DNA of 44,296 nt, from the sequence record DRR723986_18853. The stretch is one strand, 5' to 3'. A program made the translations under genes and the position numbers. Numbering within the stretch: position 1 is the stretch's first letter; each line of letters begins with the position of its first letter. This document shows, one piece after another, positions 1 through 44,296 of the stretch. The notes under the pieces were generated by a model. The model did not search any database, was not told where the DNA came from, and saw nothing but the letters and a program-made list of their open reading frames with translations.

Positions 1-578
1 TAAATACATTACCTCAAAACCATATGGTTTCTGGTTATGCTGAAATGCTTAAACACGGTTTGATTAAAGATAAATTGTATTGGGAGCGATTGACAAATTT
101 AGAGCAAATGGATATTTCTGCTTTAGACCAATTGATTTATGATTCTGTTATTATTAAAAATAATATTGTCGGTGAAGACCCAACCGAACAAGGATTAAGA
201 AAAACATTAAATTTTGGACATACACTAGGTCATGCTATTGAAAGTTATTTTTTAGAGAATGCAGACAAAACACCTCTGTTACATGGTGAGGCAATTGCTG
301 TAGGCATGATCTTAGAAGCCTTTATTTCTTCAAAATTAACAGGTCTTAAAGTTGCAGAGTTAATCACAATTGCTAATGGAATTTCTAACTCGTTTGCTAA
401 GGTAGATTTTAATGAGAACGATCTAAAATTCATAATTGAATTACTTAAATACGATAAAAAGAATAGCCACGGTGTGGTTAAATTTGTTTTACTTGAGTCT
501 ATAGGAAAAGCTAAAATAGATTGTGAAGTTAGTAATGACTTAATTTTGGAAGCCTTTAAGTATTATCAATCTGTTTAA
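1..578 (+). CDS. aroB: 3-dehydroquinate synthase, C-terminal part (gene runs off the window start)
   Basis: Motifs GYAEMLKHG, LNFGHTLGHAIE, LLHGEAIAVGM, DKKN. The frame is open from position 3 (NTLPQNHMVSG), so the ATG at 24 is internal. Confidence 0.95.
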   Translation, partial: NTLPQNHMVSGYAEMLKHGLIKDKLYWERLTNLEQMDISALDQLIYDSVIIKNNIVGEDPTEQGLRKTLNFGHTLGHAIESYFLENADKTPLLHGEAIAVGMILEAFISSKLTGLKVAELITIANGISNSFAKVDFNENDLKFIIELLKYDKKNSHGVVKFVLLESIGKAKIDCEVSNDLILEAFKYYQSV

Positions 579-1090
579 AGATATCTTTCTCTAATTATTT
601 GGTTATGATGATTCTCATGACCTGTAATGATATAACCAATAGCTCTCACTGAAATTTTAGAACCACTCGCCTCGCCTAATAATTTGAGTGTACTTTCACT
701 AAAACTCTCAAATAATGCTATGGTTGCTTTTCTAACAGTTATATATTCAGATATTAAACTGTCCATTGTTCTTTCGTTAGCAACACCTGAAGCTACATAA
801 TTATCTTGATCAAAACCTGCCATTGGTGTTGAATCTTTTCTGGATATACGTAATGCTCTGTAAGCAAAAATGCGTTCTGTATCAATAATGTGTAATAATA
901 TATCCTTTACAGTCCATTTGCCAGCAGCATAAGCGTAGTTATGTTTTTCTGATTCTATATTAGAATAAAATTCAACTACAGAATCTAAATTATCTTTCAA
1001 TCCCAATACTATATTGGAATTTGACGCTATATCTATATAAGATTTATAATAGGGATTATATTCTGCAGTATTTAGTGAATCAGAAATCAT
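575..1090 (-). CDS. DinB/YfiT-family protein
   Basis: YAAGKWTVKDILLHIIDTERIFAYRAL, GFDQD and C-terminal GHENHH metal-site motifs. Confidence 0.85.
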   Translation of the reverse strand: MISDSLNTAEYNPYYKSYIDIASNSNIVLGLKDNLDSVVEFYSNIESEKHNYAYAAGKWTVKDILLHIIDTERIFAYRALRISRKDSTPMAGFDQDNYVASGVANERTMDSLISEYITVRKATIALFESFSESTLKLLGEASGSKISVRAIGYIITGHENHHNQIIRERYL

Positions 1091-1164
1091 AGGCTTTAGT
1101 TTAAAAAGAAAAATCCCTAGTTATAAAATTAACCAAGGACTTATCATATAATATTAAGTGTTAA

Positions 1165-1644
1165 TTATAATTCATTAAAAATAGTGTGCATCAAACGCTT
1201 TTTATCATTAATGCTTTCCTCTAAAGAAATCATTGTTTCTGTTCTATATACACCTTCAATATCATCTAACATAAAAATAATATCTTTTGCATGCATTGTG
1301 TCTTGAGCTCTTATCTTACAGAAAATATTAAATTTCCCTGTAGTTATATGAGCCACCGTTACATATGGTATTTGATTGATACGTTCTAGTACAAATTTTG
1401 TTTGTGATGTATTTTGCAAAAACACACCTACGTATGCAATAAAAGAATAACCAAGTTTTTTGTAATCTAAGGTTAATGAAGAACCTTTAATGATACCTGC
1501 TTCTTCCATTTTCTTCACTCTTACATGCACAGTACCTGCAGAAATCAATAATTTTTTCGCAATATCCGTAAATGGAATACGCGTATTATCAATTAACATA
1601 TCTAGAATTTGGTGGTCAATTTCGTCTAATTTGAATTTTGCCAT
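1165..1644 (-). CDS. Lrp/AsnC family transcriptional regulator
   Basis: LDEIDHQIL...FTDIAKKLLISAGTVHVRVKKMEEAGII HTH plus C-terminal RAM domain. Confidence 0.95.
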   Translation of the reverse strand: MAKFKLDEIDHQILDMLIDNTRIPFTDIAKKLLISAGTVHVRVKKMEEAGIIKGSSLTLDYKKLGYSFIAYVGVFLQNTSQTKFVLERINQIPYVTVAHITTGKFNIFCKIRAQDTMHAKDIIFMLDDIEGVYRTETMISLEESINDKKRLMHTIFNEL

Positions 1645-1709
1645 AATTGAATTTTCTTTAAACTAAATGTAAAATTAAGACATTTTTATTAACAAATACG
1701 CATTAAAAT

Positions 1710-2864
1710 CTAATTATTTAGAGGTTTTAGTGAGATTTTCTCATTATTTATCAGTACGAAATCGTTTTCGTTAGCAACTTTTAGTTCTAAATTTTGAGGG
1801 GATTTTACAGTTTTTCCATCAGCATCAATTTCTAGATGACCGAAGAAGTCATCTAATTTTGAAATTTTAACTATTTCGGGTGAAAATTTAATCTCATTAT
1901 CAACTAATACTTCTTTATATTGAAAAGCAACATCTTTTAACTCTAAAGAATCTTCATCTATTCTAGCGTTTCTTATAATAATATCATGATATTTCTTGTC
2001 ATTTTCAGGAATATCAAAATAGTCTTCATATTTAGAAATAGTATATCCAAGTGCAATAGATTCTAATCCTTTTAAAAGAGCTAAGAACACTAAGCGTCTT
2101 AATTCTTCTCGCCTATAATCATTGGTAAAATGGCCTGCTTCATATAGAAGCGTTGGCACTCCCAAACTTTGAAACATATCACCAACACAATTAATATTAA
2201 AACTATCATCATATCGGGCTATCCCATTAGGAATTTCTTTTTGTAATTCATCGTTTAAGTCTGCAATAATTGACATAGCTACCTTTCTAGTAACTGTCAA
2301 TGAACGCTCTTCATCTTCAGAAGGTGATAAAAACGCTAACGTGGCTGAATTCCTTGTACCACCGACATTATATATAGTACGTTGCCCATGAAGGTTAAAA
2401 CAAAAGTCTGGTTTAAATTCATTAAAAACCTTACGTAAGGCTCTACTCTCAGGTTGTGATAAATCTAATGCATCTCTATTTAAATCAATATTATTAGCGT
2501 TGAGCCTCGTATAGTACTTCGCACCATCAGGGTTTAAGATTGGAATGATAAATAAAGTACATGAACTTAGTATTGTTTCGGCTATTTTAGAATTAGAATT
2601 AAACAAGTTTATACAATCTAAAATAGCTTTTGTAGTTGTAGATTCATTACCGTGCATTTGAGACCACAATAAAACCTTTTTAGATCCTGTACCAACTTTA
2701 AAACCATATATGGATTTATTCTCTACAGATTTTCCAACAATTATTGCGGACACATTGGGATGAAAATTTACGAATTTCTCTAAATCATCATTAGTGATAT
2801 ATCGCCCAAAAACACCCTTTACTTTGTTAGAAATATATAGCTTATTAAGAAGGTCTAATTCCAT
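1710..2864 (-). CDS. M14 family zinc carboxypeptidase
   Basis: HGNE zinc motif, PILNPDG, RLNANNIDLNRD, FNLHGQ. Confidence 0.9.
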   Translation of the reverse strand: MELDLLNKLYISNKVKGVFGRYITNDDLEKFVNFHPNVSAIIVGKSVENKSIYGFKVGTGSKKVLLWSQMHGNESTTTKAILDCINLFNSNSKIAETILSSCTLFIIPILNPDGAKYYTRLNANNIDLNRDALDLSQPESRALRKVFNEFKPDFCFNLHGQRTIYNVGGTRNSATLAFLSPSEDEERSLTVTRKVAMSIIADLNDELQKEIPNGIARYDDSFNINCVGDMFQSLGVPTLLYEAGHFTNDYRREELRRLVFLALLKGLESIALGYTISKYEDYFDIPENDKKYHDIIIRNARIDEDSLELKDVAFQYKEVLVDNEIKFSPEIVKISKLDDFFGHLEIDADGKTVKSPQNLELKVANENDFVLINNEKISLKPLNN

Positions 2865-2880
2865 GCTTCATTTTATTGCA

Positions 2881-3174
2881 TTACAAATGTAATCAATTGT
2901 AATTTTACAATTGTAAACACAAAGTTTTAGGCAAAAAGTTACAATCGTATACTTAGACACCTATATTAATCACTACACTTTACATCCATATTGAAAATAA
3001 TTCAATAGATTTCATTATTAAATCATATTAATTTATTTTTCAGTAGTTTATATATTTTTTATAAAGTTTTAGTTTAATATATATTTTAATTTTTAAAAGT
3101 TATTACGAATAATAATCATACTATTGATTACATTTGTAACGTTATTAAATCAAAATAACAGTTTACAATGATAA
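2881..3174. promoter_or_regulatory. Array of palindromic TTACA-NN-TGTAA putative operator sites in a divergent intergenic region
   Basis: Perfect copies at 2881-2892, 2905-2916 (within TTTACAATTGTAAA) and 3128-3139; degenerate copies at 2891-2902, 2939-2950 and 3163-3174 (overlapping the XRE start codon). Confidence 0.7.
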
Positions 3175-3536
3175 ACTCGAGTGATTTTACTAAACGACTT
3201 CAAAAAGTCATTGATTTTTACGATGAAACAGCATCTAGTTTTGCCGAAAAAATTGGAGTACAACGGTCTAGTATTTCGCACATATTATCTGGCAGAAATA
3301 AACCCAGTTTAGATTTTGTAATGAAGGTTCTTCACTCCTATCCCGAAGTTGAATTATATTGGCTTTTAAATGGTAAGGGGCAATTTCCTAAAACCAATAA
3401 CCTATCAGAGGTGCCCGAATCTAATTTTTCTAAAGAAAAAAATACTCTAACTCCACCGAATGAATTTCAAGATTCAGAAATAGACAAGATTGTGATCTTT
3501 TATAAGAATGGGACTTTTAAGGGTTATAAGCCCTAA
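3168..3536 (+). CDS. XRE/HTH_3 transcriptional regulator
   Basis: SSFAEKIGVQRSSISHILSGRNKPSLDFV HTH, WLLNGKG, C-terminal IVIFYKNGTF. Confidence 0.9.
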   Translation: MINSSDFTKRLQKVIDFYDETASSFAEKIGVQRSSISHILSGRNKPSLDFVMKVLHSYPEVELYWLLNGKGQFPKTNNLSEVPESNFSKEKNTLTPPNEFQDSEIDKIVIFYKNGTFKGYKP

Positions 3537-3577
3537 AAATCACTTTTCTATTCATTATCTTTGTTAAAAGATATTTT

Positions 3578-3964
3578 ATGAAGCGTTTTTTTGTTGTTTT
3601 ATTTGCTCTTTTATTAATGGGATGCTATAATGTTGAACGTAATTGTTCAGATTTTAAAACAGGTACCTTTGAATTTAATTACACAATTGATGGAATTGAA
3701 AAAACAGGCAAATTTACACGCACAGAGTCTTACAATATTGATTATTACGAAGGTAAAATAGATTCGTCTTCAATACGTTGGATAAACGACTGTGAGTTTA
3801 TTTTAAAAAAACTCAATCCTAAGAGTAATTCAGAAAAAAACGCTATACACATGAAAATTCTGACTACCACAGAGAATTCATATACTTTTGAATATAAGCT
3901 CGCCGTAAAAAAGCCAAATAAACCACTTAATGTACAGAAAGGAATAGCAACTAAGATCGATTAA
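3578..3964 (+). CDS. Conserved hypothetical lipoprotein
   Basis: Lipobox LLMGC; CSDFKTGTF and IRWINDCE motifs; TATCTTTG -7 promoter element at 3556-3563. Confidence 0.7.
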   Translation: MKRFFVVLFALLLMGCYNVERNCSDFKTGTFEFNYTIDGIEKTGKFTRTESYNIDYYEGKIDSSSIRWINDCEFILKKLNPKSNSEKNAIHMKILTTTENSYTFEYKLAVKKPNKPLNVQKGIATKID

Positions 3965-3969
3965 TCACT

Positions 3970-4761
3970 ATGCTTGAATTTTTACTTACATCCGATGCTA
4001 TAATGGCATTATTAACACTAACATTTTTAGAAATAATTCTAGGTATAGATAATATAGTATTCATTTCTATCGCAGCTAATAAACTACCTGAACATCAAAG
4101 AAACAAAGCAACAAATATAGGTTTGATATTAGCTATGGTTCAGCGAATTATTCTTTTACTATTTGTTTCTTTCTTAATAGGTTTAAGTGAACCATTCTAT
4201 ACTCTAAACACAGATTGGGTATCAATTGCAGTAAGCTGGCAAGCCATAATATTATTTGCTGGTGGATTATTTCTAATTTATAAGAGTACATCTGAAATAA
4301 GAGAAAAAGTTGAAACTCCAACTCACGACGAAGATGCTGTAAAATCAAAAGCTATAAAATCGCTCTCACAAGCCATTGTACAGATATTAATAATTGATTT
4401 TATATTCTCAGTTGATTCTATTCTAACTGCGGTTGGTATGACAAATGGCTTACATCCAAACATTAACTACACCTTGGTTTTAATGGTTATTGCTGTAGTA
4501 ATTTCGATAGTAGTGATGATTGGATTTGCAAATCCGATTAGAAAATTTATTGATAAAAATCCGAGTATGCAGATTTTAGGTTTAGCATTTTTAATATTAA
4601 TTGGCTTTATGCTAATCACAGAAGCGGCTCACTTATCACATACGGAGTTTTTCGGCAAATCTGTTGGAGCTATTCCAAAAGGCTATCTCTATTTCGCCAT
4701 TGCATTCTCTTTATTTGTTGAGTTCTTAAATTTTAAGTCAAAGAAAAATAGTAAAGCGTAA
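3970..4761 (+). CDS. TerC family membrane protein
   Basis: LEIILGIDNIVFISI and DFIFSVDSILTAVG motifs, multiple TM helices. Confidence 0.92.
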   Translation: MLEFLLTSDAIMALLTLTFLEIILGIDNIVFISIAANKLPEHQRNKATNIGLILAMVQRIILLLFVSFLIGLSEPFYTLNTDWVSIAVSWQAIILFAGGLFLIYKSTSEIREKVETPTHDEDAVKSKAIKSLSQAIVQILIIDFIFSVDSILTAVGMTNGLHPNINYTLVLMVIAVVISIVVMIGFANPIRKFIDKNPSMQILGLAFLILIGFMLITEAAHLSHTEFFGKSVGAIPKGYLYFAIAFSLFVEFLNFKSKKNSKA

Positions 4762-5576
4762 TGTTACGAACCAACTATATTTTGCTCTTAGTTATTCTAT
4801 CAATACTGAGTTTTAGCTGTAAAAAAGATTCTCCGACATTACAAAATCATACGATTTTAGACCCTTCAAAACAATATGATGTTATTATAATGGCAGGACA
4901 ATCTAACATGGTTGGATTGGGGAAATTAGAAGAGCTAGTCAATGACACTATCCCAAATAATGTAGTTTATTTTAACCATGGTACAGACACCGAATTTAAG
5001 GTTTTAGAAAGCACATTTGGACCAGAAGTTAGTCTATCTCAATATTTAAAAAACAGATTTCCTGAACGAAATTTTATTTTAGTTAAATATGCAATTGGTG
5101 GATCTTCAATTAAAGATTGGATATCTCTAAATGAAGAAAATAATATTAAATCGTCACCACTATTCGATAAGTTAATTGATTACACTGAAGAAAACTTAAA
5201 AGGCCAAAAATACCAAGTACGTGCCTTGTTATGGTCACAAGGCGAAACAGAAGCTTTATCCGATGAATTAAGCCTTAACTATGGAAACTATTTTTCCAAA
5301 TTAATTGAGAAATTCAGATTAAATTTTAATGATAACAATTTACCTGTAATTTACACAGAGATATCAGCAAAGGCAGTTAAACCAAGTGCAAAAGAAATTT
5401 TGAACAAGTCTTTGTTTAATATTTCTAAAACTATCCATAAAACCTATTTCACCAGAACCAAGGATTTAAAATTGAAGTCTGATAGCTTGCATTATTCTAA
5501 TTCTGCATTGCTAAAATTAGGTGAGCGATTTGGAACTATATTGGAGAATGTTTTAGTATTAGAACGTGATAATTAG
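4761..5576 (+). CDS. Sialate O-acetylesterase-like (SASA/CE6-type SGNH) lipoprotein
   Basis: Lipobox SFSC; AGQSNM, FGPE, WSQGE and DSLH motifs. Confidence 0.85.
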   Translation: MLRTNYILLLVILSILSFSCKKDSPTLQNHTILDPSKQYDVIIMAGQSNMVGLGKLEELVNDTIPNNVVYFNHGTDTEFKVLESTFGPEVSLSQYLKNRFPERNFILVKYAIGGSSIKDWISLNEENNIKSSPLFDKLIDYTEENLKGQKYQVRALLWSQGETEALSDELSLNYGNYFSKLIEKFRLNFNDNNLPVIYTEISAKAVKPSAKEILNKSLFNISKTIHKTYFTRTKDLKLKSDSLHYSNSALLKLGERFGTILENVLVLERDN

Positions 5577-5684
5577 TCCTCTTAACTAAAATTTTAATGA
5601 TTATTGTGCTTAGAAATATACCAATTCCTATATTTCTCGAATATTTAAGAAATATATTAGCCCAAATCTATAAATAAGTAAGTA

Positions 5685-7133
5685 ATGCTATTTAATTCAA
5701 TAGACTTTGCAATATTCCTACCAGTGGTTTTTATTCTATATTGGTTTTTTTGCCAAAAGAATTTAAAGCTTCAAAACTTACTTATTGTTGTAGCCAGTTA
5801 TGTTTTTTACGGTTGGTGGGACTGGCGATTTCTATCACTTATTATATTCAGCACCATTGTAGATTTTACAATAGGTAGATTACTTTTAAAAGAAGAAAAA
5901 CAGTCTAAAAGAAAAGTTTTTCTTTGGATAAGTATTTTAGTAAACCTCGGATTTTTAGGGTTTTTCAAGTATTACAACTTTTTTCTAGACAATCTTGTAG
6001 AGTCATTCCGCTTATTTGGTGCAGAATTAAACGCAACCTCACTACAGGTTATATTACCTGTTGGTATTAGTTTCTATACCTTTCAAACACTTAGTTACAC
6101 CATTGATGTGTACAGGCGTAAATTAGAACCAACTAACAATTTCGTTGTCTTTGCTGCATTTGTTAGCTTTTTTCCACAATTAGTAGCTGGTCCTATTGAG
6201 AGAGCAACGAATTTATTACCTCAGTTCTACACAAAACGAAATTTCAACTATCATAAAGCAGTTGACGGTTTAAAACAAATCCTTTGGGGAATGTTTAAAA
6301 AAGTGGTCATTGCAGACAATTGTGCGGAATTCGCAAATGAATTTTTTAATAATTCTGACGCTTATGGAGGTAGTGGACTACTACTCGGAGCTTTATTTTT
6401 TACATTTCAAATTTATGGTGACTTTTCTGGTTATTCTGATATAGCTATTGGTACATCTCGATTATTCGGATTTAATTTAATGCAAAATTTTGCATTCCCT
6501 TATTTTTCAAGAGATATTGCTGAATTTTGGAGACGTTGGCACATTTCATTATCTACCTGGTTTAGAGACTATTTGTACATACCTCTAGGAGGAAGTCGCG
6601 GTGGTACAGCGATGAAAGTTAGAAATACATTTATCATTTTTATTGTAAGTGGTTTTTGGCATGGCTCTAACTGGACCTTTATTGTTTGGGGAGCTCTAAA
6701 TGCTATTTACTTTTTACCGCTATTACTGACTAGTCTTAATAGAAATAACATTGGTATTGCTGCAGAAGGCAAACTAATACCTTCACTTAAGACCATCGCT
6801 AGTATTTTAATAACATTTGGATTAACCGTTATAGCTTGGATCTTCTTTAGAGCGGATTCAGTCGCTCATGCAATTAGTTATTTAAAAGGGATTTTTTCGC
6901 AAAGTTTGTTTTCAATACCTGAGTTTGAAAATAGAACGCATGCAATAGAAGTACTAATTTTAATAGGATTCTTATTGTTTATTGAATGGTTAGGCAGAGA
7001 AAATCAATATGGTATTGAAAAATTAGGATTCAGTTGGAATAGAAATCTAAGAATAGGCTTTTATTTAGTTATTGTTTGTTTAATTTTCTTGTTCATTGGT
7101 AAGGAGCAAGAATTTATATATTTCCAGTTTTAG
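5685..7133 (+). CDS. MBOAT family O-acyltransferase (AlgI/PatA/DltB-like)
   Basis: MLFNS start, LPVGISFYTFQ, FFPQLVAGPIER, DFSGYSDIAIG, EFWRRWHISLSTWFRDY, GFWHG, C-terminal FIYFQF. Confidence 0.95.
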   Translation: MLFNSIDFAIFLPVVFILYWFFCQKNLKLQNLLIVVASYVFYGWWDWRFLSLIIFSTIVDFTIGRLLLKEEKQSKRKVFLWISILVNLGFLGFFKYYNFFLDNLVESFRLFGAELNATSLQVILPVGISFYTFQTLSYTIDVYRRKLEPTNNFVVFAAFVSFFPQLVAGPIERATNLLPQFYTKRNFNYHKAVDGLKQILWGMFKKVVIADNCAEFANEFFNNSDAYGGSGLLLGALFFTFQIYGDFSGYSDIAIGTSRLFGFNLMQNFAFPYFSRDIAEFWRRWHISLSTWFRDYLYIPLGGSRGGTAMKVRNTFIIFIVSGFWHGSNWTFIVWGALNAIYFLPLLLTSLNRNNIGIAAEGKLIPSLKTIASILITFGLTVIAWIFFRADSVAHAISYLKGIFSQSLFSIPEFENRTHAIEVLILIGFLLFIEWLGRENQYGIEKLGFSWNRNLRIGFYLVIVCLIFLFIGKEQEFIYFQF

Positions 7134-7134
7134 C

Positions 7135-8100
7135 ATGAAAGAGTTTATTAAAAAAATTATAAGTTTTCATGTCATTGCACTAATCGCAATAGTACTTATT
7201 GTGCTACTAGTGAATTTTGTTGTAAAATCTAAAGCTAGTTTTAAAATTAGTGAAGAAAAGTCAACCTTAATAATTGGGCATTCGCACTCTGCATGTTCAC
7301 TAAATGACTCTATCGTAAAGAATTCAATAAATTTATCAGGTTCGGGAGAGTCCTACTTTTATAATTACCAGAAGGCAAAACAATTACTAGCAGATAACGA
7401 TCATATAAAAACTGTCTTTATTGAGTTTACCAACAATCAGGTAGATAGCGTTATGGATGACTGGATTTGGAGTTATGAAAAAATGTCTTATTTCCTTCCG
7501 TTTTATAGTCCATTTATGGAGCGTGAAGAGTTTGAGTTATTATTTAAAAACAACTCTACAGACTTAATGTCTAGTTACTCTGTGGCAACACGTAAAAATT
7601 TGTTTAGAATAATTAAAAGTGATTATAGTTATATTGACGAGTTAGGCGGATATGACCCTACGAAACTTAGCAAAATTGATGAAATGATAGAAAACAATAG
7701 AGTTGAACCTATTATTTCATCTAGCCATACATTATCGCAGAAAAATATAAACTATTTAAGAAAAATGGTGGATTTATTTAAGGCAAATAAAACAGATGTT
7801 TTCTTAATAAGAAGTCCGCAGCATCCTATTTATCCTGATACAAGTAACGAAAAAGTATTTAAAGGTGTACTGAATGATCAGTTTAATGATGTGCCCTTTT
7901 TAGACTTTGATGTTATGGATTTTCCTAATAGCCATTATTTAGATCCTCAACATTTAAATTATGAAGGCGCTAAAGACTTTTCAATTCTGTTTAACACACT
8001 AATTCAAAATGGATTATTAAAGTCTGTCAACAAGCAACAGATCATTGATAATGCTATCCGTCAGTTTAATACTGAAAACCCTTTAAACCGTTTAAAATAA
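7135..8100 (+). CDS. Membrane-anchored SGNH-like protein (AlgJ/DltD-like MBOAT partner)
   Basis: ATG at 7135 one base after the MBOAT stop; N-terminal TM; IIGHSH (GxS) and DPQHLN (DxxH) motifs. Confidence 0.65.
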   Translation: MKEFIKKIISFHVIALIAIVLIVLLVNFVVKSKASFKISEEKSTLIIGHSHSACSLNDSIVKNSINLSGSGESYFYNYQKAKQLLADNDHIKTVFIEFTNNQVDSVMDDWIWSYEKMSYFLPFYSPFMEREEFELLFKNNSTDLMSSYSVATRKNLFRIIKSDYSYIDELGGYDPTKLSKIDEMIENNRVEPIISSSHTLSQKNINYLRKMVDLFKANKTDVFLIRSPQHPIYPDTSNEKVFKGVLNDQFNDVPFLDFDVMDFPNSHYLDPQHLNYEGAKDFSILFNTLIQNGLLKSVNKQQIIDNAIRQFNTENPLNRLK

Positions 8101-10770
8101 GGTGACCTGACCTTGATCATCTACATCTAAATTATCGTCATCATCCTTGGTGTCAACTTTTGGTTTAGACTCGGTAGTTTCATTTTTTGTAGAAGTAGGA
8201 TTTAAATCAACAGAAACAGTTTCTTCATCTACAACTTCAAGATCATCTGCATGTACCTCCTCTGGCTCTTCGTATGGTAATGGATCTAATAAACTAATCT
8301 GATTAATTTTTTCTTTAGTTAATTGATTACCTAAAGCATTTATACCTTTTATAGCAATAAATTCTTCGAGATTAACCTCCATATTTGGTTTACGATCTTT
8401 ACCTCTCTCCTTTTTATATTCAACCTCAGCCATTGGTCTCCAGTCTGTAGAAACTATTTCTAATTGCGAGTTAGGATGATCAGAGATAAATGATTCTTCC
8501 TTACCCTCATTTTCAATTAAAAATCGTTTTACATAATAACGTTCTTTTTCACCATCAAAATAAATAGCAGAAATAGGTTTTTTTGGTGTCCATTTTTCGA
8601 GCACAATCATATCACTTTCAAAGTGTGTGGTTAATTCTGGTATTATTGTTTTTACAATTCCAGATTGTGTAATAACCAACAACCTATCTTCACCTCTAAA
8701 TTCCCCAATTAATTCGCCTCTGGCATCTACATTGAGGCGCTGAACGGTATCATCAAACCAAATTTTACGTGGTTTTAAAGTAGAAACTCCTTTTTCTTTA
8801 AGCTCTACTCTTTTTATAGAATATTTTGTTACCAGGTTTCCTTTAGAAGTCCTGCCTTTAATAAGAATATCTGCAAAATCTAAATCCCACTTTAGTTTCT
8901 TTATACTACCTACTTGACGTAGCATTATAGTTACAACTTCTGCCTCACCATTAGGATTAGCAGAAAAATACCAAAGTACTGAGCCTTTATTTCCATTTGT
9001 TAAATCGTATTCTCTATCTCTAGTCATACTTGTAACAGCAAAGCGCTTCACATAAGAGGGCCCTCCTTTTCCGTCACGATAGATCATATTATAGATGGTA
9101 CGCTTGTCCTTTTTCTTAAAGACTGCAACATGGATAATATTTTTACCAATAAAGGTTTTAGAATCAACCTTTGTCACCATCATCTTGCCTTCTTTGGTAA
9201 ATACTATTATATCATCTATATCACTGCAATCACATACATATTCATCTCGCCTTAATGATGTACCTATAAAACCTTCTTCTCTATTAACATAGAGTTTTGT
9301 ATTTCTTATAACCACTTTAGTAGCGTCTACATCGTCAAAAACACGAATTTCTGTTTTTCGTTCCTTACCTTCTCCATAATCTTTCTTTAAACTCTCAAAA
9401 TAGGCAATAGCATAGTCAATAAGATTTGCTAAATGGTGTTTTACTTCCGCAATCTGATCTTCTAAAGCATCAATTTTTTGCTGAGCTTTATCGATATCAA
9501 ATTTAGAAATACGCTTAATTCTGATTTCTGTTAAACGTACAATATCTTCAGTCGTTACTTTACGTTTTAAATGCTTCACATGAGGTTCTAGACCTTTATC
9601 TATTGCATTAATTACTCCTTCCCAAGTTTCCTCCTCTTCGATATCGCGATAAATTCTATTTTCAATAAAAATTCGCTCTAAAGATGCAAAGTGCCATTGT
9701 TCCTCAAACTCACCGAGTTTAATCTCTAACTCTTGTTTTAAAAGCTGAACTGTATTGTCTGTTGAACGACGTAACATTTCTGAAACACCGACAAAAAATG
9801 GCTTGTTATCTTCAATAACGCAACCTAATGGTGATATTGATGTTTCACAATTTGTGAATGCATAGAGTGCGTCTATAGTTTTATCTGGTGACAAACCTGA
9901 TGGCAAATGAATTAATATCTCAACTTCGGCAGCAGTATTATCCTCAATTTTCTTGATTTTAATCTTCCCTTTATCATTGGCCTTAAGAATAGAATCAATT
10001 AATGATGATGTGGTTGTACCAAATGGAATTTCAGTAATGACCAAAGTGTTTTTGTCTCGCTGAGAAATCTTAGCTCTTACACGAACTTTTCCACCACGTA
10101 AGCCATCATTATAATTAGTGAAATCTGCTATGCCAGCAGTTGGGAAATCTGGCAATATTGTAAATCGTTTACCTTTTAAATGCTTTACTGAAGCATCAAT
10201 TAATTCTATAAAATTATGTGGTAATATTTTGGTAGATAGACCAACAGCAATACCTTCTCCTCCTTGCGCTAAAAGAAGCGGAAACATTACAGGCAAATTT
10301 ACAGGCTCTTTGCGCCTACCATCATAAGAGGCCTGCCATTCTGTAATTTTAGGATTGTAGACAACATCTAATGCAAATTTAGATAGTCTCGCTTCAATGT
10401 AACGTGATGCAGCTGCTCTATCACCAGTAAGAATATTTCCCCAGTTACCTTGGGTATCTATTAATAAATCTTTTTGGCCAATCTGAACCATTGCATCGGC
10501 TATACTAGCATCTCCATGAGGATGATACTGCATGGTATGACCAACTATGTTCGCTACTTTGTTATAACGACCATCATCAAGGTCTTTCATTGAATGCATT
10601 ATGCGCCTTTGAACTGGTTTAAATCCATCTTCAATTGCTGGTACTGCACGTTCTAAGATTACGTAAGAAGCGTAATCTAAAAACCAATCCTTATACATGC
10701 CAGTAACCTTAGTAATGGTTTCCTGGTTACCAGATTCTTCATTTAACATTTGGTCATGTTCTTCTGCCAT
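8092..10770 (-). CDS. parC: DNA topoisomerase IV subunit A
   Basis: DGFKPVQRRI, YHPHGD, AAASRYIEARL; co-oriented with parE; acidic C-terminal tail. Confidence 0.93.
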   Translation of the reverse strand: MAEEHDQMLNEESGNQETITKVTGMYKDWFLDYASYVILERAVPAIEDGFKPVQRRIMHSMKDLDDGRYNKVANIVGHTMQYHPHGDASIADAMVQIGQKDLLIDTQGNWGNILTGDRAAASRYIEARLSKFALDVVYNPKITEWQASYDGRRKEPVNLPVMFPLLLAQGGEGIAVGLSTKILPHNFIELIDASVKHLKGKRFTILPDFPTAGIADFTNYNDGLRGGKVRVRAKISQRDKNTLVITEIPFGTTTSSLIDSILKANDKGKIKIKKIEDNTAAEVEILIHLPSGLSPDKTIDALYAFTNCETSISPLGCVIEDNKPFFVGVSEMLRRSTDNTVQLLKQELEIKLGEFEEQWHFASLERIFIENRIYRDIEEEETWEGVINAIDKGLEPHVKHLKRKVTTEDIVRLTEIRIKRISKFDIDKAQQKIDALEDQIAEVKHHLANLIDYAIAYFESLKKDYGEGKERKTEIRVFDDVDATKVVIRNTKLYVNREEGFIGTSLRRDEYVCDCSDIDDIIVFTKEGKMMVTKVDSKTFIGKNIIHVAVFKKKDKRTIYNMIYRDGKGGPSYVKRFAVTSMTRDREYDLTNGNKGSVLWYFSANPNGEAEVVTIMLRQVGSIKKLKWDLDFADILIKGRTSKGNLVTKYSIKRVELKEKGVSTLKPRKIWFDDTVQRLNVDARGELIGEFRGEDRLLVITQSGIVKTIIPELTTHFESDMIVLEKWTPKKPISAIYFDGEKERYYVKRFLIENEGKEESFISDHPNSQLEIVSTDWRPMAEVEYKKERGKDRKPNMEVNLEEFIAIKGINALGNQLTKEKINQISLLDPLPYEEPEEVHADDLEVVDEETVSVDLNPTSTKNETTESKPKVDTKDDDDNLDVDDQGQVTLF

Positions 10771-11244
10771 CTATCCTTCTTTTCGCTTTCTGTTTTGTCT
10801 TATTGTTTTGTTTAAGGACTGCCTTACATACTTTAGTTTTTTTCGACTAACTAAAGTTATATTAAAGCGTTCCTTAGATTTTTGTCCGTTTTGATGTTTT
10901 ATCAACAATACCAAGGATTTATAAATTATAAAATTTCTAACCTTAAAACCTACAAGTTGATTTCTAGTGAATTCTAATTTATGCTCTCTATAATTAATGT
11001 ATTCGGTTAAAATTAACCCTTTATTAATAACACTTACTTTGGCGCCATCACTATCATATTCAAAATACCCTGCTATGGAATGAAATATTATTAATAGAGC
11101 AAAGACACTAATAAATATTACAAATGAACTGTTAGCAAATACATTAAGATATTTAAATACAGTAGCCAACAATATTGCAGAAACAATAAGGATAAAGTAA
11201 ATAGAAATTACTGCATTTTTTACCTTTCTATTATCCGTTCTCAT
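10771..11244 (-). CDS. Hypothetical membrane protein (2 TM, basic C-terminal domain) between parE and parC
   Basis: 157-aa ORF overlapping the parE stop by 4 nt and abutting the parC start. Confidence 0.75.
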
Positions 11245-13100
11245 ACAGTATCTTCTACAATATCGAGTTCGACTTTTAGATTTTCTATGATAAATTCTTG
11301 ACGCGTAGGTGTATTTTTACCCATATAAAAAGACAACAACTCTTCAATAGACATATCTTTATCTAGCATTACAGGGTCTAAACGAATATCATCACCTATA
11401 AAATGTTTGAATTCATCTGGAGAAATTTCACCCAAACCTTTAAAACGAGTAATCTCTGGTTTTGGCTTCAATTTTTCTATAGCTGCTTTCCGCTCTTCAT
11501 CAGAATAACAATATATAGTTTCCTTTTTATTTCTTACTCTAAATAATGGTGTTTGAAGAATATACAAATGACCTTCCTTTATTAACTCTGGAAAAAACTG
11601 TAAGAAAAAGGTAATTAGCAGCAATCTAATATGCATACCATCAACATCTGCATCGGTAGCAATTACAATATTATTATAACGCAAATCCTCTATAGATTCC
11701 TCAATATTTAATGCCGCTTGCAATAAATTAAATTCTTCATTTTCGTAGACAATCTTTTTAGAAAGACCGTATGAATTTAGTGGTTTTCCCTTTAAGCTAA
11801 AAACTGCTTGCGTATTGACATCCCTAGATTTTGTAATACTACCAGATGCAGAATCTCCCTCAGTAATAAACAAAGTAGTATCAAGATTGCCATCTTTTTT
11901 AGTATCTCCAAAATGAATACGACAATCACGCAATTTCTTATTATGCAAACTTGCCTTTTTAGCGCGCTCTTTAGCTAATTTTCTTATTCCTGATAACTCT
12001 TTTCTTTCTCGCTCTGCCTGAAGTATTTTACGCTGTATTTTCTCAGCGGTATCAGGGTTTTTATGTAAAAAGTTATCTAGATTAGTTTTTACAAAATCAT
12101 TAATATAGGTTCTTACCGTAGGCAAATCTCCTCCCATATCTGTAGAGCCTAACTTAGTCTTGGTCTGACTTTCAAAAACAGGTTCCATAACTTTAATAGC
12201 TATAGCAGACACTACGGATTTCCTAACATCTGACGCATCGTAGTTTTTACCAAAAAACTCTCTAATGGTTTTAACCAATGATTCTCTAAATGCAGCCAAA
12301 TGCGTACCACCTTGCGTTGTATTTTGTCCATTCACAAAAGAATGATACTCTTCACTGTATTGTGTTTTACTATGGGTCAGCGCAACTTCTATATCGTCGC
12401 CTCTAAGATGAATAATTGGATAAAGTAAATCTGATTCATTAATATTTTCTGACAATAAATCTTTTAAACCATTTTCACTAAAATACTTTTCCCCATTAAA
12501 AACTATGGTTAAACCTGGATTAAGGTATACATAGTTTTTAAGCATCTTTACAACATATTCATTTCGGTATTTGTAATTTTTAAATATACTGTCATCAGGT
12601 ATAAAAGTAACCTTTGTTCCTTTTCTACGTGAAGTATCGTCTAAGAATTCCTGATCTTTTAACTCGCCTAATTCAAACTCTGCCGAAGCTGATTTTCCAT
12701 CTCTTGTAGACTCCACTCTAAAGTAGGCCGATAACGCATTTACAGCTTTTGTACCAACACCATTTAAACCAACAGATTTCTTAAAAGCCTTTGAATCGTA
12801 CTTTCCACCAGTATTCATTTTAGACACTACATCTACAACCTTACCGAGTGGAATACCACGACCATAATCTCGAACTATAACACGTTCACCCTGAATAGAA
12901 ATTTCAATGCTCTTACCAGCACCCATTACAAACTCATCAATGGAGTTATCTAAAACTTCCTTAAGGAGAATGTAAATACCATCATCTGGAGATGAACCAT
13001 CACCTAATTTACCGATATACATACCAGGTCGCATTCTGATATGTTCTTTCCAATCGAGTGAGCGAATATTATCTTCAGTATAGTTTGACTGTTCTGCCAT
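11241..13100 (-). CDS. parE: DNA topoisomerase IV subunit B
   Basis: [42 protein letters not shown]; about 620 aa. Confidence 0.95.
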
Positions 13101-13190
13101 AAAAGTTTAAGGACGAAAAATTTGATGAAACGCTAATATAAGACTATACCTTAAAAAATGAAATACGGTTTTAGGAAAGTAATTAACAAT

Positions 13191-13221
13191 AAAAAGCCAA
13201 TGTTGTTGAGAACATTGGCTT
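13191..13221 (-). terminator. Rho-independent terminator after ychF
   Basis: AGCCAATGTT-6 nt-AACATTGGCT stem followed by a U-run on the minus strand. Confidence 0.75.
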
Positions 13222-13248
13222 AAATCTATCAAGGAACAATAGTAATTA

Positions 13249-14343
13249 TTAAACGTTAAACAAGAAATGCATTACATCACCATCTTTAACAATGTAATTC
13301 TTTCCTTCTACTCGCATTTTACCAGCTTCTCTTACTTTAGCCTCGCTGCCATAACTTACGTAGTCATCATAAGCAATAACCTCTGCACGAATAAATCCTT
13401 TTTCAAAATCAGTATGGATAACACCAGCAGCCTGCGGTGCAGTTGCACCAATCGTAACCGTCCAAGCTCTTACTTCTTTTACACCAGCTGTAAAATAGGT
13501 TTGTTGTTTTAATAACTTATATGCCGAACGTATCAACTTTGCTGAGCCAGGTTCATCTAAACCTATATCTGCTAAGAACATTTGGCGCTCTTCATAATCA
13601 TCTAACTCATTAATATCAGCTTCTGTACCTACTGCTAATACCAACACTTCTGCGTTTTCATCTTTTACTGCATCCTTTACTTTTTCTACATATTCATTTC
13701 CTTTAGTGGCAGCACCTTCATCTACATTACATACATATAATACTGGCTTATCCGTAATAAATTGCGTTGGTTTTACGTAATCTTCATAATCTTCTTCAGA
13801 AAACTCTAAGGCTCTCACAGATGTTCCTGCTTCCAATGCCTCTTTAATCTTTAAAAGTACAGCTTCTTCTTTTTGAGCTTCTTTATTTCCTGTTTTTGCC
13901 GCTCGCTTAACTTTATCAAGCTTCTTATCTGCCGTCTCTAGATCTTTAAGCTGTAGCTCCATATCAATAGTTTCTTTGTCTCTTATAGGATCTATAGAAC
14001 CATCGACGTGGACAATATTTTCATTATCAAAGCATCGTAATACGTGTAAAATTGCATCTGTTTCTCTGATATTAGCTAAAAACTGGTTTCCTAATCCTTC
14101 ACCTTTACTTGCACCTTTAACCAATCCAGCAATATCTACAATCTCTACAGTTGCTGGTATTACCTTTTCAGGATTCACTAATTCTTCTAATTTGGCTAGT
14201 CTTGGATCTGGTACATTTACCACACCAATGTTAGGCTCAATAGTACAAAACGGAAAGTTGGCACTTTGCGCTTTAGCATTTGATAAGCAATTAAATAAGG
14301 TTGATTTTCCTACGTTTGGTAATCCTACAATTCCGGCTTTCAT
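13249..14343 (-). CDS. ychF: Redox-regulated ribosome-binding ATPase YchF
   Basis: GIVGLPNVGKSTLFN, NFPFCTIEPN, DIAGLVKGAS, IHTDFEKGFIRAE. Confidence 0.98.
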   Translation of the reverse strand: MKAGIVGLPNVGKSTLFNCLSNAKAQSANFPFCTIEPNIGVVNVPDPRLAKLEELVNPEKVIPATVEIVDIAGLVKGASKGEGLGNQFLANIRETDAILHVLRCFDNENIVHVDGSIDPIRDKETIDMELQLKDLETADKKLDKVKRAAKTGNKEAQKEEAVLLKIKEALEAGTSVRALEFSEEDYEDYVKPTQFITDKPVLYVCNVDEGAATKGNEYVEKVKDAVKDENAEVLVLAVGTEADINELDDYEERQMFLADIGLDEPGSAKLIRSAYKLLKQQTYFTAGVKEVRAWTVTIGATAPQAAGVIHTDFEKGFIRAEVIAYDDYVSYGSEAKVREAGKMRVEGKNYIVKDGDVMHFLFNV

Positions 14344-14364
14344 GTATTATAAATTTTGCGACTG

Positions 14365-14372
14365 CAAATGTA
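14365..14372 (-). promoter_or_regulatory. Bacteroidota -7 promoter element (TACATTTG) of ychF
   Basis: Matches the TAnnTTTG consensus about 20 nt upstream of the start codon. Confidence 0.55.
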
Positions 14373-14535
14373 GTTAATTAGAAGAATAGTTCACTTATTC
14401 TTCTTTTAAATAATATAGAATCAAATCTAAATTAGCTTTGTGAGTATCTTATTAGGCTTAATTTTCTTATCTAACTGATTTTCATCATTGTTACCAACCA
14501 ATTAATACTCTATGTTGCAAATAAAAAATAATACG

Positions 14536-14937
14536 ATGAAAACAACACTAAGCATTTTAATTTTTACAATAGGACTATTTTATCCATGCTTTGGACAAGT
14601 CTTGGAAATAAATAAAGAACAATCACCACAAGAATTATATGAGTATCATATGACAAAAAAGATAAAGAATGCCACTGCTGGTATTGTATCTTTAGTTGCA
14701 GGAGCCGGATTGATAACAGCTGGTATTTCTACAAACATAGATAATTGTCTAATAAGTGGGTGTAATAACGGCATGCCATTAGTTTATCTCGGCACTGGTA
14801 TTGGGTTGTCTAGTTTTGTTTGGTTTTCAAAAGCTTCTAAACACAAAAAGGTAGCTAAATTACAACTTCAAAATGGTGCAGTAGGATTTAACCGTAAGTT
14901 TAAATATACGGGTGTTTCAATTACATTTTCTTTGTAA
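14536..14937 (+). CDS. Hypothetical exported/membrane protein
   Basis: Signal-like N-terminus from MKTT (14536), two Gly-rich hydrophobic segments; ORF track starts it at 14512. Confidence 0.65.
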   Translation: MKTTLSILIFTIGLFYPCFGQVLEINKEQSPQELYEYHMTKKIKNATAGIVSLVAGAGLITAGISTNIDNCLISGCNNGMPLVYLGTGIGLSSFVWFSKASKHKKVAKLQLQNGAVGFNRKFKYTGVSITFSL

Positions 14938-15162
14938 GATTTAAATTAGATTTTAATTCTTTCTAATCGATTAAATTTTTCATTCTCTTATAATGACATA
15001 TATTTTATAATTACATCTTCATAGTATAAATGTTATAAGAGATTTTTAAAATAAACTAGTAGGTGTTATTTAATTGAGATTGTTATATCTTTAAAAGATG
15101 CAACGCAACCTTTTTGCAATTACTGCATTTTATTTATATACTAATCAATTAATTAAACCGCT

Positions 15163-16269
15163 ATGAAAAAATCAATCACACTCTTAATCGCTCTAATTTT
15201 AATAGTATCCTGTACCAAAGACAATTCAGGAAACTCTAATGGAGACTTCAGTATTTCAGGTAAATTTTTAACACCAAACGGACAAGATGCGGTTTCTAAA
15301 GCTACAGTAAAACTCTTTAAAAACAATACAGAGATTAAGCAGACCTCTACAGACAGTGAAGGCAATTTTACACTGAGTAATATAACTGCCGGTAATTATG
15401 AGGTAAAAATATCTAAAGGTCTTTTCACAGCATCAAGAACAGTAACTTTAGATGATATTTTTGATGTTGACTTAGGCGATATTTCAATTACCGATTTCCC
15501 TAATATAGCTATTGTTACAGGATTTTACGATAACATTGAAGGTGTTCTATACAATCTAGGATTAGTAAATCCTGTAACACAAGAACCGCTTTTTGATATT
15601 ATTTTAGGTAATGATATTTTAGATAGAAATCATGCTACATCTCATACACATAGTACAATCAGCAGGTCTAACAATCCTGCGTTAGAGCCGAATGTCGATT
15701 TTACTTTTGATGAATTTATTGAATCACCAGATTTATTAGACAACTATGACATTGTCTTCTTAAGTTGTGGTTTAAGCGAAAGTAAAACAGAGTTTAGCAA
15801 TAATATTACGGATTATGTTGCTAATGGCGGTTTGCTGTATTCGACTGATTATGCCTTTGTTTATTTAGATGATATTACCAATAATGGTGAGAATTACATT
15901 AATTTCTATGAACCAGAAAGAACAGGAAACTCATTATCCGTAGAAGCAGAAATACTAAGTGACGATCTTATAGAATGGTTACAATTTAATTTTAATATTA
16001 CTATTGTAGACAATACAGTATTAATCAATGAATTTTTACCAGGCTGGCAAGTTGTAGACAGCTATAACGAGAGTACGACTTTACCATGGCTTAATGGCCT
16101 GGCTGACTTTGATGGACAAACTGCTAATAAAGATTTAGCATTTACCTTTTTACATGGTAATGGTGGTGTGTTTTATTCCTCATTTCATACTGAAAACAAC
16201 ACAGAAGAAGATTCTACTGTTGCCAGATTAATACAGTATATGGTATTTGAACTTGCTGATTTAAAATAA
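15163..16269 (+). CDS. Lipoprotein with carboxypeptidase-regulatory-like beta-sandwich and uncharacterised C-terminal domain
   Basis: Lipobox IVSC; ISGKF...TDSEGNFTLSNITAGNYEVKISK; acidic C-terminal alpha/beta region. Confidence 0.75.
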   Translation: MKKSITLLIALILIVSCTKDNSGNSNGDFSISGKFLTPNGQDAVSKATVKLFKNNTEIKQTSTDSEGNFTLSNITAGNYEVKISKGLFTASRTVTLDDIFDVDLGDISITDFPNIAIVTGFYDNIEGVLYNLGLVNPVTQEPLFDIILGNDILDRNHATSHTHSTISRSNNPALEPNVDFTFDEFIESPDLLDNYDIVFLSCGLSESKTEFSNNITDYVANGGLLYSTDYAFVYLDDITNNGENYINFYEPERTGNSLSVEAEILSDDLIEWLQFNFNITIVDNTVLINEFLPGWQVVDSYNESTTLPWLNGLADFDGQTANKDLAFTFLHGNGGVFYSSFHTENNTEEDSTVARLIQYMVFELADLK

Positions 16270-16280
16270 TTAAAGAACTG

Positions 16281-16329
16281 AAAAAATAAAAAAACCCTTA
16301 GCGATGTGCTAAGGGTTTTTTTATTTTTT
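16281..16329. terminator. Bidirectional intrinsic terminator
   Basis: Perfect inverted repeat AAAAAATAAAAAAACCCTTAGC-gatgt-GCTAAGGGTTTTTTTATTTTTT between convergent genes. Confidence 0.9.
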
Positions 16330-16335
16330 CATGAT

Positions 16336-16503
16336 TTAAGCGTCATTGTCATGGTCTTTTTTAGCTTGTGTTTGACTACAGCCTACACCAAAAACAAGCC
16401 CGAGACTGAGCCATAAGGCTATGTTATCAGTTACTATTCCGATGACTGCACCAATAAGCATACCTAGGCCAATTCCTTTAGTATGATGGTTATCTTTTTT
16501 CAT
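16336..16503 (-). CDS. 55-aa small glycine-zipper membrane protein (absent from ORF track)
   Basis: Manual translation MKKDNHHTKGIGLGMLIGAVIGIVTDNIALWLSLGLVFGVGCSQTQAKKDHDNDA*; ends 6 nt before the terminator. Confidence 0.75.
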   Translation of the reverse strand: MKKDNHHTKGIGLGMLIGAVIGIVTDNIALWLSLGLVFGVGCSQTQAKKDHDNDA

Positions 16504-16624
16504 TTTCACTTTGAATTATTGCATCCACTATTGTATTAGTCACAATTAATTGAGATAAGTTACAGCATAAAAAAATCCCTAGCTAAAGACCAGAGATTTT
16601 AATTTCAATATCTTAAATCGTGTA

Positions 16625-16978
16625 TTATCCTTCAGGATGCATAAACCGTTGTTTACCTAATAACTCGTCTTCCGTTTCTACATGGTCCTCATCAGGAACA
16701 CAACAGTCTACAGGACAAACCGCAGCACATTGTGGTTCTTCATGAAAGCCCATACATTCTGTACACTTATCTGGTGCTATATAGTAAACTTCATCACTTA
16801 TAGGCTCTTGTGGCTCATCTGCATCAACTTCTTTACCATTTGGTAGAACCACCTTACCTAAAAGACTCGTTCCGTCTTTGTAACGCCAATCATCGGCACC
16901 TTCGTAAATAGCAGTATTTGGGCATTCTGGCTCACAAGCACCACAATTAATACATTCGTCTGTGATTATAATTGCCAT
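16625..16978 (-). CDS. 2x[4Fe-4S] ferredoxin, Bacteroidota type with insertion
   Basis: [11 protein letters not shown] and [22 protein letters not shown]. Confidence 0.95.
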
Positions 16979-17147
16979 AGTATTATTCTTTTTCTTTTTT
17001 AATCTGTAAGTCTAAATAATTGACTTAAGTCAGATTGAATTCGCAAATTTTATTCATCAATCAAAAGCAAACCTTTTCTTGCTCATTTCGTTTGCTTAAT
17101 TTTGCAGGTGCAAAAATAAAGCCAAAAAGGCTGTTATACAAATAATA

Positions 17148-18209
17148 ATGAGTAACAAAAATTACATAAGTGAAGCGTTTGTTGAATTAGGTAAATTTAT
17201 CGGGCAATTTGCTACTATACCTGCGTGTAAAAATGATGACGTAATATATAACGACTTATTTTTTGATGGCTTTAAACATCAAATAAAATTAGCTAATGAA
17301 AACAATGGTTGGTTCACTAATAAAAATATTTCATTTGCTTTAAGCAATTGGTCTAATGCTTTGACAAACAATAATATTAAACAATGGATAGATAAGTATA
17401 ACTTTAATATTAATAATCCCAAGACAGTAGCTATAATTATGGCAGGAAATATTCCATTAGTTGGTTTTCATGATTTCTTGTCTGTACTAATTACGGGTCA
17501 TAATGTACTGGTAAAACAATCTTCAAATGACAAACAACTACTCCCCTTTTTAGCTAAATATTTAGAATATGTTGAGCCAAAAATAAAAGGGAGAATTACA
17601 TTTACAGAAGAGAAACTAGAATATTTTGATGCAGTAATAGCAACGGGAAGCGATAATACAGCCCGTTATTTTGAATATTATTTTAAAGATAAACCATCTA
17701 TAATCAGAAAAAACAGAAATTCTGTAGCTATACTAACTGGCAATGAAACTAATGACCAATTAGTGGGCCTTTCAAACGATATATTTAGATATTACGGTCT
17801 TGGTTGCAGAAATGTGTCTAAACTATTTGTTCCTGAAGGTTATAATTTTGATGCTTTTTTTAATGCCGTCTATAAATGGCATCCTATAATACATGAAGCA
17901 AAATATGCCAATAATTACGATTACAATAAGGCAGTTTATTTAATGAGCGAATTCGATATGTTAGAGAACGGATTCTTAATGCTTAAGGAAGATATGAGTT
18001 ACTCTTCACCAATTGCAACGCTATTTTATGAACAATATAAAGACCTCGATTCTTTAAATGTTAAACTTAAGTCTGAAAGTGAAAAGATTCAGTGCGTGGT
18101 AAGTGAAGGGTTTACTGAGGATGAAGTTTCATTTGGCGAGACTCAAAATCCGCAACTATGGGATTATGCAGATAATGTAGATACTGTTGAATTCTTGTTA
18201 AAAACATAG
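17148..18209 (+). CDS. Acyl-CoA reductase (LuxC family)
   Basis: IMAGNIPLVGFHD, VIATGSDN, GLGCRNVSK; TAATTTTG -7 element at 17097-17104. Confidence 0.88.
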   Translation: MSNKNYISEAFVELGKFIGQFATIPACKNDDVIYNDLFFDGFKHQIKLANENNGWFTNKNISFALSNWSNALTNNNIKQWIDKYNFNINNPKTVAIIMAGNIPLVGFHDFLSVLITGHNVLVKQSSNDKQLLPFLAKYLEYVEPKIKGRITFTEEKLEYFDAVIATGSDNTARYFEYYFKDKPSIIRKNRNSVAILTGNETNDQLVGLSNDIFRYYGLGCRNVSKLFVPEGYNFDAFFNAVYKWHPIIHEAKYANNYDYNKAVYLMSEFDMLENGFLMLKEDMSYSSPIATLFYEQYKDLDSLNVKLKSESEKIQCVVSEGFTEDEVSFGETQNPQLWDYADNVDTVEFLLKT

Positions 18210-18286
18210 TCTAAAAATTATCAATTTCTTAATGTTTTATACCCAATTAATTAGCACCTTTGTGCTGTGAAAAAATATATACAATC

Positions 18287-19348
18287 ATGAAAAAACATAA
18301 TTTTAGTGCTGGCCCTTGTGTATTACCAAAATCAGTGATGCAGAAAGCGTCAGAAGCCGTATTAAACTTTGACGAAGGCTTATCCTTATTAGAAATATCT
18401 CATCGTAGCAAACCTTTTGTAGATGTTATGGAGAACGCAAGATCATTAGCATTAGAGTTATTAGGATTAGAAGGGAAAGGCTATAAAGCACTCTTTTTAC
18501 AAGGCGGAGCAAGTACACAATTCTTAATGGTTGCATTAAATTTATTAGAGAAAAGAGCTGGTTATTTAAATACAGGTACCTGGTCCGACAAAGCAATTAA
18601 AGAAGCAAAAATTTATGATGATATTTATGAAGTAGCATCCTCTAAAAGTGCAGGCTTTAACTATATACCAAAAGGTTATGATATCCCTGAGGATTACGAT
18701 TATTTTCACTGTACCTCTAATAACACAATTTTTGGGACGCAAATGAAACATTTCCCAGATTCACCAATCCCAATGGTTTGTGATATGAGTAGTGATATTT
18801 TTTCGCGTCAATTAGACTTTTCAAAATTTGATTTAATATATGCTGGAGCACAAAAGAACATGGGACCAGCTGGCACAACCCTTGTAGTAGTTAAAGAAGA
18901 TATATTAGGCAAGGTTTCTAGAAAAATTCCATCAATGATGGATTATAAAATTCATATTGGTAAGGGCAGTATGTTTAACACTCCACCTGTATTTCCTGTG
19001 TATGTATCCATGCTTACTATGCAATGGCTTAAAGATTTAGGTGGTATTAAAGCAATTGAAGAAGAAAATGAAAAGAAAGCACGCTTAATTTATTCAGAAA
19101 TTGATCTTAACCCATTATTTAAAGGTTACGCCGTTAAAGAAGATAGATCTACTATGAACGCTACGTTTACTTTAGAAAATGAGAATCTAAAGGAAACTTT
19201 TGATGCCATGTGGAAAGAAGCAGGCATCAATGGATTAAACGGTCACAGAAGTGTTGGTGGCTACAGAGCATCAATGTATAACGCCCTGTCTTTAGACAGT
19301 GTAAAAGCACTTGTTGAAATAATGAGTGAACTTGAAAGCAAAGCATAA
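18287..19348 (+). CDS. serC: Phosphoserine aminotransferase
   Basis: HNFSAGP, LQGGASTQF, YAGAQKNMGPAG (PLP lysine), GHRSVGGYRASMYNA; ATG at 18287. Confidence 0.97.
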   Translation: MKKHNFSAGPCVLPKSVMQKASEAVLNFDEGLSLLEISHRSKPFVDVMENARSLALELLGLEGKGYKALFLQGGASTQFLMVALNLLEKRAGYLNTGTWSDKAIKEAKIYDDIYEVASSKSAGFNYIPKGYDIPEDYDYFHCTSNNTIFGTQMKHFPDSPIPMVCDMSSDIFSRQLDFSKFDLIYAGAQKNMGPAGTTLVVVKEDILGKVSRKIPSMMDYKIHIGKGSMFNTPPVFPVYVSMLTMQWLKDLGGIKAIEEENEKKARLIYSEIDLNPLFKGYAVKEDRSTMNATFTLENENLKETFDAMWKEAGINGLNGHRSVGGYRASMYNALSLDSVKALVEIMSELESKA

Positions 19349-19387
19349 TAAAACACTATAGCATCTCAAATTCTTAATTAATATAAA

Positions 19388-20341
19388 ATGAAAGTATTAG
19401 CAAATGACGGAGTTTCTGAAAGTGGTATTAAAGCACTAGAAGCTGCTGGTTACGAAGTTATAACAACAACTGTTGCACAAGAACAATTAGGAAATTACAT
19501 TAATGAGAATAATATTGATGTCCTACTTGTAAGAAGTGCGACAACAGTTAGAAAAAATATTATTGACAATTGCCCGAGCTTAAAAGTAATTGGTCGTGGT
19601 GGTGTTGGTATGGACAATATTGACGTAGAGTACGCACGTAGTAAGGGATTACACGTTATTAACACTCCAGCTGCATCTTCACATTCAGTAGCTGAATTGG
19701 TATTCGGACATTTTTATGGTTTAGCACGTTTTTTACATAACTCTAATAGAGATATGCCATTAGAAGGAGATGCTAACTTTAAAGCACTTAAAAAAGCCTA
19801 TGCCAAGGGAACCGAGTTAAAAGGTAAAACATTAGGTGTTTTAGGTTTTGGCCGAATAGGTCAAGCTACTGCTAAAGTAGCCATTGGAGCTGGTATGAAA
19901 GTTGTGGCTTACGATCCATTTATGGAAAAAGCTAATTTAGAATTAGAATTCTTTGACGGACAAAAAGTGAATTTTGAAATAAAAACAGTTTCGAAGGAAG
20001 AAGTTCTAAAGCAAGCAGATTTCTTGACATTACATGTACCAGCACAAAAAGAATATGTTATTGATGAGAAGGAATTCAATCAAATGAAAGATGGTGTTAT
20101 TTTAGCTAATGCAGCACGTGGTGGTGTAATTAACGAGGTAGCCCTTGTAAAAGCTATTGAAAGTGGTAAAGTTGCAAGAGCTGCCTTAGACGTTTTTGAA
20201 AAAGAACCAAAACCAGAAGTTCAGCTATTAATGAATCCTGCGTTATCCTTAACACCGCATACTGGTGCAGCTACAAACGAAGCACAAGACAGAATTGGTA
20301 CCGAGCTAGCAGAACAGATTATTAGTATATTAGGAAAATAA
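19388..20341 (+). CDS. serA: D-3-phosphoglycerate dehydrogenase (short type, no ACT domain)
   Basis: GRGGVGMDNID, GFGRIG, NAARGGV, TPHTGAAT; directly after serC. Confidence 0.88.
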   Translation: MKVLANDGVSESGIKALEAAGYEVITTTVAQEQLGNYINENNIDVLLVRSATTVRKNIIDNCPSLKVIGRGGVGMDNIDVEYARSKGLHVINTPAASSHSVAELVFGHFYGLARFLHNSNRDMPLEGDANFKALKKAYAKGTELKGKTLGVLGFGRIGQATAKVAIGAGMKVVAYDPFMEKANLELEFFDGQKVNFEIKTVSKEEVLKQADFLTLHVPAQKEYVIDEKEFNQMKDGVILANAARGGVINEVALVKAIESGKVARAALDVFEKEPKPEVQLLMNPALSLTPHTGAATNEAQDRIGTELAEQIISILGK

Positions 20342-20356
20342 TTGTGACCTAAAGCT

Positions 20357-20391
20357 AAAAAAAGAGTCCTACTTATGTTAGGACTTTTTTT
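20357..20391 (+). terminator. Intrinsic terminator after serC-serA
   Basis: AGTCCTA-loop-TAGGACT followed by a T-run. Confidence 0.75.
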
Positions 20392-20432
20392 GTACTCTGA
20401 AAAACACAATTATTAACTTAAACTTTATAAAA

Positions 20433-21068
20433 GTGGAAGGAATTTTAGACTTATTAAACAGTGATTTAGGAAAAACTATAATAAGCGGTGTTTCTGGTTC
20501 CACAGGAACAGATCAAAATAAAACAAGCAGCGTATTAACTATGGCTTTACCAGTACTTATGAAAGCTATGGAACGTAATGCAAGTACACCTGAAGGCGCA
20601 CAAGGACTTACAGGAGCTTTAAACAGTAAACACGATGGTAGTATCTTAGATAACTTAGGAAGTCTATTTGGTGGTGGAGTTGATGATGAAGTTAAAACTG
20701 ATGGTGAAAAGATTCTAGGTCACGTACTAGGTCAGAAGAAACAAGGAGTTGAACAAGTTATTGGATAAAAAGCGGGATTAGATACTGGTTCTGTTGCTAA
20801 TATTTTAAAAGTAGCTGCACCAATTCTTATGGGAGTATTAGGAAAACAAGCCCGACAAAATAATGTCTCTTCTCAAAATGACTTAGGTGGACTCTTAGGA
20901 CGATTACTTGGAGGTAATGATACACATCAAGAGCAAAGTTTCTTGGAGAAAATATTAGATGCCGATGGTGATGGTAGCGTAATTGATGACGTTGCAGGTA
21001 TGGTACTTGGTGGAGCTAAGAAAAAAGGCGGACTAGGTGGTTTACTAGGTGGATTATTTGGTAAATAA
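20433..21068 (+). pseudogene. DUF937-like protein interrupted by an in-frame TAA
   Basis: ORFs 20433-20768 and 20829-21068 are in the same frame; reading through TAA 20766-20768 gives continuous ...EQVIG*KAGLDTGSVANILKVAAPILMGVLGK...LDADGDGSVIDD. Confidence 0.85.
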
Positions 21069-21086
21069 ACCTTAACATATATATGT

Positions 21087-21117
21087 AAAAAGCAGCTCTA
21101 ATTGAGCTGCTTTTTTT
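21087..21117 (+). terminator. Intrinsic terminator
   Basis: AAAAAGCAGCTC-taatt-GAGCTGCTTTTTTT. Confidence 0.9.
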
Positions 21118-21280
21118 ATAACTATTAATAAGTAAACTTCCTGAAATACCATATTTACTCATTGAGGCAAACACTTTACTAAATTACAGTTTTACAACTC
21201 CATAACTTAGACGTCATTTGTAATGCAAAATGAAACTATATAACTAATTACACTTATAAATTTTTAATATCTTTAGTATT

Positions 21281-21715
21281 ATGAAAAAGCTTATACCCTT
21301 TGTTATTATTCTAGCTTTAATTGCTAGTTGCAAATCTTACAATACAAACCAAACCATTAATAATGATGATAATGGTTTAATACAAAGTGATACTGTTTCA
21401 ATTAGTAGTGATGAAACGGATTACGAAATTATCATCATAGAACCTGGTTTTAATCAATGGTTAGTGGGAACAGCCAGACCCAGAGGATTTCATTCTCAAG
21501 AGTTTTTAGAGACCAGAAATGCACTTTTGGTTCAGGCATGGAATCAACGTAACCTGCAACCTCAAGTTTATGACCCTAACTTGTATGAATTGCACATAGA
21601 CTATGACACTCGGACTGATTATGGCTATGAGGTTAACTACAAACTCTACAATTATTTTATCTTTTTTCAATTAAAATATAATCAACGCCTCACCTCTTTC
21701 GTTCCTAGAATTTAA
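21281..21715 (+). CDS. Conserved Bacteroidota lipoprotein (DUF6146-like)
   Basis: Lipobox IASC; YEIIIIEPGF and DYGYEVNYKLYNYF motifs. Confidence 0.75.
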   Translation: MKKLIPFVIILALIASCKSYNTNQTINNDDNGLIQSDTVSISSDETDYEIIIIEPGFNQWLVGTARPRGFHSQEFLETRNALLVQAWNQRNLQPQVYDPNLYELHIDYDTRTDYGYEVNYKLYNYFIFFQLKYNQRLTSFVPRI

Positions 21716-21742
21716 TGTAAATTTGTAGCACTGTTTAGTGCT

Positions 21743-22237
21743 ATGGAAAAATTTAAAAAACATTGGGAAATTCAACACAATTGGCAGTTGATATTTCCCT
21801 TTTTAGGTATTATAATTTTAGGCTATTCTGCATTTAAAATTTCAAATGCTCTATTACATAACTATGGATTGGTATTTATTATTATTGGTACCCTTATCAT
21901 CTCTTACCTCCTTTTAAAATTCACTTTATTCTTATTTAAAAAATTAGAAAAAAAGTGGATATTAGATAATAAATGGGAAATGATTCGTGTATTTATAGTT
22001 TTTGCCGTTACTGGTTCTTCATCATTGTACGTGGGTAGACCCATAATTAAACTTATGGGAATTACTAAAGAAAACTTAAACCCTGTTATTTACTGGATAT
22101 TATTCATTATTATTGGGCTCATTTTCTACCAAATTCTATTAGTAACTTTCGGTTGGCTTTTTGGTCAGTTTAAATTTTTCTGGGAATTTGAAAAGAAAAT
22201 GCTAAGACGAATGGGTTTAAAACGCTTTTTAGATTGA
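21743..22237 (+). CDS. Conserved membrane protein (DUF6787-like)
   Basis: Four TM segments; VFAVTGSSS and GQFKFFWEFEKKM motifs; TAAATTTG -7 element at 21718-21725. Confidence 0.75.
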   Translation: MEKFKKHWEIQHNWQLIFPFLGIIILGYSAFKISNALLHNYGLVFIIIGTLIISYLLLKFTLFLFKKLEKKWILDNKWEMIRVFIVFAVTGSSSLYVGRPIIKLMGITKENLNPVIYWILFIIIGLIFYQILLVTFGWLFGQFKFFWEFEKKMLRRMGLKRFLD

Positions 22238-22575
22238 ACTTAAAAATCTTAATATCTGCATTTTTTAGAGTAGTTGCTTTTGTTTTAACACTGGCAGTAT
22301 TACTACCTTCTGCGGTAAAACTAAATCACGTATTTACACATCATGAGCATGAAGTTTGTGAAAATGATGGTACTAATACAACACACTTTCATGAAACAGA
22401 TTTAGATTGTGAATTTTATAAATTTAAATTAACAAAAACCTACTATCTAGATCTTAATCCGGTAAACGAAACTTCTAAAATATTCAATAATAAGACTGAA
22501 GTGTCTTATTATTTATTTCTTAGAACGCATAAAGAAAATAATTCTTATCTAAGAGGTCCACCGGCTTTAGTCTAA
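22234..22575 (+). CDS. His/Cys-rich exported leader protein with C-terminal RGPP (putative ribosome-arrest regulator, CruR/DUF2946-like)
   Basis: TTG start overlapping the upstream TGA; hydrophobic residues ~5-28; HVFTHHEHEVC...HFHETDLDC; ends YLRGPPALV; 78 nt upstream of a TonB-dependent transporter gene. Confidence 0.75.
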   Translation: MNLKILISAFFRVVAFVLTLAVLLPSAVKLNHVFTHHEHEVCENDGTNTTHFHETDLDCEFYKFKLTKTYYLDLNPVNETSKIFNNKTEVSYYLFLRTHKENNSYLRGPPALV

Positions 22576-22653
22576 TTAACTACGCATTAAGATTAGACAT
22601 ACTATTGATTTAAATATCACATTTATTTCAATTATTAACATTATTCATATTAG

Positions 22654-25053
22654 ATGAGAGCTTGTGCTTTTATAGTACTTTTTATATTACCGTTTTTTGG
22701 ATTTTCACAACAGTGTGATGCTGTATTTCTAGGAGAAATAAAAGATTTTCACGACAATACTCCTATTGCTGGTGCAACTGTGTACATCAAAAATCTTGAT
22801 AAATACAAAGCTTCAGATGAAAATGGGAAATTTAAAATAGAGAATCTTTGCAAAGGTCAAATTACATTAGTGATATCGCACATTGGTTGCGATACCAAAA
22901 CAGTAACATATACTATTGATGGTGATGTTTTTAAGACTATTGTATTAGAACACCATATAGAAGAACTCAATGAAGTTTCGGTAAAAACGACTTTAGCCAA
23001 AAAAGAAACAACGACAGCACAAGAAACGGTTTTAAAGTCTAATGTTATAAGAAAATATAGTAATCAGAGTTTGGGAGATGCTTTAAAAGAAGTACCTGGT
23101 GTATCTTCTATTAATACAGGAAATGCTATTGTTAAGCCAATGATTAACGGCATGCACAGTAGTCGTTTACTTATTTTAAATAATAATGTGAGACTACAAG
23201 ATCAGGAATGGGGAATTGAGCATGCACCGAATATAGACATTAATAGTGCTAATCAGATTTCTGTAATAAAAGGTTCTGGCGCCTTAGCTTATGGAGGTGA
23301 TGCCGTTGGTGGTGTTGTGGTTATTAAACCAGCGAAAACGTACCTCATAGACTCGCTCTTTGGTAAAACCGTATTTGGTGGACAAACGAATGGACGTGGA
23401 TATAATGTAAGTACATCGCTGAACAAATCGTTCACTTCAGGATGGTTTGCCAGTATTCAAGGTTCTATTAAAAAGAATGGCGATTTTGAAACACCAGACT
23501 ATGTGCTTACCAATACTGGTTTAAAATCTAATAGTGTGACGCTTCAAGCTGGTAAAAAAACGTTTGAGAGTGGTTTTGAAGTTTATTACAATTACCTCTT
23601 TAATGAAATTGGAATTTTGAGAGCGTCACATATTGGTAATATTGCAGATTTGGTAACAGCGATTAATACTCAGGAACCTTTAGTCATTGAAGATTTTAGC
23701 TATGATATCAACTCACCAAAACAAGAGGTGACGCATCACTTGGTGAAAGCGCTGTATTATAAACGTTTTAAGAATTTTGGTAAGTTAAATTTACAATACG
23801 ACTACCAAAATAACCAACGTTTTGAGTACGATATACGAGTTGGAGATGATAGAAATAAAGCCGCTTTAGATCTAAACCTTCAAACGCATACATTAATGGC
23901 AGATGTTCAGTTAGACGCTAATTCAAAACGAAAAATTAATTTTGGAATTTTAGGAAGGTATCAAAATAACTTTGCTAATCCAGATACTGGTGTAAGACGA
24001 TTAATTCCAGATTATGACAAATATGATTTAGGAACTTATGCGACTTCAGAATGGGAATTAAATAATAATACCACTATCGATGCAGGTCTGAGATATGATT
24101 TTAACAGAATTGATGCTAAAAAATTCTATCAAACAAGTCGTTGGGAAGAACGTGGCTATGATGAGGACTTTGCAGATTTGGTTATTGATGACTTAGGAAC
24201 GCAATTACTCACAAACCCTGTATTCGATTATCATAACCTATCGGCTGCAGCTGGTATTTCTTATGAAATAAATACAGAAAATAGCATCATTGCCAATTAC
24301 AGCCTATCTAGCAGACCTCCAAATCCATCGGAGTTATTTAGCGATGGCTTACACCACTCTGCTGCACGAATAGAGTTAGGTGATTTAAGATTAGGGCAAG
24401 AGATCTCAAATCGGTTTGCTACAAGCTATAATCTTAAAAAAGACAATTTCAATGTGCAATTGGAAGTATTCTATAACAGAATCAATGATTTTATGTATCT
24501 AAGACCTACAGGTATTGAGCAAACTATTAGAGGTGCCTTTCCTGTATGGGAGTTTGAAAAAATCGATGCTGCACTTTATGGTATCGATCTTTCTGCTAAT
24601 TACACGATTACAGATCAGGTGCAATGGTATAATAAATCATCGTACACCAAAGGAGATGATATTAAAGAGAATATTAATCTAATCGATATTCCTGCATTTA
24701 ATACCATAAATACAATAACCTATAGCAATGAGAATTGGAATAGTTTTTCGGCCAGTTTAAAATCAGAGTGGGTTTTTGAACAAAACAATTATCCTGATTT
24801 TAATTTTGAAACCTACATCGCTGCAACAGATGAAATGGTTTTGGTAGATATTAGTACACCACCACCAGCATTTCATTTGTTACATTTTTACAGCGAAGCC
24901 ACCTTCAATCTTAGTGAAAACACCGATTTAAATATTGGGTTAAGTGTAAACAATATTTTTAATACAAGCTACAGAGCTTACTTAAACCGACTACGTTATT
25001 TTGCTGATGACTTAGGAAGAAATATTACTTTACAATTACAAATAAATTATTAA
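22654..25053 (+). CDS. TonB-dependent outer-membrane transporter, probably for a metal
   Basis: Signal peptide, N-terminal CarboxypepD_reg-like domain, plug motifs LGDALKEVPGVS and ISVIKGSGALAYGGDAVGGVV, GLHHSAARIE loop, C-terminal GRNITLQLQINY. Confidence 0.93.
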   Translation: MRACAFIVLFILPFFGFSQQCDAVFLGEIKDFHDNTPIAGATVYIKNLDKYKASDENGKFKIENLCKGQITLVISHIGCDTKTVTYTIDGDVFKTIVLEHHIEELNEVSVKTTLAKKETTTAQETVLKSNVIRKYSNQSLGDALKEVPGVSSINTGNAIVKPMINGMHSSRLLILNNNVRLQDQEWGIEHAPNIDINSANQISVIKGSGALAYGGDAVGGVVVIKPAKTYLIDSLFGKTVFGGQTNGRGYNVSTSLNKSFTSGWFASIQGSIKKNGDFETPDYVLTNTGLKSNSVTLQAGKKTFESGFEVYYNYLFNEIGILRASHIGNIADLVTAINTQEPLVIEDFSYDINSPKQEVTHHLVKALYYKRFKNFGKLNLQYDYQNNQRFEYDIRVGDDRNKAALDLNLQTHTLMADVQLDANSKRKINFGILGRYQNNFANPDTGVRRLIPDYDKYDLGTYATSEWELNNNTTIDAGLRYDFNRIDAKKFYQTSRWEERGYDEDFADLVIDDLGTQLLTNPVFDYHNLSAAAGISYEINTENSIIANYSLSSRPPNPSELFSDGLHHSAARIELGDLRLGQEISNRFATSYNLKKDNFNVQLEVFYNRINDFMYLRPTGIEQTIRGAFPVWEFEKIDAALYGIDLSANYTITDQVQWYNKSSYTKGDDIKENINLIDIPAFNTINTITYSNENWNSFSASLKSEWVFEQNNYPDFNFETYIAATDEMVLVDISTPPPAFHLLHFYSEATFNLSENTDLNIGLSVNNIFNTSYRAYLNRLRYFADDLGRNITLQLQINY

Positions 25054-25078
25054 CAAAAACACAATTAAAATTATACAT

Positions 25079-25636
25079 ATGAAAACTTTTAAATACCTCT
25101 TAATATTATTTTTATCATTAGGCCTTTTCGCATCTTGTAGTGACGACGATGACCCAGATCCGGTAAATGAAGAAGAAGTGATAACAACAGTTACGCTGAC
25201 TTTATCTCCACAAGGTGGTGGTACCTCTGTAGTTTTTCAATCTAGAGATGCTGATGGTGATGGACCAGACGCTCCGGTTATTACCGTAACAGGTGATCTT
25301 ATGGCAAATACGCAATACTCAGGTACTGTAGAATTTTTAAATGAATTAGAGACACCTGCAGAAGATATCACAACGGAAGTACTAGAAGAAGGTGATGAAC
25401 ATCAGGTGTTTTACAGCTTTACGGGTACAGCTGGCAGCACAATAATCTACGAAGATATAGATCAAGATAGTAACCCAATTGGTGTTAGCATCTCCTTAAA
25501 TTCTGGTGCGGCTGCAGACAATAATACAATGACTTTAGTGCTAAGGCACGAACCAACAAAACCAAATAATGGTACAGCTGCAGATGCAGGTGGAGAAACA
25601 GATGTAGAGGCTACGTTTTCGTATAACGTCAACTAA
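25079..25636 (+). CDS. Acidic surface lipoprotein co-transcribed with the transporter
   Basis: Lipobox FASC followed by SDDDD (Bacteroidota surface-export-like); EEEVITTV, EHQVFY, LRHEP, GETDVE. Confidence 0.8.
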   Translation: MKTFKYLLILFLSLGLFASCSDDDDPDPVNEEEVITTVTLTLSPQGGGTSVVFQSRDADGDGPDAPVITVTGDLMANTQYSGTVEFLNELETPAEDITTEVLEEGDEHQVFYSFTGTAGSTIIYEDIDQDSNPIGVSISLNSGAAADNNTMTLVLRHEPTKPNNGTAADAGGETDVEATFSYNVN

Positions 25637-25654
25637 GTTTTTACTATAAAGAAT

Positions 25655-25683
25655 AAAAAAGCACTCGTTTGAGTGCTTTTTTT
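25655..25683 (+). terminator. Intrinsic terminator closing the transporter operon
   Basis: AAAAAAGCACTC-gttt-GAGTGCTTTTTTT. Confidence 0.9.
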
Positions 25684-25762
25684 GTGTTTATTATTTAATT
25701 TTTTAGAAGAAAGCACGCTTAAAATTAGCTTATATTTGTACATTCAAATTGAGTTCAAAGAA

Positions 25763-26230
25763 ATGACTGAAATTGATTTTGCTTTAGATCAAAACAAGGA
25801 AACTGACATTATAGAATTAGTTGGTACCGTTGTTTGGAATAAAGCAAATGCAATTGAAACATTTCAGAAATTATCTGAAGCAGAACGCCATTTTGTCTTT
25901 ATTGATATTTTTGAAAGTGAAATTAACAATGAAGGTCTGTATGGATTTTTCTATAATACGTCTGGCGAATTTGCTCACGAAGTTTTACAAGCATACGTTA
26001 CTATCAATGCTTCTGAAACAGCTAACATAATAGACAAAGCAATAAGACGATTTAAAGAACTACCAGTACCAAAGGATATTATTGCGCGCAGACAACTGAT
26101 AGGGAAATTACAAATGGAAGATTTAGAAAGCTGGTCTAACTTAGAGCTAGATTTAATAAATTCTAAAGAAAACATTCTCGATTTAACAATTGCTTACATT
26201 AAATTACATAAAACTGAATTTGAATATTAG
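25763..26230 (+). CDS. DUF4375/DMP19-family acidic protein
   Basis: FESEINNEGLYGFFYNTSGE resembles the EVxNGGFxQFFxNSSG motif; ATG at 25763 follows TATATTTG at 25731-25738. Confidence 0.75.
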   Translation: MTEIDFALDQNKETDIIELVGTVVWNKANAIETFQKLSEAERHFVFIDIFESEINNEGLYGFFYNTSGEFAHEVLQAYVTINASETANIIDKAIRRFKELPVPKDIIARRQLIGKLQMEDLESWSNLELDLINSKENILDLTIAYIKLHKTEFEY

Positions 26231-26267
26231 GGTATATTCCTCAAGACTTTTATAATGACAAGATTAA

Positions 26268-27029
26268 ATGTCAAAATTACCAAAGGAGAATAAATTTATT
26301 GATCTTTCAGATTACGGAAGACCAGCCGCAAGAGTTATTTCTACAGCATTAAAAGACACACGTTTTACACCAATCCACGTCACCATAGGTTTCATTATTT
26401 CTGGTCTATTTGCTGCGGCCTGCATTATATACGGATATTATTGGATGGCAGCGTTTTTTCTTATTTTCAAATCCATACTAGATGCTGCTGATGGTGAGTT
26501 GGCACGCCTTAAACAAACACCATCTTATACAGGCCGCTATTTAGATTCGGTTGCAGATATTATCCTTAATGCCGTAATATTCTTAGCGATTTGGCAGATT
26601 ACTAATGCTAATATCTGGTATACTATTTTAGCGTTTATGGGTATTCAATTACAAGGCACACTATATAATTACTACTATGTTATTCTAAGAAACCGTTTCA
26701 ATGGTGATACCACAAGTCGAATTTTTGAGGACTCTACTCCTATCGCCTTAAAAGGCGAAAAACAAAAACACGTCAATATTTTATTCAGGTTATATAAGGT
26801 GTTTTATGGTAGTTTTGATAAGACCGTCTATTTTTTAGACCAGACAGCACCAAAAGGAAAAATTTTACCTAAGTGGCTCATGACCGCATTATCAACTTTT
26901 GGTTTAGGTTTTCAATTACTTATTATTGCTGTGATGCTAGTTTTAGGCTTAAAAGAATTTATCATTCCTTTCTTTATTAGCTACTCAGTAATGGTCTTTG
27001 TTTTTATAATTATCAGAAAGTTATTATGA
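26268..27029 (+). CDS. CDP-alcohol phosphatidyltransferase family protein
   Basis: Signature DAADGELAR...GRYLDSVAD. Confidence 0.9.
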   Translation: MSKLPKENKFIDLSDYGRPAARVISTALKDTRFTPIHVTIGFIISGLFAAACIIYGYYWMAAFFLIFKSILDAADGELARLKQTPSYTGRYLDSVADIILNAVIFLAIWQITNANIWYTILAFMGIQLQGTLYNYYYVILRNRFNGDTTSRIFEDSTPIALKGEKQKHVNILFRLYKVFYGSFDKTVYFLDQTAPKGKILPKWLMTALSTFGLGFQLLIIAVMLVLGLKEFIIPFFISYSVMVFVFIIIRKLL

Positions 27030-27302
27030 TTTTAAATCAGGTGTTTCTTTTTTAATCCAATAGGTATAAACCCACATTAGCGTAAAAGTTGGCACCACAT
27101 CTGCAACAGGCAAGGCTTCTTCCACAAATGCCACAACTGCGGCAATTTTGCCAGTTTTACCTTTATAGAGCTTTGTCATTAACCAGGCTGAAATCGGTGC
27201 CCAAATCACATCTGAGAACTCCCCTATTCCTGGTACAATAAACGACACAAAACCAAGGGCGTCAAATAAAATGCCGAGTAGTAATTTTTGATATTTCTTC
27301 AT
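27024..27302 (-). CDS. Hypothetical small membrane protein
   Basis: Probable ATG at 27302 (MKKYQKLLLG); GEFSDVIWAP and FVEEALP..DVVPTFT motifs. Confidence 0.7.
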   Translation of the reverse strand: MKKYQKLLLGILFDALGFVSFIVPGIGEFSDVIWAPISAWLMTKLYKGKTGKIAAVVAFVEEALPVADVVPTFTLMWVYTYWIKKETPDLKS

Positions 27303-27471
27303 TAAATTGTTTAAGTATTTTTTAATCTGTTTAGCACAATAAGTATTCCAAATTCTAACACTGCCAAAGCAACATAATTTCACTTAACATTCCTTAAGTC
27401 TTTTTAACTTTTAATTATGAGCTTAGATAAATAAGACAATGTAGTTTTGTGTCGCAAAAAATCAACGACGA

Positions 27472-29979
27472 CTGAACTACTTTAATTTCAATAAAAATCC
27501 CAATTTCACACCGTACAGTGGTATTGCACGTGCTACTTTATTATTACTTTTATTAGTTACAACTACAGTTGCTTTTGCCCAAGGTAATGAGATATTACTT
27601 AAGGATAAAAAGCAATTAAATATTGTACGTGCAGAAAAAGCACCTAAAATTGATGGTGTTTTAGATGATGCTATTTGGAAAAATGCCGAAATAGCTACCG
27701 ATTTCATTCAATTTCAACCAGAAATTGGCAACTCACTACCAGAAAATCAACGAACCGAAGTTAAAATAACTTATGACGATCAGGCCATATATGTCTCAGC
27801 GTATTTATATGACGATCCTGAAAAGATCATGAAACAATTAACATCAAGAGACAATTTCGGGCAGACTGATTATTTCTTGGTGGTACTTAATCCAAATAAC
27901 GATGCTCAAAACAACACTCTATTTATAGTTTTTGCCTCTGGCCAACAAGCAGATGCCATTGCAAATCCAAGTATAGGTGAAGATTTTAGTTGGAATGCCG
28001 TTTGGGAAAGTGCTGTAAAAATAGTAGATGATGGCTGGATTGTAGAGATAAAAATACCTTACAGAACATTGCGTTTTGCTGATCAAGAAGACCCAACTTG
28101 GGGTTTACAGTTACATAGAAATTTTAGACGTGAACGCGCTCAGTATAGTTGGAATCCTATTGACCCAACTCAAGGTAATGTTGGTTTATATCATGGTGAA
28201 CTCAAAGGATTGAGAAACTTAAAGCCACCTGTAAGACTTAACCTCTACCCTTTTTCAACTGGAATTGTAAATAGCTTTGGTGGTGATACTGAAACGGATC
28301 TTACCTTTGGTTTGGATGTTAAATATGGTATTACAGACAACTTTACCTTAGATGCAACTTTAGTACCAGATTTTAGCCAAGCTGGTTTTGATAATGTTGT
28401 GCTAAACCTTGGACCATTTGAGCAAACTTTTGCAGAACAACGGCAGTTTTTTACAGAAGGTGTCGATTTATTCTCTAAGGGCGGATTGTTCTTTTCGAGA
28501 CGTGTTGGTAGCGCACCAACTGGTCAGTTAGACTTAGATGAAAACGAATCTGCCAATGTACCAGATGAGGTTAAAGTACTCAATGCACTTAAAGTATCTG
28601 GTCGTACCAAAGACGGTTGGGGAATCGGTGTTTTTAATGCCATCACAGAAAAAACATATGCCACCGTAACCAATGATATTACAGGCGAAAAACGTCGTGA
28701 GCTCGTAGAGCCATTTGCTAATTATAATATTTTGGTAGTAGATAAGCAGTTTGGTGGTAACTCTGCCATTAGTCTTATCAATACCAACGTAATGCGCGAA
28801 GGCGATTTTAGAGACGGTAATGCGACGGCGCTTGTGGCTAACTTGGTCAATAAAAAGAATACCTACCGCTTAGATACTGCACTAAGAATGAGTAATGTTA
28901 ACTATCAAAACGCAGATACTGAAACTGGCTTTAGTAGCTTCCTCTTTGTGGGGAAAGTAGCAGGAAATTTCCGGTATAGTTTTGATCACAGATTCGCAGA
29001 TACCAAATACGATATTAATGATTTTGGCTTAAACTTAAGAAATAATCAAAACGATTTTGGAGCAGATGTATCCTACGAAACCTTTGAACCTTCAGGACGA
29101 TTAAACAGTTACCGTTTTAATTTCTTTACCAATTACAGACGATTAGTTAAACCAAACACTTACGCCAGATTTAACTTAGGTGGTGGTTACAGGGCTTTTA
29201 CCAGAAAATTAGATGCCTATGGGTTTCGTCTTAATATGCAACCAGGTAAACAATATGATTTCTTTGAGTCTCGCGATGGAAGACCATTTATTTTTGAAAA
29301 CTCTTTAAGTACTGGTGGATGGGTATCTACTAATTACAACAGAGTATTTGCTATAGACGTAAGAGCCAATATTGCTACCCTTTTTGAAGATGGTAGAGAC
29401 TTATTTAGATACGACTTTAATATAGAACCTAGAGTTCGTCTATCAGACAAACTTTTAATGGTATACGGACTTCGTTTTGATTTTAGAAATGGTGATCGTG
29501 GATATGCTACAAAGATAAATGATACATCAATTTTAGGTGAACGTAACCGACAGATTGTAACCAACACTATTTCTGCTAATTACACCTTTAATCCCTTTCA
29601 CTCTCTAGGATTAGTGTTTAGGCATTATTGGGACACCGTAAAATACGACCGAGAACTTTTTACATTACTCGATAACGGCAGACTAACCACTGCTGAAGGT
29701 TACACCGTAGACAACATTGGTGATGATCCAAATATTAATTTTAGTACCTGGAATGTTGACCTCAGTTATACATGGCAATTCGCACCAGGTAGCTTTTTAA
29801 CAGCTCTTTACAGAAATCAATTATTTAATTTTGATGAAAATGCTGATGACGATTTTAATGAGAGTTTAGATTTATTATTTCAACAGCCAATGCGAAATAC
29901 ATTTTCATTACGTCTACAATACTTTATAGATTTTAATGGAATCAAATCTGTATTTGGCAAAAACAAAAGACCATCATAA
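27472..29979 (+). CDS. DUF5916-type outer-membrane protein with N-terminal CBM9-like domain; true start upstream of ATG 27829
   Basis: Frame open from 27445; contains a signal peptide (RATLLLLLLVTTTVAFAQ) and APKIDGVLDDAIW upstream of 27829; PDFSQ, EQRQFFTEG, FFSRRVG. The start at CTG 27472 is inferred. Confidence 0.75.
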   Translation: MNYFNFNKNPNFTPYSGIARATLLLLLLVTTTVAFAQGNEILLKDKKQLNIVRAEKAPKIDGVLDDAIWKNAEIATDFIQFQPEIGNSLPENQRTEVKITYDDQAIYVSAYLYDDPEKIMKQLTSRDNFGQTDYFLVVLNPNNDAQNNTLFIVFASGQQADAIANPSIGEDFSWNAVWESAVKIVDDGWIVEIKIPYRTLRFADQEDPTWGLQLHRNFRRERAQYSWNPIDPTQGNVGLYHGELKGLRNLKPPVRLNLYPFSTGIVNSFGGDTETDLTFGLDVKYGITDNFTLDATLVPDFSQAGFDNVVLNLGPFEQTFAEQRQFFTEGVDLFSKGGLFFSRRVGSAPTGQLDLDENESANVPDEVKVLNALKVSGRTKDGWGIGVFNAITEKTYATVTNDITGEKRRELVEPFANYNILVVDKQFGGNSAISLINTNVMREGDFRDGNATALVANLVNKKNTYRLDTALRMSNVNYQNADTETGFSSFLFVGKVAGNFRYSFDHRFADTKYDINDFGLNLRNNQNDFGADVSYETFEPSGRLNSYRFNFFTNYRRLVKPNTYARFNLGGGYRAFTRKLDAYGFRLNMQPGKQYDFFESRDGRPFIFENSLSTGGWVSTNYNRVFAIDVRANIATLFEDGRDLFRYDFNIEPRVRLSDKLLMVYGLRFDFRNGDRGYATKINDTSILGERNRQIVTNTISANYTFNPFHSLGLVFRHYWDTVKYDRELFTLLDNGRLTTAEGYTVDNIGDDPNINFSTWNVDLSYTWQFAPGSFLTALYRNQLFNFDENADDDFNESLDLLFQQPMRNTFSLRLQYFIDFNGIKSVFGKNKRPS

Positions 29980-30018
29980 TATTGCGTTATTCTGTATTAA
30001 GTATTACTTTCACGCTGT

Positions 30019-30693
30019 ATGAGTCAAACTGTTATTTTAGCAAAGCACATTAAAAAAGCCTATGGCGATTTACATGTTTTAAAGGGTGTAGATATTACTA
30101 TTGCAGAAAGTGAAATTATCTCAATTGTAGGTGCATCTGGTGCTGGTAAAACCACTTTATTGCAGATATTAGGCACTTTAGACAAACCAGACTACTCAAC
30201 TGACACAGAGCTTATTATCAATCATCAGAACATCAAAAAGTTATCAGATAAGGCCTTAGCCAAATTTAGAAATAAGAATATTGGCTTTATCTTTCAGTTT
30301 CACCAGTTATTACCAGAATTCTCAGCCTTAGAAAATGTATGTATACCAGCATATATTAATAATACGCCTAGAGCTGATGCCGAAAAACGCGCCATAGAAT
30401 TGTTAGACTATTTAGGGCTAAAAGACCGTTTACATCATAAACCAAATAGCTTATCTGGTGGAGAACAACAGCGTGTGGCTGTAGCGAGAGCTTTAGTAAA
30501 TCAACCCAATATTATTTTTGCTGACGAACCCTCTGGAAATTTAGATAGTGAATCTGCAGAGCAATTGCATAACTTATTTTTTAAGCTGAGAGATGAGTTT
30601 AAACAGACTTTTGTTATTGTCACTCACAACCAAGAACTAGCCGCCATGGCAGACCGTAAACTTACTATGGTCGATGGTAAGATTGTTGGGTAG
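30019..30693 (+). CDS. lolD: ABC transporter ATP-binding protein, LolD-like
   Basis: [52 protein letters not shown]. Confidence 0.8.
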
Positions 30694-30705
30694 TTTTTGA
30701 ATTAC

Positions 30706-30838
30706 GCTTAACCGTTTTGTGTATAGCTCGTTGCAGGAAAATGGGTGACCATTTTTCGACGAAAACCGAAAGATAGCAAAGGTGCAGGGAATTTCCGTTA
30801 GGAATTTCTACCTTAATGAATTATACACATTGTTAGCT
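30706..30838 (-). repeat. attC-like 133-bp imperfect palindrome
   Basis: Minus strand: AGCTAAC (R''-like, overlapping the gene's TAG)...TGTGTATA / TATACACA...GTTAAGC (matches GTTRRRY); internal hairpin GAATTTCC-gtta-GGAATTTC. Confidence 0.6.
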
Positions 30839-31343
30839 ACAATTTTCTATATTTTAGTTTTTCAGAGTCTAACATTTTTTCCACTTTTTTATTCAGATTA
30901 CTAATTGAGAACTCCGCAAATAACTCGATAACTAAAATATAAATAAGTCCAAAAAGCGAAAACATTAGCAGTTCAAGCCCAATATCATTTCCAATTATAA
31001 TTTGATAGAGGGCTATAATTAAGATTAAAGACACAAAAATAATGATAAACCAAAACTGCATTTTATAAGTTGCACTATTTACTCGTTTTAAAGTAAGCTT
31101 GCTTTCCGTTTTGTTTTTATTGCTATTTACACAATTTAAATTTAGTTTTACTAATGGGCCAAGATTTGGTTTAAAAACCGCAAAGGAAACAGCTCTATAA
31201 ATATCAATGCCACCATAATCTGGGTAATCACCAGATAGATTTAACTTTTTCCTAAATGTCTTTCGGTTTAGTTCGGTTCGGACAATTTTATTAAAGTCTT
31301 CTGCAGATTCAAATATTTGGTATTCTGATAGTTTCTTTTTCAA
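30837..31343 (-). CDS. Hypothetical membrane protein (cassette-like orphan)
   Basis: TTG start, two C-terminal TM helices; stop codon embedded in the attC-like arm. Confidence 0.7.
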   Translation of the reverse strand: MKKKLSEYQIFESAEDFNKIVRTELNRKTFRKKLNLSGDYPDYGGIDIYRAVSFAVFKPNLGPLVKLNLNCVNSNKNKTESKLTLKRVNSATYKMQFWFIIIFVSLILIIALYQIIIGNDIGLELLMFSLFGLIYILVIELFAEFSISNLNKKVEKMLDSEKLKYRKL

Positions 31344-31379
31344 TAGATTGATGGGTTAGTTGTATTGAATTCGTTGTAG

Positions 31380-31406
31380 CCGTAATTAACTATAGCCATT
31401 GCTAGC
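31380..31406 (-). repeat. Truncated left arm of a second attC-like element
   Basis: GCTAGCAATGGCTATAGTTAATTACGG is 21/27 identical to GCTAACAATGTGTATAATTCATTAAGG (30811-30837); both lie at or immediately after a stop codon. Confidence 0.6.
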
Positions 31407-31407
31407 A

Positions 31408-31899
31408 TTAGTTTTTATTTATAGTTACTGTTGTGATTCTTTTCGTTGGAATATCAAATATTTTTGCTGGTTCAGCCTTTATTTTATTCCAGAAACTAAT
31501 AAAATCAATATTTTCAATATCTCCTATATAACCGACAAGTTTTATAGAGTTAATTCTACCATTGCACTCAACTTCTACTTCAAAAAAAGCTTTGAATTTA
31601 TTAGATTTCGTCTCGAATTGTTCTTTAAGAAATTCATTGAATGTTAATCTTTTGCCATCCGCTTTTATACAATAAAAAATTGGCTCTATGATTTCATTTG
31701 TTGAAACACTATGACCTTGGTCGGTTAATTTATTCAGCCCTTTATTAAACTGCTCAGAAATCGAATCCAATCTTTTTGCATTCGGATTTTCAATTTTCGG
31801 AATGTCATTTTTATAAATCAGAGAATCTATTTTTTGAGCAAAACAGGTGGTCGAAAAACTAAAAAGCAATAAGAGAATTGTTGAATAAGTAATTTTCAT
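31408..31899 (-). CDS. Hypothetical secreted protein (cassette-like orphan)
   Basis: Signal peptide MKITYSTILLLLFSFSTTCFAQ; C-terminus weakly reminiscent of a TonB C-terminal domain. Confidence 0.7.
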   Translation of the reverse strand: MKITYSTILLLLFSFSTTCFAQKIDSLIYKNDIPKIENPNAKRLDSISEQFNKGLNKLTDQGHSVSTNEIIEPIFYCIKADGKRLTFNEFLKEQFETKSNKFKAFFEVEVECNGRINSIKLVGYIGDIENIDFISFWNKIKAEPAKIFDIPTKRITTVTINKN

Positions 31900-32159
31900 A
31901 TTTTTTTCTTTAAATCAGTTTGTTCAACTATCATACCGTAATGCAACAAAATAATGCCAACTATGTATTAAATTAAAACTATGTTATAAAACGAAGTTAA
32001 GCCTTATACCTTATAAATATATACGTAGTCCTATGTAATTTATTACAATTTTTAAAGTATGTCATAGCCTTAAATAAGCCTGTAAATTAAATGACAGTTA
32101 TCAGGTTTTAAACCTTCAAAATCTGTAATTTTGCAGTGCTTTTAAAAAACTATACTATT

Positions 32160-33557
32160 ATGAGTTACAGAATAGAAAAAGACACCATGGGAGAGGTTAA
32201 AGTCCCTGCCAATAAACTTTGGGGAGCACAGACAGAACGCTCTCGTAATAACTTTAAAATTGGTGCACCTGCATCTATGCCTTTAGAAATTGTACATGGC
32301 TTTGCCTACCTTAAAAAGGCGGCTGCTTACACCAACTGCGACTTGGGCGTTTTAGACAAATCTAAACGAGATCTTATTGCACAGGTCTGTGATGAAATTT
32401 TAGACAACCAACATAACGACCAGTTTCCATTAGTGATCTGGCAAACCGGCTCTGGTACACAGAGTAATATGAATATTAATGAGGTAGTAGCTAACAGAGC
32501 ACACCAAATTGCTGGTAAGGTGATTGGTGAAGGTGAGAAAACCATACAACCAAATGATGATGTAAACAAATCACAATCATCTAACGACACCTTCCCTACT
32601 GGTATGCATATTGCTGCCTATAAAAAAGTAGTTGAAACGACTATTCCAGGAGTAATTCAATTACGCAACACCTTACATAATAAATCAATTGCTTTTAAAG
32701 ATGTGGTAAAGATTGGTCGAACGCATTTAATGGATGCTACACCATTAACCTTAGGGCAAGAGTTTTCGGCTTATGTATCGCAATTAGATCATGGATTAAA
32801 AGCATTAGAAAACACGTTGGCACACTTAAGTGAATTAGCTTTAGGTGGCACTGCAGTAGGTACTGGTTTAAATACACCAGAAGGTTACGATGCACTTGTC
32901 GCTAAATACATAGCTGAATTTACTGGCTTACCTTTTGTTACAGCAGAAAACAAGTTTGAAGCCTTAGCAGCACATGATGCTATTGTAGAAACTCATGGAG
33001 CGTTAAAACAAATAGCTGTATCCTTAAATAAAATAGCCAATGATATAAGAATGATGGCTTCTGGTCCACGTTCTGGTATTGGTGAAATTATAATTCCGGC
33101 AAACGAGCCAGGAAGCTCTATTATGCCAGGAAAAGTTAATCCTACACAATGTGAAGCCTTAACTATGGTCTGTGCACAGGTAATGGGTAACGATGTTGCA
33201 GTAACCGTTGGTGGTACCCAAGGGCATTATGAGCTTAACGTATTTAAACCAATGATGGCTGCAAACGTTTTACAATCGGCACAACTTATTGGTGATGCTT
33301 GCGTAAGTTTTGAAGAAAACTGTGCCAGTGGTATAGAACCAAACCACGCTGTAATTAAAGAATTACTTAATAACTCTTTAATGCTAGTTACTGCTTTAAA
33401 TACTAAAATAGGCTATTATAAAGCCGCTGAAATTGCAAATACAGCACACAAAAATGGTACAACTTTAAAGGAAGAAGCCATTAATTTAGGCTATGTGTCT
33501 GCAGAAGACTATGACGAATGGGTAAAACCAGAAGACATGGTTGGTAGCTTGAAATAA
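32160..33557 (+). CDS. fumC: Class II fumarate hydratase
   Basis: [49 protein letters not shown] 32160; TAATTTTG at 32126-32133. Confidence 0.98.
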
Positions 33558-33587
33558 TACAACGTTTAAAATAAATTAAACATAACA

Positions 33588-33649
33588 ACGTCAGTTTGAG
33601 TGATATATCTAAATCAGATAAAAGAATCGCTCAAACTGACGTATTTTTT
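33588..33649 (+). terminator. Long hairpin/terminator after fumC
   Basis: ACGTCAGTTTGAGTGAT (33588-33604) pairs with ATCGCTCAAACTGACGT (33626-33642), followed by a T-run. Confidence 0.75.
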
Positions 33650-33755
33650 AAACTATAAAAATACACTAGTATTCCGTTTAAACGACTGAAAATCAAGATT
33701 AAAAGTATATTAAATCAAATAATTTCTTACATTTACACAAACAAATCTATCAGAT

Positions 33756-35201
33756 ATGAAAAAAACTTTACTCACTTTATTATCAACTATTTGCCTAACA
33801 GTGGTGATCCATTCTCAAACGAGTTGGGCAGCAAAAGCCACTATTGATGCAGCAACAGGAAATAATCCGTATACAATTGCTTCCGGTCTTATTGATGCAG
33901 ATTCTCATCTGGATGTTGTAATAGGTACTGATGCTGACCATATCATTGTATGGTATAAAGGCAATGGAGATGGCACATTTGTGAAACAAACAGCTGTAAC
34001 AAATACCTTGACTAATATTTCTGGTCTCAAATTAGTCGATTTAAATAGTGATGGCGATTTAGATATTCTGGCTGTTGGCTTTGGTAGTTACGGAGCTGGT
34101 TATGGTACACAATCTGCTTTAGTCTGGTTTGAAAATGATGGCAACGGAGTTTTTGGAGCAGAGCAACTGATTACTAATGCTTACGATGGTATGAGTGGTC
34201 TTTTTGCAGGAACTATTGATGCTGGTACGACTGTTGACGTTGCTGTCACCTCTATTGTAGATGGTGAAGTACTTTGGTTTTCTAATGACGGTGCAGGAAA
34301 CTTTTCTGTTCCTACTAATAGTAGTATTGATATCACACTTAACTCACCTTCAGTTATAAATATGAAAGATATTGATAACGATGGTGATTTAGATGCAATC
34401 GTTGCTACAGCAGCTTACTCGGGTAGTGATGTTGTAGAAATTTTCAGAAATGATTTAGTGCCTGGCGGTACAGTATTATTCACCAAAGATTTAACTTCTG
34501 TGGCTACAGGATTAATTGGTGTTTTTAATGCTAATTTCGAGGATTTAGATGGTGATTCTAATTTAGATATTCTTGTTACTGAGGTATCTTGTGGTGGATT
34601 CTGTGGTAATGTACCAGGAAACTTATACTGGTACGAAGAAGATGGTGCTGGTGGTTATACCACAACAACTTTTACAACAAGCATTGTAAATCCTGCAGTA
34701 GCACAAACCAGAGATTTAAATGATGATGGTTTAGCGGACATCGTATTAAGCAGTGGTTCTTCTGGAGCTGGTAATGATTTAGTATGGTTTAAAAATAATG
34801 GCGCCGGAAGTTATGGTAGTGAAACTGTAATTGATAACACACAAAGCCAAGCCCTTGTATACGCTGTGGAAGATTTTGATAATGATGGTGATTTAGATAT
34901 TGCTAACTGTGCCTATAATGATGATGCTCTTAATTATTTTGAAAATGAAAAATACGTGTTAAGTGTTGCAAATATTGAGACTGAACGATTCACTATGTAT
35001 CCAAATCCAACAACAAATGTTTTACACTTTGAAGGTTTTGAAGCCGAAAACATTGATGTTGAAATCTATGATATCTTAGGAAAGAAAGTTCTATACAGTT
35101 CAATAGCATCAAATAGACCTTTAGACGTATCACATTTAAACGTTGGTATGTACGTAATTAAAATTGATAATGGATTTATTTCTAAGTTTATTAAAGAGTA
35201 A
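33756..35201 (+). CDS. FG-GAP/VCBS-repeat protein with T9SS type A C-terminal sorting domain
   Basis: Repeated D-x-N/D-x-DGDLD and WFxNDG motifs; C-terminal MYPNPT...IYDILGK...GMYVIKI...KFIKE. Confidence 0.92.
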   Translation: MKKTLLTLLSTICLTVVIHSQTSWAAKATIDAATGNNPYTIASGLIDADSHLDVVIGTDADHIIVWYKGNGDGTFVKQTAVTNTLTNISGLKLVDLNSDGDLDILAVGFGSYGAGYGTQSALVWFENDGNGVFGAEQLITNAYDGMSGLFAGTIDAGTTVDVAVTSIVDGEVLWFSNDGAGNFSVPTNSSIDITLNSPSVINMKDIDNDGDLDAIVATAAYSGSDVVEIFRNDLVPGGTVLFTKDLTSVATGLIGVFNANFEDLDGDSNLDILVTEVSCGGFCGNVPGNLYWYEEDGAGGYTTTTFTTSIVNPAVAQTRDLNDDGLADIVLSSGSSGAGNDLVWFKNNGAGSYGSETVIDNTQSQALVYAVEDFDNDGDLDIANCAYNDDALNYFENEKYVLSVANIETERFTMYPNPTTNVLHFEGFEAENIDVEIYDILGKKVLYSSIASNRPLDVSHLNVGMYVIKIDNGFISKFIKE

Positions 35202-35223
35202 TAGATTTAAATAAAAAATGTAT

Positions 35224-35258
35224 AAAACGCTGGCTTCTTAAGTTCAGCGTTTTTTTTT
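35224..35258 (+). terminator. Intrinsic terminator
   Basis: AAAACGCTG...CAGCGTTTTTTTTT. Confidence 0.8.
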
Positions 35259-35297
35259 ATTCAAAAAAATAGCAATCTTTACAAAAAGCTAACCAAC

Positions 35298-36533
35298 ATG
35301 TCTATACTAATTACCAACATAAAACAATTACTTCAGGTACATAAACATAATGTTACCATAGTAAAGGGTGAAGCCATGAAAACTTTACCTGTGTTAGAAA
35401 ATGCATATCTCTATATTGAGCACGATACGATTATTGAATTTGGTAAAATGGAAGATTGTGATGGCTTATATCCAGAAACCATTATCGATGCCACTGGCAA
35501 GATTGTTTTACCATCCTGGTGCGATTCTCACTCACATTTAGTATATGCAGGTAATAGAACTTCAGAATTTGTAGATCGTATTAACGGATTGAGTTATTCC
35601 GAAATTGCAAATCGAGGCGGTGGTATTTTAAACTCAGCTAAACTATTGCAAGACACTTCTGAAGATGACCTCTATGATTCTGCTATGGAACGCTTAGAAT
35701 CCATTATAAAAATGGGAACTGGTGCTATTGAAATAAAAACAGGTTATGGCTTATCTGTTGAAGCTGAACTAAAAATGCTTCGTGTTATTAAACGTATTAA
35801 ACAAGATAGTTTAGCTAAAATCACTCCTACTCTTCTTGCTGCTCATGCCATACCAGAAGTATATAAAAAAAATAAATCAGATTATATAAAACTGATAACA
35901 GAAGAACTAATTCCTCATGCAGCCAAACTAAACATAGCACATTACATTGATGTGTTTTGTGAAGATGATTATTTTAGTCTTGATGATACTGAAGCTATTT
36001 TAAAAGCTGGTCAGCAACATAATCTTAGACCAAAAATACATGTTAACCAGTTTAATATTTTAGGAGGTGTAGCATTAGGAGTTAAATATAACGCACTCTC
36101 TGTAGATCATTTAGAAGAATTAAATAAAGACGATATCAATGCGCTCAAAGACTCAGATACTATGCCTGTAGCACTTCCTGGTTGCTCCTACTTTTTGGGT
36201 ATACCTTATACACCTGCCAGACAGTTAATAGATGCTGGTTTGCCATTAGCCATTGCAACAGATTATAATCCTGGTTCTGCACCAAGTGGCAATATGAATT
36301 TTATTGTAAGCGCGGCTTGTGTAAAACTCAATATGACACCTGAAGAAGCTATTAATGCTGCTACTATAAATGGCGCCTATGCTATGGGAATTAGTAATAT
36401 GTATGGTAGCATCACCAGAGGAAAGAAAGCTAATTTAATTATTACAAAACCACTTAATGACTATACAGAAATTCCTTATGCATTTGCACATAATCCTGTA
36501 GAAAGTGTTATTATAAATGGTGAGTTTAGGTAA
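35298..36533 (+). CDS. hutI: Imidazolonepropionase
   Basis: DSHSHLVYAG, GGGILNS, EIKTGYGL, DVFCE, SVDHLE, ATDYNPGS. Confidence 0.96.
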   Translation: MSILITNIKQLLQVHKHNVTIVKGEAMKTLPVLENAYLYIEHDTIIEFGKMEDCDGLYPETIIDATGKIVLPSWCDSHSHLVYAGNRTSEFVDRINGLSYSEIANRGGGILNSAKLLQDTSEDDLYDSAMERLESIIKMGTGAIEIKTGYGLSVEAELKMLRVIKRIKQDSLAKITPTLLAAHAIPEVYKKNKSDYIKLITEELIPHAAKLNIAHYIDVFCEDDYFSLDDTEAILKAGQQHNLRPKIHVNQFNILGGVALGVKYNALSVDHLEELNKDDINALKDSDTMPVALPGCSYFLGIPYTPARQLIDAGLPLAIATDYNPGSAPSGNMNFIVSAACVKLNMTPEEAINAATINGAYAMGISNMYGSITRGKKANLIITKPLNDYTEIPYAFAHNPVESVIINGEFR

Positions 36534-36534
36534 T

Positions 36535-36564
36535 AAAAAATCCGGAAACTTGTTCCGGATTTTT
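36535..36564. terminator. Bidirectional intrinsic terminator
   Basis: AAAAAATCCGGAA-acttg-TTCCGGATTTTT between convergent genes. Confidence 0.88.
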
Positions 36565-36592
36565 ATCTATCAATCAATCAAATAATCAATTC

Positions 36593-37480
36593 TTATTTCA
36601 GATAAAATTCTGAAGAAGAAATCAACTCTTTATCATTAAATACATTTACTCTGTAACGCCCAGATTCAAATTTATCATCATCAGGTCTGGAGATGTACTC
36701 GCAAATGTTTAGATTTCTGTTCTCGTAATTAAAACGGCTAATTAAACTATAGTTTAGTACTTCATCATCAAATTGTAACTGTCCATTCTCTCCTAGTACA
36801 TTATTTTTAGGATCAATTACTTGTACGTACAATGCTTTATCTCCAGCACCAGCTAAAGCATTTTTAGCAACTGTAAAACATACTTTAATTTTGTCGCTAC
36901 GTCTTGCACGTTCTGTCGGAATCTGTTTTCCACTACTACGTTCAATAACACCTAAGCCCTTTAAACCAACCGTTTGTAATGCTGCTGCATCTTTCATAAC
37001 AGAAGCTAATTCTGTATTTTGTACTAACAGAGAATCTGTGAATGTTGTACGCTCTGCTAACTGTACTTGTGTACTGTCTAAAGATGTTGCTAAATATTCA
37101 TTCTCAACTTTAAGACGATCGTTTTCAGCCATTAAAACATCCATTTCGCGTTGTAAGGCTAAGTATTTTTTTCTGTATTTCCATAAGCTATTAACGCTAT
37201 TTTGAGATACTTTTAAAGAATCCATTAATCCTTGAATACGCTCTCTAGCTTCTAATAGATTTTGATTTGTTATCTCATTATCTGCAATGGCTTCATCATA
37301 CTGTTTAGCCATGTTAGTAAGGTCATTCATTACCTCTTGTTTTTCACTGATTAAGGTCTTTTCCGTTTCCTTTTTGTCATTATAAAGTTTAGATGCGAAA
37401 AAGGCTGTGCCTAAGAAAAGGACTAAAAGAATTCCTAAGCCTACTTTTAAACCAGTACCAGTTTTTTGTGAACCTTCCAT
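36593..37480 (-). CDS. Membrane-anchored coiled-coil protein with C-terminal beta domain
   Basis: One N-terminal TM, long heptad-rich helix, C-terminal KIKVCFTVAKN...YVQVIDP...GRYRVNVF; no Walker A motif. Confidence 0.8.
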   Translation of the reverse strand: MEGSQKTGTGLKVGLGILLVLFLGTAFFASKLYNDKKETEKTLISEKQEVMNDLTNMAKQYDEAIADNEITNQNLLEARERIQGLMDSLKVSQNSVNSLWKYRKKYLALQREMDVLMAENDRLKVENEYLATSLDSTQVQLAERTTFTDSLLVQNTELASVMKDAAALQTVGLKGLGVIERSSGKQIPTERARRSDKIKVCFTVAKNALAGAGDKALYVQVIDPKNNVLGENGQLQFDDEVLNYSLISRFNYENRNLNICEYISRPDDDKFESGRYRVNVFNDKELISSSEFYLK

Positions 37481-37584
37481 AAATTATGTTTTTAGTTTTT
37501 GTTATTTCTTATTCTAACTTAATTTTGAAATCAAAGTATTAATTAAAACAGTACTTTTATTACCTATTGTAATAAAGTTATCAA

Positions 37585-38604
37585 ATGAAAAATCTCGACT
37601 TATTCACAGAAAAAGACTTACAACATCTTTTAAAGAAACGCAAAGGAGAATCAAAATTTGGAGAACATATTCAATTATTACCTAATCTCAATAACATATA
37701 CGATGACATTGTTGGTTTGGATGTTGACTATGTTATTTTCGGGATAAAAGAAGATATTGGTGTATTTGCAAATAACGGAATATTAGGCACTTATAAGGCA
37801 TGGGATGCTACAATAAAAGTTTTGTTAAATATACAGAGTAATACGTTTACGAAGACCAAACGAGTTGCTTTACTAGGATCTTTGAACTATGAAACACTAA
37901 GAGAAGAGGTTACAAAGTTTGATTCTAATAAAAAGAAACACATATCTAAAGCCAGAGATTACGTAGAAATCATTGATAAGGATGTCGCGTTTATAATAGC
38001 TTCTATTGTTAAAGCTGGTAAAACACCTATTGTTATTGGTGGTGGTCATAATAATGCTTATGGAAATATTAAAGGAACATCTCTAGCTTTGAATTCAAAA
38101 ATCAATGTCATAAATTTTGATGCTCATAGCGATTTCAGACCAGAAGAAGGAAGACATAGTGGAAATGGATTTAGCTATGCTTTTGCTGAAGGTTTTTTAA
38201 GAAATTACCATGTATTTGGTCTTCATGAAAATTATACCTCAGACAAATTATTAAAAACTTTAAAGAAAGTTAAAAACTTTAGCCATAACACTTACGAAGC
38301 CATTGAGGTGAGACAAGAAATAGATTTCTTCACAGCATTGCAACAAGGTCTAAGCAAGGTTTCTGACAAACAATTTGGTATTGAATTAGACTGTGATGCT
38401 ATAGAAAATATTCCGAGTAGTGCTATGACTCCGAGTGGCTTTTCAGTCTCTAAAGCGAGACAGTTTGTTCATCATTGTGGAGCTCATGAAAATGCCAGTT
38501 ATCTGCATATTTGTGAAGCTGCACCAACTAAGAAGTCAGAAAAAAAGATTGGTAAGTTGATTACCTATTTAATTACAGATTTTATAAGAGCTCATGGACA
38601 TTAA
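37585..38604 (+). CDS. hutG: Formimidoylglutamase (arginase family)
   Basis: GGGHNNAYG, INFDAHSDFR, HSGNGF, ELDCD, SAMTPSG; near hutI. Confidence 0.88.
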   Translation: MKNLDLFTEKDLQHLLKKRKGESKFGEHIQLLPNLNNIYDDIVGLDVDYVIFGIKEDIGVFANNGILGTYKAWDATIKVLLNIQSNTFTKTKRVALLGSLNYETLREEVTKFDSNKKKHISKARDYVEIIDKDVAFIIASIVKAGKTPIVIGGGHNNAYGNIKGTSLALNSKINVINFDAHSDFRPEEGRHSGNGFSYAFAEGFLRNYHVFGLHENYTSDKLLKTLKKVKNFSHNTYEAIEVRQEIDFFTALQQGLSKVSDKQFGIELDCDAIENIPSSAMTPSGFSVSKARQFVHHCGAHENASYLHICEAAPTKKSEKKIGKLITYLITDFIRAHGH

Positions 38605-38930
38605 AATCACTGCTTATGATAAGGCTTACGCCAAAGATTTTTATGATTTAAACATCGAATGGCTTAAAACCTTTTTCTATGTAGAACCATTTGATGAAGA
38701 AGTATTAAGTAAACCAAATAAATAAATACATAATAGATAAAGGTGGTTTTATATTTTTTGCTAAGAAAAATAATACAGTAGTAGGTACAGTAGCACTTAT
38801 GCCAACTGAAGACCATAGAATATTAGAAAATGCAATTTACTTGTATAGAAAATATAGTTTTAAAGAATTAGAGCTAGAAAAGAACAATCCTTATGAGCGC
38901 GCAGATATCAAAATGTTGTTAGAGTTTTAA
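38594..38930 (+). pseudogene. GNAT acetyltransferase pseudogene (4-nt frameshift plus internal deletion)
   Basis: MDIKITAYDKAYAKDFYDLNIEWLKTFFYVEPFDEEVLSKPNK* (TAA 38723-38725 in an AAAT x3 run); shifted frame continues YIIDKGGFIFFAK...VGTVALM...LENAIYLYRKYSF...YERADIKMLLEF*. Confidence 0.85.
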
Positions 38931-38936
38931 CTCTAT

Positions 38937-39490
38937 TTAATCACTTGGTTGTCTGCTTTTAAAGTCTTTTTCAATTTCATAATGCAAACACTTAATGAAA
39001 TGCACATATTCCTCATTGCTGCGAATTAAGTTATTATCTAAATCTGAAAGTGATTTGTGTTGCATATTTAATCTAGGTATATAAATTTCTGCAACTTTTA
39101 AACTATTATTCTCTAATAAGCCTAAGAACTTTGATTTAGTATTTATTTGAATCCAAGGAAACGACTTTGAATAATGTTTAAGGATTTGAATTATAAAAGC
39201 TCTTGAAGGCTTGCGATAAGTACTATTCTTGTAATTTAACTTATCCGAAATTGCTTTTAGATAATGGTTCAGATCTGGGTGATTAGAAATATTTACCTCA
39301 TTAATTGTTTTATATACCAATTGAGACAACCAGTCTTTATCTAATTATAAATCTAAAACTTTAAAAATATATCCTACTTTAATCTTAGGGAACAAACCAT
39401 ATAAATAATGGGCTTTATCCTCTACTCTTACGATCTCAATCACGCCCTTATTAATAAGATTCAGAAGTGTTAATCTTATCGTGGCAATGG
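38937..39490 (-). pseudogene. 5'-truncated hypothetical gene with a premature stop
   Basis: The frame of ORF 38937-39329 continues upstream through TAA 39345-39347 as AIATIRLTLLNLINKGVIEIVRVEDKAHYLYGLFPKIKVGYIFKVLDL*LDKDWLSQ. Confidence 0.55.
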
Positions 39491-40042
39491 CAAAAAGCAC
39501 CTAATCTAGTGTTAATTACAGATATACATGGTGACCATTTAAATATTAAAACTTTAGAAAGTTTAGATCTTAATGATGCTACTGTAATTGGTCCTAAAGC
39601 TGTAACAGATAAGATACCAAGTACTGTTTGCAAAACTATTGTTACTATCAATAATGATGATAGTTATGCATATAATAACATTATTGTAAAAGCCATACCT
39701 ATGTATAATCTTAGGGAAGAAGCTTTAAAATTTCATCCTAAAGGACGCGGTAATGGTTATGTTTTAACAATTAATAATGAGCGAATATATGTATCTGGAG
39801 ATACAGAAGATATTCCAGAAATGCGTAATTTAGATAATATTGATAAAGCCTTTGTTTGCATGAACTTGCCATACACTATGCCTGTAGAGAGCGCTGCAAA
39901 TGCGGTTTTAGAATTTAAACCAAAAACTGTCTATCCATATCACTATAGAGGCACTGAAGGATTAAGTGATGTGAAATTATTTGAGAAATTAGTAGAAGAT
40001 GGAGATAAATCAATAAATATTGAACTTTTAGACTGGTATTAG
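39488..40042 (+). pseudogene. 5'-truncated metallo-beta-lactamase-fold hydrolase
   Basis: QKAPNLVLITDIHGDHL, FHPKGRGNGY, IYVSGDT, YPYHY present, but the N-terminal strands and DP motif are missing and there is no convincing start. Confidence 0.75.
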
Positions 40043-40246
40043 CAATTTTTTAAATTTTTTTTAGGTCTGTTAATAAGTTTCAAAAAGCTGTATTTAGCCG
40101 ATAAACATTGTGTTTCGTCGGATTAATAAACCCTTTAATCGATGTTTTTGATGGATTAATTATCGCAAATTATTTAAAACAAGGTATTTATCATGTGTTT
40201 TTTTCATATATTAGCACCATAGAACCCAAATCTAATACTATCAATC

Positions 40247-40471
40247 ATGTTTAACACCTTGCTTACAAAGGCTTTAGTAGTGACAACCGCACAACTTACT
40301 ATGATTCTTATAGCCGTAGCATCCATCTTTTTAGTTTTTATTGTAATTGCTGTCATTAAGATGTACAGATTAAAAGCTGAAAATAAAAAGCTGATGGAGA
40401 CCAATGCGTTTAAAGATGTCGACGAGTCTTATAAGGACTTTACTAGTGGTCATCTTTATGGTGATAACTAA
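40247..40471 (+). CDS. 74-aa single-pass membrane protein
   Basis: TM helix then KMYRLKAENKKL; C-terminal YKDFTSGHLY. Confidence 0.75.
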   Translation: MFNTLLTKALVVTTAQLTMILIAVASIFLVFIVIAVIKMYRLKAENKKLMETNAFKDVDESYKDFTSGHLYGDN

Positions 40472-40479
40472 ATCGGAAA

Positions 40480-40617
40480 ATGGAAAATTCCTCTAAGATT
40501 ATTGCCATTTTATTCATTGGCTTTATATCTATGGTCTTTTTATTAGCACTTAATCTTTATAAAGTAAGAAGGCTAAAAAAAGAAAACAAAACACTAAAGG
40601 AAAATCTTGATAAATAA
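40480..40617 (+). CDS. 45-aa single-pass membrane protein, paralog of the upstream gene (absent from ORF track)
   Basis: Manual translation MENSSKIIAILFIGFISMVFLLALNLYKVRRLKKENKTLKENLDK*; ends at the terminator. Confidence 0.7.
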   Translation: MENSSKIIAILFIGFISMVFLLALNLYKVRRLKKENKTLKENLDK

Positions 40618-40647
40618 AAAAAGCCTGCGTTAGTGCAAGCTTTTTTT
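40616..40647. terminator. Bidirectional intrinsic terminator
   Basis: AAAAAAAGCCTGC-gttagt-GCAAGCTTTTTTT (one mismatch). Confidence 0.7.
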
Positions 40648-40666
40648 AGTGTTTAATCGCTGTTAA

Positions 40667-42358
40667 TTAACGAACTAGCTTTTTATACTTAATACGCTTA
40701 GGCATAATATCTCCACCAAGGCGTTTCTTTTTGTTTTCTTCATAATCACTAAATCCACCTTCAAAGAAATAGACTTGAGAATCACCTTCAAAAGCTAATA
40801 TATGTGTACATATACGATCCAAGAACCATCTATCGTGACTGATCACAACAGCGCATCCTGCAAAATTCTCTAACCCTTCCTCTAGAGCTCTTAATGTATT
40901 GACATCAAGGTCATTAGTTGGCTCATCTAAAAGTAACACATTACCTTCTTCTTTGAGCGTCATTGCTAAATGCAAACGGTTTCTTTCACCACCTGATAAC
41001 AGTTTAACCTTTTTATTCTGCTCACTTCCTGAGAAATTGAAACGACTTAAATATGCTCTGGAATTAACTTGGCGACCACCCATCATAACCAACTCTTGTT
41101 CATCACTAAAGTTTTGCCAAATTGTTTTTTCATTATCAATATTTGAATGCTTCTGATCTACGTAAGCAATTTTTGCGGTATCGCCTACCTTAAACTCACC
41201 TTTATCTGGTGTTTCCTCTCCCATTATCATTCTAAAAATAGTCGTTTTACCAGCACCATTTGGTCCAATTACACCAACTATACCTGCTTGTGGTAAATTA
41301 AAGTTTAGATCTTCATAGAGTAATTTATCACCATAAGCTTTACTCACGCCGACTGCCTCAATTACGTTTGTACCTAAGCGAGGACCATTTGGTATATAGA
41401 TCTCTAATTTTTCATCAAGTTGTTTTTGATCTTGACTCATTAACTTGTCATAATTCTTAAGTCTTGCTTTTTGCTTTGTCTGTCTCCCTGTAGCTCCTTG
41501 CCTTACCCATTCTAACTCTCGTTCTAATGTTTTTTGACGTTTAGATGCTGATTTACTCTCTTGGGCCAAACGTTTAGATTTCTGGTCTAACCAAGATGAG
41601 TAATTTCCTTTCCATGGAATACCTTCGCCTCTATCGAGTTCTAATATCCAACCAGCAACGTTATCTAAGAAATATCTATCGTGCGTTACTGCAATAACAG
41701 TTCCTTTATATTGTGCTAAATGATATTCTAACCAATGTACTGATTCAGCATCTAAGTGGTTAGTTGGCTCATCTAATAGTAATACATCTGGTTCTTTAAG
41801 TAACAAGCGGCATAAAGCCACTCTACGTCGTTCACCACCAGAAAGTACAGCAATTTTTTTATCGCCTTCTGGTGTACGAAGTGCATCCATCGCAATTTCT
41901 AGCTTTGTATCTAGTTCCCAAGCATTAGAAGCATCAATCTGATCTTGCAATTCTGCTTGACGATTCATTAGCTTTTCCATCTTGTCAGGATTGCTATAAA
42001 CCTCTTCTAAACCAAACTGATCGTTAATGCTGTTATATTCATCTAGAATAGCCACTGTTTCAGCAACTCCTTCTTTAACAACTTCGATGACTGTCTTTTC
42101 TTCATCTAGTTTTGGTTCTTGCTCTAAATAGCCTACCGAATAATCTTGTGAGAATACGACATCTCCTTGATAGTTTTTGTCTACACCAGCAATAATCTTA
42201 AGCAAAGTTGATTTACCAGAACCATTGAGACCAAGTATTCCAATTTTAGCACCATAAAAAAAGCTGAGGTAAATGTTTTTTAAAACTGGTGTATTTGCTG
42301 ACTGAAACGTCTTAGTTACACCAGACATTGAAAAAATTATTTTCTTGTCATCACTCAT
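40667..42358 (-). CDS. ettA: Energy-dependent translational throttle protein (ABC-F)
   Basis: LKNIYLSFFYGAKIGILGLNGSGKS, two ABC domains, LERELEWVR, WILELDRG. Confidence 0.96.
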   Translation of the reverse strand: MSDDKKIIFSMSGVTKTFQSANTPVLKNIYLSFFYGAKIGILGLNGSGKSTLLKIIAGVDKNYQGDVVFSQDYSVGYLEQEPKLDEEKTVIEVVKEGVAETVAILDEYNSINDQFGLEEVYSNPDKMEKLMNRQAELQDQIDASNAWELDTKLEIAMDALRTPEGDKKIAVLSGGERRRVALCRLLLKEPDVLLLDEPTNHLDAESVHWLEYHLAQYKGTVIAVTHDRYFLDNVAGWILELDRGEGIPWKGNYSSWLDQKSKRLAQESKSASKRQKTLERELEWVRQGATGRQTKQKARLKNYDKLMSQDQKQLDEKLEIYIPNGPRLGTNVIEAVGVSKAYGDKLLYEDLNFNLPQAGIVGVIGPNGAGKTTIFRMIMGEETPDKGEFKVGDTAKIAYVDQKHSNIDNEKTIWQNFSDEQELVMMGGRQVNSRAYLSRFNFSGSEQNKKVKLLSGGERNRLHLAMTLKEEGNVLLLDEPTNDLDVNTLRALEEGLENFAGCAVVISHDRWFLDRICTHILAFEGDSQVYFFEGGFSDYEENKKKRLGGDIMPKRIKYKKLVR

Positions 42359-42360
42359 AA

Positions 42361-42543
42361 TTAAACTCGTCCTTTTAATGCGTTAAATACCCATGCAATA
42401 GCAAAAAAGCCAATTCCGACAGTTGCAAATCCCCAACCAGCTACCTCATCATATCTGTATGCTCCCATAAGTATGAGGACAACACCCATAATGATCATTA
42501 ATACCGTAGCCCATGCCAGAACTGTGTTTTTATTCATCGCCAT
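42361..42543 (-). CDS. Conserved 60-aa two-TM membrane protein upstream of ettA
   Basis: Two hydrophobic helices; ends 2 nt before the ettA start. Confidence 0.75.
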   Translation of the reverse strand: MAMNKNTVLAWATVLMIIMGVVLILMGAYRYDEVAGWGFATVGIGFFAIAWVFNALKGRV

Positions 42544-42593
42544 AATTGTAATTCTTAATTAGTTAGTTGAAACACAAATATCGTTAAATAAAT

Positions 42594-42624
42594 AAAAAAA
42601 GCATCTTAAATTAAGATGCTTTTT
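42594..42624 (-). terminator. Intrinsic terminator after the pirin genes
   Basis: AAAAGCATCTTAA-a-TTAAGATGCTTTT with an A7 flank (U-run on the minus strand). Confidence 0.8.
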
Positions 42625-42648
42625 CGCTATTATCAATTATAATATAAC

Positions 42649-43365
42649 CTATTTCATTGGCACTTCTATTATAATTAAGTCTGATTGTTGATTTGAACTT
42701 ATTGTAACTTTGTTGGCATCAGTAATCCCAATAGCATCTCTTTTATTTAAAGTGTTGTCAGCCACTTTAATAGTTCCATCAACAATAAAAACATAAATGC
42801 CATTTTCTGGTGATTTTAATTGTATATCAATGGTTTTACCCTCATCCAAAGAAGCTCTATATATATAAGCTTGCTGGCTGATTGGTAATGCATTGCCTTC
42901 TAATTTATCTTTAGGCGTTACTATAGTTTGCAATTGATTATGTCGCTCTTGCTCTGAAAATTTACGTTGCTCATAGTTTGGCTCTACACTCATTTCTTCT
43001 GGAATAATCCATAATTGAAGAAAGTTAACTTCGTCAGTTTTACTATCATTAAATTCTGAATGTGTAAGACCAGTTCCAGCGCTCATTACCTGCACTTCGC
43101 CTACTTCAATCGCTCTTTTATTACCCATACTGTCCTTATGAGATAGTGTGCCTTTTAATGGAATAGAAATGATTTCCATATTTTGATGCGGATGAGTCCC
43201 AAATCCCATTTTTGGCTGTACAACATCATCATTTAAAACGCGTAGCATTCCAAAATTCATGCGCTCTGAATTTTGATAACCAGCAAAACTAAACGTATGA
43301 TTTGATTTTAACCATCCGTGATCTGCATAGCCACGAGTCTCTGATCTGTGAATTATAGTTTTCAT
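42649..43365 (-). CDS. Pirin family protein (YhhW-like)
   Basis: RGYADHGWL, LRVLNDD, FGTHPHQNMEI, MSAGTGLTHSE. Confidence 0.93.
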   Translation of the reverse strand: MKTIIHRSETRGYADHGWLKSNHTFSFAGYQNSERMNFGMLRVLNDDVVQPKMGFGTHPHQNMEIISIPLKGTLSHKDSMGNKRAIEVGEVQVMSAGTGLTHSEFNDSKTDEVNFLQLWIIPEEMSVEPNYEQRKFSEQERHNQLQTIVTPKDKLEGNALPISQQAYIYRASLDEGKTIDIQLKSPENGIYVFIVDGTIKVADNTLNKRDAIGITDANKVTISSNQQSDLIIIEVPMK

Positions 43366-43379
43366 TGTATTTTATTTAA

Positions 43380-44255
43380 TTATTTATTAACTGGAAGAAA
43401 TCCCATTTTACCCATTTGGTAATCTCTCATCGCTTCCAAAATTTCTGTTTGATTGTTCATTACATGAGGGCCATAAGTTGCAACTTCCTCTTCAATAGGT
43501 TCTCCTGATAGAAATAGTATTAAACTGTCAGATTCTGCTTCGAGTGTAAATCCTTCACCATCTTGATTAAACTGAACTAATTGATTTTTGTCCAGTTCTA
43601 AGGTGGTTTCTCCATTTACTTTTACTTTCCCTTTAAGCAAATACAACATACCTTGTTGAGTTTTTGAATATGAAATAGTCTCATTTCCTCCTGTTTGTGC
43701 AGCTATCATAAATGCATTTACCGGTGTCTGAGTAGAGATTCTACCATATTTTCCGTTAAGGTTTCCTGTAACTATTCTAGTTTCAACTTTTTCATCTAAA
43801 GAAGTCATAACTCTAAAATCTTCAAACTTTGTATGCTGATAGTTAGGCTGCATCATCTTTTTCTCAGCCGGAAGATTTAACCATAACTGTATACCTTCAA
43901 TCACACCGCCTTTTTTTACAAAATCTTTGGTTGGTCCTTCTGCATGCACAATACCTCTACCTGCTGTGGTCCATTGCACATCACCAGCCTTTACAACACT
44001 TTCATTACCTAAAGAATCGCGATGCAATTGTTCGCCTTGAACAAGAAAAGTAACAGGCTCAAATCCTCTATGAGGATGAGGACCTAAATCAAAAGGATTG
44101 CTTCTTTCATTAATTTCATAAGGACCATAATGGTGCAATAATATAAATGGATCTATAATATCTATACCTTGTGTTGGCAATGGTTGACGCAAACGTATTG
44201 GTCCCATATTAACAAAGTCACTTCTCCCTACTCTTTTTATTGTATTTGTTTTCAT
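43380..44255 (-). CDS. Pirin family protein (long type)
   Basis: DPFILLHH, HPHRGFE, WTTAGRGIVHAE, QLWLNLP; probable start MKTN at 44255. Confidence 0.93.
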   Translation of the reverse strand: MKTNTIKRVGRSDFVNMGPIRLRQPLPTQGIDIIDPFILLHHYGPYEINERSNPFDLGPHPHRGFEPVTFLVQGEQLHRDSLGNESVVKAGDVQWTTAGRGIVHAEGPTKDFVKKGGVIEGIQLWLNLPAEKKMMQPNYQHTKFEDFRVMTSLDEKVETRIVTGNLNGKYGRISTQTPVNAFMIAAQTGGNETISYSKTQQGMLYLLKGKVKVNGETTLELDKNQLVQFNQDGEGFTLEAESDSLILFLSGEPIEEEVATYGPHVMNNQTEILEAMRDYQMGKMGFLPVNK

Positions 44256-44296
44256 TTTATATTCTTTATAAAAAATATTTTCCATGGAAAATATTT

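Follow-up and report, generated by a model that had tools for sequence, protein, structure and literature searches.

What does a 113-codon open reading frame do directly ahead of a gene for a TonB-dependent transporter? The question is raised by a 44,296-nucleotide stretch of DNA (record DRR723986_18853; hereafter the window), for which a preliminary description proposed a leader peptide that senses metal, arrests its ribosome at an RGPP motif and thereby governs the transporter. We consider it probable that the leader is a metal-sensing arrest leader of the CruR/CutF type for the following transporter gene, with the stalled state corresponding to transporter ON. The covarying hairpin, its link to opening by a stalled ribosome and the overlap of the leader with a DUF6787 gene are new here.

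The leader gene and its surroundings

Re-reading of the window recovered the reported ORF with its N-terminal transmembrane segment (Table 1). Structure prediction renders this segment as one helix (pLDDT 85–96), in which K4 and R12 lie ahead of a hydrophobic core at residues 13–28. The translation also displays the six histidines reported for residues 32–53 (His32, 36, 37, 39, 51 and 53), along with Cys42 and Cys59, which lie 17 residues apart. When the translation was read for a CxxC or CxxxC copper motif, CxxC was absent, C59 being followed by EFY as previously described. The His/Cys region is predicted with low pLDDT (49–54), the soluble part has no confident fold when modelled metal-free and the linker is predicted to be unfolded; its last ~11 residues (96–106), which are moderately conserved, are the candidate tunnel-contacting part. 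The spacer between cluster and core, earlier put at about 48 residues, is present, with an exact Cys59–Arg107 count of 47. The RGPP motif lies three codons ahead of the stop, as had been stated, with A-L-V and TAA following R107–P110.

The TGA stop of the upstream DUF6787 gene overlaps the TTG start of the leader (TTGA). A DUF6787 gene precedes the leader in 79 of 80 loci, and the leader starts within −5 to +6 nt of the DUF6787 gene stop in all 80 loci scored. Judged from sequence, the leader is a second, apparently translationally coupled cistron behind the DUF6787 gene, an arrangement overlooked in the preliminary description. The candidate promoter box ahead of this pair is the only perfect match between positions 19500 and 22760 to TAnnTTTG, which we take to be the Bacteroidota-type −7 consensus; a −33 TTG at the usual distance from it is absent.

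Downstream, the transporter, acidic lipoprotein and terminator of the preliminary description were all recovered, by their domains, the Cys20-SDDDD start and the 12-bp stem with T-run, respectively. The transporter is of the ZnuD/heme-receptor type and falls below every curated cut-off, scoring 86.4 bits against the ZnuD-type model NF038289 (cut-off 950). An alternative transporter class found behind the same leader, and interchangeable with the first, scores 187.4 bits against this model and the same cut-off. By these scores, both the window transporter and the alternative class appear to be no more than relatives. Among solved structures, ZnuD (4rdr) is the nearest by sequence (E 2.4e-13, confined to the plug region), and heme-type models match the transporter at least as well as zinc-type ones. 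The lipoprotein is predicted to form a beta-sandwich (pLDDT 88.7) in which His108, His157 and numerous Asp/Glu residues are invariant; structure comparison of the model found no solved look-alike. Contigs of three RNA libraries span the leader, spacer and transporter start.

Table 1. Features of the leader locus, in window coordinates.
Feature	Position	Strand	Basis or remark
Candidate Bacteroidota-type −7 promoter box (TAnnTTTG)	21718..21725	+	18 nt ahead of DUF6787 start
DUF6787 membrane-protein gene	21743..22237	+	PF20584, E 2.1e-27
Leader ORF, 113 aa, TTG start	22234..22575	+	ORF list and translation
N-terminal signal-anchor, residues 2–31	22237..22326	+	Predicted helix 2–35; Pro25 invariant in 129 sequences
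His/Cys cluster and F-Y-K-F-K block, residues 32–65	22327..22428	+	Conservation
Linker, residues 66–106, variable in sequence, fixed in length	22429..22551	+	Conservation bits, Cys59–Arg107 distance
5' strand of 11-bp helix pairing with transporter start region	22542..22552	+	MFE and centroid; pair probabilities 0.51–0.95
Putative RGPP arrest core, R107-G108-P109-P110	22552..22563	+	Conservation
Three tail codons (A-L-V) and TAA stop (22573–22575)	22564..22575	+	Translation
Hairpin 1, 8 bp; 5' arm Val codon, stop and 2 nt, 3' arm intergenic; its counterpart covaries in relatives	22570..22598	+	Folding
3' strand of the same 11-bp helix, contains transporter AUG (22654–22656)	22650..22660	+	MFE and centroid; pair probabilities
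TonB-dependent transporter, 799 aa; CarbopepD_reg_2, Plug and barrel domains	22654..25053	+	Domain search
Acidic lipoprotein, 185 aa, Cys20-SDDDD start	25079..25636	+	ORF and predicted structure
Bidirectional intrinsic terminator ending the unit, 12-bp stem and T-run	25655..25682	.	Terminator scoring

Conservation of the leader family

The leader gene, to which no Pfam or NCBIfam model corresponds, is present in 275 of 401 sampled genomes of the flavobacterial family. R-x-P-P is its most conserved feature, with R107, P109 and P110 invariant among 129 diverse sequences. Information content is 4.16 bits in the core, falling to 0.94 bits in residues 66–95 and 1.54 bits in residues 96–106; residues 32–65 average 2.31 bits, and H32, C42, H51, H53 and C59 are at least 90% conserved. 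The core reads RGPP in 80 and RAPP in one of 81 genome loci; among 149 distant representatives it reads RGPP in 119, RAPP in 23, RSPP in one and RRPP in one, and 54 metagenome loci hold RGPP (52), RAPP (1) and RRPP (1). Thus RGPP conservation, on which the original proposal depended, extends with RAPP to 81/81 genome loci and 142/149 distant representatives, motif position 2 being almost only Gly or Ala. Codons within the motif vary synonymously among loci, which argues that selection acts on the peptide.

Spacing is similarly constrained. The Cys59–Arg107 distance equals 47 residues in 117 of 129 sequences despite a variable linker sequence, and the sensor-to-core spacing is 47 in 54/54 metagenome loci; the tail after the core has three residues in 105 of 144 motif-bearing representatives. 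A transporter lies directly downstream on the same strand in all genome loci (80/80; 81/81 in the spacer count) at a gap of 25–123 nt, most spacers measuring 33–44 nt. In three loci lacking the transporter, the leader is truncated directly after the F-Y-K-F-K block and RGPP is missing. Homologues therefore co-conserve the His/Cys cluster, the 47-residue spacer, a terminal R[G/A]PP and the downstream transporter, a check that the preliminary description had proposed. Because all intact homologous loci that were examined share the motif, its position and the transporter neighbour, the leader is confirmed as a real observation beyond chance.

RNA pairing between the arrest site and the transporter start

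Across the family, a hairpin joins the leader tail to the next gene: its 5' arm runs from the tail codons through the stop, and its 3' arm is found shortly before the transporter start, ending 5–13 nt ahead of the AUG in most short-spacer loci. No Shine-Dalgarno (SD) sequence is evident, and the stretch masked by the structure extends from about −12 to −21 ahead of the transporter AUG. Taken over the full set of 45 short-spacer loci, pairing holds in 77.3% of cells, compared with 29–47% when the partner is slid. Two-sided changes occur in 7 of 10 pairs in these loci and none of 500 shuffles reaches the covariation score; a selected subset of 29 among these 45 loci gives the same outcome. Native tail/spacer pairs form stems of 9.1 bp versus 6.8 bp for swapped pairs; the stem is individually significant against shuffled spacers in only 27 of 81 loci.

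By analogy with CruR and ApdA toeprints (PMC12992588), the P site of the stalled ribosome is predicted at the Pro109 codon (22558–22560) and the A site at the Pro110 codon (22561–22563). In folding energies, which ignore kinetics and trailing ribosomes, this footprint cuts the energy to open the transporter start by a mean of 2.9 kcal/mol over 81 loci, and a control footprint shifted 33 nt upstream by 0.1 kcal/mol. For loci whose spacer does not exceed 50 nt the effect amounts to 3.6 kcal/mol, while 85 gene junctions from the same loci, taken as controls, give 0.31 (p = 8e-14). Stalling of the ribosome at RGPP is predicted to open the hairpin.

The window belongs to a long-spacer subgroup (57–123 nt, 24 loci) in which little opening is predicted (mean 1.2, median 0.3 kcal/mol; 1.5 in the window itself) and the start region is paired with the footprint in only 6 of 24 loci. 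Its RNA between 22522 and 22690 folds with z = −3.0, and none of 200 shuffles is as stable. In the free RNA the transporter AUG is paired with P = 0.99, chiefly to 22546–22548 (P = 0.95) within the predicted footprint; under the imposed footprint it is predicted to stay paired (P = 0.90) through alternative partners.

Proposed mechanism and relation to known arrest leaders

The analysis shows that motif, spacing and neighbourhood are conserved and that the hairpin covaries, and folding energies predict that a stalled ribosome eases opening of the transporter start; that the ribosome stalls, that metal binds, which metal it is, which way control runs and that sensing takes place in the periplasm we infer. 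Translation of the leader would be coupled to that of the upstream DUF6787 gene, and its signal-anchor would deliver the growing chain to the Sec translocon in N-in, C-out orientation. The ribosome would then stall at R107-G108-P109-P110, the P site occupied by Pro109 and the A site by Pro110-tRNA. Its mRNA channel would hold the three tail codons and stop, in the window also the codons just ahead of RGPP, bases that otherwise pair around or just upstream of the transporter start. The stall would leave the start region open and the transporter would be made; upon release, translation would terminate three codons on, the hairpin would re-form and initiation would shut. The His6/Cys2 cluster, held 47 residues from the core, would at the stall be freshly out of tunnel and translocon, and we presume that it senses the metal. 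On binding metal it would fold, pull on the chain and free the stall, so that plentiful metal would turn the importer off. The metal is possibly zinc, the likeliest candidate, and the two Cys could form a periplasmic disulfide rather than bind metal.

A more specific version of this scheme, which we hold only tentatively and regard as doubtful, is a periplasmic sensor of zinc, not copper, in which the nascent His6Cys2 domain, still engaged with the translocon, binds Zn2+ supplied by its own importer, folds and breaks the RGPP arrest, with the coupled DUF6787 membrane protein as part of the device. If true, it would constitute direct negative feedback on translation initiation in a lineage that initiates without SD pairing. 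No earlier arrest peptide would respond to zinc, and Bacteroidota would gain a first characterised arrest switch, carried by about two-thirds of sampled genomes of the flavobacterial family.

An arrest leader might instead act on transcription as CruR does (PMC9426467), the stalled ribosome blocking Rho or a termination/processing hairpin and thereby letting RNA polymerase continue into the transporter gene, with start unmasking secondary or absent. The weak predicted unmasking and extra spacer hairpins of the window's long-spacer subgroup fit such an output, which we nonetheless consider unlikely: at 33–44 nt most spacers could hardly accommodate a Rho loading site, the spacer is rich in A/U and not in C, terminator scoring found nothing terminator-like between leader and transporter, and a hairpin 3' arm placed 5–13 nt before the AUG in most short-spacer loci would act on initiation. 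Control could also run in the opposite direction, periplasmic metal delaying export and prolonging the stall so that the transporter would be induced by metal or by a ligand loaded with it, heme for instance. This is how CutF responds to periplasmic Cu, melting a stem-loop that shields the next gene's ribosome-binding site (PMC9973294; bioRxiv 10.1101/2025.02.05.636593); since metal can prolong the stall there, this direction is conceivable for the leader too. The leader shares CutF's anatomy of signal-anchor, sensor beside the membrane and stem-loop. Importers of the ZnuD/heme-receptor type are, however, normally repressed and not induced by their own substrate metal, and CruR, the one characterised leader before a TonB-dependent transporter, is released by metal, which makes this direction distinctly unlikely.

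Very unlikely, in our view, is a stable, inner-membrane-anchored periplasmic accessory protein without regulatory function, for example a chaperone taking the transporter's metal, with RGPP serving protein contact. Conservation of the His/Cys cluster, the fixed gene position between DUF6787 and transporter and retention of the N-terminal half in the three loci that lost transporter and C-terminal half would suit such a protein. Yet bacterial proteomes avoid no tetrapeptide more than RGPP (PMC12992588), and its invariance at a fixed three codons from the stop is hard to square with a binding role; moreover, substitutions are only arrest-competent, the linker is unconserved and predicted unfolded, and a covarying hairpin joins tail codons to the next gene's start. 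Most improbable of these alternatives is a monitor of membrane insertion, secretion or disulfide formation, released by Sec pulling or Cys42–Cys59 oxidation. Many RAPP/RGPP leaders watch Sec/YidC, some with Cys pairs precede Dsb/thioredoxin genes (PMC12992588), and the leader has a signal-anchor and two nearly invariant Cys; the downstream gene, however, encodes a transporter and not a Sec, YidC or Dsb component, and four invariant or nearly invariant His would be left unexplained.

The metal-sensing arrest leader favoured here has its closest parallel in CruR (Bp2923, Bordetella pertussis, DUF2946/PF11162), which is likewise small, exported, directly ahead of a TonB-dependent transporter operon and equipped with an R-x-P-P core three residues before the stop, at a sensor-to-core spacing of 45 (47 in the leader) over a poorly conserved linker (PMC9426467). 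CruR arrests, as toeprinted in PMC12992588; its stall is needed for downstream expression and metal is the presumed releaser, as we propose for the leader. The two differ in sensor (six His and two separated Cys versus CxxC), core (RGPP versus RAPP) and spacer (33–91 nt, A/U-rich, with a start-masking hairpin, versus 162 bp, GC-rich, with Rho-dependent termination). Unlike CruR, the leader is a second, apparently coupled cistron and its metal is probably not copper. The preliminary description called it a Bacteroidota counterpart of CruR; tail, spacing and transporter neighbour agree with this, but the DUF2946 comparison, alone among the computational checks proposed there, was negative. PF11162 gave no match to the window leader at E ≤ 1, to 38 members of the leader family at E ≤ 10 or, in six frames, to a leader-carrying genome at E ≤ 0.01, and hhalign of A3 against one Bacteroidota DUF2946-like protein (L141; single-sequence template) returned, in what is a weak test, a probability of 3%, covering the TM segment only. 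The leader is not recognisable as a DUF2946 homologue; these comparisons detected no sequence or profile similarity, and CxxC is absent. On present sequence comparisons the leader is best described as an analogue of CruR, not a demonstrable family member.

CutF of Rhodobacter capsulatus resembles the leader as a co-translationally exported sensor with a metal site beside its signal, a Pro-rich C-terminal stall and a stalled ribosome that melts a stem-loop shielding the next gene's initiation region (PMC9973294). The target of CutF is a detoxifying oxidase and its stall is brought about by copper, whereas the leader precedes an importer, for which release by metal is expected; CutF also masks an SD sequence. 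The leader agrees with the filters given for CutF-like proteins in the accessible text of PMC9973294 (<150 aa, PP in the last 15 residues, N-terminal signal, same-strand gene within 1000 nt), and Bacteroidota members and TonB-like neighbours are reported there (Ozturk et al. 2023). It likewise resembles the "TonB-related" group of the RAPP/RGPP small-ORF class (<300 aa, RGPP near the C terminus, localisation signal, TonB-dependent receptor downstream), a class that Fujiwara et al. (2025, PMC12992588) report to be present throughout the Gram-negative bacteria. In that motif-and-annotation census arrest is strongest with RGPP and RAPP, and RSPP is permissive in part; its accessible text describes no flavobacterial member and gives no sensor motif, hairpin or family definition. 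The earlier remark that no characterised flavobacterial example was known holds for experiments, as literature searches found none on stalling, metal binding or regulation of any Bacteroidota member, but not for the class, since RAPP/RGPP leaders before TonB-dependent receptors, Bacteroidota included, were already catalogued bioinformatically (PMC12992588, PMC9973294).

The leader combines the marks of RAPP/RGPP-type regulators: a C-terminal core, conservation, a predicted N-terminal anchor and a same-strand gene directly downstream. In the SecM-secA system of Escherichia coli, too, an exported leader arrests at a C-terminal RAGP and the stalled ribosome opens a helix hiding the downstream initiation region. 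SecM differs in being a secretion monitor and not a metal sensor, in its arrest context and in its SD-dependent downstream gene. The leader gene described here probably sets receptor synthesis by metal supply, a principle known from proteobacterial copper sensors.

The leader gene and its conserved RGPP core

Translation and domain search of the window located every element of the preliminary description where it had been placed, and its observation is confirmed: a small, putatively exported leader with a His/Cys block and terminal RGPP precedes genes for a TonB-dependent transporter and a lipoprotein. As read from the translation, TTG at 22234 is the sole possible in-frame start and shares bases with the TGA stop (22235-22237) of the upstream gene. 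The hydrophobic core of the leader (residues 13-28) is preceded by K4 and R12, and His residues at positions 32, 36, 37, 39, 51 and 53 accompany Cys42 and Cys59. An F-Y-K-F-K block and a featureless stretch follow, and the protein ends L-R-G-P-P-A-L-V-stop. By the positive-inside rule, the His/Cys block would face the periplasm.

Features of the leader locus and of its predicted RNA structure, in window coordinates
Feature	Position	Strand	Remarks
Gly-rich ORF	20433-20768		upstream; no family match
Gly-rich ORF	20829-21068		upstream; no family match
Candidate -7 box	21718		just 5' of DUF6787 gene
DUF6787 gene	21743-22237	+	upstream of leader
Leader ORF	22234-22575	+	113 residues
RGPP codons	22552-22563		within leader ORF
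11-bp RNA helix	22542-22552 / 22650-22660		codons directly preceding RGPP against transporter AUG
RNA hairpin	22570-22598		begins at Val codon
TonB-dependent transporter	22654-25053	+	799 aa; CarbopepD_reg_2, Plug and barrel domains
Lipoprotein	25079-25636	+	185 aa; downstream of transporter
Terminator	25655-25682		12-bp stem and T-run, downstream of lipoprotein

Pfam and NCBIfam models did not match the leader, a real and widespread gene. A word-indexed search gave 308 candidates, of which 304 were relatives at E <= 0.01; those with a name came mostly from Winogradskyella. Profile searching across 1.84 billion cluster representatives returned 697 at E <= 0.001. Six-frame searches covered a sample of 401 genomes from the family to which G001 (the genome behind locus L027) belongs and found a match in 275, nearly always one per genome; the gene is single-copy in most carriers.

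Alignment of 129 diverse leader sequences revealed only four invariant residues, P25, R107, P109 and P110, while H32, C42, H51, H53, C59 and L106 were at least 90% conserved. Mean conservation over these sequences was 4.16 bits for the RGPP core (residues 107-110), 2.31 for the His/Cys block (32-65), 0.94 for the linker (66-95) and 1.54 for the eleven residues preceding the core (96-106). Spacing was similarly constrained, with 47 residues between Cys59 and Arg107 in 117 sequences, 48 in 9 and 46 in 3, and 47 in all 54 metagenome loci with both motifs recognised. The co-conservation of His/Cys cluster, spacer length and terminal RGPP that the preliminary description had anticipated is thus borne out.

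All 81 leaders (80 genome loci plus the window) had the motif: RAPP in one locus (L064), RGPP in the other 79 and in the window. Among 149 representatives (P0071, already counted, was excluded), it occurred within 12 residues of the end as RGPP in 119, RAPP in 23, and RSPP and RRPP in one each. The remaining five comprised three that end or diverge past F-Y-K-F-K, one with KAPP and one with RGPP 17 residues from the end. The tail after the two prolines was three residues in 105 of 144 motif-bearing representatives. Codons for the Arg, Gly and Pro of the motif differed freely between loci, which argues that selection acts on the peptide and not on the DNA. PMC12992588 describes RGPP as the tetrapeptide most strongly under-represented across ten major bacterial groups. 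The most robust and EF-P-resistant arrest comes from RGPP and RAPP, RSPP is partly permissive, and the arrested ribosome has the third motif codon in its P site and the fourth in its A site (PMC12992588). The substitutions seen in the leader family are the arrest-competent ones. The 660 ORFs of the loci (220,227 residues) contained no xGPP and one xAPP, too few for an estimate of depletion.

A hairpin between the predicted stall site and the transporter start

Minimum-energy folds of every locus contained an A/U-rich hairpin with its 5' arm in the tail codons and stop and its 3' arm in the spacer between leader and transporter. The best stem averaged 8.5 bp versus 6.6 bp with shuffled spacers, and 27 of 81 loci individually reached p <= 0.05. 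Tails paired with their own spacer formed a mean stem of 9.1 bp, versus 6.8 bp with the spacer of another locus. Stems of at least 9 bp were formed by 34 of 60 native pairs versus 10% of swaps, and 26 of the 60 exceeded their own 95th percentile. Covariation was examined in the 45 loci that have a 33-42 nt spacer and three-codon tail, all aligned with MAFFT. Here a 10-pair helix was formed in 77.3% of cells, versus 29-47% when the partner was slid, and seven of ten pairs showed changes on both sides (43 cells versus 14.9 +/- 4.0 in shuffled alignments, with none of 500 shuffles reaching the score). A chosen 29 of the same loci were 88.3% paired, with both-sided changes in five of ten pairs.

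The 5' arm of this helix covers nucleotides 15-24, numbered from the start of the Arg codon. If nucleotides 7-9 occupy the P site, the mRNA channel of a stalled ribosome would hold most of this arm. The 3' arm ends 5-13 nt 5' of the transporter AUG in most short-spacer loci. We modeled the stall by forcing a footprint of -14 to +16 around the P site to be unpaired and computing the energy required to open the start region (-18 to +12). The footprint lowered this predicted energy by a mean of 2.9 kcal/mol over 81 loci, versus 0.1 kcal/mol for a control footprint 33 nt upstream (Wilcoxon 5e-11). In the 57 loci with spacers of 50 nt or less, the mean effect was 3.6 kcal/mol, and at least four start-region bases were expected to pair with the footprint in 50 of the 57. 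Placed as a mock at 85 gene junctions elsewhere in the same loci, the footprint gave 0.31 (Mann-Whitney 8e-14).

The window, with its 78-nt spacer, belongs to a subgroup of 24 loci with 57-123 nt spacers. Window RNA 22522-22690 folds at -29.6 kcal/mol (z = -3.0), a stability equalled by none of 200 shuffles, and the 11-bp helix and the hairpin (Table) appear in both MFE and centroid structures. In the free RNA, the transporter AUG is predicted to pair with 22546-22548 (P = 0.95). Under the imposed footprint the AUG remains predicted to be paired (P = 0.90), via weaker alternatives. The predicted opening effect in long-spacer loci had a mean of 1.2 and a median of 0.3 kcal/mol (1.5 in the window), and the start region pairs with the footprint in only 6 of 24, window included. 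Unmasking of the start by a stalled ribosome is therefore a good fit for the family and only a moderate one for the window, since the long-spacer effect is small and the AUG is predicted to stay paired under the footprint. A metagenome scan found no relatives of the window's spacer type above 54% identity. Six long-spacer loci (L003, L018, L024, L027, L039 and L058) carry a near-perfect 15-nt palindrome of the ACTATAA-T-TTATAGT type 2 nt 5' of the transporter ATG. It is absent from the window, and a MAFFT alignment of the subgroup, in which some loci had the palindrome, showed no structure in common with the window. The palindrome could form a local hairpin or serve as a binding site for a protein.

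Gene neighbourhood and coupling

Neighbourhoods were scored by tblastn with window proteins in 80 genome loci, kept of 196 confirmed. A transporter lies directly 3' of the leader in all 80, upholding the proposed linkage, and the lipoprotein is present in 66. Upstream, DUF6787 occurs in 79 and DUF6146 in 78, and both neighbours probably belong to a metal-uptake unit. The start codon of the leader is -5 to +6 nt from the DUF6787 stop in 80 of 80 scored cases (79 loci and the window), with a window-like TTGA overlap in 57 and ATG or GTG starts sharing or abutting the stop in the rest. Thus, the leader is the second cistron of a translationally coupled pair with DUF6787, a feature that the earlier account had missed. 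The non-ATG TTG start is kept across Winogradskyella. The two Gly-rich ORFs are retained in 73 and 72 of the 80 loci, with identities of 58-93%. The candidate -7 box is a perfect match to the Bacteroidota-type consensus. A sigma-70 promoter scan gave no signal (26 sites versus 29.1 in shuffles).

Contigs from four metatranscriptome libraries (X13, X16, X17 and X18) match 21000-25800 at 99-100% identity, so the organism and locus are represented in environmental RNA libraries; such contigs indicate presence in RNA libraries, not one continuous transcript, and could stem from DNA carry-over. The DUF6787/leader overlap was bridged by contigs identical to the window in two runs and the leader-spacer-transporter start in three (22494-22697, 22411-22730 and 22409-22694). 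Positions 21161-21804 were uncovered, a gap not readable as a transcript start.

In 11 loci (L006, L012, L013, L025, L034, L037, L046, L060, L068, L075 and L079) a second transporter class, 25-27% identical to that of the window, occupies about 5390-7650 of each locus, and the lipoprotein is absent. The same leader therefore precedes two transporter classes, which argues that the receptor was replaced behind a leader that stayed in place. Both classes are related to ZnuD/heme receptors and score below every curated cut-off. The ZnuD model scored 187 bits with the second-class transporter of L006 versus 86 with that of the window, and ZnuD is the best solved relative of the transporter by sequence, over the plug region only.

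A transporter was visible in 47 of 58 metagenome loci. Of the 11 others, six have 121 nt or less past the leader and two have 415-497 nt; in L121 the ORF after the leader begins transporter-like, as judged by eye. In three loci (L131, L132 and L137) another gene lies downstream and the leader ends right after F-Y-K-F-K, without RGPP. This is co-loss of the RGPP half and the transporter, and a single deletion would also yield the pattern. These loci (L137, about 3500-3750; L131, about 200-460; L132, about 530-790) retain DUF6787 and the TM and His/Cys half, and an alkaline-phosphatase-like or FabH-like gene occupies the place of the transporter.

The lipoprotein belongs to a family with 2,490 hits at E <= 1e-5 and is predicted to be a beta-sandwich (pLDDT 88.7). 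A fold search returned no solved match at E <= 0.001, and the Atlas returned unnamed Bacteroidota clusters only. Its invariant residues include His108, His157 and many Asp/Glu, and an acidic stretch directly follows the lipidated Cys. The protein may be a surface lid that captures metal for the transporter. Public records name it 'type 1 periplasmic binding fold superfamily protein'. The sole Rfam match, STnc40 on the terminator, was sub-threshold (29.9 bits versus a gathering score of 45) and was taken as chance.

Relationship to known metal-responsive leaders

Collectively, conservation, geometry, synteny and the covarying hairpin strongly support an arrest leader, and a proposed function can be assigned to a widespread unannotated gene without a Pfam or NCBIfam model. 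By inference, the leader would sense metal, with zinc as the presumed metal and folding as the presumed means of release. AlphaFold2, run on the leader with 129 sequences, confidently predicted a helix over residues 2-35 and nothing folded past residue 35, with lowest confidence (49-54) over residues 41-60; this would fit a domain needing a ligand to fold and is no proof of one.

Membership of DUF2946, the family of CruR from Bordetella pertussis, was not supported by any of the sequence tests run. The DUF2946 model matched none of 38 leader family members even at E <= 10 and nothing in a genome carrying the leader, and hhalign of the leader family against one Bacteroidota DUF2946-like protein, a weak test with a single-sequence template, gave a probability of 3%. 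Weak DUF2946-like leaders (21.7-22.2 bits) occur in two other Bacteroidota loci, L141 (minus strand, about 1495-1926) and L142; they are His-rich with Cys motifs, end in S-R-A-P-P plus two residues, and form a separate family of such leaders within Bacteroidota.

By anatomy, CruR is closest to the leader family (PMC9426467). It is an exported leader preceding a TonB-dependent transporter, with RAPP three residues from the stop and a conserved 45-residue spacing; expression requires the stall, copper relieves it, and the switch acts through Rho-dependent termination within a 162-bp spacer. By proposed output, CutF of Rhodobacter capsulatus is closest: the sensor is exported co-translationally, and the stall melts a stem-loop shielding the ribosome-binding site of the next gene (PMC9973294). 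Unlike the release proposed here, the CutF stall is prolonged by copper (PMC9973294).

Leaders of this kind are already catalogued. PMC9973294 lists 5,334 'CutF-like' proteins, 19% from Bacteroidota, and reports sites made of Cys, of His or of both as well as TonB-like neighbours, and PMC12992588 describes RAPP/RGPP small ORFs that precede TonB-dependent receptors across Gram-negative bacteria. A literature search found no experimental study of a Bacteroidota member. The leader is a well-documented addition to this recently described kind, with apparent lineage-specific features: a putative His6Cys2 sensor, coupling to DUF6787, and a start region predicted to be masked without a Shine-Dalgarno sequence. 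Experimentally shown metal-responsive arrest peptides, CruR and CutF, involve copper only and proteobacteria only. With its invariant arrest core, fixed molecular-ruler spacing and covarying RNA hairpin, the leader family is a clean and testable case that could reveal whether metals other than copper can operate such switches, how initiation is controlled by a stalled ribosome where no Shine-Dalgarno sequence is used, and whether sensing is periplasmic.
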